Shown one piece after another: positions 1 to 64,000 of a DNA stretch of 64,000 nt. The DNA lies in NCBI GenBank assembly GCA_020891255.1, contig BQFW01000013.1, positions 124,001-188,000 of the forward strand. The letters are read 5' to 3'. The DNA is from Entomortierella parvispora E1425 (lineage: Eukaryota; Fungi; Mortierellomycota). The translations under genes and the position numbers were made by a program. The notes under the pieces are model-generated. The model saw only the letters and a program-made list of their open reading frames with translations, had not been told where the DNA came from and did not search any database. The first letter of the stretch is position 1. Each line of letters begins with the position of its first letter.

Positions 1-3000
1 CGACTCGGAGTCGGGTGATGGACGGGGGGTTGATTCTTGTGAATGGAAGAGGACGACGTTTGTTCCTGTGAGCCGTCATTGGGAGCCGTTGAGGACGTTC
101 CGTCCACGACACCCTCGCCTCCAACTTTGATGTTCTTGTTGTACGCGACCAAGCCACGGAGCATATTACCCAATCCTGCCATCGCTCCTGGTTTTACCAC
201 CTTCTTGGATTCCTCGGTCGCACTGTTGCTGTGAGTGTGATCTCCAGCAGAAGAGGAGGAAGGGAGAGGTTCAGTTCCCAGAAAATCATGCTTGATGTTC
301 ACATTCGGGGTCGGCGGTGTGAACGTCATGGCGGGCGACTCTAGCATACGGGCTCCTTGCATGCTTGCCTTTGACAATGTTGGCGGCGCAGAGACAGACG
401 ATGATGACGATACTGAGAGAGAAGTAGTAGATGGAGGATGAATAGAGCCTCCTTGATGATCCAGAGACGGTCCTCTCATATTGTGACCATTGACATGATC
501 TCTTGACTCAGACACCCCAAACGTTTCTCTTCCTCCCTCGCGCCAGTTAGAATCTGAACCGCCCGCCAATCGAGAAGGAGGAGCAGGGGCGGTCGTACCA
601 TTAGCCGCAATAGCAGTAGAGGCGCCATACTTGCGATCCAAAGTCGGCGACGGTATGGGCGCCGCCGCAAGCGGGTGGGCGCCACCGGGCTGTCGCGCTT
701 TTGATCCACTTCTGCTCTTGGAGGAATGACCGCCCTCGTTCCAGTGGCCATCTGAGCGTTGCCATCCCATAAAATCACTCTCTGTGCCACTAACGGGTCT
801 AGGTGAAGCACCGCCCGCGTTACTGACTGATCGGCGCTCATGCCAGTGAGGCGGATGATAGACGTTGTCTCCTTTAGCACCTCCTCCAGAACCATCCTTC
901 CCTTCCTGTAGTCTGTCCGTGAGTCGACTCTTCATTGGGGAAGTAGCCGTGGCGGCAGCAATGTCTGCTGGGGGTTCCAACGGGTGAATCAATTTAAATC
1001 CTGATGACCGATTCTGACGATCGTTTGAGTTGCCACCATTGCCGCCAGCCTGAGACCTCGTCTTTGGGATCATTGGTGTCGCCGGTGTTGAAGTAGAGCC
1101 AGTTGTTTGTCGCCAAGGCTGGTTCGTGGCATCCAAGCCCCGTAGGTCCACAAGACTTTTGTTTCGTTGTCCTGATAATTTAGAAATACCAGAAGCAGCG
1201 CCTGCCACAGGCATCATGGCAGCACTTCCAGAGTTGGTTTTGGCGTGTGTTCTCAACTGACTGTGCTCATACTTAGGTCCGTCTCTCGGAGTGTTGTCCT
1301 TCAGAGTGGGTTTGGCAGAGTCTGTATGGTTGGGCGGATTGTGTTGCTGAGACCAGGAGGGTCCATTGTCAAACACACTGCCAGATCGGCTCTGGTGACG
1401 CGATCTAGGCGCTCCTGCGTTACCAAAACCGCCACCACGCGCATTAGGGGGTGCTGGTGGAAGTGCAGAAGATCCAGTATTGGCAGGATATCGACCACGG
1501 CCCTGACGGTAACGTGGCGGTCGGAATTTGTTCTCTGCACGCGGTGGCAGTCCTCCAGGTCCGTCGTCTCTATCATCCATGCGGGTCCGAGCCCTTCCAG
1601 AGCCCGCCCGATAGCCATCTCCTCTATACCGGTCTGTGGACCCTTTGCGGACCTCTGAAATGTCGTCGGGGGTCCAGCTGCTTCCACGAGCATGATCGCC
1701 TCTCCAATTGTCCTTGCGGACTCCACTTGCATACGCCGCAGGATTAGATTCGGTAGATCGGAGGGGGCTGGGTCCAGCCCATCCACCTTGAAGTGATCGC
1801 TTGGGGATCACATAGATGCCTTGCTTATTGTTGGAACCCGATGGAAGATCCTTCGCCAAACCCAGATTCTTACTCTCGGGTTTGATAAACGGATTCGAAA
1901 TGGGCTGACCAGACTTTGAAGTGGGTGATTCCAAAGCGTGTGAGGTATCCGCGGTCGCAGGTTGGAGATTGGGTGCATTTGTCTTGAGTGGTGGAAAGAC
2001 AAAAGGCGCTGCTTTGACTTCCTGCAAGTTCCGAACTGGTTTTCCTGTCCGGTTATTGATAACTGGGCGACTCTTCGGGAAATCTGACTTTGCCTGGATG
2101 GCCGCATCCAAATGGCTCGTCGACGGAAGTGACGAAGCAATTGCATGTCCACCCGTGGTTCCTGCATTGGCCTCGTGAGTCCTGGATGCATCCGGTTCAA
2201 TAAATACCAGGGTATTGATATCCTGCAATTCGACGCTCGGAGAGCTTCTTCCGGGAGACTTTCGCGGTGAGATCCTCCCAGGTGAAGCACGTCCGGTTTG
2301 GATGCCATCCTGGAATGAGCGCTGACCATTAGAGTCCAGGTCGAGCCTCAGTTGAGGCAAAATATGACGCTTCTCGCTGTTGAAAGTAAGGTGCGAGACA
2401 GTGGGCGTCGATGGAGTCTGACGTCCTGATGTTGAATTGGATTCAGGCAATGGGTCGATAAAATCGTCAGGGAGAGCCATGGCCAAGCCAGCTGAATCGT
2501 CATCGTCATCGTGTCCATGCGTCTGGGTATCCTCCTCTTCTGACTCCTCAAATAAAATAGGTGCAGAAAAATCCATCTCTGCATCCTCAGTGCCCTCTAT
2601 ATCAATCGCATTCGACCAAGACTCCTGACGTAACCGAGTCGGTTGGTAAAACGAGGAGGCGTCAAACTTTGGCACGGAGGAAGACATAAATACGTTCGGA
2701 CTCCTTATTTGGGGTGCTTCGTGGTAGGTCGCATACTGTGGTGCCTTGTACCCAGGAACAGTGGACGGAGTCTTGAGAGAGGAAGACTGGATGGCAATGG
2801 GAACAACCTGGTTATCGTCTTCCTCGCCTTCCTCCTCTTCAGGCTCACCACCCATAGTTTCCTGGCGATCATAGCCCTCTTCAAACAGCGCCAGAAATTT
2901 CCGATCCTCCTGTGTTGTTTCGTATTCACCCTCATCATCATCCTCGTCATCTGAGAGCGGCTCAATCTGACCTAGCATCCTGTCCACAAAATCGTTCATC

Positions 3001-4333
3001 CACTCTTTCCATTCCTTGAGTCGCGGTCGATTGTGTTTTCTCGTCTTGATGTTGCCAAACGCTGCAAAAGAAAACGCTCTCAAGCCGAGCCATCTAGCCA
3101 CAGGACCCGGCATGTCCTCGAATCGTCTTTGCAAAAAGTCCACTCTTCCACGAAGAAATTCTGAAAATGCAAACGACTCCAGCGGACATGGATCTGACCA
3201 AGGACAGCGATGGTAAAGCAAGTTGATCAGAATGATACCAAGGGACCAAAGGTCTGCAAGCTGAACATCATAATACGGGTCTAATCCATTTCGGCATTCT
3301 ATTGCACCATGCACACGGGCCGCAATGGTAAAAAAAAAGAGAGAGAGTGAGAGTTAACGTTGGCTCCTTAAATTTTGCTCAAAAATAAGCATGGACGCGC
3401 CTTGTGTGGTGCAGATTCTTACCGAAACTCATGTACGGTTTGCTTCCACACTCAAACTCATCGCTTTCAAGGTCGGTGGTGGCCAAACCAAAATCCGTAA
3501 TCTTCACGGTATATTGCCCGTCCACAAACTCGATTAAAAAGTTTTCTGGCTTAAGGTCACGATGAGCCACGCCACATTGGTGCACTTGGTCGACTCCTTC
3601 GAGAACCTGATCAAAGACGGTCTTGATGACCTCGTAGCGCGTGGTCAGGGTATAGGGTTCTCCAGTGACGGGGTCAGAGTTGTCGGATCGCATGCTAATC
3701 CACTGATACATGTCCATGCCCGACGAATACTCCAAAAGCAGGAAAAGGTGATTGGTCGTCTCAAACATGTTTAACAAGTGGATGATGTTGCGGTGCGGTG
3801 GTAGTGACGTGTGGATAACGACCTAATGGTCCATCGTTTCAAAAGACTGGTGTTAATATCGCAGTGCTGCCTGCCTGTGAAGCATTGACGACGTTAGGTC
3901 GAATCCCGTGATCATGTTTCGGGTCCCATGGGCTATATAATTGTTGTGTCTCCAATCCAAAAAAGCGTGTCGTGTTCCAAGCTATCATGGCGGCCTTTAC
4001 CTCGTTTCGTTGGATGGCAACCTCTTCCTCGGTCAGCTTATCCTTGCCCAGACACTTGAGCGCGTACAGGGTACCAGAGGCCAGTTCCTTGGCGAGGTAG
4101 ACGACGGCATAAGATCCAGCTCCCAACGCAGAAATAAGGGTCAGACTCAGTCCTGTTTGAGGGTCGGCCACAATGGTCTGGATAGGGAAGGGGAGCGGCA
4201 CATCCTCTGCCTCAGCAAAGTAATCATCCGGTACAGGGTCGCTCTCGTGCAATACCGCAGGGTGCAGCTGACTGGGTGTCGGAGGCAGTGACCGCGAGAG
4301 GTTGCTCAGTGGCTGTTGCTGTTGACTGTACAT
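1..4333 (-). CDS. Ser/Thr protein kinase, Ran1/Pat1/Sks1/Ksp1-like, with a very long low-complexity C-terminal tail; 3' end lies outside the window
   Basis: Exons approx. 4333-4001, 3822-3423 and 3298-<1, GT-AG introns. Motifs: LGAGSYAVVYLAKE, YALKCL, HRDLKPENFL, KITDFGLAT, CGSKPYMSFECRNG, ADLWSLGIIL. The last exon stays open to base 1 (read by hand; absent from the ORF track). First ATG is 4333; the track start at 4366 is GTG. Confidence 0.9.
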
Positions 4334-4949
4334 GGTGTGTCTGTGTGTGGGTTGAATGCTAGGCACAGTGAAGGGCTGGTGCGACAGTGAAGCATGTTAG
4401 CAGAGAGTAAAGACAGAGAGAAGGGCGAGTCAGGGGAGTTACGCGATGGAATGAATACCTTTCAAAGTGAATCGTCAAGAAGAGCGACGAACAGAAGGAA
4501 AAAGAGCGCTGCAAGTGGAAAGCTGGAATAAAGTAAAGAGATGAATGGACTAAGATGACATTGGCCGTGGCGATGAGCAAGGGGAGGGGGGGCTAGTTGG
4601 GAGAAAGAAAGGAGGGCGAGCAGGGCAGGATAGGATAGGATAAGGCAGGGCAAGACAGGACAGGGCAGGGCAGGGCGGGGACATGTGCTACATTCAGCGC
4701 GAATGAATGTGGTGGAAAGGACGGACGTGGTCAAGGAGTCCAAGAAGGAGGAAAGAGCGTAGAAAAGGGGTGTGCTGTTTGCCTGGGTGAGGATCACGTG
4801 CAAGTGGAGCTAGTTTATATTTTTTTATTTTTTATTCTCAAAATAAAAATGTGGGATAAAAGTACAGGGGGTGAGAGAGTGTGTGCGTGCGCGTGTGTGT
4901 GTGTGTGTGAGAGAGAAAAGAAACAAAGCAAATGCAAATGGGTGTAGTT

Positions 4950-4980
4950 GTGGTGGTGGTGGTGGTGGTGGTGGTGGTGG

Positions 4981-5015
<35 letters not shown>

Positions 5016-5016
5016 G
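4950..5016. repeat. Compound trinucleotide microsatellite (GGT)n(GTT)n
   Basis: Directly visible, about 40 nt past the RPO41 stop codon. It explains the poly-V, poly-Q and poly-T spurious ORFs here. Confidence 0.95.
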
Positions 5017-5054
5017 AATCATATATAAAAAAAAAAGAAGGGGGATATAACCTC

Positions 5055-8000
5055 TTACGAGAAGAAGTAGTCCGACTCGGCCACCCTGCGAACATCAAAG
5101 TCGCCGCGGTCGGGCAGCGGGGGGAACGAGATGGGGTCCCAAGAGTGGAAAAGCTTGTTCACAGCCTTGCGCTTGCTGCCCTTGCCCCGGAGTGCCTTGC
5201 CCAGGGCCTTGGCCTCCGCCTGCAACTCGGCCTCATCCTCTTCAATCACCACGCTCGAAAGATCGTGCTCATCGTCGTCCTCGTCGCCAAAGTGGAACAC
5301 GTTGGCATCATTCTTGACCTTGGCGGGGTTGATAAAAGGCTCATCCTTGGGTGCAGCTGGATCAGCAACAAATCCGTCCTCTGCAGCAGCAGCAGCAGCA
5401 GCGGCAGCGGCAGCCCTGGACTTGGGGCTTTCCAATTTGGCGTTCTTGCGGCGAAGGCGCTCATCATCCCAAGCAATCATACCCTCACGGACGGGTTCTC
5501 CAGGGTTAGCAACCACAAGGGTCACTGGGTACACATAGTCCTTGTAGCGCTCCATAAACTCGCGCTCAAGGTTCTTCATAATGTTGTTACTGTGGAGGGC
5601 AATAAACTGGTCACGCAAGACCTCGTTCATGATCTCAACATCGCAGGCGTGTGTCCAGTAAGAGTCGTGAACAGAGGCAAAAGTCAATCCTGCCTCGACA
5701 CATCCTGTTGCAGACATCAACATGTGGGTGGCGTCCAAAGAGTGAATAAAGTTGGGTGGGAAGGCTGTCCTTTGCTTCTGAACGTTCACAGGGCTGGCCT
5801 GCGAAGGATCCTTGATCGTCAAGGACTGCAAGTTGGTGCGAACCTGTTGTAGAAGCAAAGTTGGTATTGTCAGTATGTTGTAATGGAGTTTTTGATGGCT
5901 GGCTATTGTGAATTTCCAGAAGAAGAAAAAAACATACCTGCTTGTGCTCCATCTTGCGGTAGGGCTGAACAATGGGCAAGTTCAATGGCGTGGTCCAGAT
6001 AACACTTGTCATTTGCTGATCAGCAATAGCCTGCTTGGAAGTCTTCTTCTTTCGCTTGTTGTTGACAAGGCTTTCCTGAATTTCATCCGTCTCAGGATCA
6101 ACGACGCTCCTAGGAACACTCTTGGCAATTCTACGAGCACTCTCGGCCAACCAATCCTGAATGGCACGAGCACCTGTGAACATCTCACCGATAGAAGCGA
6201 AGACCTGCTGCGTCAGGTAAGTACTGAGCTGCTTGACCTTGTCCTCGGGAATGCCGGCTGTCTCCTTCAGCCTGTTCTCGATCTGTGCACGAGCACCGAC
6301 AAATGTCACTCCGTATACATTCGTCATGACAGTCTGCTTGACAATCTTTCGGGTGACCTTTCCGACTAAAATCTGGGCACTCTCGACACCCTCAGCAGCC
6401 TGGGTTTCCAACATACTCTCTACAGCCTTGGCCACTCCAGAGTACACATCCTGAGGGGCATCAGAGGGCACCAAGTTGACCTGACGGGCACCGGCAATAT
6501 CTCCTCCCAAAGCAGCGTAATGCTGAAGTCCGTTACAGGTTCCATCCTGATGGACGGGCATCCTGCTCATAAAGGTTTCAGGGTCACCACTGCGAATGGC
6601 ATCAGCGACCTCAATACAAGTGGCCAAACATTGCCATGGGTCTTCAGCCTTGAGCCACCAGCGTCTTCCTTCCATGGGCTTGTCAGCACTGTCCAAGATA
6701 TCTTCCAAGTGGTCCATGGTAAACTGGGCACGAGCCGAGAGCGAGTGCTTGTCGAATCCAGCCAAGTTGGCCAAGTGAATCTTGAGCCATGTAAATCCCT
6801 TAGCACCCAAAGGCTTAGCCTCGCCAAACAAAAGGAGACCACGGCACAAATCGTTTCCAAGATGGTTGAACAATGGAGGAATGGGATAGGCACGTCCTCT
6901 GAAGTCCAAGTTGTGGGGGAAGTACATTGGGTCATCAGCAAACTAAGGTAAATAGGAATAGAAAGAATTAGTATAAAGTCCACAACACTCCAACGACCTA
7001 CACCATATTTTCAATTGCACTCAATTCAACTTACTGCACGAGCGATTTCGACCTTGTAATTCACATCACAACGCAGACTGTGATGGTTCTTTGCATCCAA
7101 CTTAATCCTTCTATTTTCAGCAATCCATTTGGCCTTGGCCTTGGTGCTTGTTTCAAAATCGTCGGGTTTGGGAAGGTCCTCAATATCAGCGGCGGCAGCA
7201 GGAATCTTTGCAAACGCCTTGCCAGAGTTCCATGCCTCCAAAACTGTGCCCAAGACTTTCTTGTTGACGGCCCATCGGGTCCTGCCCAGCACATCCAGAC
7301 CATTGTAGACTCGGAAAAGCAATCCTTCCTCGTGAGCCTTCCTGAGATAGTCAAGCTGCTGAGGACAATGACGGATACGCATGATGGTTGACTGGGCATT
7401 GAGATATCCTCCATTGTCGTAGGTTAACCATGGGCGAGGGTGGACAACCATGGGCAAAAGACGAGGGTGAATGATTTCACTGACGGGTTCTCTTGAGAGG
7501 ATTTCCGTGATGTGGTTGTGGACCTTGATGACACCGATGCGCTGTCCCTTGGAGTACTGGTATGCATGGTAAAAGGCAGGGATTTCCTCAACAATGTCTT
7601 TGCCGGTTTCCGGGTCAAAGGACGGAATTTGAACTTTAGCACAGTCCATCAAAAGCGTGGTCAAGACTGAGCCCACTTTGGCTCGTGTGCTCTCTGGCCA
7701 GACTGGGGTCCAATCCGTTGGGTGCATAGACTCGGTTCTCTTGGTGGCTGCCTTTCGCACCGCCATGTTGAAAAGTCGTCCGTTTCCATAAAGCTCGTGG
7801 ACGTTATATCGCTGGTCGAACTGAGATGACAAAAAGGCAAATCGTTAGTTTCTAGATTCAGTGCCCCTCCTCATATTGTGCATCATTTTCATCATCACTT
7901 ACCAAAGCCCTGTTCGACTTTTTGGTCATCTGCTCTGCGTTGTACTCGGACTCGATGGCTTTTCCAATACTGATCAATGCACGGGCAGACTTCATACCCT

Positions 8001-9344
8001 CAACGATGCCGCCGTTGTTGCTGAGTCTCAGCAACTCGAGAATGGTAATCACGGAAAGCTTATCGGGAGAAAGCATCTTCAAGAAGGGTCCGTAGATCAG
8101 GCGATCCTTGTCCAACTGAGCATCTTTGGAGGTCGATTTCTTTTCCAAAACGTTCTCAACACGTCTGAGCTCCACCTTGATGCTCGCCTTCAGGGCTTGG
8201 TGCCACTTCCAGAGATAGGATTTCAAAGGTCGTGTGTTGACTTGATCGGGCATGGTGGTCCTGTCATGCTCCAGTTTGTCCAGAGCCGATTGATAGGAGC
8301 GTTCTTCGAGCTGCAGCTGTCGCTCGTATTCGGAAAGATCCTTCATCGCCAGAGCGTCCAAGGTGCTACGCATGAGCTGGACACCCACGACAGTCTCATT
8401 GTTTTTGTTCTGGACTGGGTTCACCTCTGCGAACTCGGACACCTTTCTTACAGATTCCGGCACTGGTGCGAGGGCAGGCAAGCGAGCCGCAGCTGGATTC
8501 ATCATGTTGACCACACTGTTGAGCTTGGTCACGTCCTCGGCCTGCAAATCTGGGCACTCACGAAGTTCGTCAACAGTGAATCCTGCCTTTTGCATCTCCA
8601 TCACCATGACCTTGGCCGTGTGCATGCTGTCCATTCTACAACATCATTCATCAACAAGACCAGCGTTAATAAAATAATGTCACGCGAGTTCATACCATTA
8701 TTAACGGTCGTTGATCATCCGTTGCAATTTAGTTGCATTCACCTTGTGAATCCTTTGATCAAGATCGCAAAACTGGTCAAATCCGGCTTGACTTCATATT
8801 TTGAAAGGGACTCGAACCACTTTAAGGCCTCTTTGGTTCTAGGACTGGGCTGGGCGTTCATGTATGCCTCCAGAAAACTGTTGTGCATCCGGATATCGCC
8901 GAGGACCAACATATCCTCGGGGTTGCTCTTGTACAGCTGCTGGAGAATACGTCTAGCACGCTCCATCTCTCCAGTGGAGAGACAAGCATACATGACAGCC
9001 ATTTGCTCAGGCAGCTGATGTTCTGCAAACTTTCCTGCTTCTCTGGGTTCGCTCGGCCTCATCTCTGGAAGTCGAACGATCTGAATAGGTTCCAGGATGG
9101 ATGCCTTTGGGGAATACGAGTGAAGGCCAAAGTCGGCCCCTGTCCTAGGAGCGGCTGCATGGCTTGGATGAGACGATGCCAGTGAGCTTTCCTCAACTGC
9201 TACCGTGGACTGAAAGCGAGAGCGAGGACGGAGAGTTGTGCGGACCAGGGACAGAGCCGAGTGTTGTGAAGTTGGGCAGCGGAAGGAGGCAAGTCTTGCC
9301 GTCGCAGCTCTGTTGCCTCTGAGGGTAGAAGCAACAGACAGCAT
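5055..9344 (-). CDS. RPO41: Mitochondrial DNA-directed RNA polymerase (single-subunit, T7-like)
   Basis: Exons approx. 9344-8743, 8637-7903, 7820-7035, 6942-5938 and 5842-5055. Motifs: [68 protein letters not shown], terminal YFFS. Arg/Ser-rich presequence-like N-terminus and a PPR-like N-terminal segment. Confidence 0.98.
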
Positions 9345-10783
9345 TGTAAACAGTGTTGGTTCGGTAGGAAGGTACAGCCGGGAGAGTCGAAGAGCAGGCG
9401 GAAAGAGAGGAACTCAAGTGCCGGGCGCTATGTTGACAAAAGAGAATGAACAGAGAATGAGATGTTTGATCTGCGGGAGGTGATTGATGCTATCAGGCAC
9501 TGGGTATGCAATGGAAGGGGATAAACCGGCAAGGGGAGGGAGACTCACTCTGTAGTCCTGTCGTCAATGACCGATTGAAGAGGAGAAGGCGGGTGAAAAG
9601 GGGAAGGGAGGAAGGGAGGAAGGGAGGGAGGAATCAATGAATGGACGGAAGGAATGCGGAGGAGTTGGAGGAGGAAGAAGGTCGTCTGAGGAGATAGCAC
9701 ACTGTGTGCTTTCTCTCCCTCGCACATGCGGTGACTGCCACCTTTTTTTTTTTTTTTGCCAAAAAAATCCAGGGGGGAAATGGTGACTGCCATTCGGTGG
9801 CTGAGGTCCTGGAAGGAAACAAAAGATTTGGTGGCAACCGCGACGACTCGTGTGGAGGATTATTGTGGCCACTTGTGGATCCCCCGCCTCTGTACTTGGC
9901 TGCGTCGCAAGACCTTGTTTCGTTTCCTCAGTAGCTTTGTCCGCTCTTTACCGTCAACAACTTGCATGCCTTTATCATTTGATCACAGTTTGGTCGTGAA
10001 CTGCCTGCGTATCTCTCAGGGATGACGAGCAATTGGATAAAGTCGATGATCATGTAGCCTCGAACGAAAGATTTGATCGACCTAGGGGTGGCCCATGTAA
10101 GAGAGTGAGGTGCAGGTACGTGTATCAGTCGATTCTATGTTATATTGACCAAAGTTGTCAAGAGCTGTTCCTAAATCTTGGGACAAGGGCGGGGGCCAAG
10201 AGAGAAGGCAATGGGGTGAAGAGGGCCTTGCCAATTACTCTTAGAAACAAAGGTGGGAAGAAGAGTCCAGGGGCCGAGGATTGCCCCTAGATACTGTAGG
10301 CTCCCAATTGTAGTAGTCAGCAAGATTGTCTGCAGGAGGAAAGGGGCGAAGTTCAGCGCCAGATAAGATCGACTTTTGTGCCTCGGACATGATCGGTGGG
10401 GTCAGAGGTGGAGTCGGTGCAATCGAAAGTGGGACTGTAGTGGAGCAGGAGATACGTAAAAAAAAAGTCAAGACATTGGCAGCTGTCTGAGTTTCCGAGC
10501 GTTTTGTCCACCAAAAAAACTCGAGAGAAAAATAAGCGTTTGGCCTTCAAGGTGATGGCAAATTAATTTTCCTTGCCGACAGTGACTTGTTGGGTTCGAT
10601 TGCAGCAGCAAAAAGGAAATCTCATTTGTCAGTGAAGGGGGAGATCAGAGCAAAAAAAGGCACTCTTGTTTCCATGGCATCATTCCGCCCTGGCCTTGTC
10701 CCCTTGTCCCTCCAAAGTGCTTCTTCTGCTGTGCAATTGGACCAGCCATTGATCGGCTCACCCTTCCACAGCCGTGGCCTGGC

Positions 10784-10790
10784 TATAAAA
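10784..10790 (+). promoter_or_regulatory. Putative TATA box of the thioesterase gene
   Basis: TATAAAA followed by a CT-rich leader, about 150 nt upstream of ATG 10936. Confidence 0.5.
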
Positions 10791-10935
10791 AGAGCCGCCC
10801 ATTATTCGTTTCTTTCATTCCTCATTCATTCCTTCAGTAACACTTTCCTCCCTCTCCCCTCTCTCATTCATTCGAGTTTAGCCATCCTCCACCCACATCT
10901 CCTATTTTTAACTTTTATACATATACATTCTACTC

Positions 10936-11762
10936 ATGCCAGCCATGCCCGCTACCGCCATTATTGTCGAGGAAACCGCTGTCCTCAAGCCCATTGCCAC
11001 CTCTATCGAGGCACCTGCTTCTACTGTTACAGCCCCTGCCATCTCTGAACTTGAGCAAAGACTTCAGGACGAGCTCGAAACTTTGGAAATCGTTGCCTCT
11101 CACAACGCTGATACCGAGGGCTGGACTCGTCGTAAGGCCTACTCTTTGGTCACGGATGAATACCGCGTCCACCACTTGACTGCCGGCACACTCCGTGGTG
11201 ACAACAAGCTGGGCGTCTCCCCTGCACTCTTCCAGTCCAAGGATGAGCACCAGGTCATGTCTGTCTTGCATGTCGGTCAGGGCTTGTGCGGTCATCGTGG
11301 TATTGTTCACGGTGGTCTTCTCGCCACTGTCCTCGAGTAAGTGCCCTTTTTTTTTCCCACCCTCTTTTCTTTTCATTCCATCTTTGTTCACTTTGGATTC
11401 TGACAAGCTGGTCTTTATCTCCACATCGTTCTTACTCCTCTTGCTTTTGCCCCAATAGTGAGATCACCGCCATGACAGCTATCCCCAACTTGCCTGGAAA
11501 GACTGGATTTACCGCCAACTTGAACATCAACTACCGTCATCCTTGTATCGCTGAACAGTTCATTGTCGCCCATTCGGAAATGACTTCGACCGAGGGCAGA
11601 AAGGCCTTTGTCAAGGCCACCCTCAAGGGACTCGACGGCACCTTGCTCGCCGATGCCACCGCCCTTTTCATCGCTCCCAAGATCCCCGTTGCCCAGATTG
11701 CTGAGCAATTGAACCATTCCCGGGCTTCCACCCCAAAGACTCCCGAGCAAGTCGAAGTTTAA
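10936..11762 (+). CDS. Hotdog-fold acyl-CoA thioesterase (PaaI/THEM4-like)
   Basis: Exons 10936-11336 and 11459-11762. Splicing restores GLCGHRGIVHGGLLATVLDE; also GFTANLNINYRHP and GRKAFVKATL. Confidence 0.9.
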
Positions 11763-12069
11763 GAGAGTGCTCACCATTTACCCCCCCTCCTCTTCACCGC
11801 CATATATATAGCTACTATACATCCAGCATAATGATCTCTCTTGTACAATAATACACACCTTTCCTGCCCCTATCAACGTCAACCATCTTGTTTTCAGATC
11901 CAACCCCATGACGGCCACTCTTGCGTGCAAAGTTTTGAGCGAGTATTGAATTTTTTTTTATTTTATCTTTCTGAGAAACTGTCCTTTTGCACTTTCAAAA
12001 CACGGGCCTTGATGTCCAAGCTCTGAGGACCCATGTAGGCCTCAAACACAAAAAAGCCAAGGATCCTCC

Positions 12070-14198
12070 CTAAAGAGCCTCTGTTGGGTTGGCTGTTTCT
12101 TCGACCCGATGCTTGGGTGATAAGTCCACAGGCATTTGCCCTGACCGTGATCCTGCAATATTCCTGTAACGAATGGCTCGGTTCTGAAGTTGTGCCGGTG
12201 TATCTTCATCGCTGTCTTCATCATCGCTGATGAGGCTGTCTTGATCATATTCATCATCCCCCAGCATCACAGCGACACCCTGGGCAGTTGATGAGTTGGC
12301 CGTCGAAGCTGAGGAAGAGAGCTGCCTATCAGAACTCACTGTGGTAGAGGAGGAGGCTGCGCCGGCAGAGGAAGTGGAGGGAGAAGCCGTCGTATTTGCT
12401 ACTTGTTGTGCAGAGGAAGCTGCCGCTGCAGCAGCCGTTGCGGCCGCAGACTCCCGATTGATACGATCCTGTTCGTCCTGAAGACTTTGTCTCATAGCCT
12501 CCATCATCATGAGTTCTTCCAGATCCGTTCCCATATTCCTCACCGCTGCCAGGTATCCATTGTAATCAGCCGCTGCCGCACTAGAGTTGGATCTCCGAGA
12601 ATTCGATCCGCTGGACCGTCCTGCAGCCAACCGCCGTCCAAGCGCAAACGTGGCACCTGAAACAGAAGATGATGTGGAGGCGCGACGCGAGCCCGGTTGT
12701 CGCTGTGCCGCGGCCAATATCCTGCGATTCCAGTCTGGTCGAAGGTCGTCTATTATGTCATAGAATCCATGGAGTTAGAACTCTTTTCTTTTCTTTTTTT
12801 TTTTTCCTTCTGTTCACTTTCGCCTCACGACCCCCCGTCACTCGAATGGGATCCTCTGCGCTTTTAGTGTTGCACATGAGAGCGAAACACGGAAAATCGT
12901 GGCGTCATACCTGCAGCAACTACGTCTGGGCTCTTATGGCTGGTGCTTCGGCGACGTGAGGACGGAGACGATGGACTTTGGTCAGGCGCTCGCTCCATGG
13001 AATTGGACGAAGAGGACACAGACATGGATGTGCCTCCAGCGTGTTGCTACCGAGGGGGGAAGGGGGTGGGGGCAAAGGGGCAAAGCATGTGGATAGGTTA
13101 GTCACCCGACCTGGAAAATGTCGCCTTTCGGGCGTTCGATGGTGGCCTTCCGAGAAAAAAGGTCAAACAAGATTGAAGTGGTTGAAATGTAATCAAATTT
13201 TACCGTTTGGCCCGTCAGAGGGTGCAGGTCGGTCGGGTGAGGTGTGCACGAGTAAATGACGCCAAAATGCGGCTCGACACAGTAGGGGCAGGCGGGGGAC
13301 TCTGTAGGTGCGCTCTCCAGGCGCTTGAGTTGTACAAAACACTCGGTGCACATGGGCTTGTCACAGCATCTTGTCCGGTTGATATTTCGAGGATAGTACT
13401 GTTCAGGATATTTTGATCATCCGGTAGGAAAGAAACAAAAGAAAAAGAAAAAAAAGGCTCGTCAGTCGGTGGATAAAAAGCTCTTTTCTTGGGCCGTGAC
13501 CCTCATATCAAGACGAGATAGGTCAGGTCGGGTCAAGTCAGGTCAAGTCAGGTCAGACAAGGACTGGGAGAATAGATAGCGTGGATGGCGCAAAGAGGGT
13601 GTCACTTTCTTTCTTTTTTGTGCTCTGCAGAATGTATGTCAGAAAAACCGAGCACCCTGCTCGCATGAATGACCATGGCACGGCATAGCATTGGAGCGCA
13701 GGGGCCATGAGATTCTGAAGAGCAAAAAAAAAGAAAGAGCATGCAGACGGGAGGGGAGATGTTTCAAAAGAGTGACCGTAGAAAAGACTTTTTTTTTACC
13801 AGGAAGCAAATGGGACATTCGATCGCGCCATGGTACAGCCGACGCAGTTCCCGTTCCCGTTCAGACTCTGAGTAATTGTGGGTTGAATGTGGTTGCGAAG
13901 ACGAGGACGAGGGCACAGCCGAGGCGCTCAGAGGTCGCTTGCCAGGTGCAGATGCGGAAGACAAGAGGGAGGGGGAGGTGGCGGCAGCACGGAGGAGCTT
14001 TTCTTTTAGTTCTTCCTGGGCGTCCTCGCTGTCGGCACATTCCTCGAGACCCTTGTAAAATGGAGCAAGCTTGCGCTGGAGAATCAGACGTTGGACGATC
14101 CGAAAGTCATAGTCCTGTGGGCCTGTGTAGATGCCATTGGGCAAGAGAGCGCCGCCGTCGACATGTTCAGCCTTGTCTTTTGTCGCGGTGTTGCCCAT
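12070..14198 (-). CDS. SIP5: Sip5-like RING-related zinc-finger protein
   Basis: Exons approx. 14198-13800, 13398-13204, 13046-12911 and 12749-12070. N-terminal MGN (myristoylation-like). Motifs: [76 protein letters not shown]. Confidence 0.9.
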
Positions 14199-14689
14199 TG
14201 TGAACTGAAGCTCTGTGTGTTTGAGACTGCAGGTGGAGAAGGGACAGAGCAGAGCAGGACAAAGTAGAGAAAGGGAGAGGAGCGACAGAGACAGGGGTGT
14301 CGATGGAAGAAAGCAAAGAAAAAGAAGAAGGGAAGAAAGGAAGAAAGGAAGAAAGGACGGAAGGAAGGAAGGAAGGAAGAGAAGGGACGGAAGGAAGCTG
14401 ACGAAAAGAGAGGAGAAGAGAGGGGAGAGGAAGGGAAAGGAATAAAAAGGCAGTTACGGAAGAAGGGAGGGAAACGGACGGAAAGGAGGGGCAATGAGAA
14501 GAAAGAGAAAAGAGAGAAAGAGAGAAAGAGAGCGAGAGAAAGAGACAAAAGGCGCGGATGGACATGGTCCCAAGGACATCACACCCAAGTGACTGACTGA
14601 CACACCCCAGGGGAACAACACACCGTCGCACTGTCGCACTGCACTGTGCGGGTGTGAGAAGAATAGTAGCACACAAAGCAGCGCAGTTC

Positions 14690-14720
<31 letters not shown>

Positions 14721-15121
14721 GCACCCTGTCCGTGCAGTGGCAAGTGTTGTGTGCTGTCCCACTTCCTCTTTGCAGGGAAATAACGTTGCGAGGAAATAGT
14801 GGATTTCAGTTCCAACGGTCTGTTTCTTTGGATTTGATTTTGAACAGGGGAACAGCGTGGCAAGAAAATAAGATGCTCTCCTTCTCCCTGTGTGGGTGCT
14901 GTGTGTGAGAGAGGGAGGGAGAGAGGGAGGGAGTGAGAGAGGGAGGGAGTGAGAGCACCTTTGTGTCATTCTCTCCTTTCGTTGCCTTCCCTTTCTCTCT
15001 TTTTCTCATCTGACCCCATCGAAATTCATCATCAGGACAACAGGACTGAATCCAACGAGCAGACCATCCACACTCGCTGTCGGCTCATCATCACCCACAA
15101 CAGAGTGCGTTCTAAATCAAA

Positions 15122-17039
15122 ATGTCGTCCACTTCAGACAATGTCGACTCCAGCATCGACGCGGCCACCAACGGCACTGACTTTGATGTCGCCTCTCTCA
15201 AGAACCCAGAGTATGTGCGCAAGTTCGACCGGGTCATTGACGATCTTCAAGATGTCTACCAGCACAAGATTCGTCCCCTTGAGAAGGCCTATAACTTTGA
15301 ACACTTTTCATCTTCGGCCCCCCTCGGCAACGATGATATTGCTGCTAAGCCCATGGTCCTTTTGATCGGACAATACAGTACCGTACGTGCATGCAGTAGA
15401 TCTTACTTCAATCGGGAGGCATGCAACATGCCAAATCATCAGTAATTCTTACCTTTGAACTCTACCAATATGCTACACTTACAGGGCAAGACCACATTCA
15501 TCAACTCCCTCTTGAAAAAGTCATACCCCAGCTCCCACATTGGAGTCGAACCAACAGTATGTGTCATTGGATCAACACGTTTTGTGCTCTTTGGCAGTCA
15601 GCGGTGGTGTGTGGCTAACCAAATGACCCGTCCTCGAAATAACACAATAACAAAATAGACAGATCGCTTTGTGGCCGTCATGGACAACCCAACAGAGAGA
15701 ATTATTCCAGGAAATGCTGCTGCCGTGAGCTCAGCATTGCCTTTCAAGGGTCTGGATAAGTTTGGTCAGGCTTTCCTCTCTCGTTTCCAAGTCTCGCAGA
15801 CACCTTCACCCGTTCTTCAAAACTTCACCATTGTGGACACACCTGGTATTCTCTCAGGCGACAAACAGCGTGATCGTGGATATGACTACACCTCTGTCAT
15901 CGAATGGTTCGCAGAGCGCGCAGATCTGGTTCTTTTGCTCTTTGACTCGCACAAGCTCGATATCTCGAACGAACTGAAGGCGGCTATCCATGCTTTGAAG
16001 GGCCACGAGGAGAAGGTTCGCGTCGTCCTCAACAAATCTGATATGGTCAACCAACAGCAGTTGATGAGAGTGTAGGCGATTTTGGCTTTTTGATGAACTT
16101 TGTCTTTGTCCGACTGAACCGTCATTGACATGCTATCGTTTGCTTTCTAGGTATGGTGCGTTGATGTGGTCTCTTGGAAAGGTTGTGCATAGTCCCGAGG
16201 TGATGCGCGTGTACTTGGTCTCGATTTGGTTGGAGCGTCCACCCAACGCCTTTGACGATTGCAGATCACTCCTGGACAATGAAAAGAAGGATCTTCTCAC
16301 AGATCTTCAACAATTACCCGTCAATGCCGCCATTAGGAAGGTCAACGAAATCGTCAAACGTGCCCGTCTGGCTCGTGTCCACGCGTTGATCATGGCACAT
16401 TTGAGAGAACAGATGCCCTCGTTCTATGGAAAGGCTGCAGCCTTGAAACAGCTCTCCGACAACCTGCCACAAGAGTTCAAGATAGTGTCCAAGAAATACC
16501 GTCTGCCCATGGGTGATTTCCCAGATGTCGAAAAGTTCCAAGAGGCCCTTGTGGGCATGAAGTTTGAGCAGTTTGGAGCCTTGAATGAGAAGTTGTTGAT
16601 GGCTTCGGATGAGGTAAAAACGAATACCCCGTCGATCCTTTTTATTGTTTCTCAGGCGCAGGTACAGGCGCACGCACACAGGCACTAATTCATTCAAATT
16701 TGATCTTCGTTTCCATTCCAGGCCCTGGGAACTGACCTTCCCGAGCTGTTGCAGCGTCTTCCTCATCATTCGTCGTTCCATGGTACAACAGCCAAGCCTG
16801 AGATCGATTCAGAGGATGAGGACCAGGACTCTGAGGATCGACCTCTCCGCAAGGGACTTTCCAGAACCGCAACGCGATCCCGCTACGCACCTGCCAAGCA
16901 GGAGCGTGATATGGCCGCAATTGTGTACAACATCATTGTCTTTACTCTAGTTCTTTTCTTTACCACTGTTGTTGGTGGTGGTGTGGCCATGAAGATGGGC
17001 TACGACATGGGGCCACTGCTGGATCTTTTGAAGCCCTAG
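15122..17039 (+). CDS. EHD-family dynamin-like ATPase lacking the EH domain, with a C-terminal transmembrane helix (about 508 aa)
   Basis: Exons 15122-15382, 15485-15556, 15659-16071, 16151-16613 and 16722-17039 (1527 nt, in frame). EHD signature motifs: GQYSTGKTTFI, IGVEPTTDRF, DTPGILSG, FDSHKLDIS, VLNKSD, RVYGALMWSLGK, RKVNEIVKRARLARVHA. C-terminus AIVYNIIVFTLVLFFTTVVGGGVAM is hydrophobic. Confidence 0.92.
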
Positions 17040-17478
17040 ACAATTCTTATTGATAGACCCAAATAATAATAATAAAAAAAACAGGATTTTGACAGAAACA
17101 ACAGAACTGCGCGATGGTCAAGAGAAGTAAAAAGTCGACAAAAGAATGGCCATCCAGGCCTGGACCGCGGTTAAGACTGAGTTGAGAAAGAAAGTGATCG
17201 TAGAAAGGGATCCAGGGACCACGGAGCGCTGTATCCGGGGCGCTTTTTCGCGCTTTTGAGACTCGATCGATCATGATGACCCCAGAGGAAAATTTGTCAT
17301 TGTTGTCGGGGTCGGGGCGAATTCGCGCGATCGACAGCCAAAAGAGGAATCCGCCCACAGCAGACGAGACAGTGGTCTGAGAGACATAACGAGAGGACCG
17401 AGTGTCCACGCACGCACGCAGACACTCTGGCACGAGTCGCACGCTCTCCTCTCTCCTCCTTCCTCAACCCAGAAAATA

Positions 17479-18326
17479 ATGTTGCGTTCCTTCGCCCTTA
17501 TAAAGCCTCGCCGTCTCTCTCCTTCCCTCCCGCTCTCTCAATTCATTCTCAAAACCAGCCCTTTCTCCCATCCATTCTCAACCGCCCGACCAACCAACAT
17601 GTCCGTTCCCAACTTTTTCGACCTCAAGGCCCAGAACAAGAAGCATGAGGAGATCAGCATGAAGACCTTTGAGAACAAGGTCATCCTTGTCGTCAACGTC
17701 GCCTCCAAGTGCGGCTTCACCTCCCAGTACGCCGGTCTTCAGGAGCTCTATGCCAAGTACAAGGACCGTGGCTTTGTCATCATCGGCTTCCCCTGCAACC
17801 AGTTTGGAGGACAGGTAAGGATTCCTTTGACCGTTATTCGCAGCGCAGCACACCGACTGGGCTATTCTGGACTTGCCTCGTCGCGAAGCACCTCCTCGTC
17901 TTTGTCTAACAAAACCGTGTCTTTCTCTTTTCCTTCTTTTCTCGTCTCTGCTTCTGATTCTATAGGAACCCGGTACTGAAGAAGGTATTACTCATTGGAA
18001 CATTTTTTCTTCCTTTTGGCGACCGTCATTATTTCGTGACAATACTGACATCATTTTATTTCTGCCCCACTTTAGAAATCGAATCTTTCTGCCAAGTCAA
18101 CTTTGGAGTCGAGTTCCCCATCATGGCCAAGATTGATGTGAACGGCGACAAGGAGGATCCCGTGTACACTTTCCTCAAGTCCCAGAAGGCCGGTCTCTTG
18201 GGTCTTCAGCGTATCAAGTGGAACTTTGAGAAGTTCTTGATCAACAAGCAGGGAACTGTTGTTAAGCGTTACTCTTCGGTCACCACCCCTGGCGCCATTG
18301 GTGAGGATGTCGAGAAGCTCCTTTAA
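17479..18326 (+). CDS. Cys-type glutathione/thioredoxin peroxidase (Gpx3/Hyr1-like), possible mitochondrial presequence
   Basis: Exons 17479 (or 17599)-17813, 17966-17984 (19-nt microexon) and 18076-18326. Motifs: VNVASKCGFTSQY, GFPCNQFGGQEPG, ESFC (resolving Cys position), IKWNFEKFLI. Confidence 0.95.
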
Positions 18327-19011
18327 AAAGGGAACATGCAACTGACCAGCAAACAACAATCAAAACCACAAAAAAAAAAAAAAAGAGATAGAGAGTATTC
18401 ACAACTCTTCCACATTGTAAATAACAGTAATAAACCATTGTACCAAAAAGAAAACACGACAGCAACCAATTGAAGGTCGCTTGGGATCCATTTTGAAGAA
18501 ACACAGCTGTTGACCGTTATTTTGTTCATTTTTTTGTTTTTGTGTAATGAGAAGAAAAAAAATGGTGAAATGTACCAAAATGCTAAATTCCAATCCAGCA
18601 GTAGAGAAGATTGCTGAGTCGGACTCATAGCCTGGCAAGATCCAATGGATCTGATCTTCCTGTCCCAACAATGTCCAGCGAGATTGACCCGAGAGTCAAT
18701 CCCTACCGGCCGAGCGACATTGATCCATTGACGGAAAGTCATAGTACAGCATCAAGGGGACAGGGTGGTTGAAGATCAGATCGTGGCTCGCAGACGGGTT
18801 CACTTTTATACCATGCGCAAGGCGCCCTTGGTGGCTTGCGTCCAGATACAAAAGATTTTTCGTTATGGACTGTTCAAACGCAACACACTCACGCGGTCGC
18901 TGTCGGGAGGACAAAAAAAAAGTTGCCTTTTTCAACACTTTCCACCCTCTTCCTTCCTTCTCCGTTCCAAACACACATCCTTCCAACACACCGAAGCCCG
19001 ACCGACCCGTC

Positions 19012-20292
19012 ATGTTCAGTGCAACCACCTCTACGATAGCCCGTTCAGGACAGCGACAGCTCTGGACGGCCGCACGCCAGTCTATTGTTCAGTCCACACG
19101 GAGAGCATACCGTCCTCAGCTGGTCACACCTCTGGACCCACGCTGCTCGCGTGTTTGCTACAGCACCACCCAGGCCTTGTTCAAAGAACGCAAGGAAGAG
19201 CTCGGACACATCCACACCAACAACAGCAGTAACAATAACAACACCACCCACCCCTCTAAATCAGCGACTGGCGCCTCTTCTGCCGTCGTGGACGATGAGG
19301 CAGTCTTGATCGCGGACGATGACGATCTGTTGGTCGGAAACGAAGGTCTCGAGACCATTGATCCCAAAGATTACCCAGAACTGTACCCCGGAGATGAGGA
19401 TATCGAAGGATTGAGTCAAGAGTCCCACCCGGACAGTGAGCGCGATTTTGAAGACATTGACGGATCCAATTCATCGTCGGCATCATCATCACCGTCCGTC
19501 CTCCTGTCAGACAAGGAGAGATCCGAAGAAGAGTTTTCATGGTTTGTCGACGAGTCCTACCCAGCAACGACTGGATTCGATATGGACGCAGAAAAGGAGG
19601 CCGCGGCTGCTGCCTCTTCAGATTTCATCCCACTCTGGCAAAAGAATGCTCAACGGACACCAGGAAGCGCAGGAGACTCGACCGAGGAGGAGATCTCCCC
19701 GGATTCAATCTCGGGACTGGTCAAGCTCTTGGAATCGGAGAGAGCACGGAATATCAAGGTCATTGATATGAGAGAAAAGTGCGACTGGACCAACTGGATG
19801 GTTATCGCTGAGGGATTGAGTGAAAGACATTTGGGCAATGTGGCCGATCAGGTTTACAGTGCTGTAAGCAATTGTTTGCTTTTTTTTTCTTTGAGAGTGA
19901 CATTATCCTATGAGGATTTTACTAAGATTATACTTTTTTTTTTTTTTTTTTTTTTTTGCCACCGTCACCAGTTGAAAAGGACTTCACCACAAACCAGTCC
20001 CCCTGTCATGGAAGGTCGCGACACCTCGGACTGGGTCGTGATTGATGCAGGATCGGTCGTGATTCATTTCATGACCCCAGAGGCTAGAAAGGAGCGCGAT
20101 CTCGAGGGACTTTGGGCTTCGGTCAAGAACCCCCTCAAACTCAAGGACGCGGAGGATATCTCTTGGGATGATGTCAAGGCCAAGATGACAAAGTCCTGGA
20201 AAGAAGATACTGGACGCTCCAAGGGAGAGGATGGAAAGAGAGGACGTCGTGGTGAACGGGACATCCCCTTGTCCGACGTTGTCAAGTGGTAA
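19012..20292 (+). CDS. Mitochondrial RsfS/Iojap/MALSU1-family protein (related to the Atp25 N-terminal domain)
   Basis: ATG 19012 starts a presequence-like N-terminus. Intron approx. 19864-19971. RsfS-type motifs: ARNIKVIDMREKCDWTNWMVIAEG, EGRDTSDWVVIDAGSVVIHFMTPEARKERDLEGLW. Confidence 0.88.
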   Translation: MFSATTSTIARSGQRQLWTAARQSIVQSTRRAYRPQLVTPLDPRCSRVCYSTTQALFKERKEELGHIHTNNSSNNNNTTHPSKSATGASSAVVDDEAVLIADDDDLLVGNEGLETIDPKDYPELYPGDEDIEGLSQESHPDSERDFEDIDGSNSSSASSSPSVLLSDKERSEEEFSWFVDESYPATTGFDMDAEKEAAAAASSDFIPLWQKNAQRTPGSAGDSTEEEISPDSISGLVKLLESERARNIKVIDMREKCDWTNWMVIAEGLSERHLGNVADQVYSAVSNCLLFFSLRVTLSYEDFTKIILFFFFFFFCHRHQLKRTSPQTSPPVMEGRDTSDWVVIDAGSVVIHFMTPEARKERDLEGLWASVKNPLKLKDAEDISWDDVKAKMTKSWKEDTGRSKGEDGKRGRRGERDIPLSDVVKW

Positions 20293-22064
20293 ATTATTGA
20301 ATATTAGAAAACTGACCAAATACATCATTTCAAATCAATTTTGACAATGAAAAAAAACCCCCGGGGGATAAGTCATATTTAGAAGGGTTCATTGAAGGGG
20401 TTCTACTATCGTATTCTATGGCACTTATTGCCAGAAGTAGACATTTGCAATCACGCAGAGGAGAGTAAGCAGCGCGGTCTGGGTAAGAATCTACGGGAGA
20501 TGGCAAAGAGGGTTAGTTCTTCTCTATTTGGGAACCAGAAGGGCTATTGTGCGATCCAGTGGAGTCCGCGTCATGCTTACAAAGTACTTGAACTTGGGGT
20601 CTACAAGATTCCAGGAACGATATTGAGCACAAAAAAAAAAAAAAAAAAAAAAAAAAACGCGATTAGAAGTCTGATCCCTCCTCACCGAAAGCTACGCCTC
20701 TACTCCAATTGTGCTGCACATACCAAGATCGCCGTTCCGCCACGCTCGAAGCTAAATATCCAAAAGAAGATTGTGTTCAAAAGTCAACGGTCAGTGAAGA
20801 ATGCCTAGATAGAGTCCACGATCGCTCAAGGTTCTCTAGCATGCTACATGATGGCATGTCCCATGTTCCATACCAAATGTCCGAGGCACAGTGCAAAGCC
20901 TGTGATAATCAAGCCCAGTATAAGATGTGCTCCTGACTTGTGAGTGTTGATGAGGGAAAAGAGCAACGTCAATGAGACCAAGACGAGAACCAGGATACCT
21001 AGAAATGACGAAGTGACGTTCAGGCGGTGCTGTCAGTTCAAATTCTTGGAGTCGAGTTACAACCTCCCTTCCTCTAGGGATTCCAGTCTAAGCATTCGCT
21101 TCCTTACCGGCTCCTTGCTCAATCATCCTCTCCTGAAGACGCAGATAGAAAAAGAGAGATGATGAGGATGGTCAGTTGATTCTGCCGTATCTGGACAGCT
21201 TTTGCACGTGGGCCATTTTTTTTCTTTTTTTTTGTCGGAAGTCGAAAGCGCTGCATCACATGGCAAGTCGAGGGTGTCTGATGGTCCATCCATTGTTCTT
21301 GCCCGGTGAGTGAGTAGGCACCAGCATGCATCCTGAATAAAACTGTCTTCCTTTCCAGCCACCCAGCCATCGCAGTTTTGACCAGACCAGAAAGTGTTCG
21401 TGTCCAGTGCTCTATTTCTTGCTCCGTTTCCACAGGCGTTGAAGAAACGCGAAAGGTTCCTGAATGAAAAGTGGTGCATGGTCAGTCCTGTACCTGGTCT
21501 GATGAGCCGAGGAAAAGAACATCGTGTGAGGACCAAGACTGTGCGTCGTCGGGATCGATGGGCTGGTAGGACATTGTGGGGGGAAAAGGATGTGCGTGCG
21601 TGGAGAGAGAGTGAAGGAGTTTCCGCTCTTGGAAGACCGAGCGCTACCTTGATTCTTGAAGGCGTGCGAAGGATACACGTGACATTTTGAGAAAGTCACG
21701 TGAGATAGCAAAGCCAAGGCAGCATATGCGATCATTTCACTTCCTTGACATCGCCGGGTTGGTATTCCTGTTTAGCAAGGGTGATCTTGCCCTTGCGTCT
21801 ACATAGGGCCGCTCCTTTCCTCTCCTCGTCAGTCGCGACGTGGCGCATCATCATCCACTTTTCTGCTACCGCTCCTTCGACTTCTTCCATCTCTTCATCA
21901 CTCGTCCGTCTCTCCCCTGTCTCTCATTCATCACTCCAGGAAACACGGCTGACTGCATCTCCCGCATTGCATCCCGCTCCCTGCATCCTTCCGCTTCATC
22001 TTCATCCCACTCCCAAACACCCCTAGTTCCCGTGCGTTGACCACCATCCCCCGGGAGTTTCTAC

Positions 22065-25000
22065 ATGATGAGTTATTCTAAGAGAGATGAGGACTCTGGT
22101 AACGTAGACTCTTCCTTCCATCCTGGCCATTCTTTCTCTGGCACAATGGAAATTCCTCCTCAACAATGGCATCCTCGAGAAAACAAAAGTGACGCGATTA
22201 GCATCTAACGGCTCTGCTTCATCTTCATCCAATCTGATTCACAGGCAGGATTGGCTACCAACACTACTTTGACAAGACCACCATCCTCCAGGAGGCGCGT
22301 GTCTTCAACGAGTCGCCCATCAATGCCCGCAAATGCCGTGCCCTGTTGACAAAGATTCTCTACCTCATCTCGCAGGGTGAGACCTTTGGCACCACCGAGG
22401 CCACAGAGCTTTTCTTCAGCGTCACAAAGCTTTTCCAGTCCAAAGACGTAATGCTTTTAAATTCTTCGCGTGTCAATCTGATTTGCGACTCGACAGCCCA
22501 TGACTGATTGCTTTTATTTTGAACACACCTATAGTCTGCCCTTCGCCAGATGGTCTACCTTGTTATCAAGGAGCTCTCCACAGTTGCCGAGGATGTGATC
22601 ATGGTTACCAGCAGTTTGATGAAGGATATGCAGCCTACCTCTGAGGTCATGTACCGCGCCAACGCCATTCGTGTCCTCCGCAAGATCACGGACGTAAGTG
22701 GATACCAGCACTGGACCCGACAGGAAATCACTTTTATCCCAGAAACATGACTGATCTATCTCTCTACATAACTAGGCCTCGATGTTGCAAGGATTGGAGC
22801 GCTTCTTGAAGGCCGCAATCGTGGACAAGAATGCAAAGGTTTCGTCCGCAGCCTTGGTGTCCTCGTACCATCTTTACGGAATCGCTCGTGAGGTCGTCAA
22901 GCGATGGGCTAACGAAGCACAGGAGGCGATCAATGCCAAGCCCCAATCCGCTGTCTCGGCTGCCACTTCATACGTCAGCTCCTTTGGAAACGTGCCCGCG
23001 ACTTATACCGCCGTCTCCAACTCCAACATTGTCCAATACCATGCCTTGGGTCTCTTGTACGCCATCCGCCAGAAGGACCGTATGGCTGTGTCCAAGTTGG
23101 TTCAGAACTATGCTGCCAAGAGCGGTATGAGCGGATCTGTTCTTCGCTCGCCTTTCGCTCAGTGCTTGTTGGTTCGTTATGCCTGCAAGGTTATGGAGGA
23201 GGATCCTAGGTAAGCATATTGACATATGGTCTTATATTTTTGGACTAATTCATGAATTGAACTGCAGACATTAGCGAGATTGTTGATCCACCTTTTTGAT
23301 CTCGTAGCTCCACCCGCGCCGTTTATGATTTGTTGGAAGGTTGGTTGCGCCACAAGAGCGAGATGGTCAATTTGGAGGCTGCCAAGGCTATCTGCGAAAT
23401 CAAGGATGCCACTGTCAAGGAATTGTTCCCCGCCGTGACCACTCTTCAAAACTTCCTCTCTTCGGGCAAACCCAGCATCAAGTTTGCTGCCATCCGTGCC
23501 TTGAACAAGTTGGCGATGACTCAGCCCGCCGCCGTCGCCCCTTGCAATATTGACATGGAGAACATGATCACGGATCAGAACAGGAGCATTTCGACCTTCG
23601 CCATCACGACCTTGTTGAAGACTGGTAACGAAGCGTCGGTTGAGCGTTTGATGAAGCAAATCAGTGGCTTCATGTCAGAAATCACGGATGAGTCCAAGGT
23701 CTTGGTTGTGGAAGCAGTCGGATCCCTCTGCATCAAATTCCCTGCGAAGCATCACGTCATGTTGAGTTTCCTCAGCGGCGCTTTGCGTGACGATGGTGGA
23801 TATGACTTTAAGCGCGCTGTCGTTGAGGCCATCTTCAACTTTGTCAAGTACATTCCCGAGTCCAAGGAGGCTGCCCTTTCACACTTGTGCGAGATTATCG
23901 AGGATTGCGAGTACTCCAAGCTTTCCGTCAAGATCTTGCACTTGCTCGGAGTCGAGGGACCAAAGTGCCCACAGCCCACCAAATATATCCGCTACATCTA
24001 CAACCGAGTCATCCTCGAGAACGCCGTCGTCCGTGGTGCAGCTGTCAGCGCATTGGCCAAGTTTGGTGTCAATGTGGAGGACGAGGCCGTCAAGAAGAGC
24101 GTCAAGGTTCTTTTGAGCCGCTGCTTGGACGATGCCGATGATGAGGTCCGTGACAGAGCTACCATGTACTTGAATGTTATCAAGTCTGGTGACGAGCAGG
24201 GATATGTTCGTGATGGTAAGAACCCTGTCGATACTTTGATTCGTCTTTTTTTTTTTCTTTTGTCAAGCAACGATGATGTTTGGGTACTAACCCTTGTTGC
24301 TCTTTTCAATTTAGACTCCACATACGCACTTGCATACTTGGAACGCCAGCTTCTCAACTATGTTTCGAACCCAGAACTCGCGGATACTCCTTTCGATTTG
24401 TCTGCAGTCCCCAAGATTTCCCGACAGGACGAGCAGGAGCGTGGAGCCCAGGATTTGGGAATTACTCAGAGCCTCGGCGCCAGAACCTCAACTCCTCCTC
24501 AATCTGGGAGCGCCTCAAACGGCAGTGGGGCCCGTCCTGCCGTTTCCACCACCCCTTCCTTGGATCAGCAAGCAGCCTATGCTCAACAATTGGCAGAAAT
24601 TCGCGAGTTTGCCTCTTTTGGACCTTTGTTCAAGTCGACTGCCAAACCAGTCGAGCTTACGGAATCCGAGACGGAATACGTTGTCAGCTGCGTCAAACAC
24701 GTCTTTGCTCACCACGTTGTTTTCCAGGTAACGACTTCTCAATGCTGGTTAATGAGATAATGGCCATGCTTTCCAATCATCATTGATATTAACCAGCCCT
24801 CCTTTTATTTCTGTTGATCAGTTTAACATCAAGAATACTTTGAACGACAGTGTTCTGGAGGATGTCAACGTCTTGATGACACCCGACAACGATGAGGTGT
24901 CGCTGGTGGAGCGTGTTTTGATCCCAGCTCCTCAGCTGGTGTATGACGTTCCAGGTGTTGCCTACGTTGCCTACGAGAGGACAGTCTTGGAGGAGTACCC

Positions 25001-25469
25001 CGAGTGCACATTCACCAACGAGCTCAAGTTCATTGTCAAGGATTGCGATCCCCAGACTGGCGAGCCCGACGAGGAAGGATTCGAGGATGATTACCAGGTC
25101 GAGGAAGTGTCGCTGGCGATTGCAGACTTTGTGCTGCCATCTTATATCCCCAGCTTTACTCGGGCATGGGAGGAGCTTGGACAGGACTTTGAGGTGGTTG
25201 AGACATTGGCTTTGACGACCTCACCGGGACTCCAGGAGGCTTGCAGGGACCTTATTGCCTTGTTGGGTATGCAGGCATTGGACAACACTGGCACTGTGCA
25301 GGGATCGAACGTTCACACGATGACCTTGTCTGGTATCTTTATTGGAGGCATTCGCGTGTTGGCTCGCTGCCGTATGACATATGACTCTGCCACAGGCGTG
25401 ACACTGCAGCTGGCCATCCGCTCTGCGAGCGAAGAGGTCAGTCTGGTGATGATTGGTGCCATTGCTTAA
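22065..25469 (+). CDS. SEC21: Coatomer subunit gamma (gamma-COP)
   Basis: Exons approx. 22065-22099, 22245-22447, 22534-22693, 22776-23208, 23307-24216, 24316-24727 and 24822-25469. Motifs: [55 protein letters not shown], appendage-domain C-terminus. Confidence 0.97.
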
Positions 25470-25831
25470 GCAAACAAACGTAGTATAGTACTCGGCCATG
25501 TGGCTCTGCCCGACGACCTTCTTGCTCGGAAAAGGCCGAGGAGGAGGAACGGAGGAGGAGAAGCATTGGCCTACAAAAGATGAGAATAATATGAACATTT
25601 ATATAAGTGACTGCTGTTTTTGTGCCTGTTTTCATTTTTTTTCTTTTTTGAGTCCTCTTCCTTCGCAGGGGCCTTGAGGGCATTGCTCCGTGGTTTGTTC
25701 TTCATTCACATTCATTCTCTAGTTCATTCCCTCATTCTTCTTCTCTCTGTCCATTCTTCTCGGGGGTCTGCTTGCTTGCTTGTCTCCCTGTCCCATCCCT
25801 GTCTCTTCCGTTCACCCCTCATACCCCCTGC

Positions 25832-28746
25832 ATGGCACACTTGGCCGCACTCCTCAGTCGGAGGACCGTCCTCTCCTCGACCACCCGCTCCGCAAAACAG
25901 AGTCCCTCCAGCTGGAGACTAGGCTCTACCTCACAACCGACTTTGGTCCGATCCTACTCTCGCAAGTAAGTCTTTCTCTCTCAGTATAGCAAGCATTCTC
26001 AGCCCCGTTTTTTTTTTTTTTTTTTTTGTCCCGCTGAACTAACATCTGCCCTTTCCTTCCTAGAAACCCCACCAAAACACAGATCGAGACCGCTGAACTG
26101 GAGCGGGACATCCGGCGACTTGAAAGAGCCATCGAGGAACAGGAGCGAAAACTGGCGGCCAAGAAGGCATACGAGAAATCTATACAGGAAGTCAAACAAA
26201 GGACCGAGGCTGCCCAGTCCGTCTACAAATCACTCACGTCTCCCATCGCACCCACCACCCCATCGACCCCGCTGATCGGCGGCAAAGCCAACCCCAATGC
26301 TCAATCCTACCTTCCAGAAACGTTCCTCAAGGATCTAAAGCTCACCTTCCTGGATACCCGAGGCAGCAAAGCGGATACAGTCAAGAAGCTTCAGATTGGT
26401 CTTCCTACCGCTGAGGAGTTATCTTCAGCTACGTCGGCAATGACCTCTCAGGATGGAGAGTCCAAGGGCGAGGAAACAACGGAAGACTCTAGCTTGTCAA
26501 CACTGGAGAGGGTAAAATCTCTAGGAGTGGACAAGTGGAATCAGCTCATCTATGCCAATGCCTTGGAAGGAAATGCCAAGAACGCGGAGCAGGTCTTGAA
26601 GTTGATGGAGGAAGTTGGCGTCGAGCCCAATTTGGAGTCTTTTGGGCATCTCGTGGAGGCCTATGCCAATGCAGGAAACCTTGAAAAGGCGCAACAGACC
26701 ATGGATATGATGCTCAGCAGTAAGTCGGCAATGCGTTTCTTGATTAACGAAAAGGATTGCTCTGCACATTCTTCATGAAACTTACAGAGCTTGTATTTTT
26801 TTTCTTCTCTCTAGGTGGACTTGTCCCATCCATGGCCTCATACAACTCATTGATGAAGATTTATGTTCGAAGAAGAGATGTCGCCAACGCCTTCCATACG
26901 TTTGAGGAACTTAAAAGGCACCACAACCCAGACACTGAAGTCTTCACCAACCTTGTCAAGGGATGCATCCGAGCGGGCGAGTTTGACCTGGGCTGGAAAG
27001 TGTTTGGCCAGATGCAACGTTCCGGAGCAACCCCAGTGGAAAGCACGTACAGTCTCATGATCCACGCATGTGCCAAGACCGATCAAGTTGAGAAAGCCCT
27101 TGACATCTTCAAGACCTACCCTACACGTGGTCTTCAGCCCACGGATGCGACATTTAACTCTCTCATCCATGCATGTGCGATGCGACCTCAGTATTTTGCG
27201 ACGGCGTTTGCGCTTTTGAACGAGATGCAGTCGACCTATGGGTTCGAACCGGATATGTTGACCTACAACACTTTGTTGTTTGCGTGTTCGAAACGACGGG
27301 ATCTGCTGACGGCCAGACGTATCTTTCAAAAAGTCGTTCAGTTGGACCATGACGGCGTCCTCCAGTTGGATGGTGTGACGGTCACCAACTTCTTTTGGTG
27401 CATTACAGAGTGGAAGGACACCGCGTACCATGTGAGACGAATGAAGCAAATTGCAAGAGGAATCGAGACTTTGACCATTGATACAACCACAGTTCCTGCC
27501 TCAGCCACGGAAATGGAGTTGGCGGTAAAGCCATCATATTTCATGTTACCAGAAAGACCACCAAGGACGGAGCAGGAGGCTTTGAAGGAGGGAGAGATGG
27601 TCTTTTCATGGTTCGTAAATCGAGCAGCGGCAGAGTTCCCTCGAATTGAATCTACTGTTCCTTCTGAAGGAGAGCAGGACCTGGGACAGGAGCAACAACA
27701 GGAAAGTTCATCGTCCACAGCCGTCGTCACAGAGCCAAAGGAGCAACCTTTGATTGAGGTTCCTCTCCCACGACTTTCGCGGCAATCACCAATCCGGACA
27801 CGACTCTTGAACGCATACCTGGCCATGTATGTCCGCCATCAAGATTTCGAGAAATCCAAGGAGATTTACCGTGGCTATTTTGAACACTTTGAGCGCAAGA
27901 AGGACAGCTGGACGTACGCTACGATGCTCGATGGATGCTACAATTGGAAGGATGTGGATCTTGGCGCCGAAGTCTTCAAGGATTGGCGCGATTGGCGTCT
28001 TGGCACTGGCAAGCTGACAGAGAAGCGGACGCGATCGGCAGATTACGATTGCTACCGTCGAATGATCAACCTCTTGGCCAGGTAAAGTCCTGTTGTTATC
28101 TTGCTTTCCTTTCTTTTTTTTTTTTTCTTCTTTTTTTTCTTTTGTTTGTTGAAGTTGGACAGTTTGACTTACATCCTTCATTGATATTTACAGGACAAAT
28201 CACTTGGACGAGTCGATCGCGCTGTTGGAGGAGTTATCGATTGCAGCTTCACCGAAGAATACCCATTTGCGTGCGAAAATCGCTGCCGCTGCCCTACCCG
28301 CGCCCACCGACAACTCCAAGTCTGATCCAGCCTCGACCTCCTCGTCGGAAAAGAGTCTCTCCTTCCTGGCTCCGATCAAGGAAGAGACTGTTTTGCCCAT
28401 CTACCCCAAACTCAAGGATTTCCCCGTCGTGTATACAAAGACATGGGAACTCGAGAATGCAGGCGCAAGAAAGCTCATGTTGAGACTCTGTGAGGGCAAG
28501 ATTGACAGCATGTCCCTCTCCTCGCGCTCTGAAGGTCGTGGGAATAACGCGGATGAAGAAGAAGAGGTGGTGGTGGATACCGACCGATTGGATGAGAAGA
28601 GAAAGGCGAGATACCAAAAGACTTTGAGAAATACATCCATCAAATGGAAGGGCGAACATCCACAGGAGAAGGGCTTCTATGTCGGCAGTCGACGTCTCAA
28701 CGAATTGAAGCGCAACGTGTCAAAGCGTGGTCAGGACTCTTTCTAG
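25832..28746 (+). CDS. Mitochondrial pentatricopeptide-repeat (PPR) protein, Ccm1/Ppr3-like
   Basis: Exons approx. 25832-25965, 26064-26719, 26815-28081 and 28194-28746. Arg/Ser-rich presequence. Several roughly 35-aa PPR repeats, e.g. YNSLMKIYVRRRDVANAFHTFEEL, YSLMIHACAKTDQVEKALDIF, FNSLIHACA, YNTLLFACS. Orthology to Ccm1 is tentative. Confidence 0.88.
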
Positions 28747-29238
28747 AAGAGAAAAGCGAAAGCTCAAAGGGCCTGCTCTTTTCTCACTCACCCAATTCTT
28801 GTCGCCCTTCGTATAGGAGTGTGGACGTTTTTTTTGCTCATTTTTTTAAACCCATTCATTTTCCCTCAGCATCCCCTATCACCACCATTTGCATGTTTTG
28901 GTCATATCCTTACATAGATTGGAAAAACCCCATAGACAGAACACTTGTACAATACACACCTGAAAGAAAAAAATGTTTAGATGGCCTCGTTGTCTGTGTC
29001 CCTGAATCCTCTTGTTGCACGTCGGCGGCTAACCGTTCTGAGAGCATGCATCACTTCGTTGCCACGTCCTTTTCAGAACCTAGCCTTTTTCGACTTTGAT
29101 ACTTGACTTGGTTCTGGCACGCGTTGTTTTCGTGCTTGAGAGTCCTTTTTCTTTTAACGCGATGGCATGCTGTCCAGAGCAGAGGAGTGCTGCTTTGCAA
29201 AATAATGTTTCGATGGATTGGCTCTCTCTTTCCTTCTT

Positions 29239-29271
<33 letters not shown>

Positions 29272-29628
29272 CACCTTTGAGGCAGTGCAATGTCGCCGTT
29301 TTCCGAGGATGTTTCCTGCGGAAGCTCAATTTGAAAAAAGCTCATCGGTTGTACCGAGCTTCCTGGATTGGAGCATAGCCAGGGGGCAAAGAGTCGGCTG
29401 AACGACGGCGATTCGATGGGCGATCCTTTGTGTCCTTCTTTTTTCTTTCTTGTGCTTCTCTCTTTATTCCTCTCACACTTCCCAACAGGCAGGGCACTGC
29501 CTGTATGCACTCTTCGCTCCCTTGATTTGACCACTGTGCCTCAATTTACTTGCTGCCTCCCGCTTCTCTTTCATCTGCCTTTGCCCCGATCCAAGTCTCT
29601 CCTCAAGAGTTGATCTCTCATAACCATC

Positions 29629-31432
29629 ATGGCCGTGTATTTTATGGTTACGAGGGTTACCGGTGTCATTGGTATTGTCACCTCGATCCTGAGTGCCCTG
29701 TATACCTTTGCCGCTGGTCTCCTCCTGAACTTCATTATCCAACGCACACGAGGATCTGATTTGCGTCTCCGCATTGCAACAGGTGGAGGATCCTCCACTC
29801 TCCTGCGCGAATACTATGCGGCTGGTCGACGAATGTGGGGTGGACGCCATGCGGCCCTGCTAGGGATCTTGATCCTTACCTTCTCTGGCAATGCTATCCC
29901 GTTCATTGTCAACACCGGCATCAAAGCTGGCATGGGCATGGTTCCGCTGGGCTCCCTCCGGACCTGGAACAACTCCATGGGCTTTGGAACTCATGATGTG
30001 GGACTTGCCTATCAGTCCCGACAAAACTCTTCTGACTTTTTGACTTCGCTTTTTAACGACCACCGAAGCCCCCTTGGAGGGCGCTGACTATTCTACCAAA
30101 TATCCTCGCGTGGATTTCAGCATCCTGTCTGAAGCCAAACCGACCACGATTAACAACGTCAATGCCCATTATGAAGGTGCCGTCGCTCCCGATCATCCTG
30201 TGCCAGGGACAATTTCCCTCACCCGCCAGCTCTACACATTCTCCCAGAACAATACACCTAGCTGCGAGGTGTCCTTCCCCAATTGCGAATTGACGTCGAT
30301 GAGGACAACGATCCCCCCTGGTGCCGATTACACAAAGCTTTTTGATACCCCCTGGGTGGTCACCTACAATGATCACCAAGGGAGATCCATCCCAATAGCG
30401 AACCTGACAAGTGCCACGGCCATGGCCAACTCGAACAGAGACGACTTTATTGCAGAGCGACCGACTACTTTTATTGCAGGGTACACCGACACCACTGGTC
30501 AATCGGTCCTGGCCGCTTTCACCACCGCCAGCTTTTCATATCGGATTCGCGCCAGTGACACAGAGAGCTTTCAACCTGTTACTTTTATAGGGTCTCGTAG
30601 TCATCTGTACCCCCTCATCTGGAAGGCCATGAATGCGTCGGCCTTTTCCCCACCTTTGATCGGGGCCACGGCCAGCAACAAGGCCACTTTGATCTACAAC
30701 ACCCCCTCAAGCTCCTCGGATAACTTGACCCATATCACCTGTGTAGGCTACGAGGCCGACACATCGACCCAGGAACAAGAACAGAATGGACGTCCTTCCG
30801 CCGTGAATATGATGTCCTGTCGAGAACTCCACATTGCCATCATGAGCAACACAGGGGCGACCTTCAATCCAAACACGAATGCCGGCTACGACATGTTCAA
30901 GATTTACAACGCCCTGGCCCCGAACCAAGTCAGTCCCGAAGAGATTGACTACCACGGGGGCGAGAATGTGACCGCCGTGGCCGAGGAGATGACCGCGTTT
31001 TTGCACAATATCACGGAGCGACTGTACCCGTTTGTGGCCCTGTATCAGGCCCAGGCCCAGGTCTTTGAGCTCAAGGAGGGCATCTCGTTTGAGCCCTGGT
31101 CGGTGGTGTTTATGGGGACGTTGGTCGGGATCGTGGTCCTTATGTATCTCTTGGAGTGGTGGTTGGTCGAGGATGTTTACAAGGCCGATGTGTTGACGCT
31201 GATCGAGACCACGACCCTTGGCGGCGTTGGGGGTGCTACAACGGCTTCGACCGCGGCGACCACGACAAAGAAGATGAAGAAGGAGGAAAAGAAACGGTGG
31301 TCAAAACGAAAGTATCCAAAGTGGTCCTTGGACAAGGATGGGGACGCGCACCATGTCCTTCTTAGAGGCGAAAGAGTCCTTGTGGAGAAGCCGGCAGAGC
31401 GCCGGAGACTGAAGGGTGCGGACTACGCCTAG
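29629..31432 (+). CDS. Multi-pass membrane protein of unknown function, split by an apparent 1-nt frameshift near 30070
   Basis: ORF 29629-30087 (two hydrophobic segments) overlaps ORF 30074-31432 (luminal domain with N-glycosylation sequons, C-terminal TM segment, basic tail). Removing one C from the C5 run at 30069-30073 fuses them. Confidence 0.65.
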
Positions 31433-31474
31433 ATCCTGGGACGCACTCCTGCCTAGATCCTGGGGCGCACTCCT
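31427..31474. repeat. 24-bp tandem duplication spanning the stop codon of the membrane-protein gene
   Basis: GCCTAGATCCTGGG(A/G)CGCACTCCT, two copies with one mismatch. Confidence 0.85.
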
Positions 31475-31733
31475 CTTGCAGTAAAAAATAGACCTTTCAA
31501 AATAAATAATAAGTTTAGCACGAATGAAAAAAAAAAAAAAAAAAAAAAGAGGGCCATGGTATGTTGAAGTGCATGCTTTATTAGTTCTAAAATGGTATCA
31601 TGGTTGATAAATGGTGGGTGGAGTCAACAAAGGGTTCCCTCCTAAATGAATGATAGTATGATAGTAGAATGGCCAGCACTTTCCTTGAAGTCTACTGATC
31701 TAGGGTTTTGGGTGTCTGCCCAAAAAGCAACAT

Positions 31734-33380
31734 CTACTTTGAATCCGATGGGGTCTTGTCAAAAGTGTCCAGGGTCTCTTCTCCCCGATCGACCCATCTC
31801 TTCAACACACGTACCATGATCGCACCACTGAAGAGTTGCTCCACATGGTACATCAGCAAAGGTGTGGCCATCAGTCCCGCAAGATGGTCGGTACCAGACT
31901 TTGCAGGGTACATGAGTTTGACCAACGGAATGCCAATGGCCACCGATTTCGTAGCTCCACAGAACAAGATGGCGACAGTGTCCTTCTTGGTCATTGGCTC
32001 CGCAAGCTGTTGAAGACGAGACCTAGGCAACTGCAAGCCCTCTGTACAAGGATGCGCATCCGCCAAAGAGACTGCATCCGAAGCAGCTTCCATGTCCGAG
32101 AGCTCATCGTCCTGTCCTTCCTGGTCCTTGGAGGCTGCCATCTTTCGCTGCTGTTTCTTGTCCATGATGTGCAAAATACGGATATTCTTGGGTCGAACAC
32201 GGGAGACAAAGGCCAGGAAGAAGGTCGCCAACCAGAAGGTGGACCCCTGACAAACACCAACCGCAATGATCTGGCCCGCTGTCACACCGTCGAACGTTCC
32301 GTTGGAGAAAGCATCGCAAAAGATGGACCACACCAAGATCAAAAGACAAGTGCTGTTCAAAGTAGGGAAATGGACTTTGGACTTTGCCCAGGCAATGGCC
32401 CTGGGGATACAGTACAACATGATCTGGCCCACAATCACGGGGAGGACGATCGTGGTGCCCAAGTTCAACAAGATCTCTCCATATTCGATACCGCCACCAG
32501 CGTCGGCAGGTGTTTGAGGGGTGTTGGACAAGATCAAGAGAGTGATCACAGGCGAAAGAAAGACGCCCAACAGGTTTCCCAAGGTGGCGTTGAACAAGGC
32601 CAGGGGCTCAGATCCACCGGCGTTTCCGGTCATGACGACGTTGGAACTGATCGTCGTCGGGGTGGCAGCCGTGAAAGCCATGCCAGCCAAGAGGTTCGAA
32701 TCGAACGAGCTCAGGCCGATCAAGGTCGTCAGGGCCTTGACAAACAAGGGGATCAACACAAACGACGTCAATTGAACGATCATATGGGCACGGTAGTTCT
32801 TGGCCGACTGCAAGATGTCCTGAGTCTTCAAAGACAGACCTGAGAGCAAGAAGATACAAGCTGTCGCTCCGTACTTGACAGAGTACTCGGGTCGAATGGG
32901 GCCTCCCGTTTTGCCCCATGAAGGCTCAAAGCGGGCCATGATAATGACAAAGGCGAGACCGAGCAGGAACCAGTTTTGCATCCACAGTCCCCACCAGAAG
33001 GCTCTTCTCCTCTTGGCCCTTGCCTTCTTGTCTTCCCTTTCTGTTTCCTGAGGCGCTGCGGCCTTTTCTTCTGGGGTGGGGGGATCAGGGAGAAAGCTCT
33101 CGGCTTTGACTGGGTCCGAGGCCATGGTAGCGGAGGAAGAGGACAGGGTGGAGCGAGAAGAGACGACGGACGTAGGAGAGGTGTGTTTGGTGGGGGGTAT
33201 AGATGAGAGATCGTCGATGACTATGATCTTCTTCTCGGACAGGGCGGGCACTTCAGGGGAGGGACGGTGTGGACTCTGAGTGGACGGATCCTCTACTTTT
33301 TCGGTCGAGACTGCAGCATGGTGTTGTTGTTCCGATTGTTGCGACGGTGATGGTTCTATATCTGCAGTGGTGTAGTCCAT
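31734..33380 (-). CDS. Sodium/bile-acid symporter-like transporter (SLC10A7/Rch1, SBF-like)
   Basis: Single-exon 548-aa ORF with about 10 TM segments. Motifs: QNWFLLGL, IFLLSGLSL, PTTISSNVVMTGNAGG, NATLGNLLGVFLSP, ILFCGATKSVAIGIPL, PLLMYHVEQL. Confidence 0.92.
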   Translation of the reverse strand: MDYTTADIEPSPSQQSEQQHHAAVSTEKVEDPSTQSPHRPSPEVPALSEKKIIVIDDLSSIPPTKHTSPTSVVSSRSTLSSSSATMASDPVKAESFLPDPPTPEEKAAAPQETEREDKKARAKRRRAFWWGLWMQNWFLLGLAFVIIMARFEPSWGKTGGPIRPEYSVKYGATACIFLLSGLSLKTQDILQSAKNYRAHMIVQLTSFVLIPLFVKALTTLIGLSSFDSNLLAGMAFTAATPTTISSNVVMTGNAGGSEPLALFNATLGNLLGVFLSPVITLLILSNTPQTPADAGGGIEYGEILLNLGTTIVLPVIVGQIMLYCIPRAIAWAKSKVHFPTLNSTCLLILVWSIFCDAFSNGTFDGVTAGQIIAVGVCQGSTFWLATFFLAFVSRVRPKNIRILHIMDKKQQRKMAASKDQEGQDDELSDMEAASDAVSLADAHPCTEGLQLPRSRLQQLAEPMTKKDTVAILFCGATKSVAIGIPLVKLMYPAKSGTDHLAGLMATPLLMYHVEQLFSGAIMVRVLKRWVDRGEETLDTFDKTPSDSK

Positions 33381-34583
33381 TGGTGTAAGAGAGGGTCAGT
33401 TTGAATGAAAGAGATGAAAGAGGAGGTCAAGGGAGAGTGGGGAGGTGCAGCGCAGATCGAGCACTGCTTGAGAAAGAGAGAGGATGGGACAAAAAAAAAA
33501 GTGGGAAGGTATAAAGAAGATGGAAGGAAAGGAAGAAAGAGGTGAAAAAAGCAGAGAGGCTGCTTGTTGAGGACAAAGTTAAAACTCGCCTGGGGAGGGA
33601 GTGGCAAGGGCACCTTATGAGAAGGAGGATGCCCGGCCAACAGCGGAGATGAACGACCACAAGGGCCAGCACGATATCGGTGTCGGTTCGGAGGTTGATG
33701 ATGGCGGATTGACAAGGAGCGAAAACGTTCTAATTGGATGAATCATTGGGTGAAAAAGCAACCTTGCGCCTCAAAAAGGATATCGGCCGGTCATTGGGAG
33801 ATGGCGGTATTTCAATCGATCCGCCTGGAGGGGACCGTTGTTCAATTTGTCATTCCCACAGCCAACGGTCCCGTAATCGTCCTCTGCTCATTGCTTCATT
33901 GCGTGGATCTACGTACTCCGTTGTTCCTCATAGGCGATAGCCTGTCGTTGACCCTCCCCCCTTTGTCCAAGGGGAACGACTCTCCCTTTCCTGGATGTCC
34001 CGATGACCCCATCGCAGCCTTATCCCCCAGGCTAAAAAGGCAGGGCGAGTGGAAAAACACACTGCATATCTAGTGTATGAAGCACAAAGCGGGGTAAATC
34101 TGTAAATCTTGTCGGGTTCATCCGCTTCGCCAACAGCACAAACAAAAATGATTTGTGTGTGTGTTTGGTCCGTGCAGCTCTGTTCCTGCACATGGTGTGT
34201 TCATATCCCTCTTTGGCTCAATACGAGTCATGTCGTTCTTTTTTCTTTTTTGTCGTCTTTGTCGTCTTTGTCGTCTTTGTGTTCCACTCACGGATGACCG
34301 TGTGAGAGGTCGTCTAAAACAAGAAGGCATGCCGGACACGCGAATGGAGGAGTCATTGTAGTCACTCTGTTTCTTTGAACAAGACAACAACTCTCCTTCA
34401 AAAAAGCTGGTCTACGATGCAACAAAGGTCACTCCAAACACGAGGCAAACGTGGGAGGTCTCTTTGTTCCTCAACCAAGTTTTCATTCAAAGAGAGGAAG
34501 GAGTCACCACAATTTGCAACGATTGTCATCCTCTCTAAAAAGCATGGTTAGAGACACCGAAATCTCCCAATCACCTGACTGGT

Positions 34584-34689
34584 TAAGTAATGGTTAAGTA
34601 TCGAACTTAGCCTCTAAGTAATGGCTAAGCATCGAGCTTAGCCTCTAAGTAATGGCTAAGCATCGAGCTTAGCCTCTAAGTAATGGCTA
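34584..34689. repeat. 31-bp tandem minisatellite (about 3.4 copies), each unit containing an 8-bp hairpin
   Basis: Unit TAAGTAATGGCTAAGCATCGAGCTTAGCCTC at 34615-34645 and 34646-34676, a variant copy at 34584-34614, and a partial copy at 34677-34689. Confidence 0.95.
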
Positions 34690-35947
34690 TGTTGCCGTGT
34701 CCAGTTTAATAAAACAAAACGTGTGCTCGGCCCATGAACATCGCCAACGGTCGTCAAAACCTAGTGCCATGAAAGGTCTTTTTTTTGTCCTATAGCTACA
34801 ATTCTCTATGAAGAATACCCATCCTGATTCTTACGGCGCCTCTTTACAAGACCGGCCTTTAGGTCCCCGAGGTCTTTACAGAAGCTGACCCAGGCAATGG
34901 GCTGCAGGATGTCCAATGGCGCTTGCACTGCCGTCTGCACCTTATCAACAAAGACGCGTCGTGAACTGGCAAACATTTGAGGATCGGATTCAGTATATGG
35001 TGTCATCGCAGATTTGAAGGGACCCAAGCCAGGCCAAAGACATCGTCCTCGAGCAACGATTCGTCTTGTCAAGATCTTTGTAACCAAAAATCGAGGGTCG
35101 TTCCAATGGTGAACTGTAGCTCTGAGAGGACCCCAGAGATCTATGCCATCACAAGTTCCTCCGGGTTTAAGGCCGCATTCCAATGATCAATCTTGGCTTT
35201 GCAAACACGCCGCGCAGCCGATTGCGTCTAGGTACCTGGACACTTTATGGACTCCACCTAGATGTGTCGCCACCAAAAAAAAAAAAAAAAAAAAGAAGGA
35301 AGCGCAGTATACACGTGATTCATATCATGTGACTTGTCCGACCTTAAAAAAAGTGACAGTGACAACAAGCCAGCAGAGAGAGAGAGAGCAAAGAGAGCAA
35401 AAAGAAAGAGAGAGAGAGACCAGATCTCGCATACCCAGTCAAAGACTTGCATGCGATCCGCGCTGTTTGCATCTTCATCCTTTGCTTTGTCATCCCTTCT
35501 TCCCTCTATCCCCACTCTCTCAGCCTCACCCCTGCTGCTGTCCACCCTCACCCTCTCCTCTCTCCCGCGCCCCTTTCCTCGGTAACGTTCTACTCGAGTA
35601 GATCTGTTCTCCTTGTCTCGTTATCTTTGTGATTTCCGTGTTCGTGCTTGTCGCACTTGCAGAGCTCATGCTCATGCTTCATGTCTGTCTGCTATGCAAG
35701 GCTTGGCCCGCAGTACACCTGTAGAACCAGAGCAGAGCATAGCAGACAAGAGCACGGCACACCATGCATGCAATATGACCATATATGCACATGTCGCATC
35801 CCATCCCTAATCCCGTCCTGTTTCTGGCTTTGCTTCTCTCCAAGTAGCTTCATCTCTAATTCGCGCCTTCAGATCTGCCCCTTCACCCGCAAACGGCTCT
35901 CTTCACTCGACCTTCACCCCTCCAAAGAACTCTCTTCAACCCAGATC

Positions 35948-38900
35948 ATGCCGCCGCGCTACCAACCACCGCATCGATCCGGCAACTACGGCAATAATAC
36001 CTCATCTAATAACATTGGACACACTGAAGGCGGACCCTCTCACTCTTCGTCGTCGTCTGGCCCTTCACCCAGCTCTGCCCCTTACCCCCCACCAGGACCT
36101 CACCGCCACCAACAGCAATGGGATCAAGCAGACCCCTCGGATAGGTTCCGATCTTTGCCTGACCGCAACCCTAACAATGGCCGCCGAGGTGGTGGAGGTG
36201 GACCCTATAATCATCAAGGAGGTCCCGGTGGTCGCAATGGCGGCGGTGGTGGTGGCAGCAACTTTCGCGCTGGCGGTGGATACAATGGACGTGGAGGCGG
36301 TCGAGGCGGTGCCCGAGGCGGCCGCGCCATGGGCCAGGCTCGACCACCGCCAGTGAAGCAGGAGAGGATCTATCTCTATGACCAACGCCATCTTGATACC
36401 ACATACAACACCAATCACGCAGACTCGGTGGCAGAGAAGGGCGAGCGCTGGTGGGATAACCCAAAGAACTTTCTCCAGTTCATCTGCCGCGCTATTGACC
36501 CTCCACCTCAGTTCGAGGCTGTACCCACTCCAGGATTGCCACCAAACTGGACCCGACTGGAGTACAGGGTCCAGACACCGGATCCAGAGCTTATCATCAT
36601 TGGTCGAGGCGACGGCAAAAACAAAAAAGACGCAGAGAGGATCTGTGCGCTCGACCTCTGCTACCAACTGGAAAAGCATTCGCTCATCGAGTACTATCGA
36701 CAGTACGGTCGCGGCAAGAAGAACATTGCAAAGTCGCCTAGAGACTGGGCTGTCAACTTCTTCACCAACAAGAAGGCTGGTCTCCCAAAGTACGAAAACA
36801 AGCCGGATCCAACCGCCCAGGGCTTCATCTCGACCCTGAAGTTTGAAAATATTATCGGAACAGGGCGTGGTGCTACAGAGGCGGAGGCTATGGTAGCGGC
36901 TGCAACTCAGTTTCAACAAATGGCGATCGCCCGAGGTGCTACCATGGTCTTGGCCCAGCCTGGATCGATCGAAGAGTCTGGATTCACAGTGGAGATTGCC
37001 AAAAAGTTTTTCGACTATGTGACCCGTATCTTTTCGCTTGGAGCGCCTTACATTGACTACAAGAGCACAGGAAAGACTCATCAGGCGTTGTGGCAGGCTG
37101 AGCTGATTGTCCAAGGAGCTGTTCGCGGTGTTGGCAAGAAGCGTAGCAAAAAAGATGCAGAGAATATGGCCTACGTTGACGCAGCTGTTAGCATGAAAAA
37201 GGAGTACGACGGTATCTGGCAACAATTCGAAGCTACCAAGAACAGCAAGGGCAAACACGCCGATGTTGTTCGTGCCCCACCCAGCATCCACGTTGGCATG
37301 GATGAGTCTTTGCGTCTGGACATTGATCAGATGGTGTCGAGTTTGAGCCGTCAGTCCTTTTTCACTGTTCAACGGCCCCAACTTGGAGCCAAAACACCTG
37401 CTGAGCTCGCCATGGAGCAAATGAACCAGAGTCAACCCACGAACCACAACCGGAGAAACAACCGCAATCTCGTAGGCAGACTGGATGCACAGCAGATGGC
37501 AGGAAAATCGGCTCGACTCTTTGATCAATTTGCTGCTTACCAACGGAACCCACAGTTGGCAAAGTTGCGTGACAGTCGCGCAGGTCTCCCCATTACTCAG
37601 TACGCAGAAGAGATTACAAGCAAAGTCCGACAAAATGACGTGGTGGTCCTGGTGGGTCAGACCGGATGCGGCAAAACGACTCAACTCCCACAAATTCTTC
37701 TCGAAGACTATATCAAGAACCGTGAAGGAGGCGTCTGCAACATCATTTGTACCCAACCTCGCAGGATCGCTGCTATTTCGGTCGCCCAGCGTGTAGCTAT
37801 TGAGCGTGGAGAAAGAGTCGGTCAGTCTGTTGGATACCAAGTGCGCTTTGACAACCAGCCTCCCACGCCCGGTGGATCTATCTTGTACTGCACAACCGGA
37901 ATCTTTTTGCGCATGATGCACAACGAAGGCAGCAGCGGTTCATCAGGAGCTGGAGCGGGTGGTGCTTCGCATGATCCAATGCGCGGAGTGACTCACATTG
38001 TGGTCGATGAGGTACACGAGCGTGATATCGACACCGACTTCTTGCTGGTGCTTCTCAGACAAATGCAGCGCGAACGCCGCGCAAAGAAGTTGCCAGTAAT
38101 CAAGCTGATTTTGATGAGTGCCACCATTGATACTGGCCTTTTCGCTTCTTACTTTGGAGAAGGATTCAAGGGCGGTCAATGCCCATCCATCTCTGTTCCT
38201 GGAAGGACATTCCCGGTCAAGCAGTTCTTCTTGAACGACATCCTGGACACAATGTACCAAACTTACCCTCCCAGCAGTCTGATGCAGCTCTCAAGGAACG
38301 ACCAATCCCAAAAGTATATCCAGCGCGAAATGACTGTTCAGCCCATCGGACCTCCTCAGCCCCACCACTCGTCCCTCCCAGCAAAGGCTTATGACAGCGA
38401 CGACGAAGAGGATGATGTGGATGATTCGGAACTGGACTATGCTGAGAGCATTTTGGACCAAGCTCGTAGCGTCTCAAGGATGCCAAGGGACGAGGTGCTG
38501 GATGCCGAGATCCCTGCACAAATGATTGCATTCACCATTTCACACATAGTTAAGTCGAGCCCAGCTAATGGAGCCATTCTGTGCTTCTTGTCTGGTTGGG
38601 AGGATATGCAGGAGGTGAACCGCCAGCTGGTGAACAGCTCCCCTCTCGGAATTGACTACAACGATACCAACAAGTTCAGGATCCACATGCTCCACTCTAC
38701 GCTTCCCTCCTTGTCTCAGCAGGAGGTTTTCGAGCCTCTGACGGATCCTGGCATGCGAAAGATTATCTTGGCAACCAACATTGCTGAAACAAGTATTACC
38801 ATTCAGGATGTGGTTCATGTTGTTGACAGTGCCAAGGTCAAGGAGACCAACTACGATCCTACCAAGCGTATGACGACCTTGCTGCCCACATGGATCAGTG

Positions 38901-40939
38901 CCTCGAGTTTGAAGCAGAGAGCAGGACGTGCCGGACGTGTGCAGGAGGGACAGTACTACTGCATGATGTCGCAGCAGCGTCGGGAGCTCTTGGATGCATT
39001 CTCGATCCCGGAGATGTTGCGCTCTGATCTCCAAGAGATTTGTTTGCACATCAAGTCAGTGGACAATTCACCAGGCACAAAGATTGCGAATGTGCTGGCG
39101 GAGGCCATTCAGCCCCCAGACCAGTTGAGTGTCTCTGACGCTCTGATGCAACTTACGTCCCTTGGCGCGCTGGATCGCAATGAGAACCTGACACCGCTGG
39201 GAAGAGTGCTGGCAACGCTTCCCGTGGAGCCTAGCTTCGGACGGTGCTTGATATTGAGTTGTGTTTTCCGTTGTTTGGATCCCGTACTTACTCTTTGCGC
39301 TTCCCTCGGAACCAAGGATGTTTTTGTTTCCCCTCTCATGAAGAAGGAGCAGGTAAAGTTGGACAACACATTTTTTTCATTTATGTGCAATCTTGAATGG
39401 AGCTAGAATCACTGACGCGCCTTTTTTTAATTTTTCTGTTACCAGGCTGATGCTGCCAAGATGAAGTGGGCCAAGGAGTTGAACAGTGACCATTTGGCCA
39501 TGATGAATGCTTACAATGCTTGGCAAGAAGTCATTACGCGCGCCATGACCCTGTCCGAGAGAACTGGCGAGCGTGGTGACCCTACAAGAGCCTCTTTCAA
39601 CTTTACGGACCAAAACTTCTTGAGTCGACAGGCGCTCGAGAATGTGAAGAGGGCCAAGACACAGCTGCTGGGATTGTTGGAGAAGGCCGGTGTGGTACCT
39701 ACCATGACCTTCCAGATGCGTCAACAGCAAGCCTCGGCCTTTGAAATGGGACCAGCCGAGTACAACAAGAACTCGAACTGCATTCCTTTGTTGCGTGCGA
39801 TGATCTGTGCAGGAGTGTTCCCTAACGTCTCGTACAAGACGAGCAAGAAGATCCACCGAACGCGTCACGACAACACGTGTATTGTTCACCCAGGATCTGT
39901 CAACTCGATGAGAGGAGAGCGTTTGATCCACCCCGATTTGGTGGCCGAGCCCGGTTCGCTCTATGCCTTCTCGACCAAGGTCAGGACAGGCGAGACTCAA
40001 ATCTTTTTGAGAAACACGACACGATTGGATCCCATCTCGATCCTGCTGTTTGCAGGAGAGAACGATGTGGAGGCCGTTGGATACAACCAACTTGTGGTCG
40101 ATGATTGGTGGAAGTTCAATGGCTCGGACCGAACGATTCGTACTCTTAAGAACCTTCGTGAGCTGATGACTGATGGATTCGAAAAGATGTTCCTGATTCT
40201 GGACCACAAGAGTCGAAACAGTCAGCAGCAGGGCCGTCATGGCAGCAGGGCCGGTGGCCAAGGACCCACCAGTGGCGTCGATGACAGCAACCGATCCACG
40301 CCCTCTCCCCAGCTTGGCTACTATGGCGTTGGGTTGGATGTTGGTATGGATGAGAGTATGAACATGGATGGACTTCTCAGTCAGGCGCTCGAGTCTGGTA
40401 AGGACTGGCTGGACCAGCCCGCAATGGTCCGTCTGGTCGAGGGTGTCGTGGAGCTTTTGCAGAGCTCAGACGAGGAGATGATGGCAGGTGGCGGTGGCCA
40501 GGGAGGCGGTGGCGGTTACCAAGGCTACGGATCCTCTCAGCATTCGTCATACTACAATGGCAGCGGCAGTGGCTACAACAGCGGATACGGAAGCGGCAAC
40601 AACAGCGGAAGGAACTCTGCAATGGACCACCACTCTGGTCATGGATCCCAATACTTACCATTCCCTACAAACTCGCGTGCCTATGGCGGCGGCGGATCTG
40701 GCGGAGGTTACTACGGACCTGGCAGCAGCAACGGCGGCAGTCGCCCTGGATCGCGTGCAGGCTATTCTTCAGGCTATGGCCATAGCAACAACAACGGTCA
40801 TCACGGTGGTCATGGAGGACACGGTGGCCACGACCGCGGTCATGGCGCCTCTCACGGACCCCCTGCCCCTGTGAGCCAGGATCCTCGCGAAATGTGGACG
40901 AGCGGTGGGCAGGGAACTGGAGGCACGAGCTGGTTCTAA
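35948..40939 (+). CDS. DEAH/RHA RNA helicase with N-terminal dsRNA-binding domains (DHX30/DHX9-like)
   Basis: Exons 35948-39352 and 39446-40939. Motifs: GQTGCGKTTQLPQ, TQPRRIAA, DEVHER, MSAT, ATNIAETSITI, QRAGRAGR, plus HA2 and OB domains. dsRBD-like segments include NPKNFLQFIC...GKNKKDAERIC and GVGKKRSKKDAENMAY. RGG-rich N-terminus, G/Y/S/H-rich C-terminus. Confidence 0.93.
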
Positions 40940-41252
40940 GTTGGACGCTGCTTCGTTACCTTATTCTCCACAGATAGATCTCACAAGTAAATATCCCTTT
41001 TTTTTCAATCATATTTGCAAACAATGCAGTCAACCGTGTTGATGGCGGTGTTTGCCCCATGGGTCAATGATTTGGCCCAAAAGCGTCACATGGAAAGAGT
41101 ATTTGTCTCTTTGGTAGACCAAAGCAAGCGAAATAGCACGCTGGGGGTCATTTTTCTCTTTTTTACTCCTTTTCTTCATTCATTCCTCGTCTCTCTTGTC
41201 CACTTTTATCTCCATCCTCCTTTCTTTCCGCCTTTGCCCTCAGGCACTCTCC

Positions 41253-44075
41253 ATGGCGACGATATCAGATCTCTGTGCGACTATGAGCATGGTCGAGGTC
41301 ACGCCGAGGACCAAGACAACGTTTGCAAGCCTTCCCCCGGAATGCATCGAGGACATTGTCTGGCAGCTTCAAAACGACAGATTCGCGCTCGCGCGTCTCT
41401 TGCGCGTCAGTCGGCTGTTACTTCAAATCACTGTCCCAGTCCTGTACTCGGATCCGTTTCGACTCTGTCCTGAGCGGTATCGATCAAAATTGACCCGGAT
41501 TCTCTTATTCTCGATGGACGGACAAGACGATGGAAAAGGAGAGGCTGGTTTCTCGGCCGAAGCATTTCTGGAGCGGATCCAGAAGACGGTTCGGGAACGA
41601 GGAAATGGCTGTGGCAATTTCCATTGTCACGGTCGTTGTCAGCCTAACCCTGGGGTGGAGGCCGAGAAGGAGGCGGATGAAGCTCAAAAACAGGACAACA
41701 GAGATGTTTTGACAGAAAAGGCAAAAGACACCAACGATGTCTCCCACACCACCGGCGTCAACACTCCAAAACGACAGACATTTGCTCCCTATGCGGACTC
41801 TTTGCTCGGATTTCGGGATCGATATTGGGGCGTGTTGTTGTTCCAAATGACTCCTCACTGTGGATGGTATAATCAATACCGCGAGCGGCTCATGCAGGAG
41901 ATCCAAGTCATGGTTCTGACTCGGATCGTCGATCGGTGTCAATATCTAGAGATACGGCCCGGGAATCTGCAGCCGATCATACATTTGGCTGGACATATGC
42001 GGTCGTTGAAAAAGGTGATTCTGATCGGCCAGTTCTCTAGACCTCAGTTGGTGCCTGTCACTCAGTTCCTTCAGCTGCGAAATGGGATTGGAAACAAGTC
42101 TGCGGGCGGCGCTGGGGGTTCCGGGATCGAAATCTGCAATCTGCCCACGATCCCTCAGTCAGTTGAATCCGGCAACCCACACATTCATCATTTCCATCCT
42201 CCACTCCATCATCATCACGCCCACGAGACAGAGGGGCAACAACAGCAACTGCATCTTCAGTTGCAGCATTTGGATTTCCATCGAAAACAACAACAGCTGG
42301 AAGTGATTATTGCCATGGGGCGACCCAAGGAGATGGACACGAACGACTGTCATGATTTCTCGGCCCTGAGTCAGCGTATCCCATGTCAGGTTCTGGCGCG
42401 ACTGGAACGCTTTCAGCATGTCCTTGGATTCTTGGAGGGTGATGGAGGAAAGTTCTTGAGACGCTGTCGACGCCTGCGGGAGTTGGACTTCGCAGCTTTT
42501 GACCGAGATGTATTTTCGTGGGCTTTTATTGAAAAACAAAAAGCGATCATGGCTAAAGTCAAATCGTCCTCGGTCGCGTCGTCTCTTCAGAGGACTGAGC
42601 AGGATGGATCCTCTTCAGCCTCATCGTTATTGTCGCCCGTCCTGGCAGTCACCTTACCAATCCCCATCTCGGTTCTAGCGCCAGCACCCAGTCTACCATT
42701 AGTTCAACTAACTGTTGTCCGGATGGCGGTCTCTCAGTGGATGACAGGCAGGATCCTACGATCTTTACTTGAAGGCTTCAGTCACAGTCTGGAGAGTGTC
42801 CTCTACAATGTTTATGACAACTCCCATCTGGGCCAATTCCTCTGTAGAGAAACAGTCGAACGCCTTCAGCACGAAGCAAGTAAGGACCTGCCCTACCGAC
42901 TGGATCGCCACTTGTTCATGCCAAAGTTGAAGAAGCTCCGTTTGGTCCACGTCACGTCCGCAGTCGAGATTGGACCAGGGGCCTTTGATGGATGTCCCGA
43001 ACTTGATTCCTTGTCGATCGGAGGCTCTGCGGCTTGTGTAGATGGTCGAACGGATTATGGACTGTTCAAGCTCCCCAAGCTGACGTGTTTGGAGTTGGGA
43101 CCGACGGCGGGAGCGCGTTTCAACTTTGAATCGCTCAAGTACTTGCCAAAATTGGAATCATTCGCCCTGAGAGATATGGTCCCCCTTGCGGAGGAGCTGC
43201 AGCCCGATCTGACCCTGATACCGCCGAAGCTGATACCCTGGACTTGGACTTTGCCTGTGTTGACTCAGATCCAGGTCACAGGCCGTCCAGCAGCTCACTT
43301 TCGATTTCAGTGGATTCGTCAATGCCCAACGTTGGAGGTGCTGGTTATCGAGGGAGTTCCTTCTGCGGCCCTGCAATTTGAATCCTCAGAACTAAAGTCC
43401 AGTCGAACCTCCACCTCTTTCCCGAGTGATGATGACAATGAGGAGAACGATGATGAGGACCATCCTTCTTTGTGGAAGCCGATTGAAAGCACCTACGGAC
43501 CCAAACTTCACCGCTGCACCTTCCAGATCCACCACTGGCATCATCACGAGATCAACAAGTTTCGACTCCGGAAACTCTTGGAGCTTTATTGCAGTCAAGT
43601 TCAGGTGTTAAGACTCACTGGCAAACTAGGAGATGTCAAAGCGATCCCATTGCCCCCCGACAGAGTCCTACAGGGCCCGGTCTTGGGTCGTGGCAATAGT
43701 ATCTGTCAATGGCAACAGGTTTCGATGGACTTGGCCATCAAGGCCACTTTTAATCTGAAGAATCTCAAATCGTTGATCCTCTGTCCCGAAGGGAAGCTGG
43801 GCGTGATGACAAACTACCCATACACGCCAAATTTGAATGCATACAAGTACCGTTACGGGCTGGTCTTGGGAATGAGAAGCAAGGGTTGCAAGACGCCGGC
43901 TTGGTGTCAATCGATGGATTTGAAGACTTGTCAGATCGAGGTCTTGGATGAGGTTGAACCCCAGGATGGAATCACTAATGTGTATCGGCAGCTGACGTCT
44001 TGGGTGCCAGCCATTAAAGAACAGGTGGTGATGGATACCCACAATGAACAGGGGCATGTTCCCCGGCATCACTGA
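41253..44075 (+). CDS. F-box protein with RNI-like leucine-rich repeats
   Basis: Single-exon ORF; first ATG 41253 (the track start is TTG). F-box-like FASLPPECIEDIVWQLQNDRFALARLLRVSR and LRR-like CRRLRELDF, PKLKKLRL, CPELDSLSI, PKLTCLEL, CPTLEVLVI. Confidence 0.85.
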   Translation: MATISDLCATMSMVEVTPRTKTTFASLPPECIEDIVWQLQNDRFALARLLRVSRLLLQITVPVLYSDPFRLCPERYRSKLTRILLFSMDGQDDGKGEAGFSAEAFLERIQKTVRERGNGCGNFHCHGRCQPNPGVEAEKEADEAQKQDNRDVLTEKAKDTNDVSHTTGVNTPKRQTFAPYADSLLGFRDRYWGVLLFQMTPHCGWYNQYRERLMQEIQVMVLTRIVDRCQYLEIRPGNLQPIIHLAGHMRSLKKVILIGQFSRPQLVPVTQFLQLRNGIGNKSAGGAGGSGIEICNLPTIPQSVESGNPHIHHFHPPLHHHHAHETEGQQQQLHLQLQHLDFHRKQQQLEVIIAMGRPKEMDTNDCHDFSALSQRIPCQVLARLERFQHVLGFLEGDGGKFLRRCRRLRELDFAAFDRDVFSWAFIEKQKAIMAKVKSSSVASSLQRTEQDGSSSASSLLSPVLAVTLPIPISVLAPAPSLPLVQLTVVRMAVSQWMTGRILRSLLEGFSHSLESVLYNVYDNSHLGQFLCRETVERLQHEASKDLPYRLDRHLFMPKLKKLRLVHVTSAVEIGPGAFDGCPELDSLSIGGSAACVDGRTDYGLFKLPKLTCLELGPTAGARFNFESLKYLPKLESFALRDMVPLAEELQPDLTLIPPKLIPWTWTLPVLTQIQVTGRPAAHFRFQWIRQCPTLEVLVIEGVPSAALQFESSELKSSRTSTSFPSDDDNEENDDEDHPSLWKPIESTYGPKLHRCTFQIHHWHHHEINKFRLRKLLELYCSQVQVLRLTGKLGDVKAIPLPPDRVLQGPVLGRGNSICQWQQVSMDLAIKATFNLKNLKSLILCPEGKLGVMTNYPYTPNLNAYKYRYGLVLGMRSKGCKTPAWCQSMDLKTCQIEVLDEVEPQDGITNVYRQLTSWVPAIKEQVVMDTHNEQGHVPRHH

Positions 44076-44162
44076 ACAATAAAAATGATATGGACTGAAT
44101 CCTCTTTTGTCGCCAAAAAAAAAAAAAAAAAAAAAAAAAAGTATATTTGTCAAAAAGTTGGT

Positions 44163-45655
44163 TTATGTAACAAGATCTTCAATGTCGGCAGCTTCCTTGT
44201 CTAGGTTGGTCTTGTCCATGCCATGTTTAGCAGCCAAGTCTACAATACTTCCGTCGTCCTCCTTCTTGATCTGCGGGTGCTCCTCCGAATCCTCTGCAGA
44301 GCCAAAGAACCGACTCGTTCCTGCTTCGTCCTGTTCCTCCTTGATGATGGGTTCTGGATCCGATTTATCGTTTTCTTTGTCGACATTGTCGTCGTCGTGT
44401 TCTAATTTGACGACAGTGGGTGAATGAATCTCTACCTCTCCAAAGGGTTCGACACGCTCCTCCTGGATTTCTTCTTTCAGGGCTTCCTTCTTGGACCTTT
44501 TTGTCTTGACGGTGCTAGAGGGACACCGTTCTTGGACCGGACAAACTCCACACATGGGTCCACGAGGCAAGCAAAGGACCTGTCCGAATCCGACCATGAT
44601 ATGATTGATCTCTCTCCAATGTTCCTTTGGCAACCAGGACTGCAAAGCCTCGCGCGTTCCCTCTGGTCCATCCTTCTCTGTCTTGACCCAGCCCAGGCGA
44701 TTCGAGATGCGGTGCACATGTGTATCGACGCCAATCCCCAAATTCTTGTTCCAGGCACACTGAAGAGTCAAATACGCCATCTTGGGTCCGACTCCAGGAA
44801 GGGCGATCAATCCTTCGGGGGTATCGGGGATATCGCCATTGTAATCCCGACGACAGATCTCGGCCACCTGCTTCATAAAGATGGTCTTTTTGTTGTGAAA
44901 GCCCACAGCGCCAATGATGGTGTTGAGTTCCTCGGAAGGTACATCCAGTACGCCTTGGATCGTCAGTCCTCCCTTGAGTTCTTTTTGCAGTCGACGGACT
45001 GCCACTGAGGTGACTGTATCCTTTGTTTGCGAGGAGAGGACTAAAGCCATCAACGTCTGGAATCGGCTCACCTAGAACAAGAAAAAAAAAGGCAAAGGGC
45101 ATGAGATATGGCAAGCGACAAGGAAGAGGAGCAAGAAAAAAAAGTAATCGGCTGCCATGTCCTTACCTCGGGCGGGATATGATCGCCGACCTCGGCCAAC
45201 CGTTCGCATCCCATGGTATCGACAGGGGCAGGGTTATGGAGCCTGAACTCGCGCAACCGATCCAGAGTCACCTTCCATCCCAGAGGTTCCTTGGTCGCAA
45301 ACTTGCTCTTCTTGACTGCCTCCTTGTCGTCTGATGCTTCCTTTTTGACTCGATCAGTTGCGGCGGTTGCTGCGCTGTTCTTTGCCCTGGCGGTTGTTCT
45401 CTTTTTAGAGGGAGTGGCCTCGTTGTCTTCTTCTTCCAGCGCCTGTCGATACTCGTCCGCTTCGATTTTGAGTCGTGCTAGCGAGGATTCATCAAGGTCG
45501 CCGTCCTCTGTCTTGACGATGGTTCGTGTTTGGCGCGTGGAAGGGTTGGAGACGGCAGACTTGCGCTTGAGTGGGTTCTTGGAGGAGTCACTTGACTCTG
45601 CCTGTTCTGCCTTGATGCGCACATCACGCAATCGGGTGCTTGAGCGAGTTGACAT
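44163..45655 (-). CDS. NTH1: Endonuclease III-like DNA glycosylase/AP lyase
   Basis: Exons 45655-45167 and 45071-44163. Motifs: LVLSSQTKD, Hh[24 protein letters not shown], 4Fe-4S motif [17 protein letters not shown]. Confidence 0.96.
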
Positions 45656-46028
45656 GGATGAGGATAAGGATGACGAAGAGAAAGAGCAAGAGATGGAGAG
45701 AGTGGAGAGAGGACAGCGAAGAATGAAAGAGGAATGGCGAAAGAGGTGAAGGTGCATTGACCGGAGAAAGAAAGGGAACCGCGTTCGGTGGTGGTCTGAG
45801 AATGTCCGAAGTGAGGTGGAAGTGGGCGACAGAGGGCAGTCACGCGTATTTTTTTTTTCTTTTTTTTTTCTTTTTTTTTTTTGCCCTCTCTTCTTGACAA
45901 GACCCCAGAGGGCAGAGCGGACTCGAGAAAGAGAAAAAAAGCCTATTCATTCATTCATTCATTCAATTCATCAGGATCGTCTTCTCTTTCATTCTTCATT
46001 CCCTCCCCCCCTTTCAACACAACACATC

Positions 46029-47153
46029 ATGTCTGCCGACCATATTGCTCAAAAGATGTCGACCCTCTCCGTCGAGGACCAGGATCATCTCGAGGAGCTG
46101 ATCGAATCCGCCCGCTATGGCGAGCTCGAGGAGATCCAGGCCGTCGTCGAGGCCCAGGGTTTGGAAAAGGCCAAGATCCTTCTCTCACATCAGGGCGATT
46201 ACGGAAAGACTCCTCTCCATATGGCCGCTGCCAATGGACATCTTGGTAAAGAAACGAGGACTAGGCGTTATCCCCACAGGGACTAGCTGGAAATTACTCT
46301 TTTGAAACAAATGGAAGCTGGTGCAACAAACTGGCACCCATTGGCAGGACTATGGAACAGCAGACAGGAAGAGCACCTGCCAAAACTTATCATGGAACAG
46401 AACCAAGCCAAAAGTCAAAAGTGAAATGTTAGCAGACGTCAAGGATGAACCACGAAGACATTTTTCTTGGCTTTGCAACAACAAAGCGGAAATGTCACGC
46501 AGAGAACCTTCGTCGCGTGGAAACAGCGACATGTACGGTCGATCTGCGTTTACCGACGGTGGGCTTCTGGAGCAAGCAAGGAGGCTATGTTTTTACACCT
46601 TGGGCGACGTCTGATCGATTGCGAGGGACGAGTTTTGCAACGAAACACGATTTGTTGTTCATTCAGATCGCTGACTCAAAATGTACCCTTCATTGGATCT
46701 TTTTTAGATGTTGTTGAATACTTGATCTCCGTCATCCCCGCAGAGGCCGTCAACACCCAAAACGAGCAAGGAAACACTGCATTGCACTGGGCTTCCGCGA
46801 ACGGACATCTCAAGGTCGTGGAGGCTTTGGTGTCCAAGGGAAAGGCTGATTACAAGGTGAATACCTCGTCCGAATATCATGGCAGAAGAAACTGGACTCT
46901 TTTAGATGGCGCATCCTTTGGACTGACAATGTCAAACTCTTTTTATTTTATTTTTTTCTCAATGCAGCTCAAGAACGCCGCTGGACATACCCCCATTATC
47001 GAGGCCGAGTCGCAGCAACGCGAGCAGGTCGTTGCCTGGTTGTTGATCAACACGGAGCCCGATGAGGAGCTCCAGGATGACGATGATGAGGATGAGGACG
47101 AGGAAGAAGAAGAAGAGGAAGAGGAGGCACAGTCCTCGACAACGAAAGCATAG
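46029..47153 (+). CDS. YAR1: Small ankyrin-repeat protein with acidic tail (Yar1-like Rps3 chaperone)
   Basis: Exons 46029-46245, 46708-46856 and 46968-47153. ARYGELEEI, TPLHMAAANGHLDVVEYL, GNTALHWASANGHLKVVEAL, D/E-rich C-terminus. Orthology inferred from size and architecture. Confidence 0.78.
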
Positions 47154-47351
47154 AAGGGCTACAAGTGAAATGAAATAAACTAAAAATAAGTGGACTCTAC
47201 GATCGATCTTTCTCTCATAGAAACCCAACAACGCCGACTCCTCGTCTACTCTGAGAAATTCAAGGTCCAGTGGCAGAGACTCCGCGGCAATGCCCTGTGC
47301 CCCTTGCTACACCGATTGTAGTGTCTTGTCACTGGTCTCTGTTTTGCTGCA

Positions 47352-47710
47352 CTAAAATTCCTTTTTCTGCGATCTCATAGAAACATTGTTGGTGAGATCT
47401 GATATAAGAGCTCGAGCCTGGTGTAATGGTTGGTACATTGACGATCCATCTTGCCTGCTAGCAGACAAAGCTCTATCGGCTTTGTTGTTGGCCCCCGTTT
47501 CACAGACCTTATCAAAGTCGGTCGCGTGTAAGACCAACTCTGCACGGCCCTTCGTCGACCGGGTCCATAGGAGGTAGAAGATCGCTGCGGGCGATTTTTC
47601 TTCCATAAGGCCAAGATGATTGGGGATGTGTTTGACCAAAGCCAAGAACATCGTCCTCGAGCAATCTTGCATCTTGCTCTGACTTTGCGTGCCATGTTCT
47701 CAGGCAAGAT
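47352..47710 (-). pseudogene. Decayed coding fragment, apparently related to the fragment at about 34870-35100
   Basis: Shares a 17-nt core and a conceptual W-x3-S-x-QD-x2-LLEDDV-(L/F)-G motif with the 35-kb fragment; stops and frameshifts on both sides. Confidence 0.3.
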
Positions 47711-48318
47711 TGTCTACATTAAAACTATATATTTGTTTATCCGCTTCTTCGACGGCATCTGATGTGAACAGTTATGGATAGGTGGATGGGAAGATCGTTT
47801 TCTAAAGGATGAAGTTATTCGCTGCCTGCGCAGCAGCATCAATGTTGAAGCAAAGACCTTTTGCAGATCGGACTAGTAGACTGAGGGTAAGCTGGTGAAC
47901 GCCGTTGACCCCGAATGAGCCAAATATATATTGAGAGGAAGGAGAAGAAGGGCGAGTGTCGATTGAGCTTACTGGATGAATATTCAATTGACTCCTCTTT
48001 GTATAGATCGACAGAGTGATGGGCTTCCCTGTGGGAATTGGTGATCTGCAAGAGAGATAACGAAAGCAGAAGGATCGCGTCCGCATGAAAGGTCTCCGTT
48101 CGAGATCAAGCTATCTTTGAGGCAATTCTCTCTTATTTTTATTTTGCTTGACGTTCAGGGGAGAACAGGTTCAAGGTTTTTTTTTTTTTTTTTTTTTTTT
48201 TTGGGAAAGGAACGGAGAACATGAGATACCACAGATCTCAAAAAAAAAAAAAGATACTGTAGGAAAAAAAAAGTGAGAAACCATCAGGGAAACTATCGGG
48301 GAAAGAGAAGTGCAGCAT

Positions 48319-49266
48319 CTACTGCTCTCTGTTGGCCTTTTGGGCCGCATGGGCCTCAAAGCAGGAGACGCCACCGCCGCTCGGAGAGCTAGCACCCTTG
48401 GCCCATTTGTCGTAGCTACCATCACCCAAAAGCTGGTTCAGCTTATCTGCATTGGCGACCAAAGAAGCCGACAAGACCTTGAGGACGGAACGGTTGATGG
48501 AGTAGCTCTGGGACGAGTACGTCTTCTTGCCACTGTGTGTGAGCTCCATGCGCAAGTTGGTGTAAAAGATGCTCGTCACCAAGACGCCATTGTCCTCCGT
48601 GATGGTCGATTGGGTAAAGACCGATTTGTTTGCGGATTTGGAACTGTGGTTCAGGATCGAGTTGGCCATCTGGTTGATAGAGTCCACGACCTGGTTCATG
48701 TTCACGCCCACGACACCCTCATAGGCCGACTTGATCTCGTTGATCATCGTGTCGATATTGACCGAGGTCTCTTCTTGAGCGGACTGCTCGTTGTATGTCA
48801 TCATGAATCCGGGGCTAGGAGTAAGAGGAAGAGGTGGAGAGCGGTTGAAGTAGAAGTGTAATGCTTCAATTAGTTTCTCAAAAACGTTACAAAACAAAGA
48901 ATTTTTTTTTAGAAGTCAAACAACTTACAAGGTGCAGACCTTCTCAATGTAGGAGGTGAACTGATCAGTTTGGTTCTCAAGACCTTTGGCGGGGAAGAAA
49001 TCGGCCATCGTGGCGGCATAGGTCAAGATGGTACCGACAGCATCCGGGTGGTTCTTGGGGTCTCTGAAGATATCTGCACCTGTGGCGCCAAAGGACTGGA
49101 CGTTGCAGCAGAAAGGCTGCGAGACCAATTCGGTGCCGCCGTTGTTGGGGAGCTGAGGGGTGGGGAAATGGGGTGCGTTGCGGGGGCGACGACCTTCAGC
49201 CCAGTCGATAAAGTCGTTGTGGGTGGGAGCGGGACGTTCGGAGGACATCATCTCTAAGAATTTCAT
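48319..49266 (-). CDS. Evf/Cyt-type (Bacillus Cyt cytolysin, volvatoxin A2, Erwinia Evf fold) toxin-like protein, 277 aa
   Basis: Exons 49266-48929 and 48814-48319 (834 nt, in frame; the junction gives KVCTFPGFMM). QSAQEETSVNIDTMINEIKSAYEGVVG resembles the Cyt helix region, followed by an amphipathic helix and S/T-rich beta strands. No signal peptide. The gene model is solid; the family call is from pattern recognition. Confidence 0.65.
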
Positions 49267-49536
49267 TGATCAGAAAGTTGTTGATGCAGCAGCCAATGAG
49301 GGAGAGTCAAGCCCATGGGAAAAAAAATCCAATGTTCTTGTGAAGGGATCATATTAAGAATGGGCGGAGGCGCTTGAGAGATCTTGACTAGTGAAAAGTA
49401 GGGTGAAGCTCTTACTCAATGAATGGGTTTCTTGAATGGATTGAGAAGGAGTGGAGGGTTGAGTTGTCTTGGAAGAGAAGAGAAGGGTTGCTTTGAGGGA
49501 TGAGTAGAGAGATTCTTGGGACGCGACGACCCTTCC

Positions 49537-49543
49537 TTTTATA
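49537..49543 (-). promoter_or_regulatory. Putative TATA box of the toxin-like gene
   Basis: TATAAAA on the minus strand, followed by a CT-rich leader, about 270 nt upstream of ATG 49266. Confidence 0.5.
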
Positions 49544-52332
49544 CGCGATCTTGACCTTCCTTTCGCTACCAGCTCCTCGGAATCATCATCACTGACCCAC
49601 TGCCATTTTCTCATGCTCGCGCGTCTAGACATGGGGTCCACAGCGCCATCTCCTATCTACCAAGTAGCAAAAGACCCAAAAAAAAAAAAAAAAATCCGCC
49701 GACGGGATGGCAAAACAAGAAAAGCCCTAGACCAAATCAGAGTGAAGGAAAAAAAAACAGGAGCACACTCTCGTTCACACACAAACGGATAGACACGCTA
49801 GTCGTTCTTGATGGTCAAAACGCGATATTCAGCGGCAAATAAATCTTCATGGTCCAAAAGAATGCTTGCATGACATTTTCTTATAGGTGAGATTAGCAAA
49901 GCGGGAAACGGAGATCTCTGATGAACGACAATGAATATCAAAACACAAAACGTTTTTGCAAGGCGAGGCAAGGCGAAGCAAGGCAAGGCAAAAAAAAAAA
50001 AAGAGTTCTGGCCCAAGGGCCCACCAACTACCCGTACCCAATTTTCATGCAACAACAAACAACAGAAAAAAAGAGAGCCCTCATACTCCTCCTCCAACAG
50101 CCCTTCCAATCTGTTTTTTGTTTGAGTGCATGGTTGCATGCTGCTGACAGACGATGACGGTGGAAAAGGAGGACGTGCGTGGTTTCCCTCAGGGCACAAC
50201 GGTTACACACGCGTCGACCAAGGCCACAAAATCTCTTTTTTCCCGCGGAGAACTGGAAAAACATGCAAAACACGAGGCACTGCAGCTCTCAACGCCGTAG
50301 ACAGTCGAGCTGGTCCGTTCATGTTCCCCCCAATCTCCCAATCAGGTTTATCATCTATGCATTGACAAATCAATTGGAGGTGCATGCATCTGAAGTAGCC
50401 TTCAGATTTTCATGCATCATCCGCCTTTTCTTTTAGCTAGATGTGGCGGAAAATCGGGTTATTCTACTCTCCGCCCAACCCCGCCTACCCCAAAGAGTTT
50501 CGTGAGAGGGAAGGAAGATGGTGAAGGAGAAAGGAGCAGGTCCAGCCCGGGTTAACACTCCAAGGAGAGCCTTGAACTGCTTATTCCGTCCTAGACAGAC
50601 ATCCCTAGGGTTCGTCGCCTAAACGACTCAATGGATGAATATCACAGTGATGATGTGTGTTCTAGACGACTGGACGACAGGTACAGTGGCGCGATCCAGC
50701 CCTCGACAAGACGCGCTGACTAGCCCGCCCGCATGCCTTTTTTCACTAGCCCATGTTCCACACGATGTAATCATGCAGACTTTTCAAACCACAGGGTCAA
50801 TTTGACTAGAGAGTCATCGTCGCCCCTGTTTGCAGTAACTCATGATATTTATTGTACTTGAAGGCAGGGGTGAGGAAGATAGGACGATTCAATCTATCTA
50901 TCCTTCATTCATCAGCTCCGCGGTCACCCCAATGCAGTGAACGCGTTGAGGGACAGTAGCAGGGCTTTGACGCGTTGTTTTCGTGTTGAGGATGACTGAC
51001 TGTCACCCCTGATTCCTCTGGAAGGGCCCAGCAAGAGGACGAGAGGTTTCATGCTTGGGGATCAGTGCCTCATATACGATTGAGGAACGATGCGGGCTCA
51101 GGCTGGCCAGCAGCATTTGTAAAGGCAAAGGCGAAGCAGACGTGAAAAAAAAAAAAAAAAAAAAAGAAAGAACGATGGACTTATGTTCTCTCGTTTCTCC
51201 TTTCTTTCCTTCCTCTTTCTGATCAACATCAGACACAGCACCACGTAGTACAGCGCCTCCTCATATATGCATCGTGCCAATGACATCTTCATTCCAGCTC
51301 GTCTTCGAAAATAGCCAATGATCACAACAAATCATCTTCCACAGCTCTTTGAAAGGTCCACATGCTCGTCTCTCTGGTTCGTTTTTGTATTCTGCAAGAA
51401 ACACAGCTGAGGATGTATAGTTGTAGGAGTGCAAGTTTCGGGTGAGATAGAGACAGACAAGCATTGATTGCTTTGGCGTTTTGCACCACGTCCCGCGATC
51501 CATCCAATTGTGCGATAGAGTTGGGCTCTAACTCTCCTGGCGGTGACACCAATCGACGCGTTTTGTCTTCTTGGACCATTGGCTCTGTCTGCGATTTGAC
51601 TTGAGAACATTTCCACACATCGCCGAAAGAACGAAGTGACAGCAACCTCTGGGCAAAGTCTTGAGCCCGTATACTTACATCTGTGGGAGCTGGCGTGAAC
51701 ACAGCTCTGGTGATGTGAAGCCAGGGGTGTTTTGAGTGGCAGCTGAAGGAGCTTCAGTGAGCACAAATATAACAAACAATAGCGCCACTAGGTTGTTTTT
51801 GTTTGTTAGCATGTGTGGAGACACAACGACGTGAAAAACAATTTCAAAGGGGTTTGTCTACGAGGCACACCTGATGAAACGCGTCTTGTTATGTAGACGA
51901 CATCTGCAGCTAGCATGCCAAATTGGCAGTGCGCAGGCGATCCGGCTTATCGCGGCGTGCCCTCACGATTTTCTTGAACAAGTCGAAGCATAGGACTAAA
52001 GCTGCAAGTAAGGCTGTTGGACATGGACCGCCGCGGCGTGCGCCAAGGATGAACCGAGAATAGATTGGGTAGCAGGCGTCTTCTCTTGTGCCTCTTGTAC
52101 CAGGTGTTTGCCATCTGCCCACCTCAATTGGCTCTTCCCTGCGGTTTACTGCCCTTGATCAGACTATCCAATTCCTTTTTCTTTTCCCTGGTTTTTTTTC
52201 GAACCAACCCAAAAGGGATGGCGCCACCTGATATTTTGCCAATTTTACCTTTTTGTCATGCACCCATTTCAATGGCTGTTTCAATGGCTGTCGCCGCGTC
52301 CAAGCGCCAAGGTGTCAATAGAGCCCTGAACA

Positions 52333-52338
52333 TATAAA
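52333..52338 (+). promoter_or_regulatory. Putative TATA box upstream of the small secreted protein
   Basis: TATAAA about 265 nt upstream of ATG 52602. Confidence 0.4.
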
Positions 52339-52601
52339 TGACTAAGGAGATCTATCAACCCCACGCCAACATCAACCTGAACTCCTTTACTTCCAAGTCA
52401 ACTGTTTCTTTCTCATATCCCTGCTGCTCTTTCCTTATGCCGAGGCTCTGCGTGGACACCCATTAACCACCTGTAGGAAAATAGAAGATATCACGGTCCA
52501 AAAACAACTCAACTGATCTTGAGTCACACACGTTTCCCCTCCTCTTTTCAAAAAAAAAAAAAAAAGGAACAAAAACAGTTTTCCCCCCTCCTCGACTCGA
52601 T

Positions 52602-52853
52602 ATGAAGTTTTCGGCCTTTCTCGCACTGAGCTTTTCAGCTGTCGCAGCGGCGACCCATTGCACCACGGACGGCGGTACAAAGTTCTCGGCCTGTTGGAAT
52701 AACCCTATCAATCAGTATGTGACCTGGATGAGCTGCAACTGCGAGGGTCAAACCGTTGACTGCACCAGTCAAGATGGATCATTCACTTTGTGCGGAGACG
52801 TGTCGTATACGTACATAAACGCGGAAGTCTACTCTTGCAACATCATTTGCTGA
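52602..52853 (+). CDS. Small secreted cysteine-rich protein (83 aa, 8 Cys)
   Basis: Classic signal peptide MKFSAFLALSFSAVAAA. The mature part of about 66 aa has 8 Cys and ends in Cys. Upstream TATA and a clean single-exon ORF. Confidence 0.85.
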   Translation: MKFSAFLALSFSAVAAATHCTTDGGTKFSACWNNPINQYVTWMSCNCEGQTVDCTSQDGSFTLCGDVSYTYINAEVYSCNIIC

Positions 52854-54393
52854 ACAAGAACGCAATAAAGAACGAGAAGCCAAGACGGGGCTAGACTTGG
52901 TCTCCCCTGAGACGTCTCTTCTTCTCCCTACAACAAATGTACCATAGTGGGTCGGTCCTTTGACGACAGCCAGGAGTGATCATCCACTCTTTATTTTTTT
53001 TAAGGAAAGGAAAGGAAGGACCTGGGGATGCTTGACGATATCACGAGCAGTGTGAAGATCATTGAATCATTGTATAGGGAACAGACCCTCTGATGCCGTT
53101 TCCATTAGATGAGGGAGTAGGGGCCGCCGTTATGGTGGCTACTTTGTTTAGTAACAATACTAGTTTTTCTATAAAGAGTGAATGTTGACAACTGCAAACA
53201 TGCGCGAGTGGCCTCTCCCATCGTCCCAGAACCTTTTTGGGGAGGAGAAGAATATCCATCACCAAAAAAAAAAAAAAAAGATGCGCTAAGGAACAAAGGA
53301 TGATCGTCAAGAACGCCCTCCTCCTAAAAAACAAGCAACAGTCATTCACATGTATCCAATGTCTGATCTCGAACAACACAACTTTCAAACAAACGATCAT
53401 TTTGAGTTTTGTATGGTATGAAGAACAACTGATGAATATATTGAAATGAAAAAAGGGAGTAGAGAACAGAGAACAGAGAACAGGCAACAAAGAACTGAAG
53501 GGGCAATAAACAAAGGACTGAAGAGAAAAGAAAAAAAACTGCAACTAGTTGTACATACAGATCCAGAACGAGAAGTAAGTCTATGGCGCTTGGTTCGTGC
53601 GTCCTTGGTGCATGGCAAACTCAATCAGGCCCCCGCACCTCCAACAAATGTCGACCGACAACCTTTCGAGCACACAGGAACCATTCCAATGAACGGACCA
53701 AATTTCTCATGTGCCTCATTCATTCGTATATAATGCATCCTTTTTTTTTTCTCGGTAGTGGCTGTGCCAGGGCAATGGAGGCTTGAGATTCTACTCGTGA
53801 TGATATTGACTGCTACAGGAGAAAAAAAAGCAATTATTGCCAATCATTCCCTGGCTGCAGACTGACGCGCCTTCTGTCTCTTGGTCTAAAAACTTTCGGC
53901 ACATTGGTCGAACTCTTCTAGGCAGATAGAGCTGCAACCCTCACGTCTGTGTTGAGCAACCATTGTTTTTTCTTCTTCTTTAGTCTCCTTTCTTCTAGCC
54001 TCGTCTGATCTTTCTACAGACTCCGTCGCTCGCGCTTCATTTTGTTCAGTTATCTGCGAGCTGCCGTGTCTTACGATTGTCGAAGCCGGTATCCACCCCC
54101 CCTCATCGTTCAGATAGAAACACCTTTTTGGGGGGAGGAGATCATCGAGGCTGACTTGTTCATTGGAGAAACAGACACTTTGATTTGGTTTTGGAGGAAC
54201 AAATCCTTGAAAGAATATTATTACAGAAAGGCAGTAAACGAAAACAGCAGAACAAATATCGAAATGAACAACAAATATCAAGACAAAGAACATTGAGAAT
54301 GAAAGGATACAAATACAAAGGAGAAAAGGGACTACTGACAACTAAAAATACAAAGGAATTATAAAGGTACAACAATCTGTGGTTTACATATCT

Positions 54394-55965
54394 TCATGCC
54401 GTGTGGTGGCTGCGACCAACTCCACGAGGATGGGCCAAAATCCAATCGGCAGCAAGATCGGCGCGAACGATACAATGCTGACCAGCACCGGGGGGGAGGT
54501 CTGTGAGGCCGAGTACAGCGACCAACTTGGGCCAGTGGGTGCTGAACCACTCCAGCTCAGGCGCGCCGATCCGGTGCGCGGTCCATCGGACGTCAAGAGT
54601 GCGCATCGCCTGCATGTCACGAAGCAGGTCAATGCCCGACTCAAAGGAGAACATCAAACAAGATGTTTGATATCCTCCATGTCCTTCTCCGACGCCACCT
54701 GGAATCGGCGCCCTTCTCTGCCCCAGACGCAGGAGCTGGAGGTTGACCAAAAGGCCAAGCTGTTGGTAGACGACTGTATGCTCGACTTGGCTTGGCGGGG
54801 AGAACTCGTCCCTCTCATCGAAGGCGGGGTAGAGACATTCGACGGCTATCTCCAAATGGGTCAATGTCAGTGAACAGCCCCACACTTGGGTCGGGCCATC
54901 AAGGTCCAGCACCCAAGGCAGGTCGTCCATCAGGCCCGCTCCGTCATGGAAATGATGGGATCTGATCCTCAAGTGGCCTTGCTCCAACAAGGTCGAGGGC
55001 AGAGCGCAGAACTCCCTCAGCCTAGTAGCCCTCTCAAGGAAAGACTGAACGTCGTTGCCAAAAAAGCCGAAAACGCCATCTAGAGTAATCGACTCTGAGG
55101 TTGCCCCACTCCTGGCAAGGGAGCCGAGACTCTGAACATTTGGCACCGCGATGGTCAGCTTCTTGGCATGCCCCCCGAGAGCCAACATCTGGTCCAACAC
55201 CCATTCGCCAGCCTGGTTGGCTTTCCAGGTCAGACTTTGGAGATTCCCTACGATCGCCATGATATTCGTTCTGGACTTTTCGCAAAGTGACCAGTCACCA
55301 TCAACGTGAATCGTAAGGGCCGCCAGGTTGGGACTAACGCTCAGTAGATCAACAATCCTATCGATGGAACCCCTTAGACCACTGAACGACATCTGCTTCA
55401 CGTTCGTCAGTCTAGCAGGTCCGGACAAGGATTCGACATAGAACTCATCAATCATCACAGGCTCTTCGCGAATGGTCAGCCCAGCGAAATCCAGATGCAG
55501 CTCAGAAAGACATCTGCAGTGAGAAAAGAGACTCAAGGTGACCGTCCAGTCATAGTATCCATGCAGAGCGACGCGGTCCAGGAACGGACTATTCATCGTC
55601 AAGGCACGAACTAGCTCCAGTGTACTGCTCGCGGAATCTCTGAAACTGCGTTGGAAGCCAATATCAAGGCAGCCCAATCTCGAGCATCTGGCTTCGTTTA
55701 GCAGTGTGCCGTGCTCCAGCCCTTGTCCAGTCACAAAGGAGCGCGTGAGCTGACCGTTCTCCGCGAAGAGCCTCTGCACAGAATCCAAATCCAATAACCC
55801 GGCCTGACTCTCACTAGTCAAGTCGAGATCCCGGAACAGATAGGGGGCCCACACTCGACGTAGTCCTCGGCTGACTCTTGTGCATGCTGCAATGTCGTGC
55901 ACGGAGAGATAGTCGGCAACAAGTCCAACCAACTCCAGTGGAAGCAAGCTGAATAGGACGGACAT
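54394..55965 (-). CDS. F-box/LRR (RNI-like) protein
   Basis: ATG 55965. F-box LLPLELVGLVADYLSVHDIAACTRVSRGLRRVWAPYLFR; C-terminal VYQQLGLLVNLQLLRLG...FSFESGIDLLRDMQAMRTLDV...ELEWFSTHWPKL, a pattern I recognise from expanded Mortierellaceae F-box families. Confidence 0.88.
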   Translation of the reverse strand: MSVLFSLLPLELVGLVADYLSVHDIAACTRVSRGLRRVWAPYLFRDLDLTSESQAGLLDLDSVQRLFAENGQLTRSFVTGQGLEHGTLLNEARCSRLGCLDIGFQRSFRDSASSTLELVRALTMNSPFLDRVALHGYYDWTVTLSLFSHCRCLSELHLDFAGLTIREEPVMIDEFYVESLSGPARLTNVKQMSFSGLRGSIDRIVDLLSVSPNLAALTIHVDGDWSLCEKSRTNIMAIVGNLQSLTWKANQAGEWVLDQMLALGGHAKKLTIAVPNVQSLGSLARSGATSESITLDGVFGFFGNDVQSFLERATRLREFCALPSTLLEQGHLRIRSHHFHDGAGLMDDLPWVLDLDGPTQVWGCSLTLTHLEIAVECLYPAFDERDEFSPPSQVEHTVVYQQLGLLVNLQLLRLGQRRAPIPGGVGEGHGGYQTSCLMFSFESGIDLLRDMQAMRTLDVRWTAHRIGAPELEWFSTHWPKLVAVLGLTDLPPGAGQHCIVRADLAADWILAHPRGVGRSHHTA

Positions 55966-58900
55966 CGTAGAATATCTGATTAGGAGTGCCGAAATAATTA
56001 ATAACAGTTTGTTAATAAGGCGCAGGGAGAGGAGGCATCGAGTATTTTGTGGTGAAGGAGATGAAGCCGTTAAAACTGAGAGAGGGAACACATACCTGAA
56101 GTTGGCTGGAAACGAGTTTTAATCAAGGTAAGAGTCCCAAGGAGAGGAAGGACAGAAAACAACAGAACGGCAGGCTGGCCTAGCAGTGAGAGAGGGAAGA
56201 GAGGGGAAGAGGGTGTGCGTGAGTGTGTGTGTGAGTACTCAAGTGCTGGCACGGAGATGGTGTGAAGAGGTCGTGCCCTATGAGGATGAGCAGATTGTGA
56301 AAGGGAACTAACATACCTGTGCTTGGAAGAGAGGGTGTGTGCGCGTGTGGGTGCTTGAAACAAAGCGCAAGGAGGTCGAGGAAGCCGAGGTCTGTAAAGC
56401 GTCTGGCTGGGGCGCAGGCGTCTCTGAAGGCCGAAGAGGTGGGTGCAGAGACGGGGGCAGAGGAAAGAGGGTGTATCGCAGTGGAACTTTGGGAAAGAGC
56501 TGAGGAATGGCCGGGGGTGTAAAGGGGAAGCTGAAAACTGAGCAAGAGCGCGATGAGGATGTTCTCTGGAAAGAAGGCGAAAGAGCAAGCAGAAGAGAGA
56601 ACGAAGAACACAAAAAACAGAGAGAGAGAGAGGGCCAAATATATGGCCGATGTCGACGTCAATCCACCATGGCAACAAATGTCGCATGAAAAAAAAATAT
56701 TGAATAGAAAATAATATAAAAAAAAATGGTTCCTCGCCGAAGCAGACAGGCAAGGACCATGTGAAAATAATCATAGTGCCATCGAAGGGTAAGCTCTATT
56801 CCAACGAGGCTGCTTGTATCTTGGCTGGGCCATGTCCTGGATCTGCATTTTATTCTTTTTTTTTTGTCTATCTGTTCGGACCAGCGACCAGGATCTTGAC
56901 CGTCCTTGTAAATGTCGGAGGTACTCTGCCCCAAAGGGACACCAGTGTGGTCATGAAGAGGGATCAATAGAAGAGGTTGTGAGGGAGATGAATGTATCGC
57001 GATGGACTGTGATGCCCGCGTTCTTGTATCGCTTCATGAATGAAAGGAGAATAGCCTCTTCAAAGGGTCCGGCTGCATTTCTTCCTCGCTGTACATTATT
57101 GTACCATTCCAAAATGGCAATGAAGGCTGATCCACCTTCTGGTTCTCGTCATACCCTGTTGTTCCGAAGTAGCTTCGATGGTGGGCAGAGGAACTCCAGA
57201 TGACGACAGGTCGCTATATTTTGACATGGACTCGACAACAAAGACTCACAACCACAGCCTCGCTTCCCTCAGGATGGCTGCCAGTGAGGGACCAAAAATC
57301 AGACATGGGAGAAAGAGAAGCGTCAACTCGGCCTAGTTCATTCAATCAGAGGGATGCATTCGAGTTTTATTGCAACATTTCTGTTGCAGTCAAACTCTTC
57401 TTTCGATGGCCCGTGGCTGGCAGTTGTCCTTCTTGCCTATTCAACATCTGCAACAAAGAGAAGAGGGACAAGAAGAGAGACAGAGAAATGGATGGATCAG
57501 GAGCGAGAACCAGAGAGAAGGAAAGAGAAAAAGCGAAAAGATGGAGGAGGACCATGGTCAGATTTACTGTCCGCGACAAGCACCTTCAGAATAAACTCAC
57601 TTTGGGCTGACATCTCTCTCTCTCCTCCGTCCATTTTTCAAGTTTGCTGTGCATGGTGTCAGTTCTCTCCAGCAGGCGGAGGTGTTTAGAGCCTCGCAGC
57701 CAGAATTCATCTCCTTGATGCAGAGGAATGCAACGTCGAGCACAGATCAGCCTGTCGTTGCTTCCAGAAGGCCGTTGGTGTTATGAAGTCCTTCCTCTGG
57801 ACTACAGGTGTGGTGTGGAAGAGAGACTGACATGGACCCAAGGAAAAGGAGCCCACCACAGGGAGAGAATACCGGGCACATGGTTTCATCGTTGCATCGG
57901 TCTCTCTTCACGGAGAAGCGAGCACAAACAAAAGGGCCTGTGCATCGATTGTCACAGGGAGGGAAGGGAGGACGGACCCTCTTTTTTTTTATTTTTTTTT
58001 GTTGTGAGGGAAGGGAAGGGAAGGGAATGACGAGGGAGGGAGTGGCTGGGTGGGACAGAGTGCGACAGAGTGTGAGAAAGGACACAAAAAGGCGCGGCAC
58101 TTTTTGACTCTTTTCTTTTCCTTTCTTCTTTTCTCTCTTCTTTCCTCTCTTCTTCACACACACTGAACCGTTCCCGCCCCTCACCTGCCTTTGATCGCCA
58201 CACTACCTCCGTCAGTTCGAATCCTTTGGATGCTGCGTCTTTCCTGGCTCGATCAAGAAAACAACAACTTGGGTCCTGTTCTGTTTGAATATTGCATTGT
58301 TCCTTGTTGCTGTTGTTTGTTGCTTTTGTCATGGGCCCAAGTCTGTTGCACCCCTCTTGTCAGACACTGCACCCCTTGTCCCCCCTTCCCCAGTACGCCT
58401 TGATGCTCTATGGTACGCCTCCTCGACTTGCAGTTGCGGAATTCAGTGAGGCAAAGCTTTGGCCGGGAGGCTGAGGAGGTCTATTAACACGGCCAACTTG
58501 GAGTACTGCGGGTGTATACCGCTGCTTGAGGGTTACCAGGTAAAGTATAAGGTAGGTGGGGTGCGATGGCCTGCCGCCTGCTCGTTGGCGCGCCCTGCAC
58601 AGCTCTGTTCTTCTTTTCTGGAGAACAAGCTGACTGAGAGCAGGCCTGTTTGATTCAAATAAATGGATGTTTACTCTTAACAGAAAGTACTTCGCCAGGC
58701 AGGTGGACCACGAAGGAATATTGAGGTGAGCCTTTGCGGGGAGAAAGTCTGTGGCACTTGGTATGTGCGTCCAAAATCATGCATGGCATTGTTCATTCGC
58801 TTATTACATTCCTTCATTCCCTCATTCGTTCCTTCATTCGTTCCTTCATTCATATTCATGAGAGCGATTAAGGGAGACAGCCACTTTTTTTAAAAAAATC

Positions 58901-59084
58901 CAGGATTTGGATGAAGAGGGTGAGCTTCAGCACCTTCTTCGCCCCTGTGGGTTTGCTTGATATTCTACCCCAGATGATGCTGGCTGACAGGGTGAATCAC
59001 GACTGGACGGTTCCTGGTTGCAGCCTGACGCGTGTTGTGTCCTTTTTCTCTTGACTTTTCCCTTGGCGCCACAATGGTCAAACG

Positions 59085-59960
59085 TTGCTAGGCAGACAGG
59101 GCCGGAAAAGGTCTTTTGCCCTCTCCTTGAGCGACCATGTCGACTGGATCTCCTCTGTATCGCATTCATCCAATGGTAAACAGATCGTGACAGGCAGTCA
59201 AGACAGCACAGTGCGACTGTGGGATGCACAGACTGGCGGACACACAGGTGACTTCTGTGGCGGTATTTACCAAGCGGCCTCCAGCAGCCATGACAAGACC
59301 ATGCGACTGTGAGATGCACAACGGATGAGCACCCTTTGCCTCCTTGAGTGGCCATACCGACTTTATCACTCCTGTAGCACATTCAATCACGGCCACCAGA
59401 TCGCCCCTGGCAGTCATGACAGGACGGTGCGCTCAGGTGGGAGCTCTGTTTCATCCTGCACTGGCAACACAGGCATTGTCACTTGTGTGGCATTTCACCA
59501 GGCGGCCTTCAAATGGCCGCGGGTAGTTATGATCACACGTGCCTTGTCCTTGAATGGCCTTACCAGCTGTCATTTAATCACCCAGCAGTCAATAGGTTGC
59601 CTCGACCAGTTTGAACAGGACTGTATGACTATGGGATACTAAGACTCGCCAATGCCTGGTCACAGTGAGTTGATTCGATGATATTGCCGAAAGTATCGCT
59701 TTGGAGCCTTTGCCCAGCGGTGAACATTTTATCACGGGTGGTGCCAACAGGTGTGTTCGCGTTTGGAAAGTGACCAAACGTGAAAACGAGGTGCAGCTGT
59801 GTCTTCATTGGTGATCGACTTCCAGGCAGGCTCGTGTTGTCGAAAGAGTGTATTCAGTGCGCTGGAGATTTAAGCGAGATGAAAAAAAGTCTCTTTCAGC
59901 AGCGACGTGCTCTGAGCCAGCCAATGGTCGACCCTTCTTCTCCCCCTCTTGGATCGAGAG
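59085..59960 (+). pseudogene. Decayed WD40-repeat gene, C-terminal part of a NACHT/NB-ARC-WD40 (HET-E/NLR-like) type protein
   Basis: One clean WD40 (LSDHVDWISSVSHSSNGKQIVTGSQDSTVRLWDAQTG), then frameshifted or stopped repeats (SSSHDKTMRL*DAQ, GHTDFITPVAHS, GHQIAPGSHDRTVR, SGEHFITGGANRCVRVWKV). The terminal IQCAGDLSEMKKSLFQQRRALSQP resembles the tail of Mortierellaceae NACHT-WD40 proteins. Confidence 0.8.
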
Positions 59961-60382
59961 AGTCCAAATGAAGTGCAAAAGTCTCAATAAACGCAGCTTT
60001 TCCTTCTTCATCAGTTTATCATTATGGCCCGCGGGCCCACTTACTCCCCCTGTCTTCTCGGAATTGTTCATTTTGTTATATATTGGAATGCAGGTTATTA
60101 CCAGGCAACAGGAAATAAAAGTGAAAAAAGCAGGTAGCAGTAGTAAAAGCTGAGACAGGTAATAGTGGGTAAAGGTGGATGATGATCACTAGTAATTGTA
60201 GAGATAGTTGTAGATATAGTTGTGTGTGTGTGAAGGAACGAAGGAAAGAGGAGATGAGAGTGAGGGAAAGGAGGGTATTAATTCTTTTTTTGACACGTCC
60301 ATCCACAATTTCTTCAAAATCTGGACGCGACAGCACTCTCTCTCACTCTCTCATCGATCCAAGAGCTCAAAGGCACATGCTT

Positions 60383-62860
60383 TTAGACAAACATCGACTC
60401 GGCCTGTGACAAGGTCAGACGGTAGTTGGGATCCAACACCAATAGTCCCTCCACCACCGAACGCTCTCTTGGATCATTGATATCGCTCAAACGGTCCTTC
60501 CAGGCATTAAACCGTCCTGTCGCGGCCTGGTCCGCAGCCTCCTCTGTCCTGAACAATGGCTGACCCGTCAAGACCTCGAAAAGCACACATCCTGCTGCCC
60601 AAGCATCCATCGCCGTCGTCGCCAATGTGGTGTCCAATTGCTGCTCCCGACGAGCATTCAAAAGCTCAGGTGCAAGGTTGCGCTCCACGGTGCCATTCTC
60701 CTGTCCAATCAAAGATCCCTGACGGGGTCCAACAGCCTCGTTTAAGAACCTCGATCCACCAAACGACCAAAGGACCCATTGACCTTCCTCGTTCATCACC
60801 AGCGATCCTGTGCAGATTGACAGATGGACAACATCCTTCTCATGACACCACACCAAGCCACGGAGCAAGGCCTTGGCCACCGCTACTTGATCCGAGCGCT
60901 CCAACAACCGGTGCTGAGCTGTCGACAACATGAAATCCAAGGTGGACTCGTGTGCATCCAGGACCAAGATATGGCGCCACTCGAGCGCGGCTGGAATGAT
61001 CATGGTCTGATGCAACGAAATGATCTTGGACGGGTTCACAATATGGTTCAACATGGCTGCCTCGCGCTGCCACACAATCTCGTCGCGGACCCACTTGAGC
61101 GTCACAGATTCAGCCGTGTCAACGTTCTCACCCAACTGAATCACCACCATCCTGGAAGAGACAGCGGTTTGACCGAGACGGTATTGGGACAACACCACGG
61201 CGCCCAATGGTGCATTCGGCACTGACTGAGCCACATCCCGACCAGCATAGCGAACGATGGGCACACGCAGCGTCAAGTTCTCCACGGGACGGTCGACAGA
61301 GACACTGTTCTGGTCACGAGGGGTGGTAGCGCTTGTAGTGGCCTCGTCATTCAAGAGCGAGTGCGTAGAGGCAAAACGTGGCTGATAGTTGCCCATACCC
61401 TGACCTCCCTTGGCATGCAGATCCCGGACGGCCATGTCCAGTCCATCCTGTTCCCGAGCACGCTCCTCAATCTTTTTGTTGCGTCGGTGGAACAGGACCA
61501 CAACGGCCATCAGAATGACCAAAGCGGCCGCTCCAACAGCAATTCCGATGATGGCTGGTGTCGACAATCCTTTGCTGGACGAATCGGGCGAGGGCGGTGC
61601 AGGAGGGGAATACACTGAAAAGGCTCCAGAGGTCTTGTCTGCAGCCAGGATGGTGTAGTTGCTGAAGTCCTTTCCAGCCTGCGTGCTGACAGTGGACAGG
61701 CCAAAGCTCCAGGTATTGTTCACAGGGTCCGCCAATCCTCCGTAGAGGAGTCCGTATGAGGTGGCGAACATGGTCGCTGTAGAATAGTCATACAGATGAG
61801 GCACTTTTCCTTCTGCATCCGAAGGGTAGGTTCGAGTCGAATTTTTGAAAAGCGTGGTCGAGTTGACTCCGAGGGACGCCGTGATGGTGTACTAGTAAGG
61901 AAGTAAAAAAAAAAAACCACAAAAAGACGTGTTGAAGTCGCGTTTAGTTTCTCCGCCCTGTCTCTCTGATTTTCAAATCTTCCGGTTTCTCCGCAAAAAG
62001 GCGCGTTTTTTTTCGTGGTACAGGAGAAAGAATGAAAACATACTGGGCTGTTGCTTCCAAAATAATAATCGTTTACGCTGTCTGAAGCATGGGCAATGGC
62101 TCCAAACCCAATGTAGGCCAAATCAGATGTATACAGAGCAATGTTGGTAGATGCGGTGGCTCCCAATGTAAAGCGAGCGACAGTAGTGGTAGAGGCCTTG
62201 TTGTAGACGACCACAAAGGAGCCAGTGTTCTCACGGATGATTGAGAAAATTCCTGTGGAAGGAACATCTTGAGGCACTTGACTATTGTTTAGAACAAGAA
62301 AAAAGAGTATTCGTTAATATAAAAAAAAAAAGATCAGAAAAGAGCCATCTGCATTCTTGAATAAAGTCCGACTGCACTCACGCTGGAGTAGGTGCAGAGA
62401 CGCCAGTAGCAGAGATATTGATAGTTGTCCAGTTGCCGTTGTTGAGACCCAACCACTCGAACTGTCCTGGCTGTCCCTGGACGGGCCACGCGACCTGCGC
62501 GTTCAAGGCCCGGCTGGCGTCCCAGGATCCAATGGGCTGAGGGGTGGCCAGGGAAGAATTTTGAGCATTGTCGAGGTAGACGTTCTCGTTAAAGATGTAA
62601 AGGAAGGTGGCCGATTCACTGTCAACAGCACAGACCATGCGACTCGTGGCCAAAGGTGTAGCGGTCCTGACGGTTTGCGAGAGAGGGGCAAAGTTGACAT
62701 TGGGGCTGGTGAAGTGGCCGCTGTTACTGACAGAGTACGACTGCAGGGCATAGGTGCTGTTGGCTGCAGACGCAGCGTACTCGAGTCCTACCAGGAAGAC
62801 CGAGTCATCCGTGGAGGCGAGACAAGGGTATCCCAGGTTGGGGATGTTGCTCTGTGACAT
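60383..62860 (-). CDS. Single-pass transmembrane receptor-like pseudokinase (about 741 aa from ATG 62860; true start may be upstream, e.g. in-frame ATG 63106)
   Basis: Exons 62860-62382, 62281-62044 and 61891-60383, all in frame. Beta-rich ectodomain, P/S stalk, TM AIIGIAVGAAALVILMAVVVLF followed by HRRNKK. Kinase fold: VTLK, QREAAML, HLSICTGS, WSFG, LAPE, DAWAAGCVLFEVLTGQPLF, LDPNYRL. Confidence 0.88.
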
Positions 62861-63852
62861 GATCACGCTCTCTAGAGGAGATGGATGAAGGAGAAAGATG
62901 AGATGAGGATGAAGAGTAGAGAAAGAGAAAGGGGACGAAAAGAGAAAGAGAGAAAGAAGGAATGCAATTAGACTCGAGTAGAGAGTGGGAACAGCAGAAC
63001 AGAAAAAGACAAGGAACAAAAGGCAAAGTGGGAAGAAGAATACAAAGGAACAAAGGATTGAACTGAAGGAGGGAAACAGATGGATGCCATGCAAACAATG
63101 GGACATGCCCACCCGCCCGAGACCATTGTTGTTCCTCAGCCCGAAGAGAAAGGGCTGGGCTTTGACGTGATAGTAGTCATTGTGGACACAGCGCCACCGA
63201 GGGGAGAGAGGCGGTTCTTTCGTTTAGAAGGAGATACTGAGGAGAAGAAGAGAGAAGAGAGAAGAGCAAAAGGAGAGAAGAGAGAACAAAGAGTGGAATG
63301 CCATTCCTCTGACCGACTGCAAGGAGCCAAGGTCCATCGCGGTCAAAGGGCACGCGCAAAGGAACAGACAAGCCGAAAATAGGGACTGTTGTGCCTGTAC
63401 CTGGATATTATTATTAATTATATGGAGAGGGAGTATTTTTGGAGCGGAACAGGTGAATATATGTGATGTGTGTGTACGAATGAGAGGAGGGGATGAAGGA
63501 AGTGATCAATCAGCAATGTGTGTGTGTGTGTGTGTTTGCCGAGTGGGGCCAAGGGAAGGGGGCGAGATGGAAGAGGAAGGAAGAAGATGAGGATGTAGGG
63601 ATGCGGGATGGAGAGGGAGGATGGACGCAGGGGAGAAGGAAAGAAAGAAAAGAAAGAGAACAGAGAAACGGGCACAGGGGGAGAAGCGTGTTTCTTCTTT
63701 CACTCGGTCTGAAAGGCATTCCGGCGACAGGGCTGGAGGAAGAACAGAAAGAGAGAGCACTGAGATAGAGGAAGGTGCTCTCTCGATGAATGGCTGGTTG
63801 ACTGGTTGACTTGGGTGCTCTCAATCCTTGTTTTCTCTTTTTCTCTTTTCTG

Positions 63853-63902
63853 TTGATGTTGCTGTTGCTGCTGTTGCTGCTGTTGCTGCTGCTGTTGTTG
63901 TT
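63853..63902. repeat. Imperfect (CTG/TTG)n microsatellite
   Basis: Directly visible, next to a minus-strand GTGAG donor-like site near 63912; probably in the 5' leader or an intron of the receptor-like gene. Confidence 0.85.
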
Positions 63903-64000
63903 CAGGGCTCACCGTCCTTTTTTTTCCTTCTCTTTTTGTTTCTCTTTTTCTCTTGTTCTTCAGATGGACAGCTCTCTCCAGGGCATGGCCCTCTTCTCTT

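Follow-up and report, generated by a model that had tools for sequence, protein, structure and literature searches.

A minus-strand gene in the window, by which we mean the whole stretch of DNA analysed (64,000 nucleotides of contig BQFW01000013.1 of Entomortierella parvispora E1425), is, judged from its sequence, real, with three exons and a predicted product of 741 amino acids starting at the ATG at position 62860 (Table 1). In our preferred reading, to which we assign a probability of about one half, this product is a single-pass membrane protein of the Mortierellaceae, composed of a propeller, a stalk, a transmembrane (TM) helix and a pseudokinase domain, that acts as a type III sensor or scaffold. 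The TM helix would serve as a signal-anchor of the reverse (type III) kind, with the propeller exposed on the extracytoplasmic side and the pseudokinase facing the cytosol. A ligand, such as a glycan, a peptide or a wall component, would be bound by the propeller, which evolves faster, and the near-frozen pseudokinase, probably derived from a CMGC-like kinase, would offer conserved partners in the cytosol a scaffold for docking or allostery. Our best guess as to function is a membrane sensor whose signal passes through a pseudokinase scaffold, where topology, membrane of residence, ligand binding and scaffold role are what we infer.

Table 1 Features of the gene and of its predicted product (positions in the window)
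Feature	Position	Strand	Remarks
CT-rich leader, non-coding	62861..63106	minus	translated in the first-pass annotation as an 82-aa N-terminal extension
Coding exon 1	62382..62860	minus	start codon 62858-62860; aa 1-160, last codon split, phase 2
Intron 1	62282..62381	minus	100 nt, GT..AG; in-frame stop directly after donor
Coding exon 2	62044..62281	minus	aa 160-239
Intron 2	61892..62043	minus	152 nt, GT..AG, phase 0
Coding exon 3	60383..61891	minus	aa 240-741 and stop codon 60383-60385
Six-bladed Kelch-like beta-propeller (predicted)	61607..62860, split by two introns	minus	aa 1-334
Pro/Ser-rich stalk	61556..61606	minus	aa 335-351
Single transmembrane helix	61490..61555	minus	aa 352-373, 22 residues; kept in orthologs
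Juxtamembrane region	61205..61489	minus	aa 374-468
Basic cluster HRRNKK	61472-61489	minus	opens juxtamembrane region
Kinase-like (pseudokinase) domain	60386..61204	minus	aa 469-741
Lys of VTLK, candidate beta3 Lys	61094..61096	minus	invariant; assignment uncertain
HLS replacing catalytic-loop HRD	60818..60826	minus	aligned to HRD of Pho85 and CDK12
SFG replacing DFG	60758..60766	minus	aligned to DFG of CDKs; invariant in orthologs
APE, end of activation segment	60665..60673	minus	aligned; present

Gene model and conservation

As proposed in the first-pass annotation, the three exons are separated by introns with GT and AG ends and connect in frame to one open reading frame. The junctions placed at 62382/62281 and 62044/61891 agree with the orthologs, to which the E. 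parvispora product is collinear across both. The start codon, which had been placed at 63106, needs revision: the 82 additional residues are not conserved, and the orthologs begin at the Met that corresponds to 62860, which is the first residue in all full-length sequences among the ~40 Mortierellaceae orthologs. Compared with the nearest relative, the DNA upstream of 62860 contains many insertions and deletions that are not multiples of three, and in exon 1, 50 of 89 mismatches fall at one codon position. In other orthologs, in-frame stop codons are located 2 or 17 codons upstream of the Met.

For one ortholog, P0015, six spliced transcript contigs carry the whole 747-aa open reading frame, with a stop two codons ahead of the ATG and a 370-nt 5' UTR free of upstream AUG codons. 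In these contigs a phase-0 intron is spliced out at the site of intron 2 (to within one codon, given alignment uncertainty), and the ectodomain and the kinase-like domain are seen on a single transcript, as had been assumed for E. parvispora. A look-up of RNA runs from the sequenced organism itself came back empty. Four RNA runs carrying the E. parvispora label yielded a 481-nt contig from a ~91% identical relative, with differences mostly at one codon position, as well as stray low-complexity matches; no splice junctions were seen in these four runs.

The exact model of the first-pass annotation, where the product starts at 63106 and the hydrophobic 82-residue extension is the signal peptide of a classical type I receptor, is scarcely tenable: no stop interrupts the frame between 63106 and 62860, the extension includes TM-like hydrophobic segments, and the nearest relative, too, has an ATG upstream in frame, together with a stretch of hydrophobic residues, but the extensions of the two genes are unrelated in sequence, the Met at 62860 is invariant, and the ortholog transcripts lack an upstream AUG. 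The open frame means little because this is CT-rich DNA without stop codons in most frames, and we reject a signal peptide in the extension in view of the upstream stops in orthologs together with the frame-breaking indels.

The protein is apparently encoded once per genome and has been kept in every sequenced Mortierellaceae genus. Profile and database searches found no close relatives of either domain outside the Mortierellaceae, to which the gene is, by this measure, restricted. The mean column identity among the orthologs is 81% for the kinase-like domain versus 48% for the propeller, and the alignment of orthologs demonstrates strong purifying selection. We found no description of a propeller-TM-pseudokinase family in the literature, which agrees with the earlier suggestion that the family is undescribed.

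The N-terminal domain

The N-terminal domain had been described as rich in beta-strands and possibly a propeller. AlphaFold2 (AF2) and Foldseek support this view, and specify the fold as a six-bladed propeller. The AF2 model of an ortholog N-domain has a pLDDT of 90, a pTM of 0.89 and ~24 strands, and a Foldseek search with this model retrieved KLHDC10, KLHL12 and LZTR1 at TM-scores of ~0.5-0.6; the best structural matches in the PDB, Swiss-Prot and Atlas are Kelch propellers. At the sequence level, there is no Pfam match to this domain, Kelch profiles included, even at E<=1. One blade retains the Kelch motif (hydrophobic-GG...W), and hhalign matches that single blade with 36% probability, while a whole-library profile search gave a weak match to a Kelch protein at 1.9e-4. 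Apart from orthologs and exon fragments, this exhaustive search with the N-domain yielded just two weak matches, P0053 and P0054. The former is a bacterial CHAP-repeat protein and probably spurious; the latter is a Kelch-TM protein.

Based on the predicted structure, the domain is a highly diverged propeller of the Kelch type. KLHDC10, KLHL12 and yeast Kel2 have a similar fold with six four-stranded blades (TM-score 0.5-0.6), but share only 10-15% sequence identity with it, and are soluble cytosolic adaptors. The domain contains eight N-x-S/T sequons, in line with the earlier count of at least eight. It also has two invariant cysteines, Cys13 and Cys77, which lie in blades 1 and 2, at the small-residue position of the inner strand, and so may be packing residues rather than a disulfide pair.

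Membrane anchor and topology

The Pro/Ser stalk, the 22-residue TM helix and the HRRNKK cluster are all present as first noted, and the helix gives the sole Kyte-Doolittle peak in the protein (19-residue window, 2.98). The juxtamembrane region, estimated earlier at ~100 residues, has about 95. Among its motifs, ASTHSLL is conserved, not invariant, and ENLTLRVPIVRY is near-invariant; AF2 models a helix over its first 26 residues at low confidence.

There is no signal peptide to support a classification of the product as a type I membrane protein: with the N-terminal extension being non-coding, the first propeller strand follows directly after the conserved start, and the first 40 residues lack a hydrophobic core. 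The missing signal peptide touches the point on which the first-pass annotation thought its own reading might fail, namely the lack of a route into the secretory pathway. Even so, an N-out orientation by way of a reverse signal-anchor is the more likely reading. The single TM helix has its positive charges on the C-terminal, kinase side, as originally stated, and in 28 of 28 proteins the net charge of the 15-residue flank is approximately zero before the helix and +2 to +6 after it. The two domains also differ in composition: the share of charged residues is 9-16% in the N-domain and 22-24% in the C-domain, and Ser and Thr are about twice as frequent in the N-domain. Sequons number 190 against 130 expected from shuffled sequences, a modest enrichment in phylogenetically non-independent proteins, and their positions are only moderately conserved. 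Together, the flanking charges and the domain composition favour a type III topology with the N terminus out and the kinase-like domain in the cytosol.

Translocation of an N terminus is favoured by a long and very hydrophobic TM segment with positive charges on its C side, and disfavoured by folding of the N-terminal part (Wahlberg and Spiess 1997, PMC2139883). A foldable propeller of ~350 residues that must cross the membrane after its synthesis would be unusual for a type III protein, and the cytosolic location of KLHDC10, KLHL12 and Kel2, the nearest structural neighbours of the model, likewise speaks against a propeller on the outside.

One alternative retains the N-out, kinase-in orientation, but assigns the protein to an endomembrane (ER, Golgi or vacuole), where, much like Ire1 or PERK, it would sense luminal conditions or take part in quality control. 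We consider this unlikely, though it deserves attention. No sorting signal was identified, the neighbours found with a protein language model include plant IRE1-type clusters, and in Trypanosoma brucei, five out of seven transmembrane kinases that had been tagged were located in the ER (PMC8519429). However, the product has no KEN/RNase or other output domain, and signalling by trans-autophosphorylation, as in Ire1 and PERK, would be impossible because the kinase is dead. Furthermore, the ectodomain is rich in Ser, Thr and Asn, low in charge, and followed by a Pro/Ser stalk, a combination typical of fungal surface proteins.

The inverted, type II arrangement, which we regard as distinctly improbable, would make the Kelch-like propeller a cytosolic, membrane-anchored adaptor and leave the kinase-like domain in the lumen, possibly as an atypical, POMK-like kinase. 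It would account for the absent signal peptide and for the cytosolic Kelch adaptors being the closest folds. The propeller also starts at residue 1 and would be fully made before the TM segment emerges, at which stage its folding should disfavour translocation (PMC2139883). Two features are difficult to reconcile with this arrangement: the invariant basic cluster that follows the helix in every ortholog, opposite a neutral N flank, and the charge content, low in the N-domain and cytosol-like in the kinase-like domain. The latter domain also appears to derive from CMGC kinases, a group found in the cytosol or nucleus. To our knowledge, no transmembrane kinase has its ePK domain on the outside (PMC8519429).

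The pseudokinase domain

The C-terminal domain matches Pfam Pkinase (PF00069) with 62.2 bits (cut-off 31.7; 6.7e-17) and PK_Tyr_Ser-Thr with 24 bits only. The HLS, ICTGS, SFG and APE motifs are present as noted before, but the description of the kinase fold as complete cannot be maintained: the Pfam match spans only profile positions 45-257, and AF2 left the N-lobe of the cytoplasmic region unmodelled (25-sequence alignment, pLDDT 46). The VTLK lysine, first assigned as the beta3 Lys, is indeed invariant, but its assignment is in doubt, as hhalign sets beta3 at VVIQ (low confidence); the VTLK lysine is merely 11 residues ahead of the alphaC Glu.

The prediction of an inactive kinase is strengthened by the orthologs. 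In all 25 that were aligned, the HRD Asp is replaced by Ser or Ala, the catalytic-loop Asn by Ser, and DFG by SFG. At most one glycine is left in the Gly-loop, two of three being missing in every ortholog. These substitutions support a dead catalytic state that is ancestral and conserved. As the catalytic Asp, the Asn of the catalytic loop and the Asp of DFG are lost, phosphorylation by the canonical mechanism is impossible. It could still be argued that the domain is an atypical active enzyme that uses non-canonical residues, and the protein a true receptor kinase; the VTLK lysine and the alphaC Glu are kept, the activation segment, with its APE motif, is intact and invariant, and conservation as extreme as this would be consistent with an enzyme, but the loss of all three catalytic residues and of two Gly-loop glycines in every ortholog makes this very improbable. 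The protein is not Ire1, as was recognised from the start, since the KEN/RNase domain (PF06479) has no Pfam match and the chain stops right after subdomain XI.

As for its origin, the domain is closest in sequence to CMGC kinases such as CDK12, CDKL and p38. In a PDB profile search, the best matches were CDK12, p38 and Pho85, and the top 60 consisted of CMGC kinases, PAK6 (STE group) and one chain without a kinase name. CDKL proteins are the next-best database matches after the orthologs, and hhalign to CDKL gave 98% probability over columns 76-364. With CDK12/13, CDKL3, p38 and Pho85 the domain has in common the alphaF-region signature D-x-W-x-x-G-C...TGQPLF...DQ; in contrast to these kinases, its catalytic residues are lost, it is tethered to a membrane, the matches reach only ~40 bits, and the CMGC-insert region is, in our reading of the alignment, much shorter. 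The names given to orthologs in public annotations, those at NCBI included (CDK20, CDK12, MAPK, PLK3 and PHO85-like), are misleading and wrong, and should not be propagated.

Comparison with known receptor-like proteins

The protein had been characterised as plant- or animal-style. Its nearest kinases are of the CMGC group, and neither TKL/IRAK/Pelle nor animal tyrosine kinases, which also answers the question of whether it belongs to TKL. Plant BIR2 and STRUBBELIG (SUB), of the RLK/Pelle type, similarly combine an ectodomain, a single TM helix and a juxtamembrane region with a degenerate kinase domain, which is thought to act as a scaffold. Unlike the Mortierellaceae protein, with its Kelch-like propeller, CMGC-like domain and missing signal peptide, they possess a cleaved signal peptide, an LRR ectodomain and a TKL/IRAK-like kinase, and the sequences indicate no homology beyond the common kinase fold. 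Animal PTK7, ROR and RYK are also single-pass receptors with inactive kinase domains, and RYK-type clusters occur among the language-model look-alikes, but these receptors belong to the tyrosine-kinase group, and have Ig, Fz or WIF ectodomains and signal peptides, as opposed to a Pkinase-type domain and no signal peptide here. By sequence, then, any likeness between the protein and plant receptor-like kinases or PTK7/ROR reflects convergence in architecture, not homology.

Ire1, which is known in fungi, and PERK likewise span the membrane with a cytosolic kinase domain and a luminal sensor domain. The present protein differs from both in the dead kinase and in lacking KEN/RNase and a signal peptide, and neither is among its best PDB matches. 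Membrane proteins in which a Kelch-type propeller is joined to a protein kinase also include T. brucei Tb927.5.3150, with a predicted signal peptide, Kelch, TM and kinase regions (PMC8519429), and ciliate Kelch-kinase clusters in the Atlas that are among the look-alikes. These lineages are unrelated, the trypanosome protein is predicted to have a signal peptide whereas the protein described here has none, and profile searches detected no sequence relationship to either.

Implications

The family is conserved, apparently single-copy and receptor-like in layout, and its pseudokinase is under extreme constraint. Receptor-like layouts can thus arise in fungi, in this case probably by the joining of a CMGC kinase to a Kelch propeller. 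The protein also offers a natural test case for the export of a 350-residue N-terminal domain without a signal peptide. A further-reaching proposal, which we put forward tentatively, is that the Mortierellaceae independently invented a cell-surface receptor, in which the propeller is exported by a reverse signal-anchor and the CMGC-derived pseudokinase serves as a scaffold. If so, it would be a fungal counterpart of the receptor pseudokinases of plants and animals, and part of a perception pathway undescribed in fungi. Should the proposed topology and ligand binding hold true, the protein would open the way to a signalling route that is new for this group of soil fungi.

Gene model and distribution

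The gene encodes a predicted pseudokinase that is conserved and anchored in a membrane, which separates its propeller from the kinase part. Three exons, with the junctions proposed by the first-pass annotation, join in frame into one ORF with a product of 741 aa, which is collinear with its orthologs over both exon junctions. When the product of exon 3 was used as query in a word-index search, 43 relatives were retrieved, all from Mortierellaceae (Mortierella, Linnemannia, Podila, Actinomortierella, Lobosporangium, Dissophora, Gamsiella, Gryganskiella, Entomortierella, Lunasporangiospora, Modicella, and Haplosporangium), a distribution consistent with a single copy per genome. Pairs of relatives from the same species differ in their locus-tag prefixes and are probably from separate assemblies. 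Full-length orthologs have 709–797 aa, with a top full-length identity to the window product of 75%. In the 709-aa Podila epigama record (P0043), an N-lobe segment from MVVIQLG to QREAA is missing that is invariant elsewhere, for which a mis-called intron is a more likely explanation than a true deletion. Several ortholog records (P0007, P0008, P0011, P0012, P0013, P0016, and others) carry one or other of the public names CDK5, CDK12, CDK20, MAPK, polo-like kinase 3, or "negative regulator of the PHO system". Since the proteins are membrane pseudokinases, these CDK/MAPK/PLK-type names are transfer errors. At the genomic locus of the ortholog P0015 (L001), the downstream neighbour is F-box-like, as in the window, and lies on the opposite strand.

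Features of the gene, its product and its surroundings
Feature	Position or length	Strand	Basis or description
Exon 1	62860-62382	-	in-frame joining
Exon 2	62281-62044	-	in-frame joining
Exon 3	61891-60383	-	in-frame joining
Introns 1 and 2	100 nt and 152 nt	-	GT..AG borders
HRD to HLS			alignments to Pho85 and CDK12
Catalytic-loop Asn to Ser			alignments to Pho85 and CDK12
DFG to SFG			alignments to Pho85 and CDK12
Region matched by X4 contig	60696-61157		481-nt contig
Downstream ORF	54394-56091	-	565 aa; N-terminus resembling an F-box, plus leucine-rich repeats; ~4 kb from the gene on its downstream side
Upstream ORF	63700-63912	-	opens with a run of ~18 Gln/His, then a Lys/Glu-rich stretch; upstream of the gene, where the DNA is CT/GA-rich and of low complexity

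Kinase-like domain

The Pfam Pkinase profile matches above threshold, from αC to the end of the protein. The dead HRD, Asn, and DFG positions read from the sequence by the first-pass annotation are confirmed by the alignments to Pho85 and CDK12, and substitutions of this type occur in 25 of the 25 aligned orthologs, with long invariant stretches in the domain. Because all three catalytic residues are lost, catalysis by the canonical route is very unlikely, whichever assignment of β3 is correct. The position of β3 is less clearly defined: hhalign places it, with low confidence, at VVIQ and not at VTLK, and the VTLK lysine is only 11 residues ahead of the αC glutamate, a spacing shorter than in canonical kinases. 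The AF2 model of the cytoplasmic region has a pLDDT of 46 and does not resolve the N-lobe.

Single-sequence, profile, and profile–profile searches agree that the nearest sequences are CMGC kinases (CDK12/13, p38, Pho85, CDK16, and CDKL), and a motif in the αF region is nearly identical to fish CDKL3. Database scores are at least 399 bits within the family, and the best score outside is 42 bits; this drop, together with the CMGC matches, suggests a lineage-specific and very divergent CMGC derivative. The kinase is thus not "plant/animal-style", as had been proposed, but CMGC-like, and it is related neither to the RLK/Pelle kinases of plants nor to the tyrosine kinases of animals. The contig from X4, a run under the same species label, is only ~91% identical to the window, which implies that the label spans diverged lineages; the differences fall mostly at one codon position, and the pseudokinase is therefore under strong purifying selection.

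N-terminal domain

No Pfam match to the N-terminal domain was obtained even at E≤1, and 1.8 billion representatives, searched exhaustively with its profile, yielded only orthologs, their exon fragments, and two weak matches, such that the domain is an orphan by sequence. P0054, one of the weak matches, is a genuine Kelch protein; its N-terminus is hydrophobic, and it also has a TM helix and a stalk rich in Thr. The AF2 model of the ortholog domain (28 orthologs; pLDDT 90, pTM 0.89) is all-β with ~24 strands, and its Foldseek neighbours are six-bladed Kelch propellers (KLHDC10, KLHL12, LZTR1, KLHDC4, and yeast Kel2) at TM-scores of 0.5–0.6 and 10–15% identity. In profile comparison, a recognisable Kelch motif is retained in a single blade only. 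Taken together, the model and the structural neighbours show that the earlier guess of a propeller was correct.

Start codon and transcripts

In all full-length orthologs, the initial Met is followed by Ala (or a similar residue), 2–8 variable residues and I/V-P-x-L-G-Y-P-C, and this common methionine corresponds to the ATG at 62860 rather than to the start at 63106 chosen by the first-pass annotation. The latter would add an 82-aa extension, and its 246 nt are indeed open in frame; however, the tract is CT-rich, stop codons are rare in such DNA, and a second frame is open across it too. In an alignment with metagenome contig L010, which is the nearest relative, the upstream DNA has many indels with lengths that are not multiples of three, whereas in exon 1 most of the mismatches (50 of 89) fall at one codon position. 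An in-frame stop is found 17 codons upstream of the start in Gryganskiella.

Direct RNA evidence comes from the ortholog P0015 of Mortierella sp. GBAus27b, for which the complete 747-aa ORF is unbroken in six Logan contigs (SRR6256836-41), while the genomic gene contains a 100-nt coding intron; the contigs are therefore spliced transcripts, and in this ortholog the propeller, TM, and kinase parts are carried on one transcript. The intron is in phase 0 and at the same site as intron 2 of the window, within an alignment uncertainty of one codon. The transcripts have an in-frame stop two codons upstream of the ATG and no AUG in their 370-nt 5'UTR. Comparison with the genomic locus (L001:2266-2932 against L003-L008) reveals a 667-nt 5'UTR intron, with its 3' end 68 nt ahead of the ATG. 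The window, L010, and L009 share a pyrimidine tract that terminates in AG 12–20 nt before the ATG and might be the equivalent of this intron acceptor. For the window, the start and intron 1 are assigned on comparative evidence, from which we conclude that the extension is non-coding and that the predicted protein has no signal peptide. A hydrophobic core is absent from the first 40 residues, and the propeller begins with a strand at about residue 9.

Membrane topology

Exactly one segment (aa 352–373) has TM-grade hydrophobicity, preceded by a Pro/Ser stalk and followed by H/Q-R-R-N-K-K. Without a signal peptide or a coding extension, a type I protein in the strict sense, as originally proposed, is unsupported. 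Positive charge on the C-terminal side and a long hydrophobic anchor promote translocation of the N-terminus (Wahlberg and Spiess, PMC2139883), and by these two determinants the protein would be type III, i.e., a reverse signal-anchor. An N-out, C-in topology (probability roughly 0.6–0.65) is supported by the anchor and by flank charge, composition, sequons, and evolutionary rate. Among 28 proteins, the net charge of the 15-residue flanks is −2 to +2 on the N side and +2 to +6 on the C side. Charged residues constitute 9–16% of the N-terminal domain compared with 22–24% of the C-terminal part, and Ser+Thr 18–27% compared with 10–14%. Sequons are ~3 times denser in the N-terminal domain (190 observed, 130 expected from composition-preserving shuffles), which also evolves much faster, with a mean column identity of 48% compared with 81% for the cytoplasmic part. 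Against N-out, the propeller of ~350 residues is complete before the anchor emerges and is unusually large for export, N-terminal folding counters translocation according to the same study, the closest folds are cytosolic adaptors, and sequon positions are only moderately conserved.

Relation to other receptor-like proteins

Literature searches found no published description of this protein family. Trypanosomes have membrane proteins that combine Kelch and kinase domains (PMC8519429), and a ciliate cluster has the same two domains without membrane evidence, but both are unrelated by sequence to the window protein. Kiss et al. report no architectures of the receptor-tyrosine-kinase type in fungi. 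The likeness to plant and animal receptor kinases is architectural only, and the layout is that of a convergent receptor-pseudokinase assembled from different parts, in a family restricted to one fungal family. Slow evolution of the dead kinase domain suggests that it is a platform to which conserved partners in the cytosol bind, and the faster evolution of the propeller, with its low charge and richness in Ser/Thr/Asn, suggests that this is an exposed module for ligand binding; in combination, these features favour a putative sensor-scaffold at the cell surface or an endomembrane.
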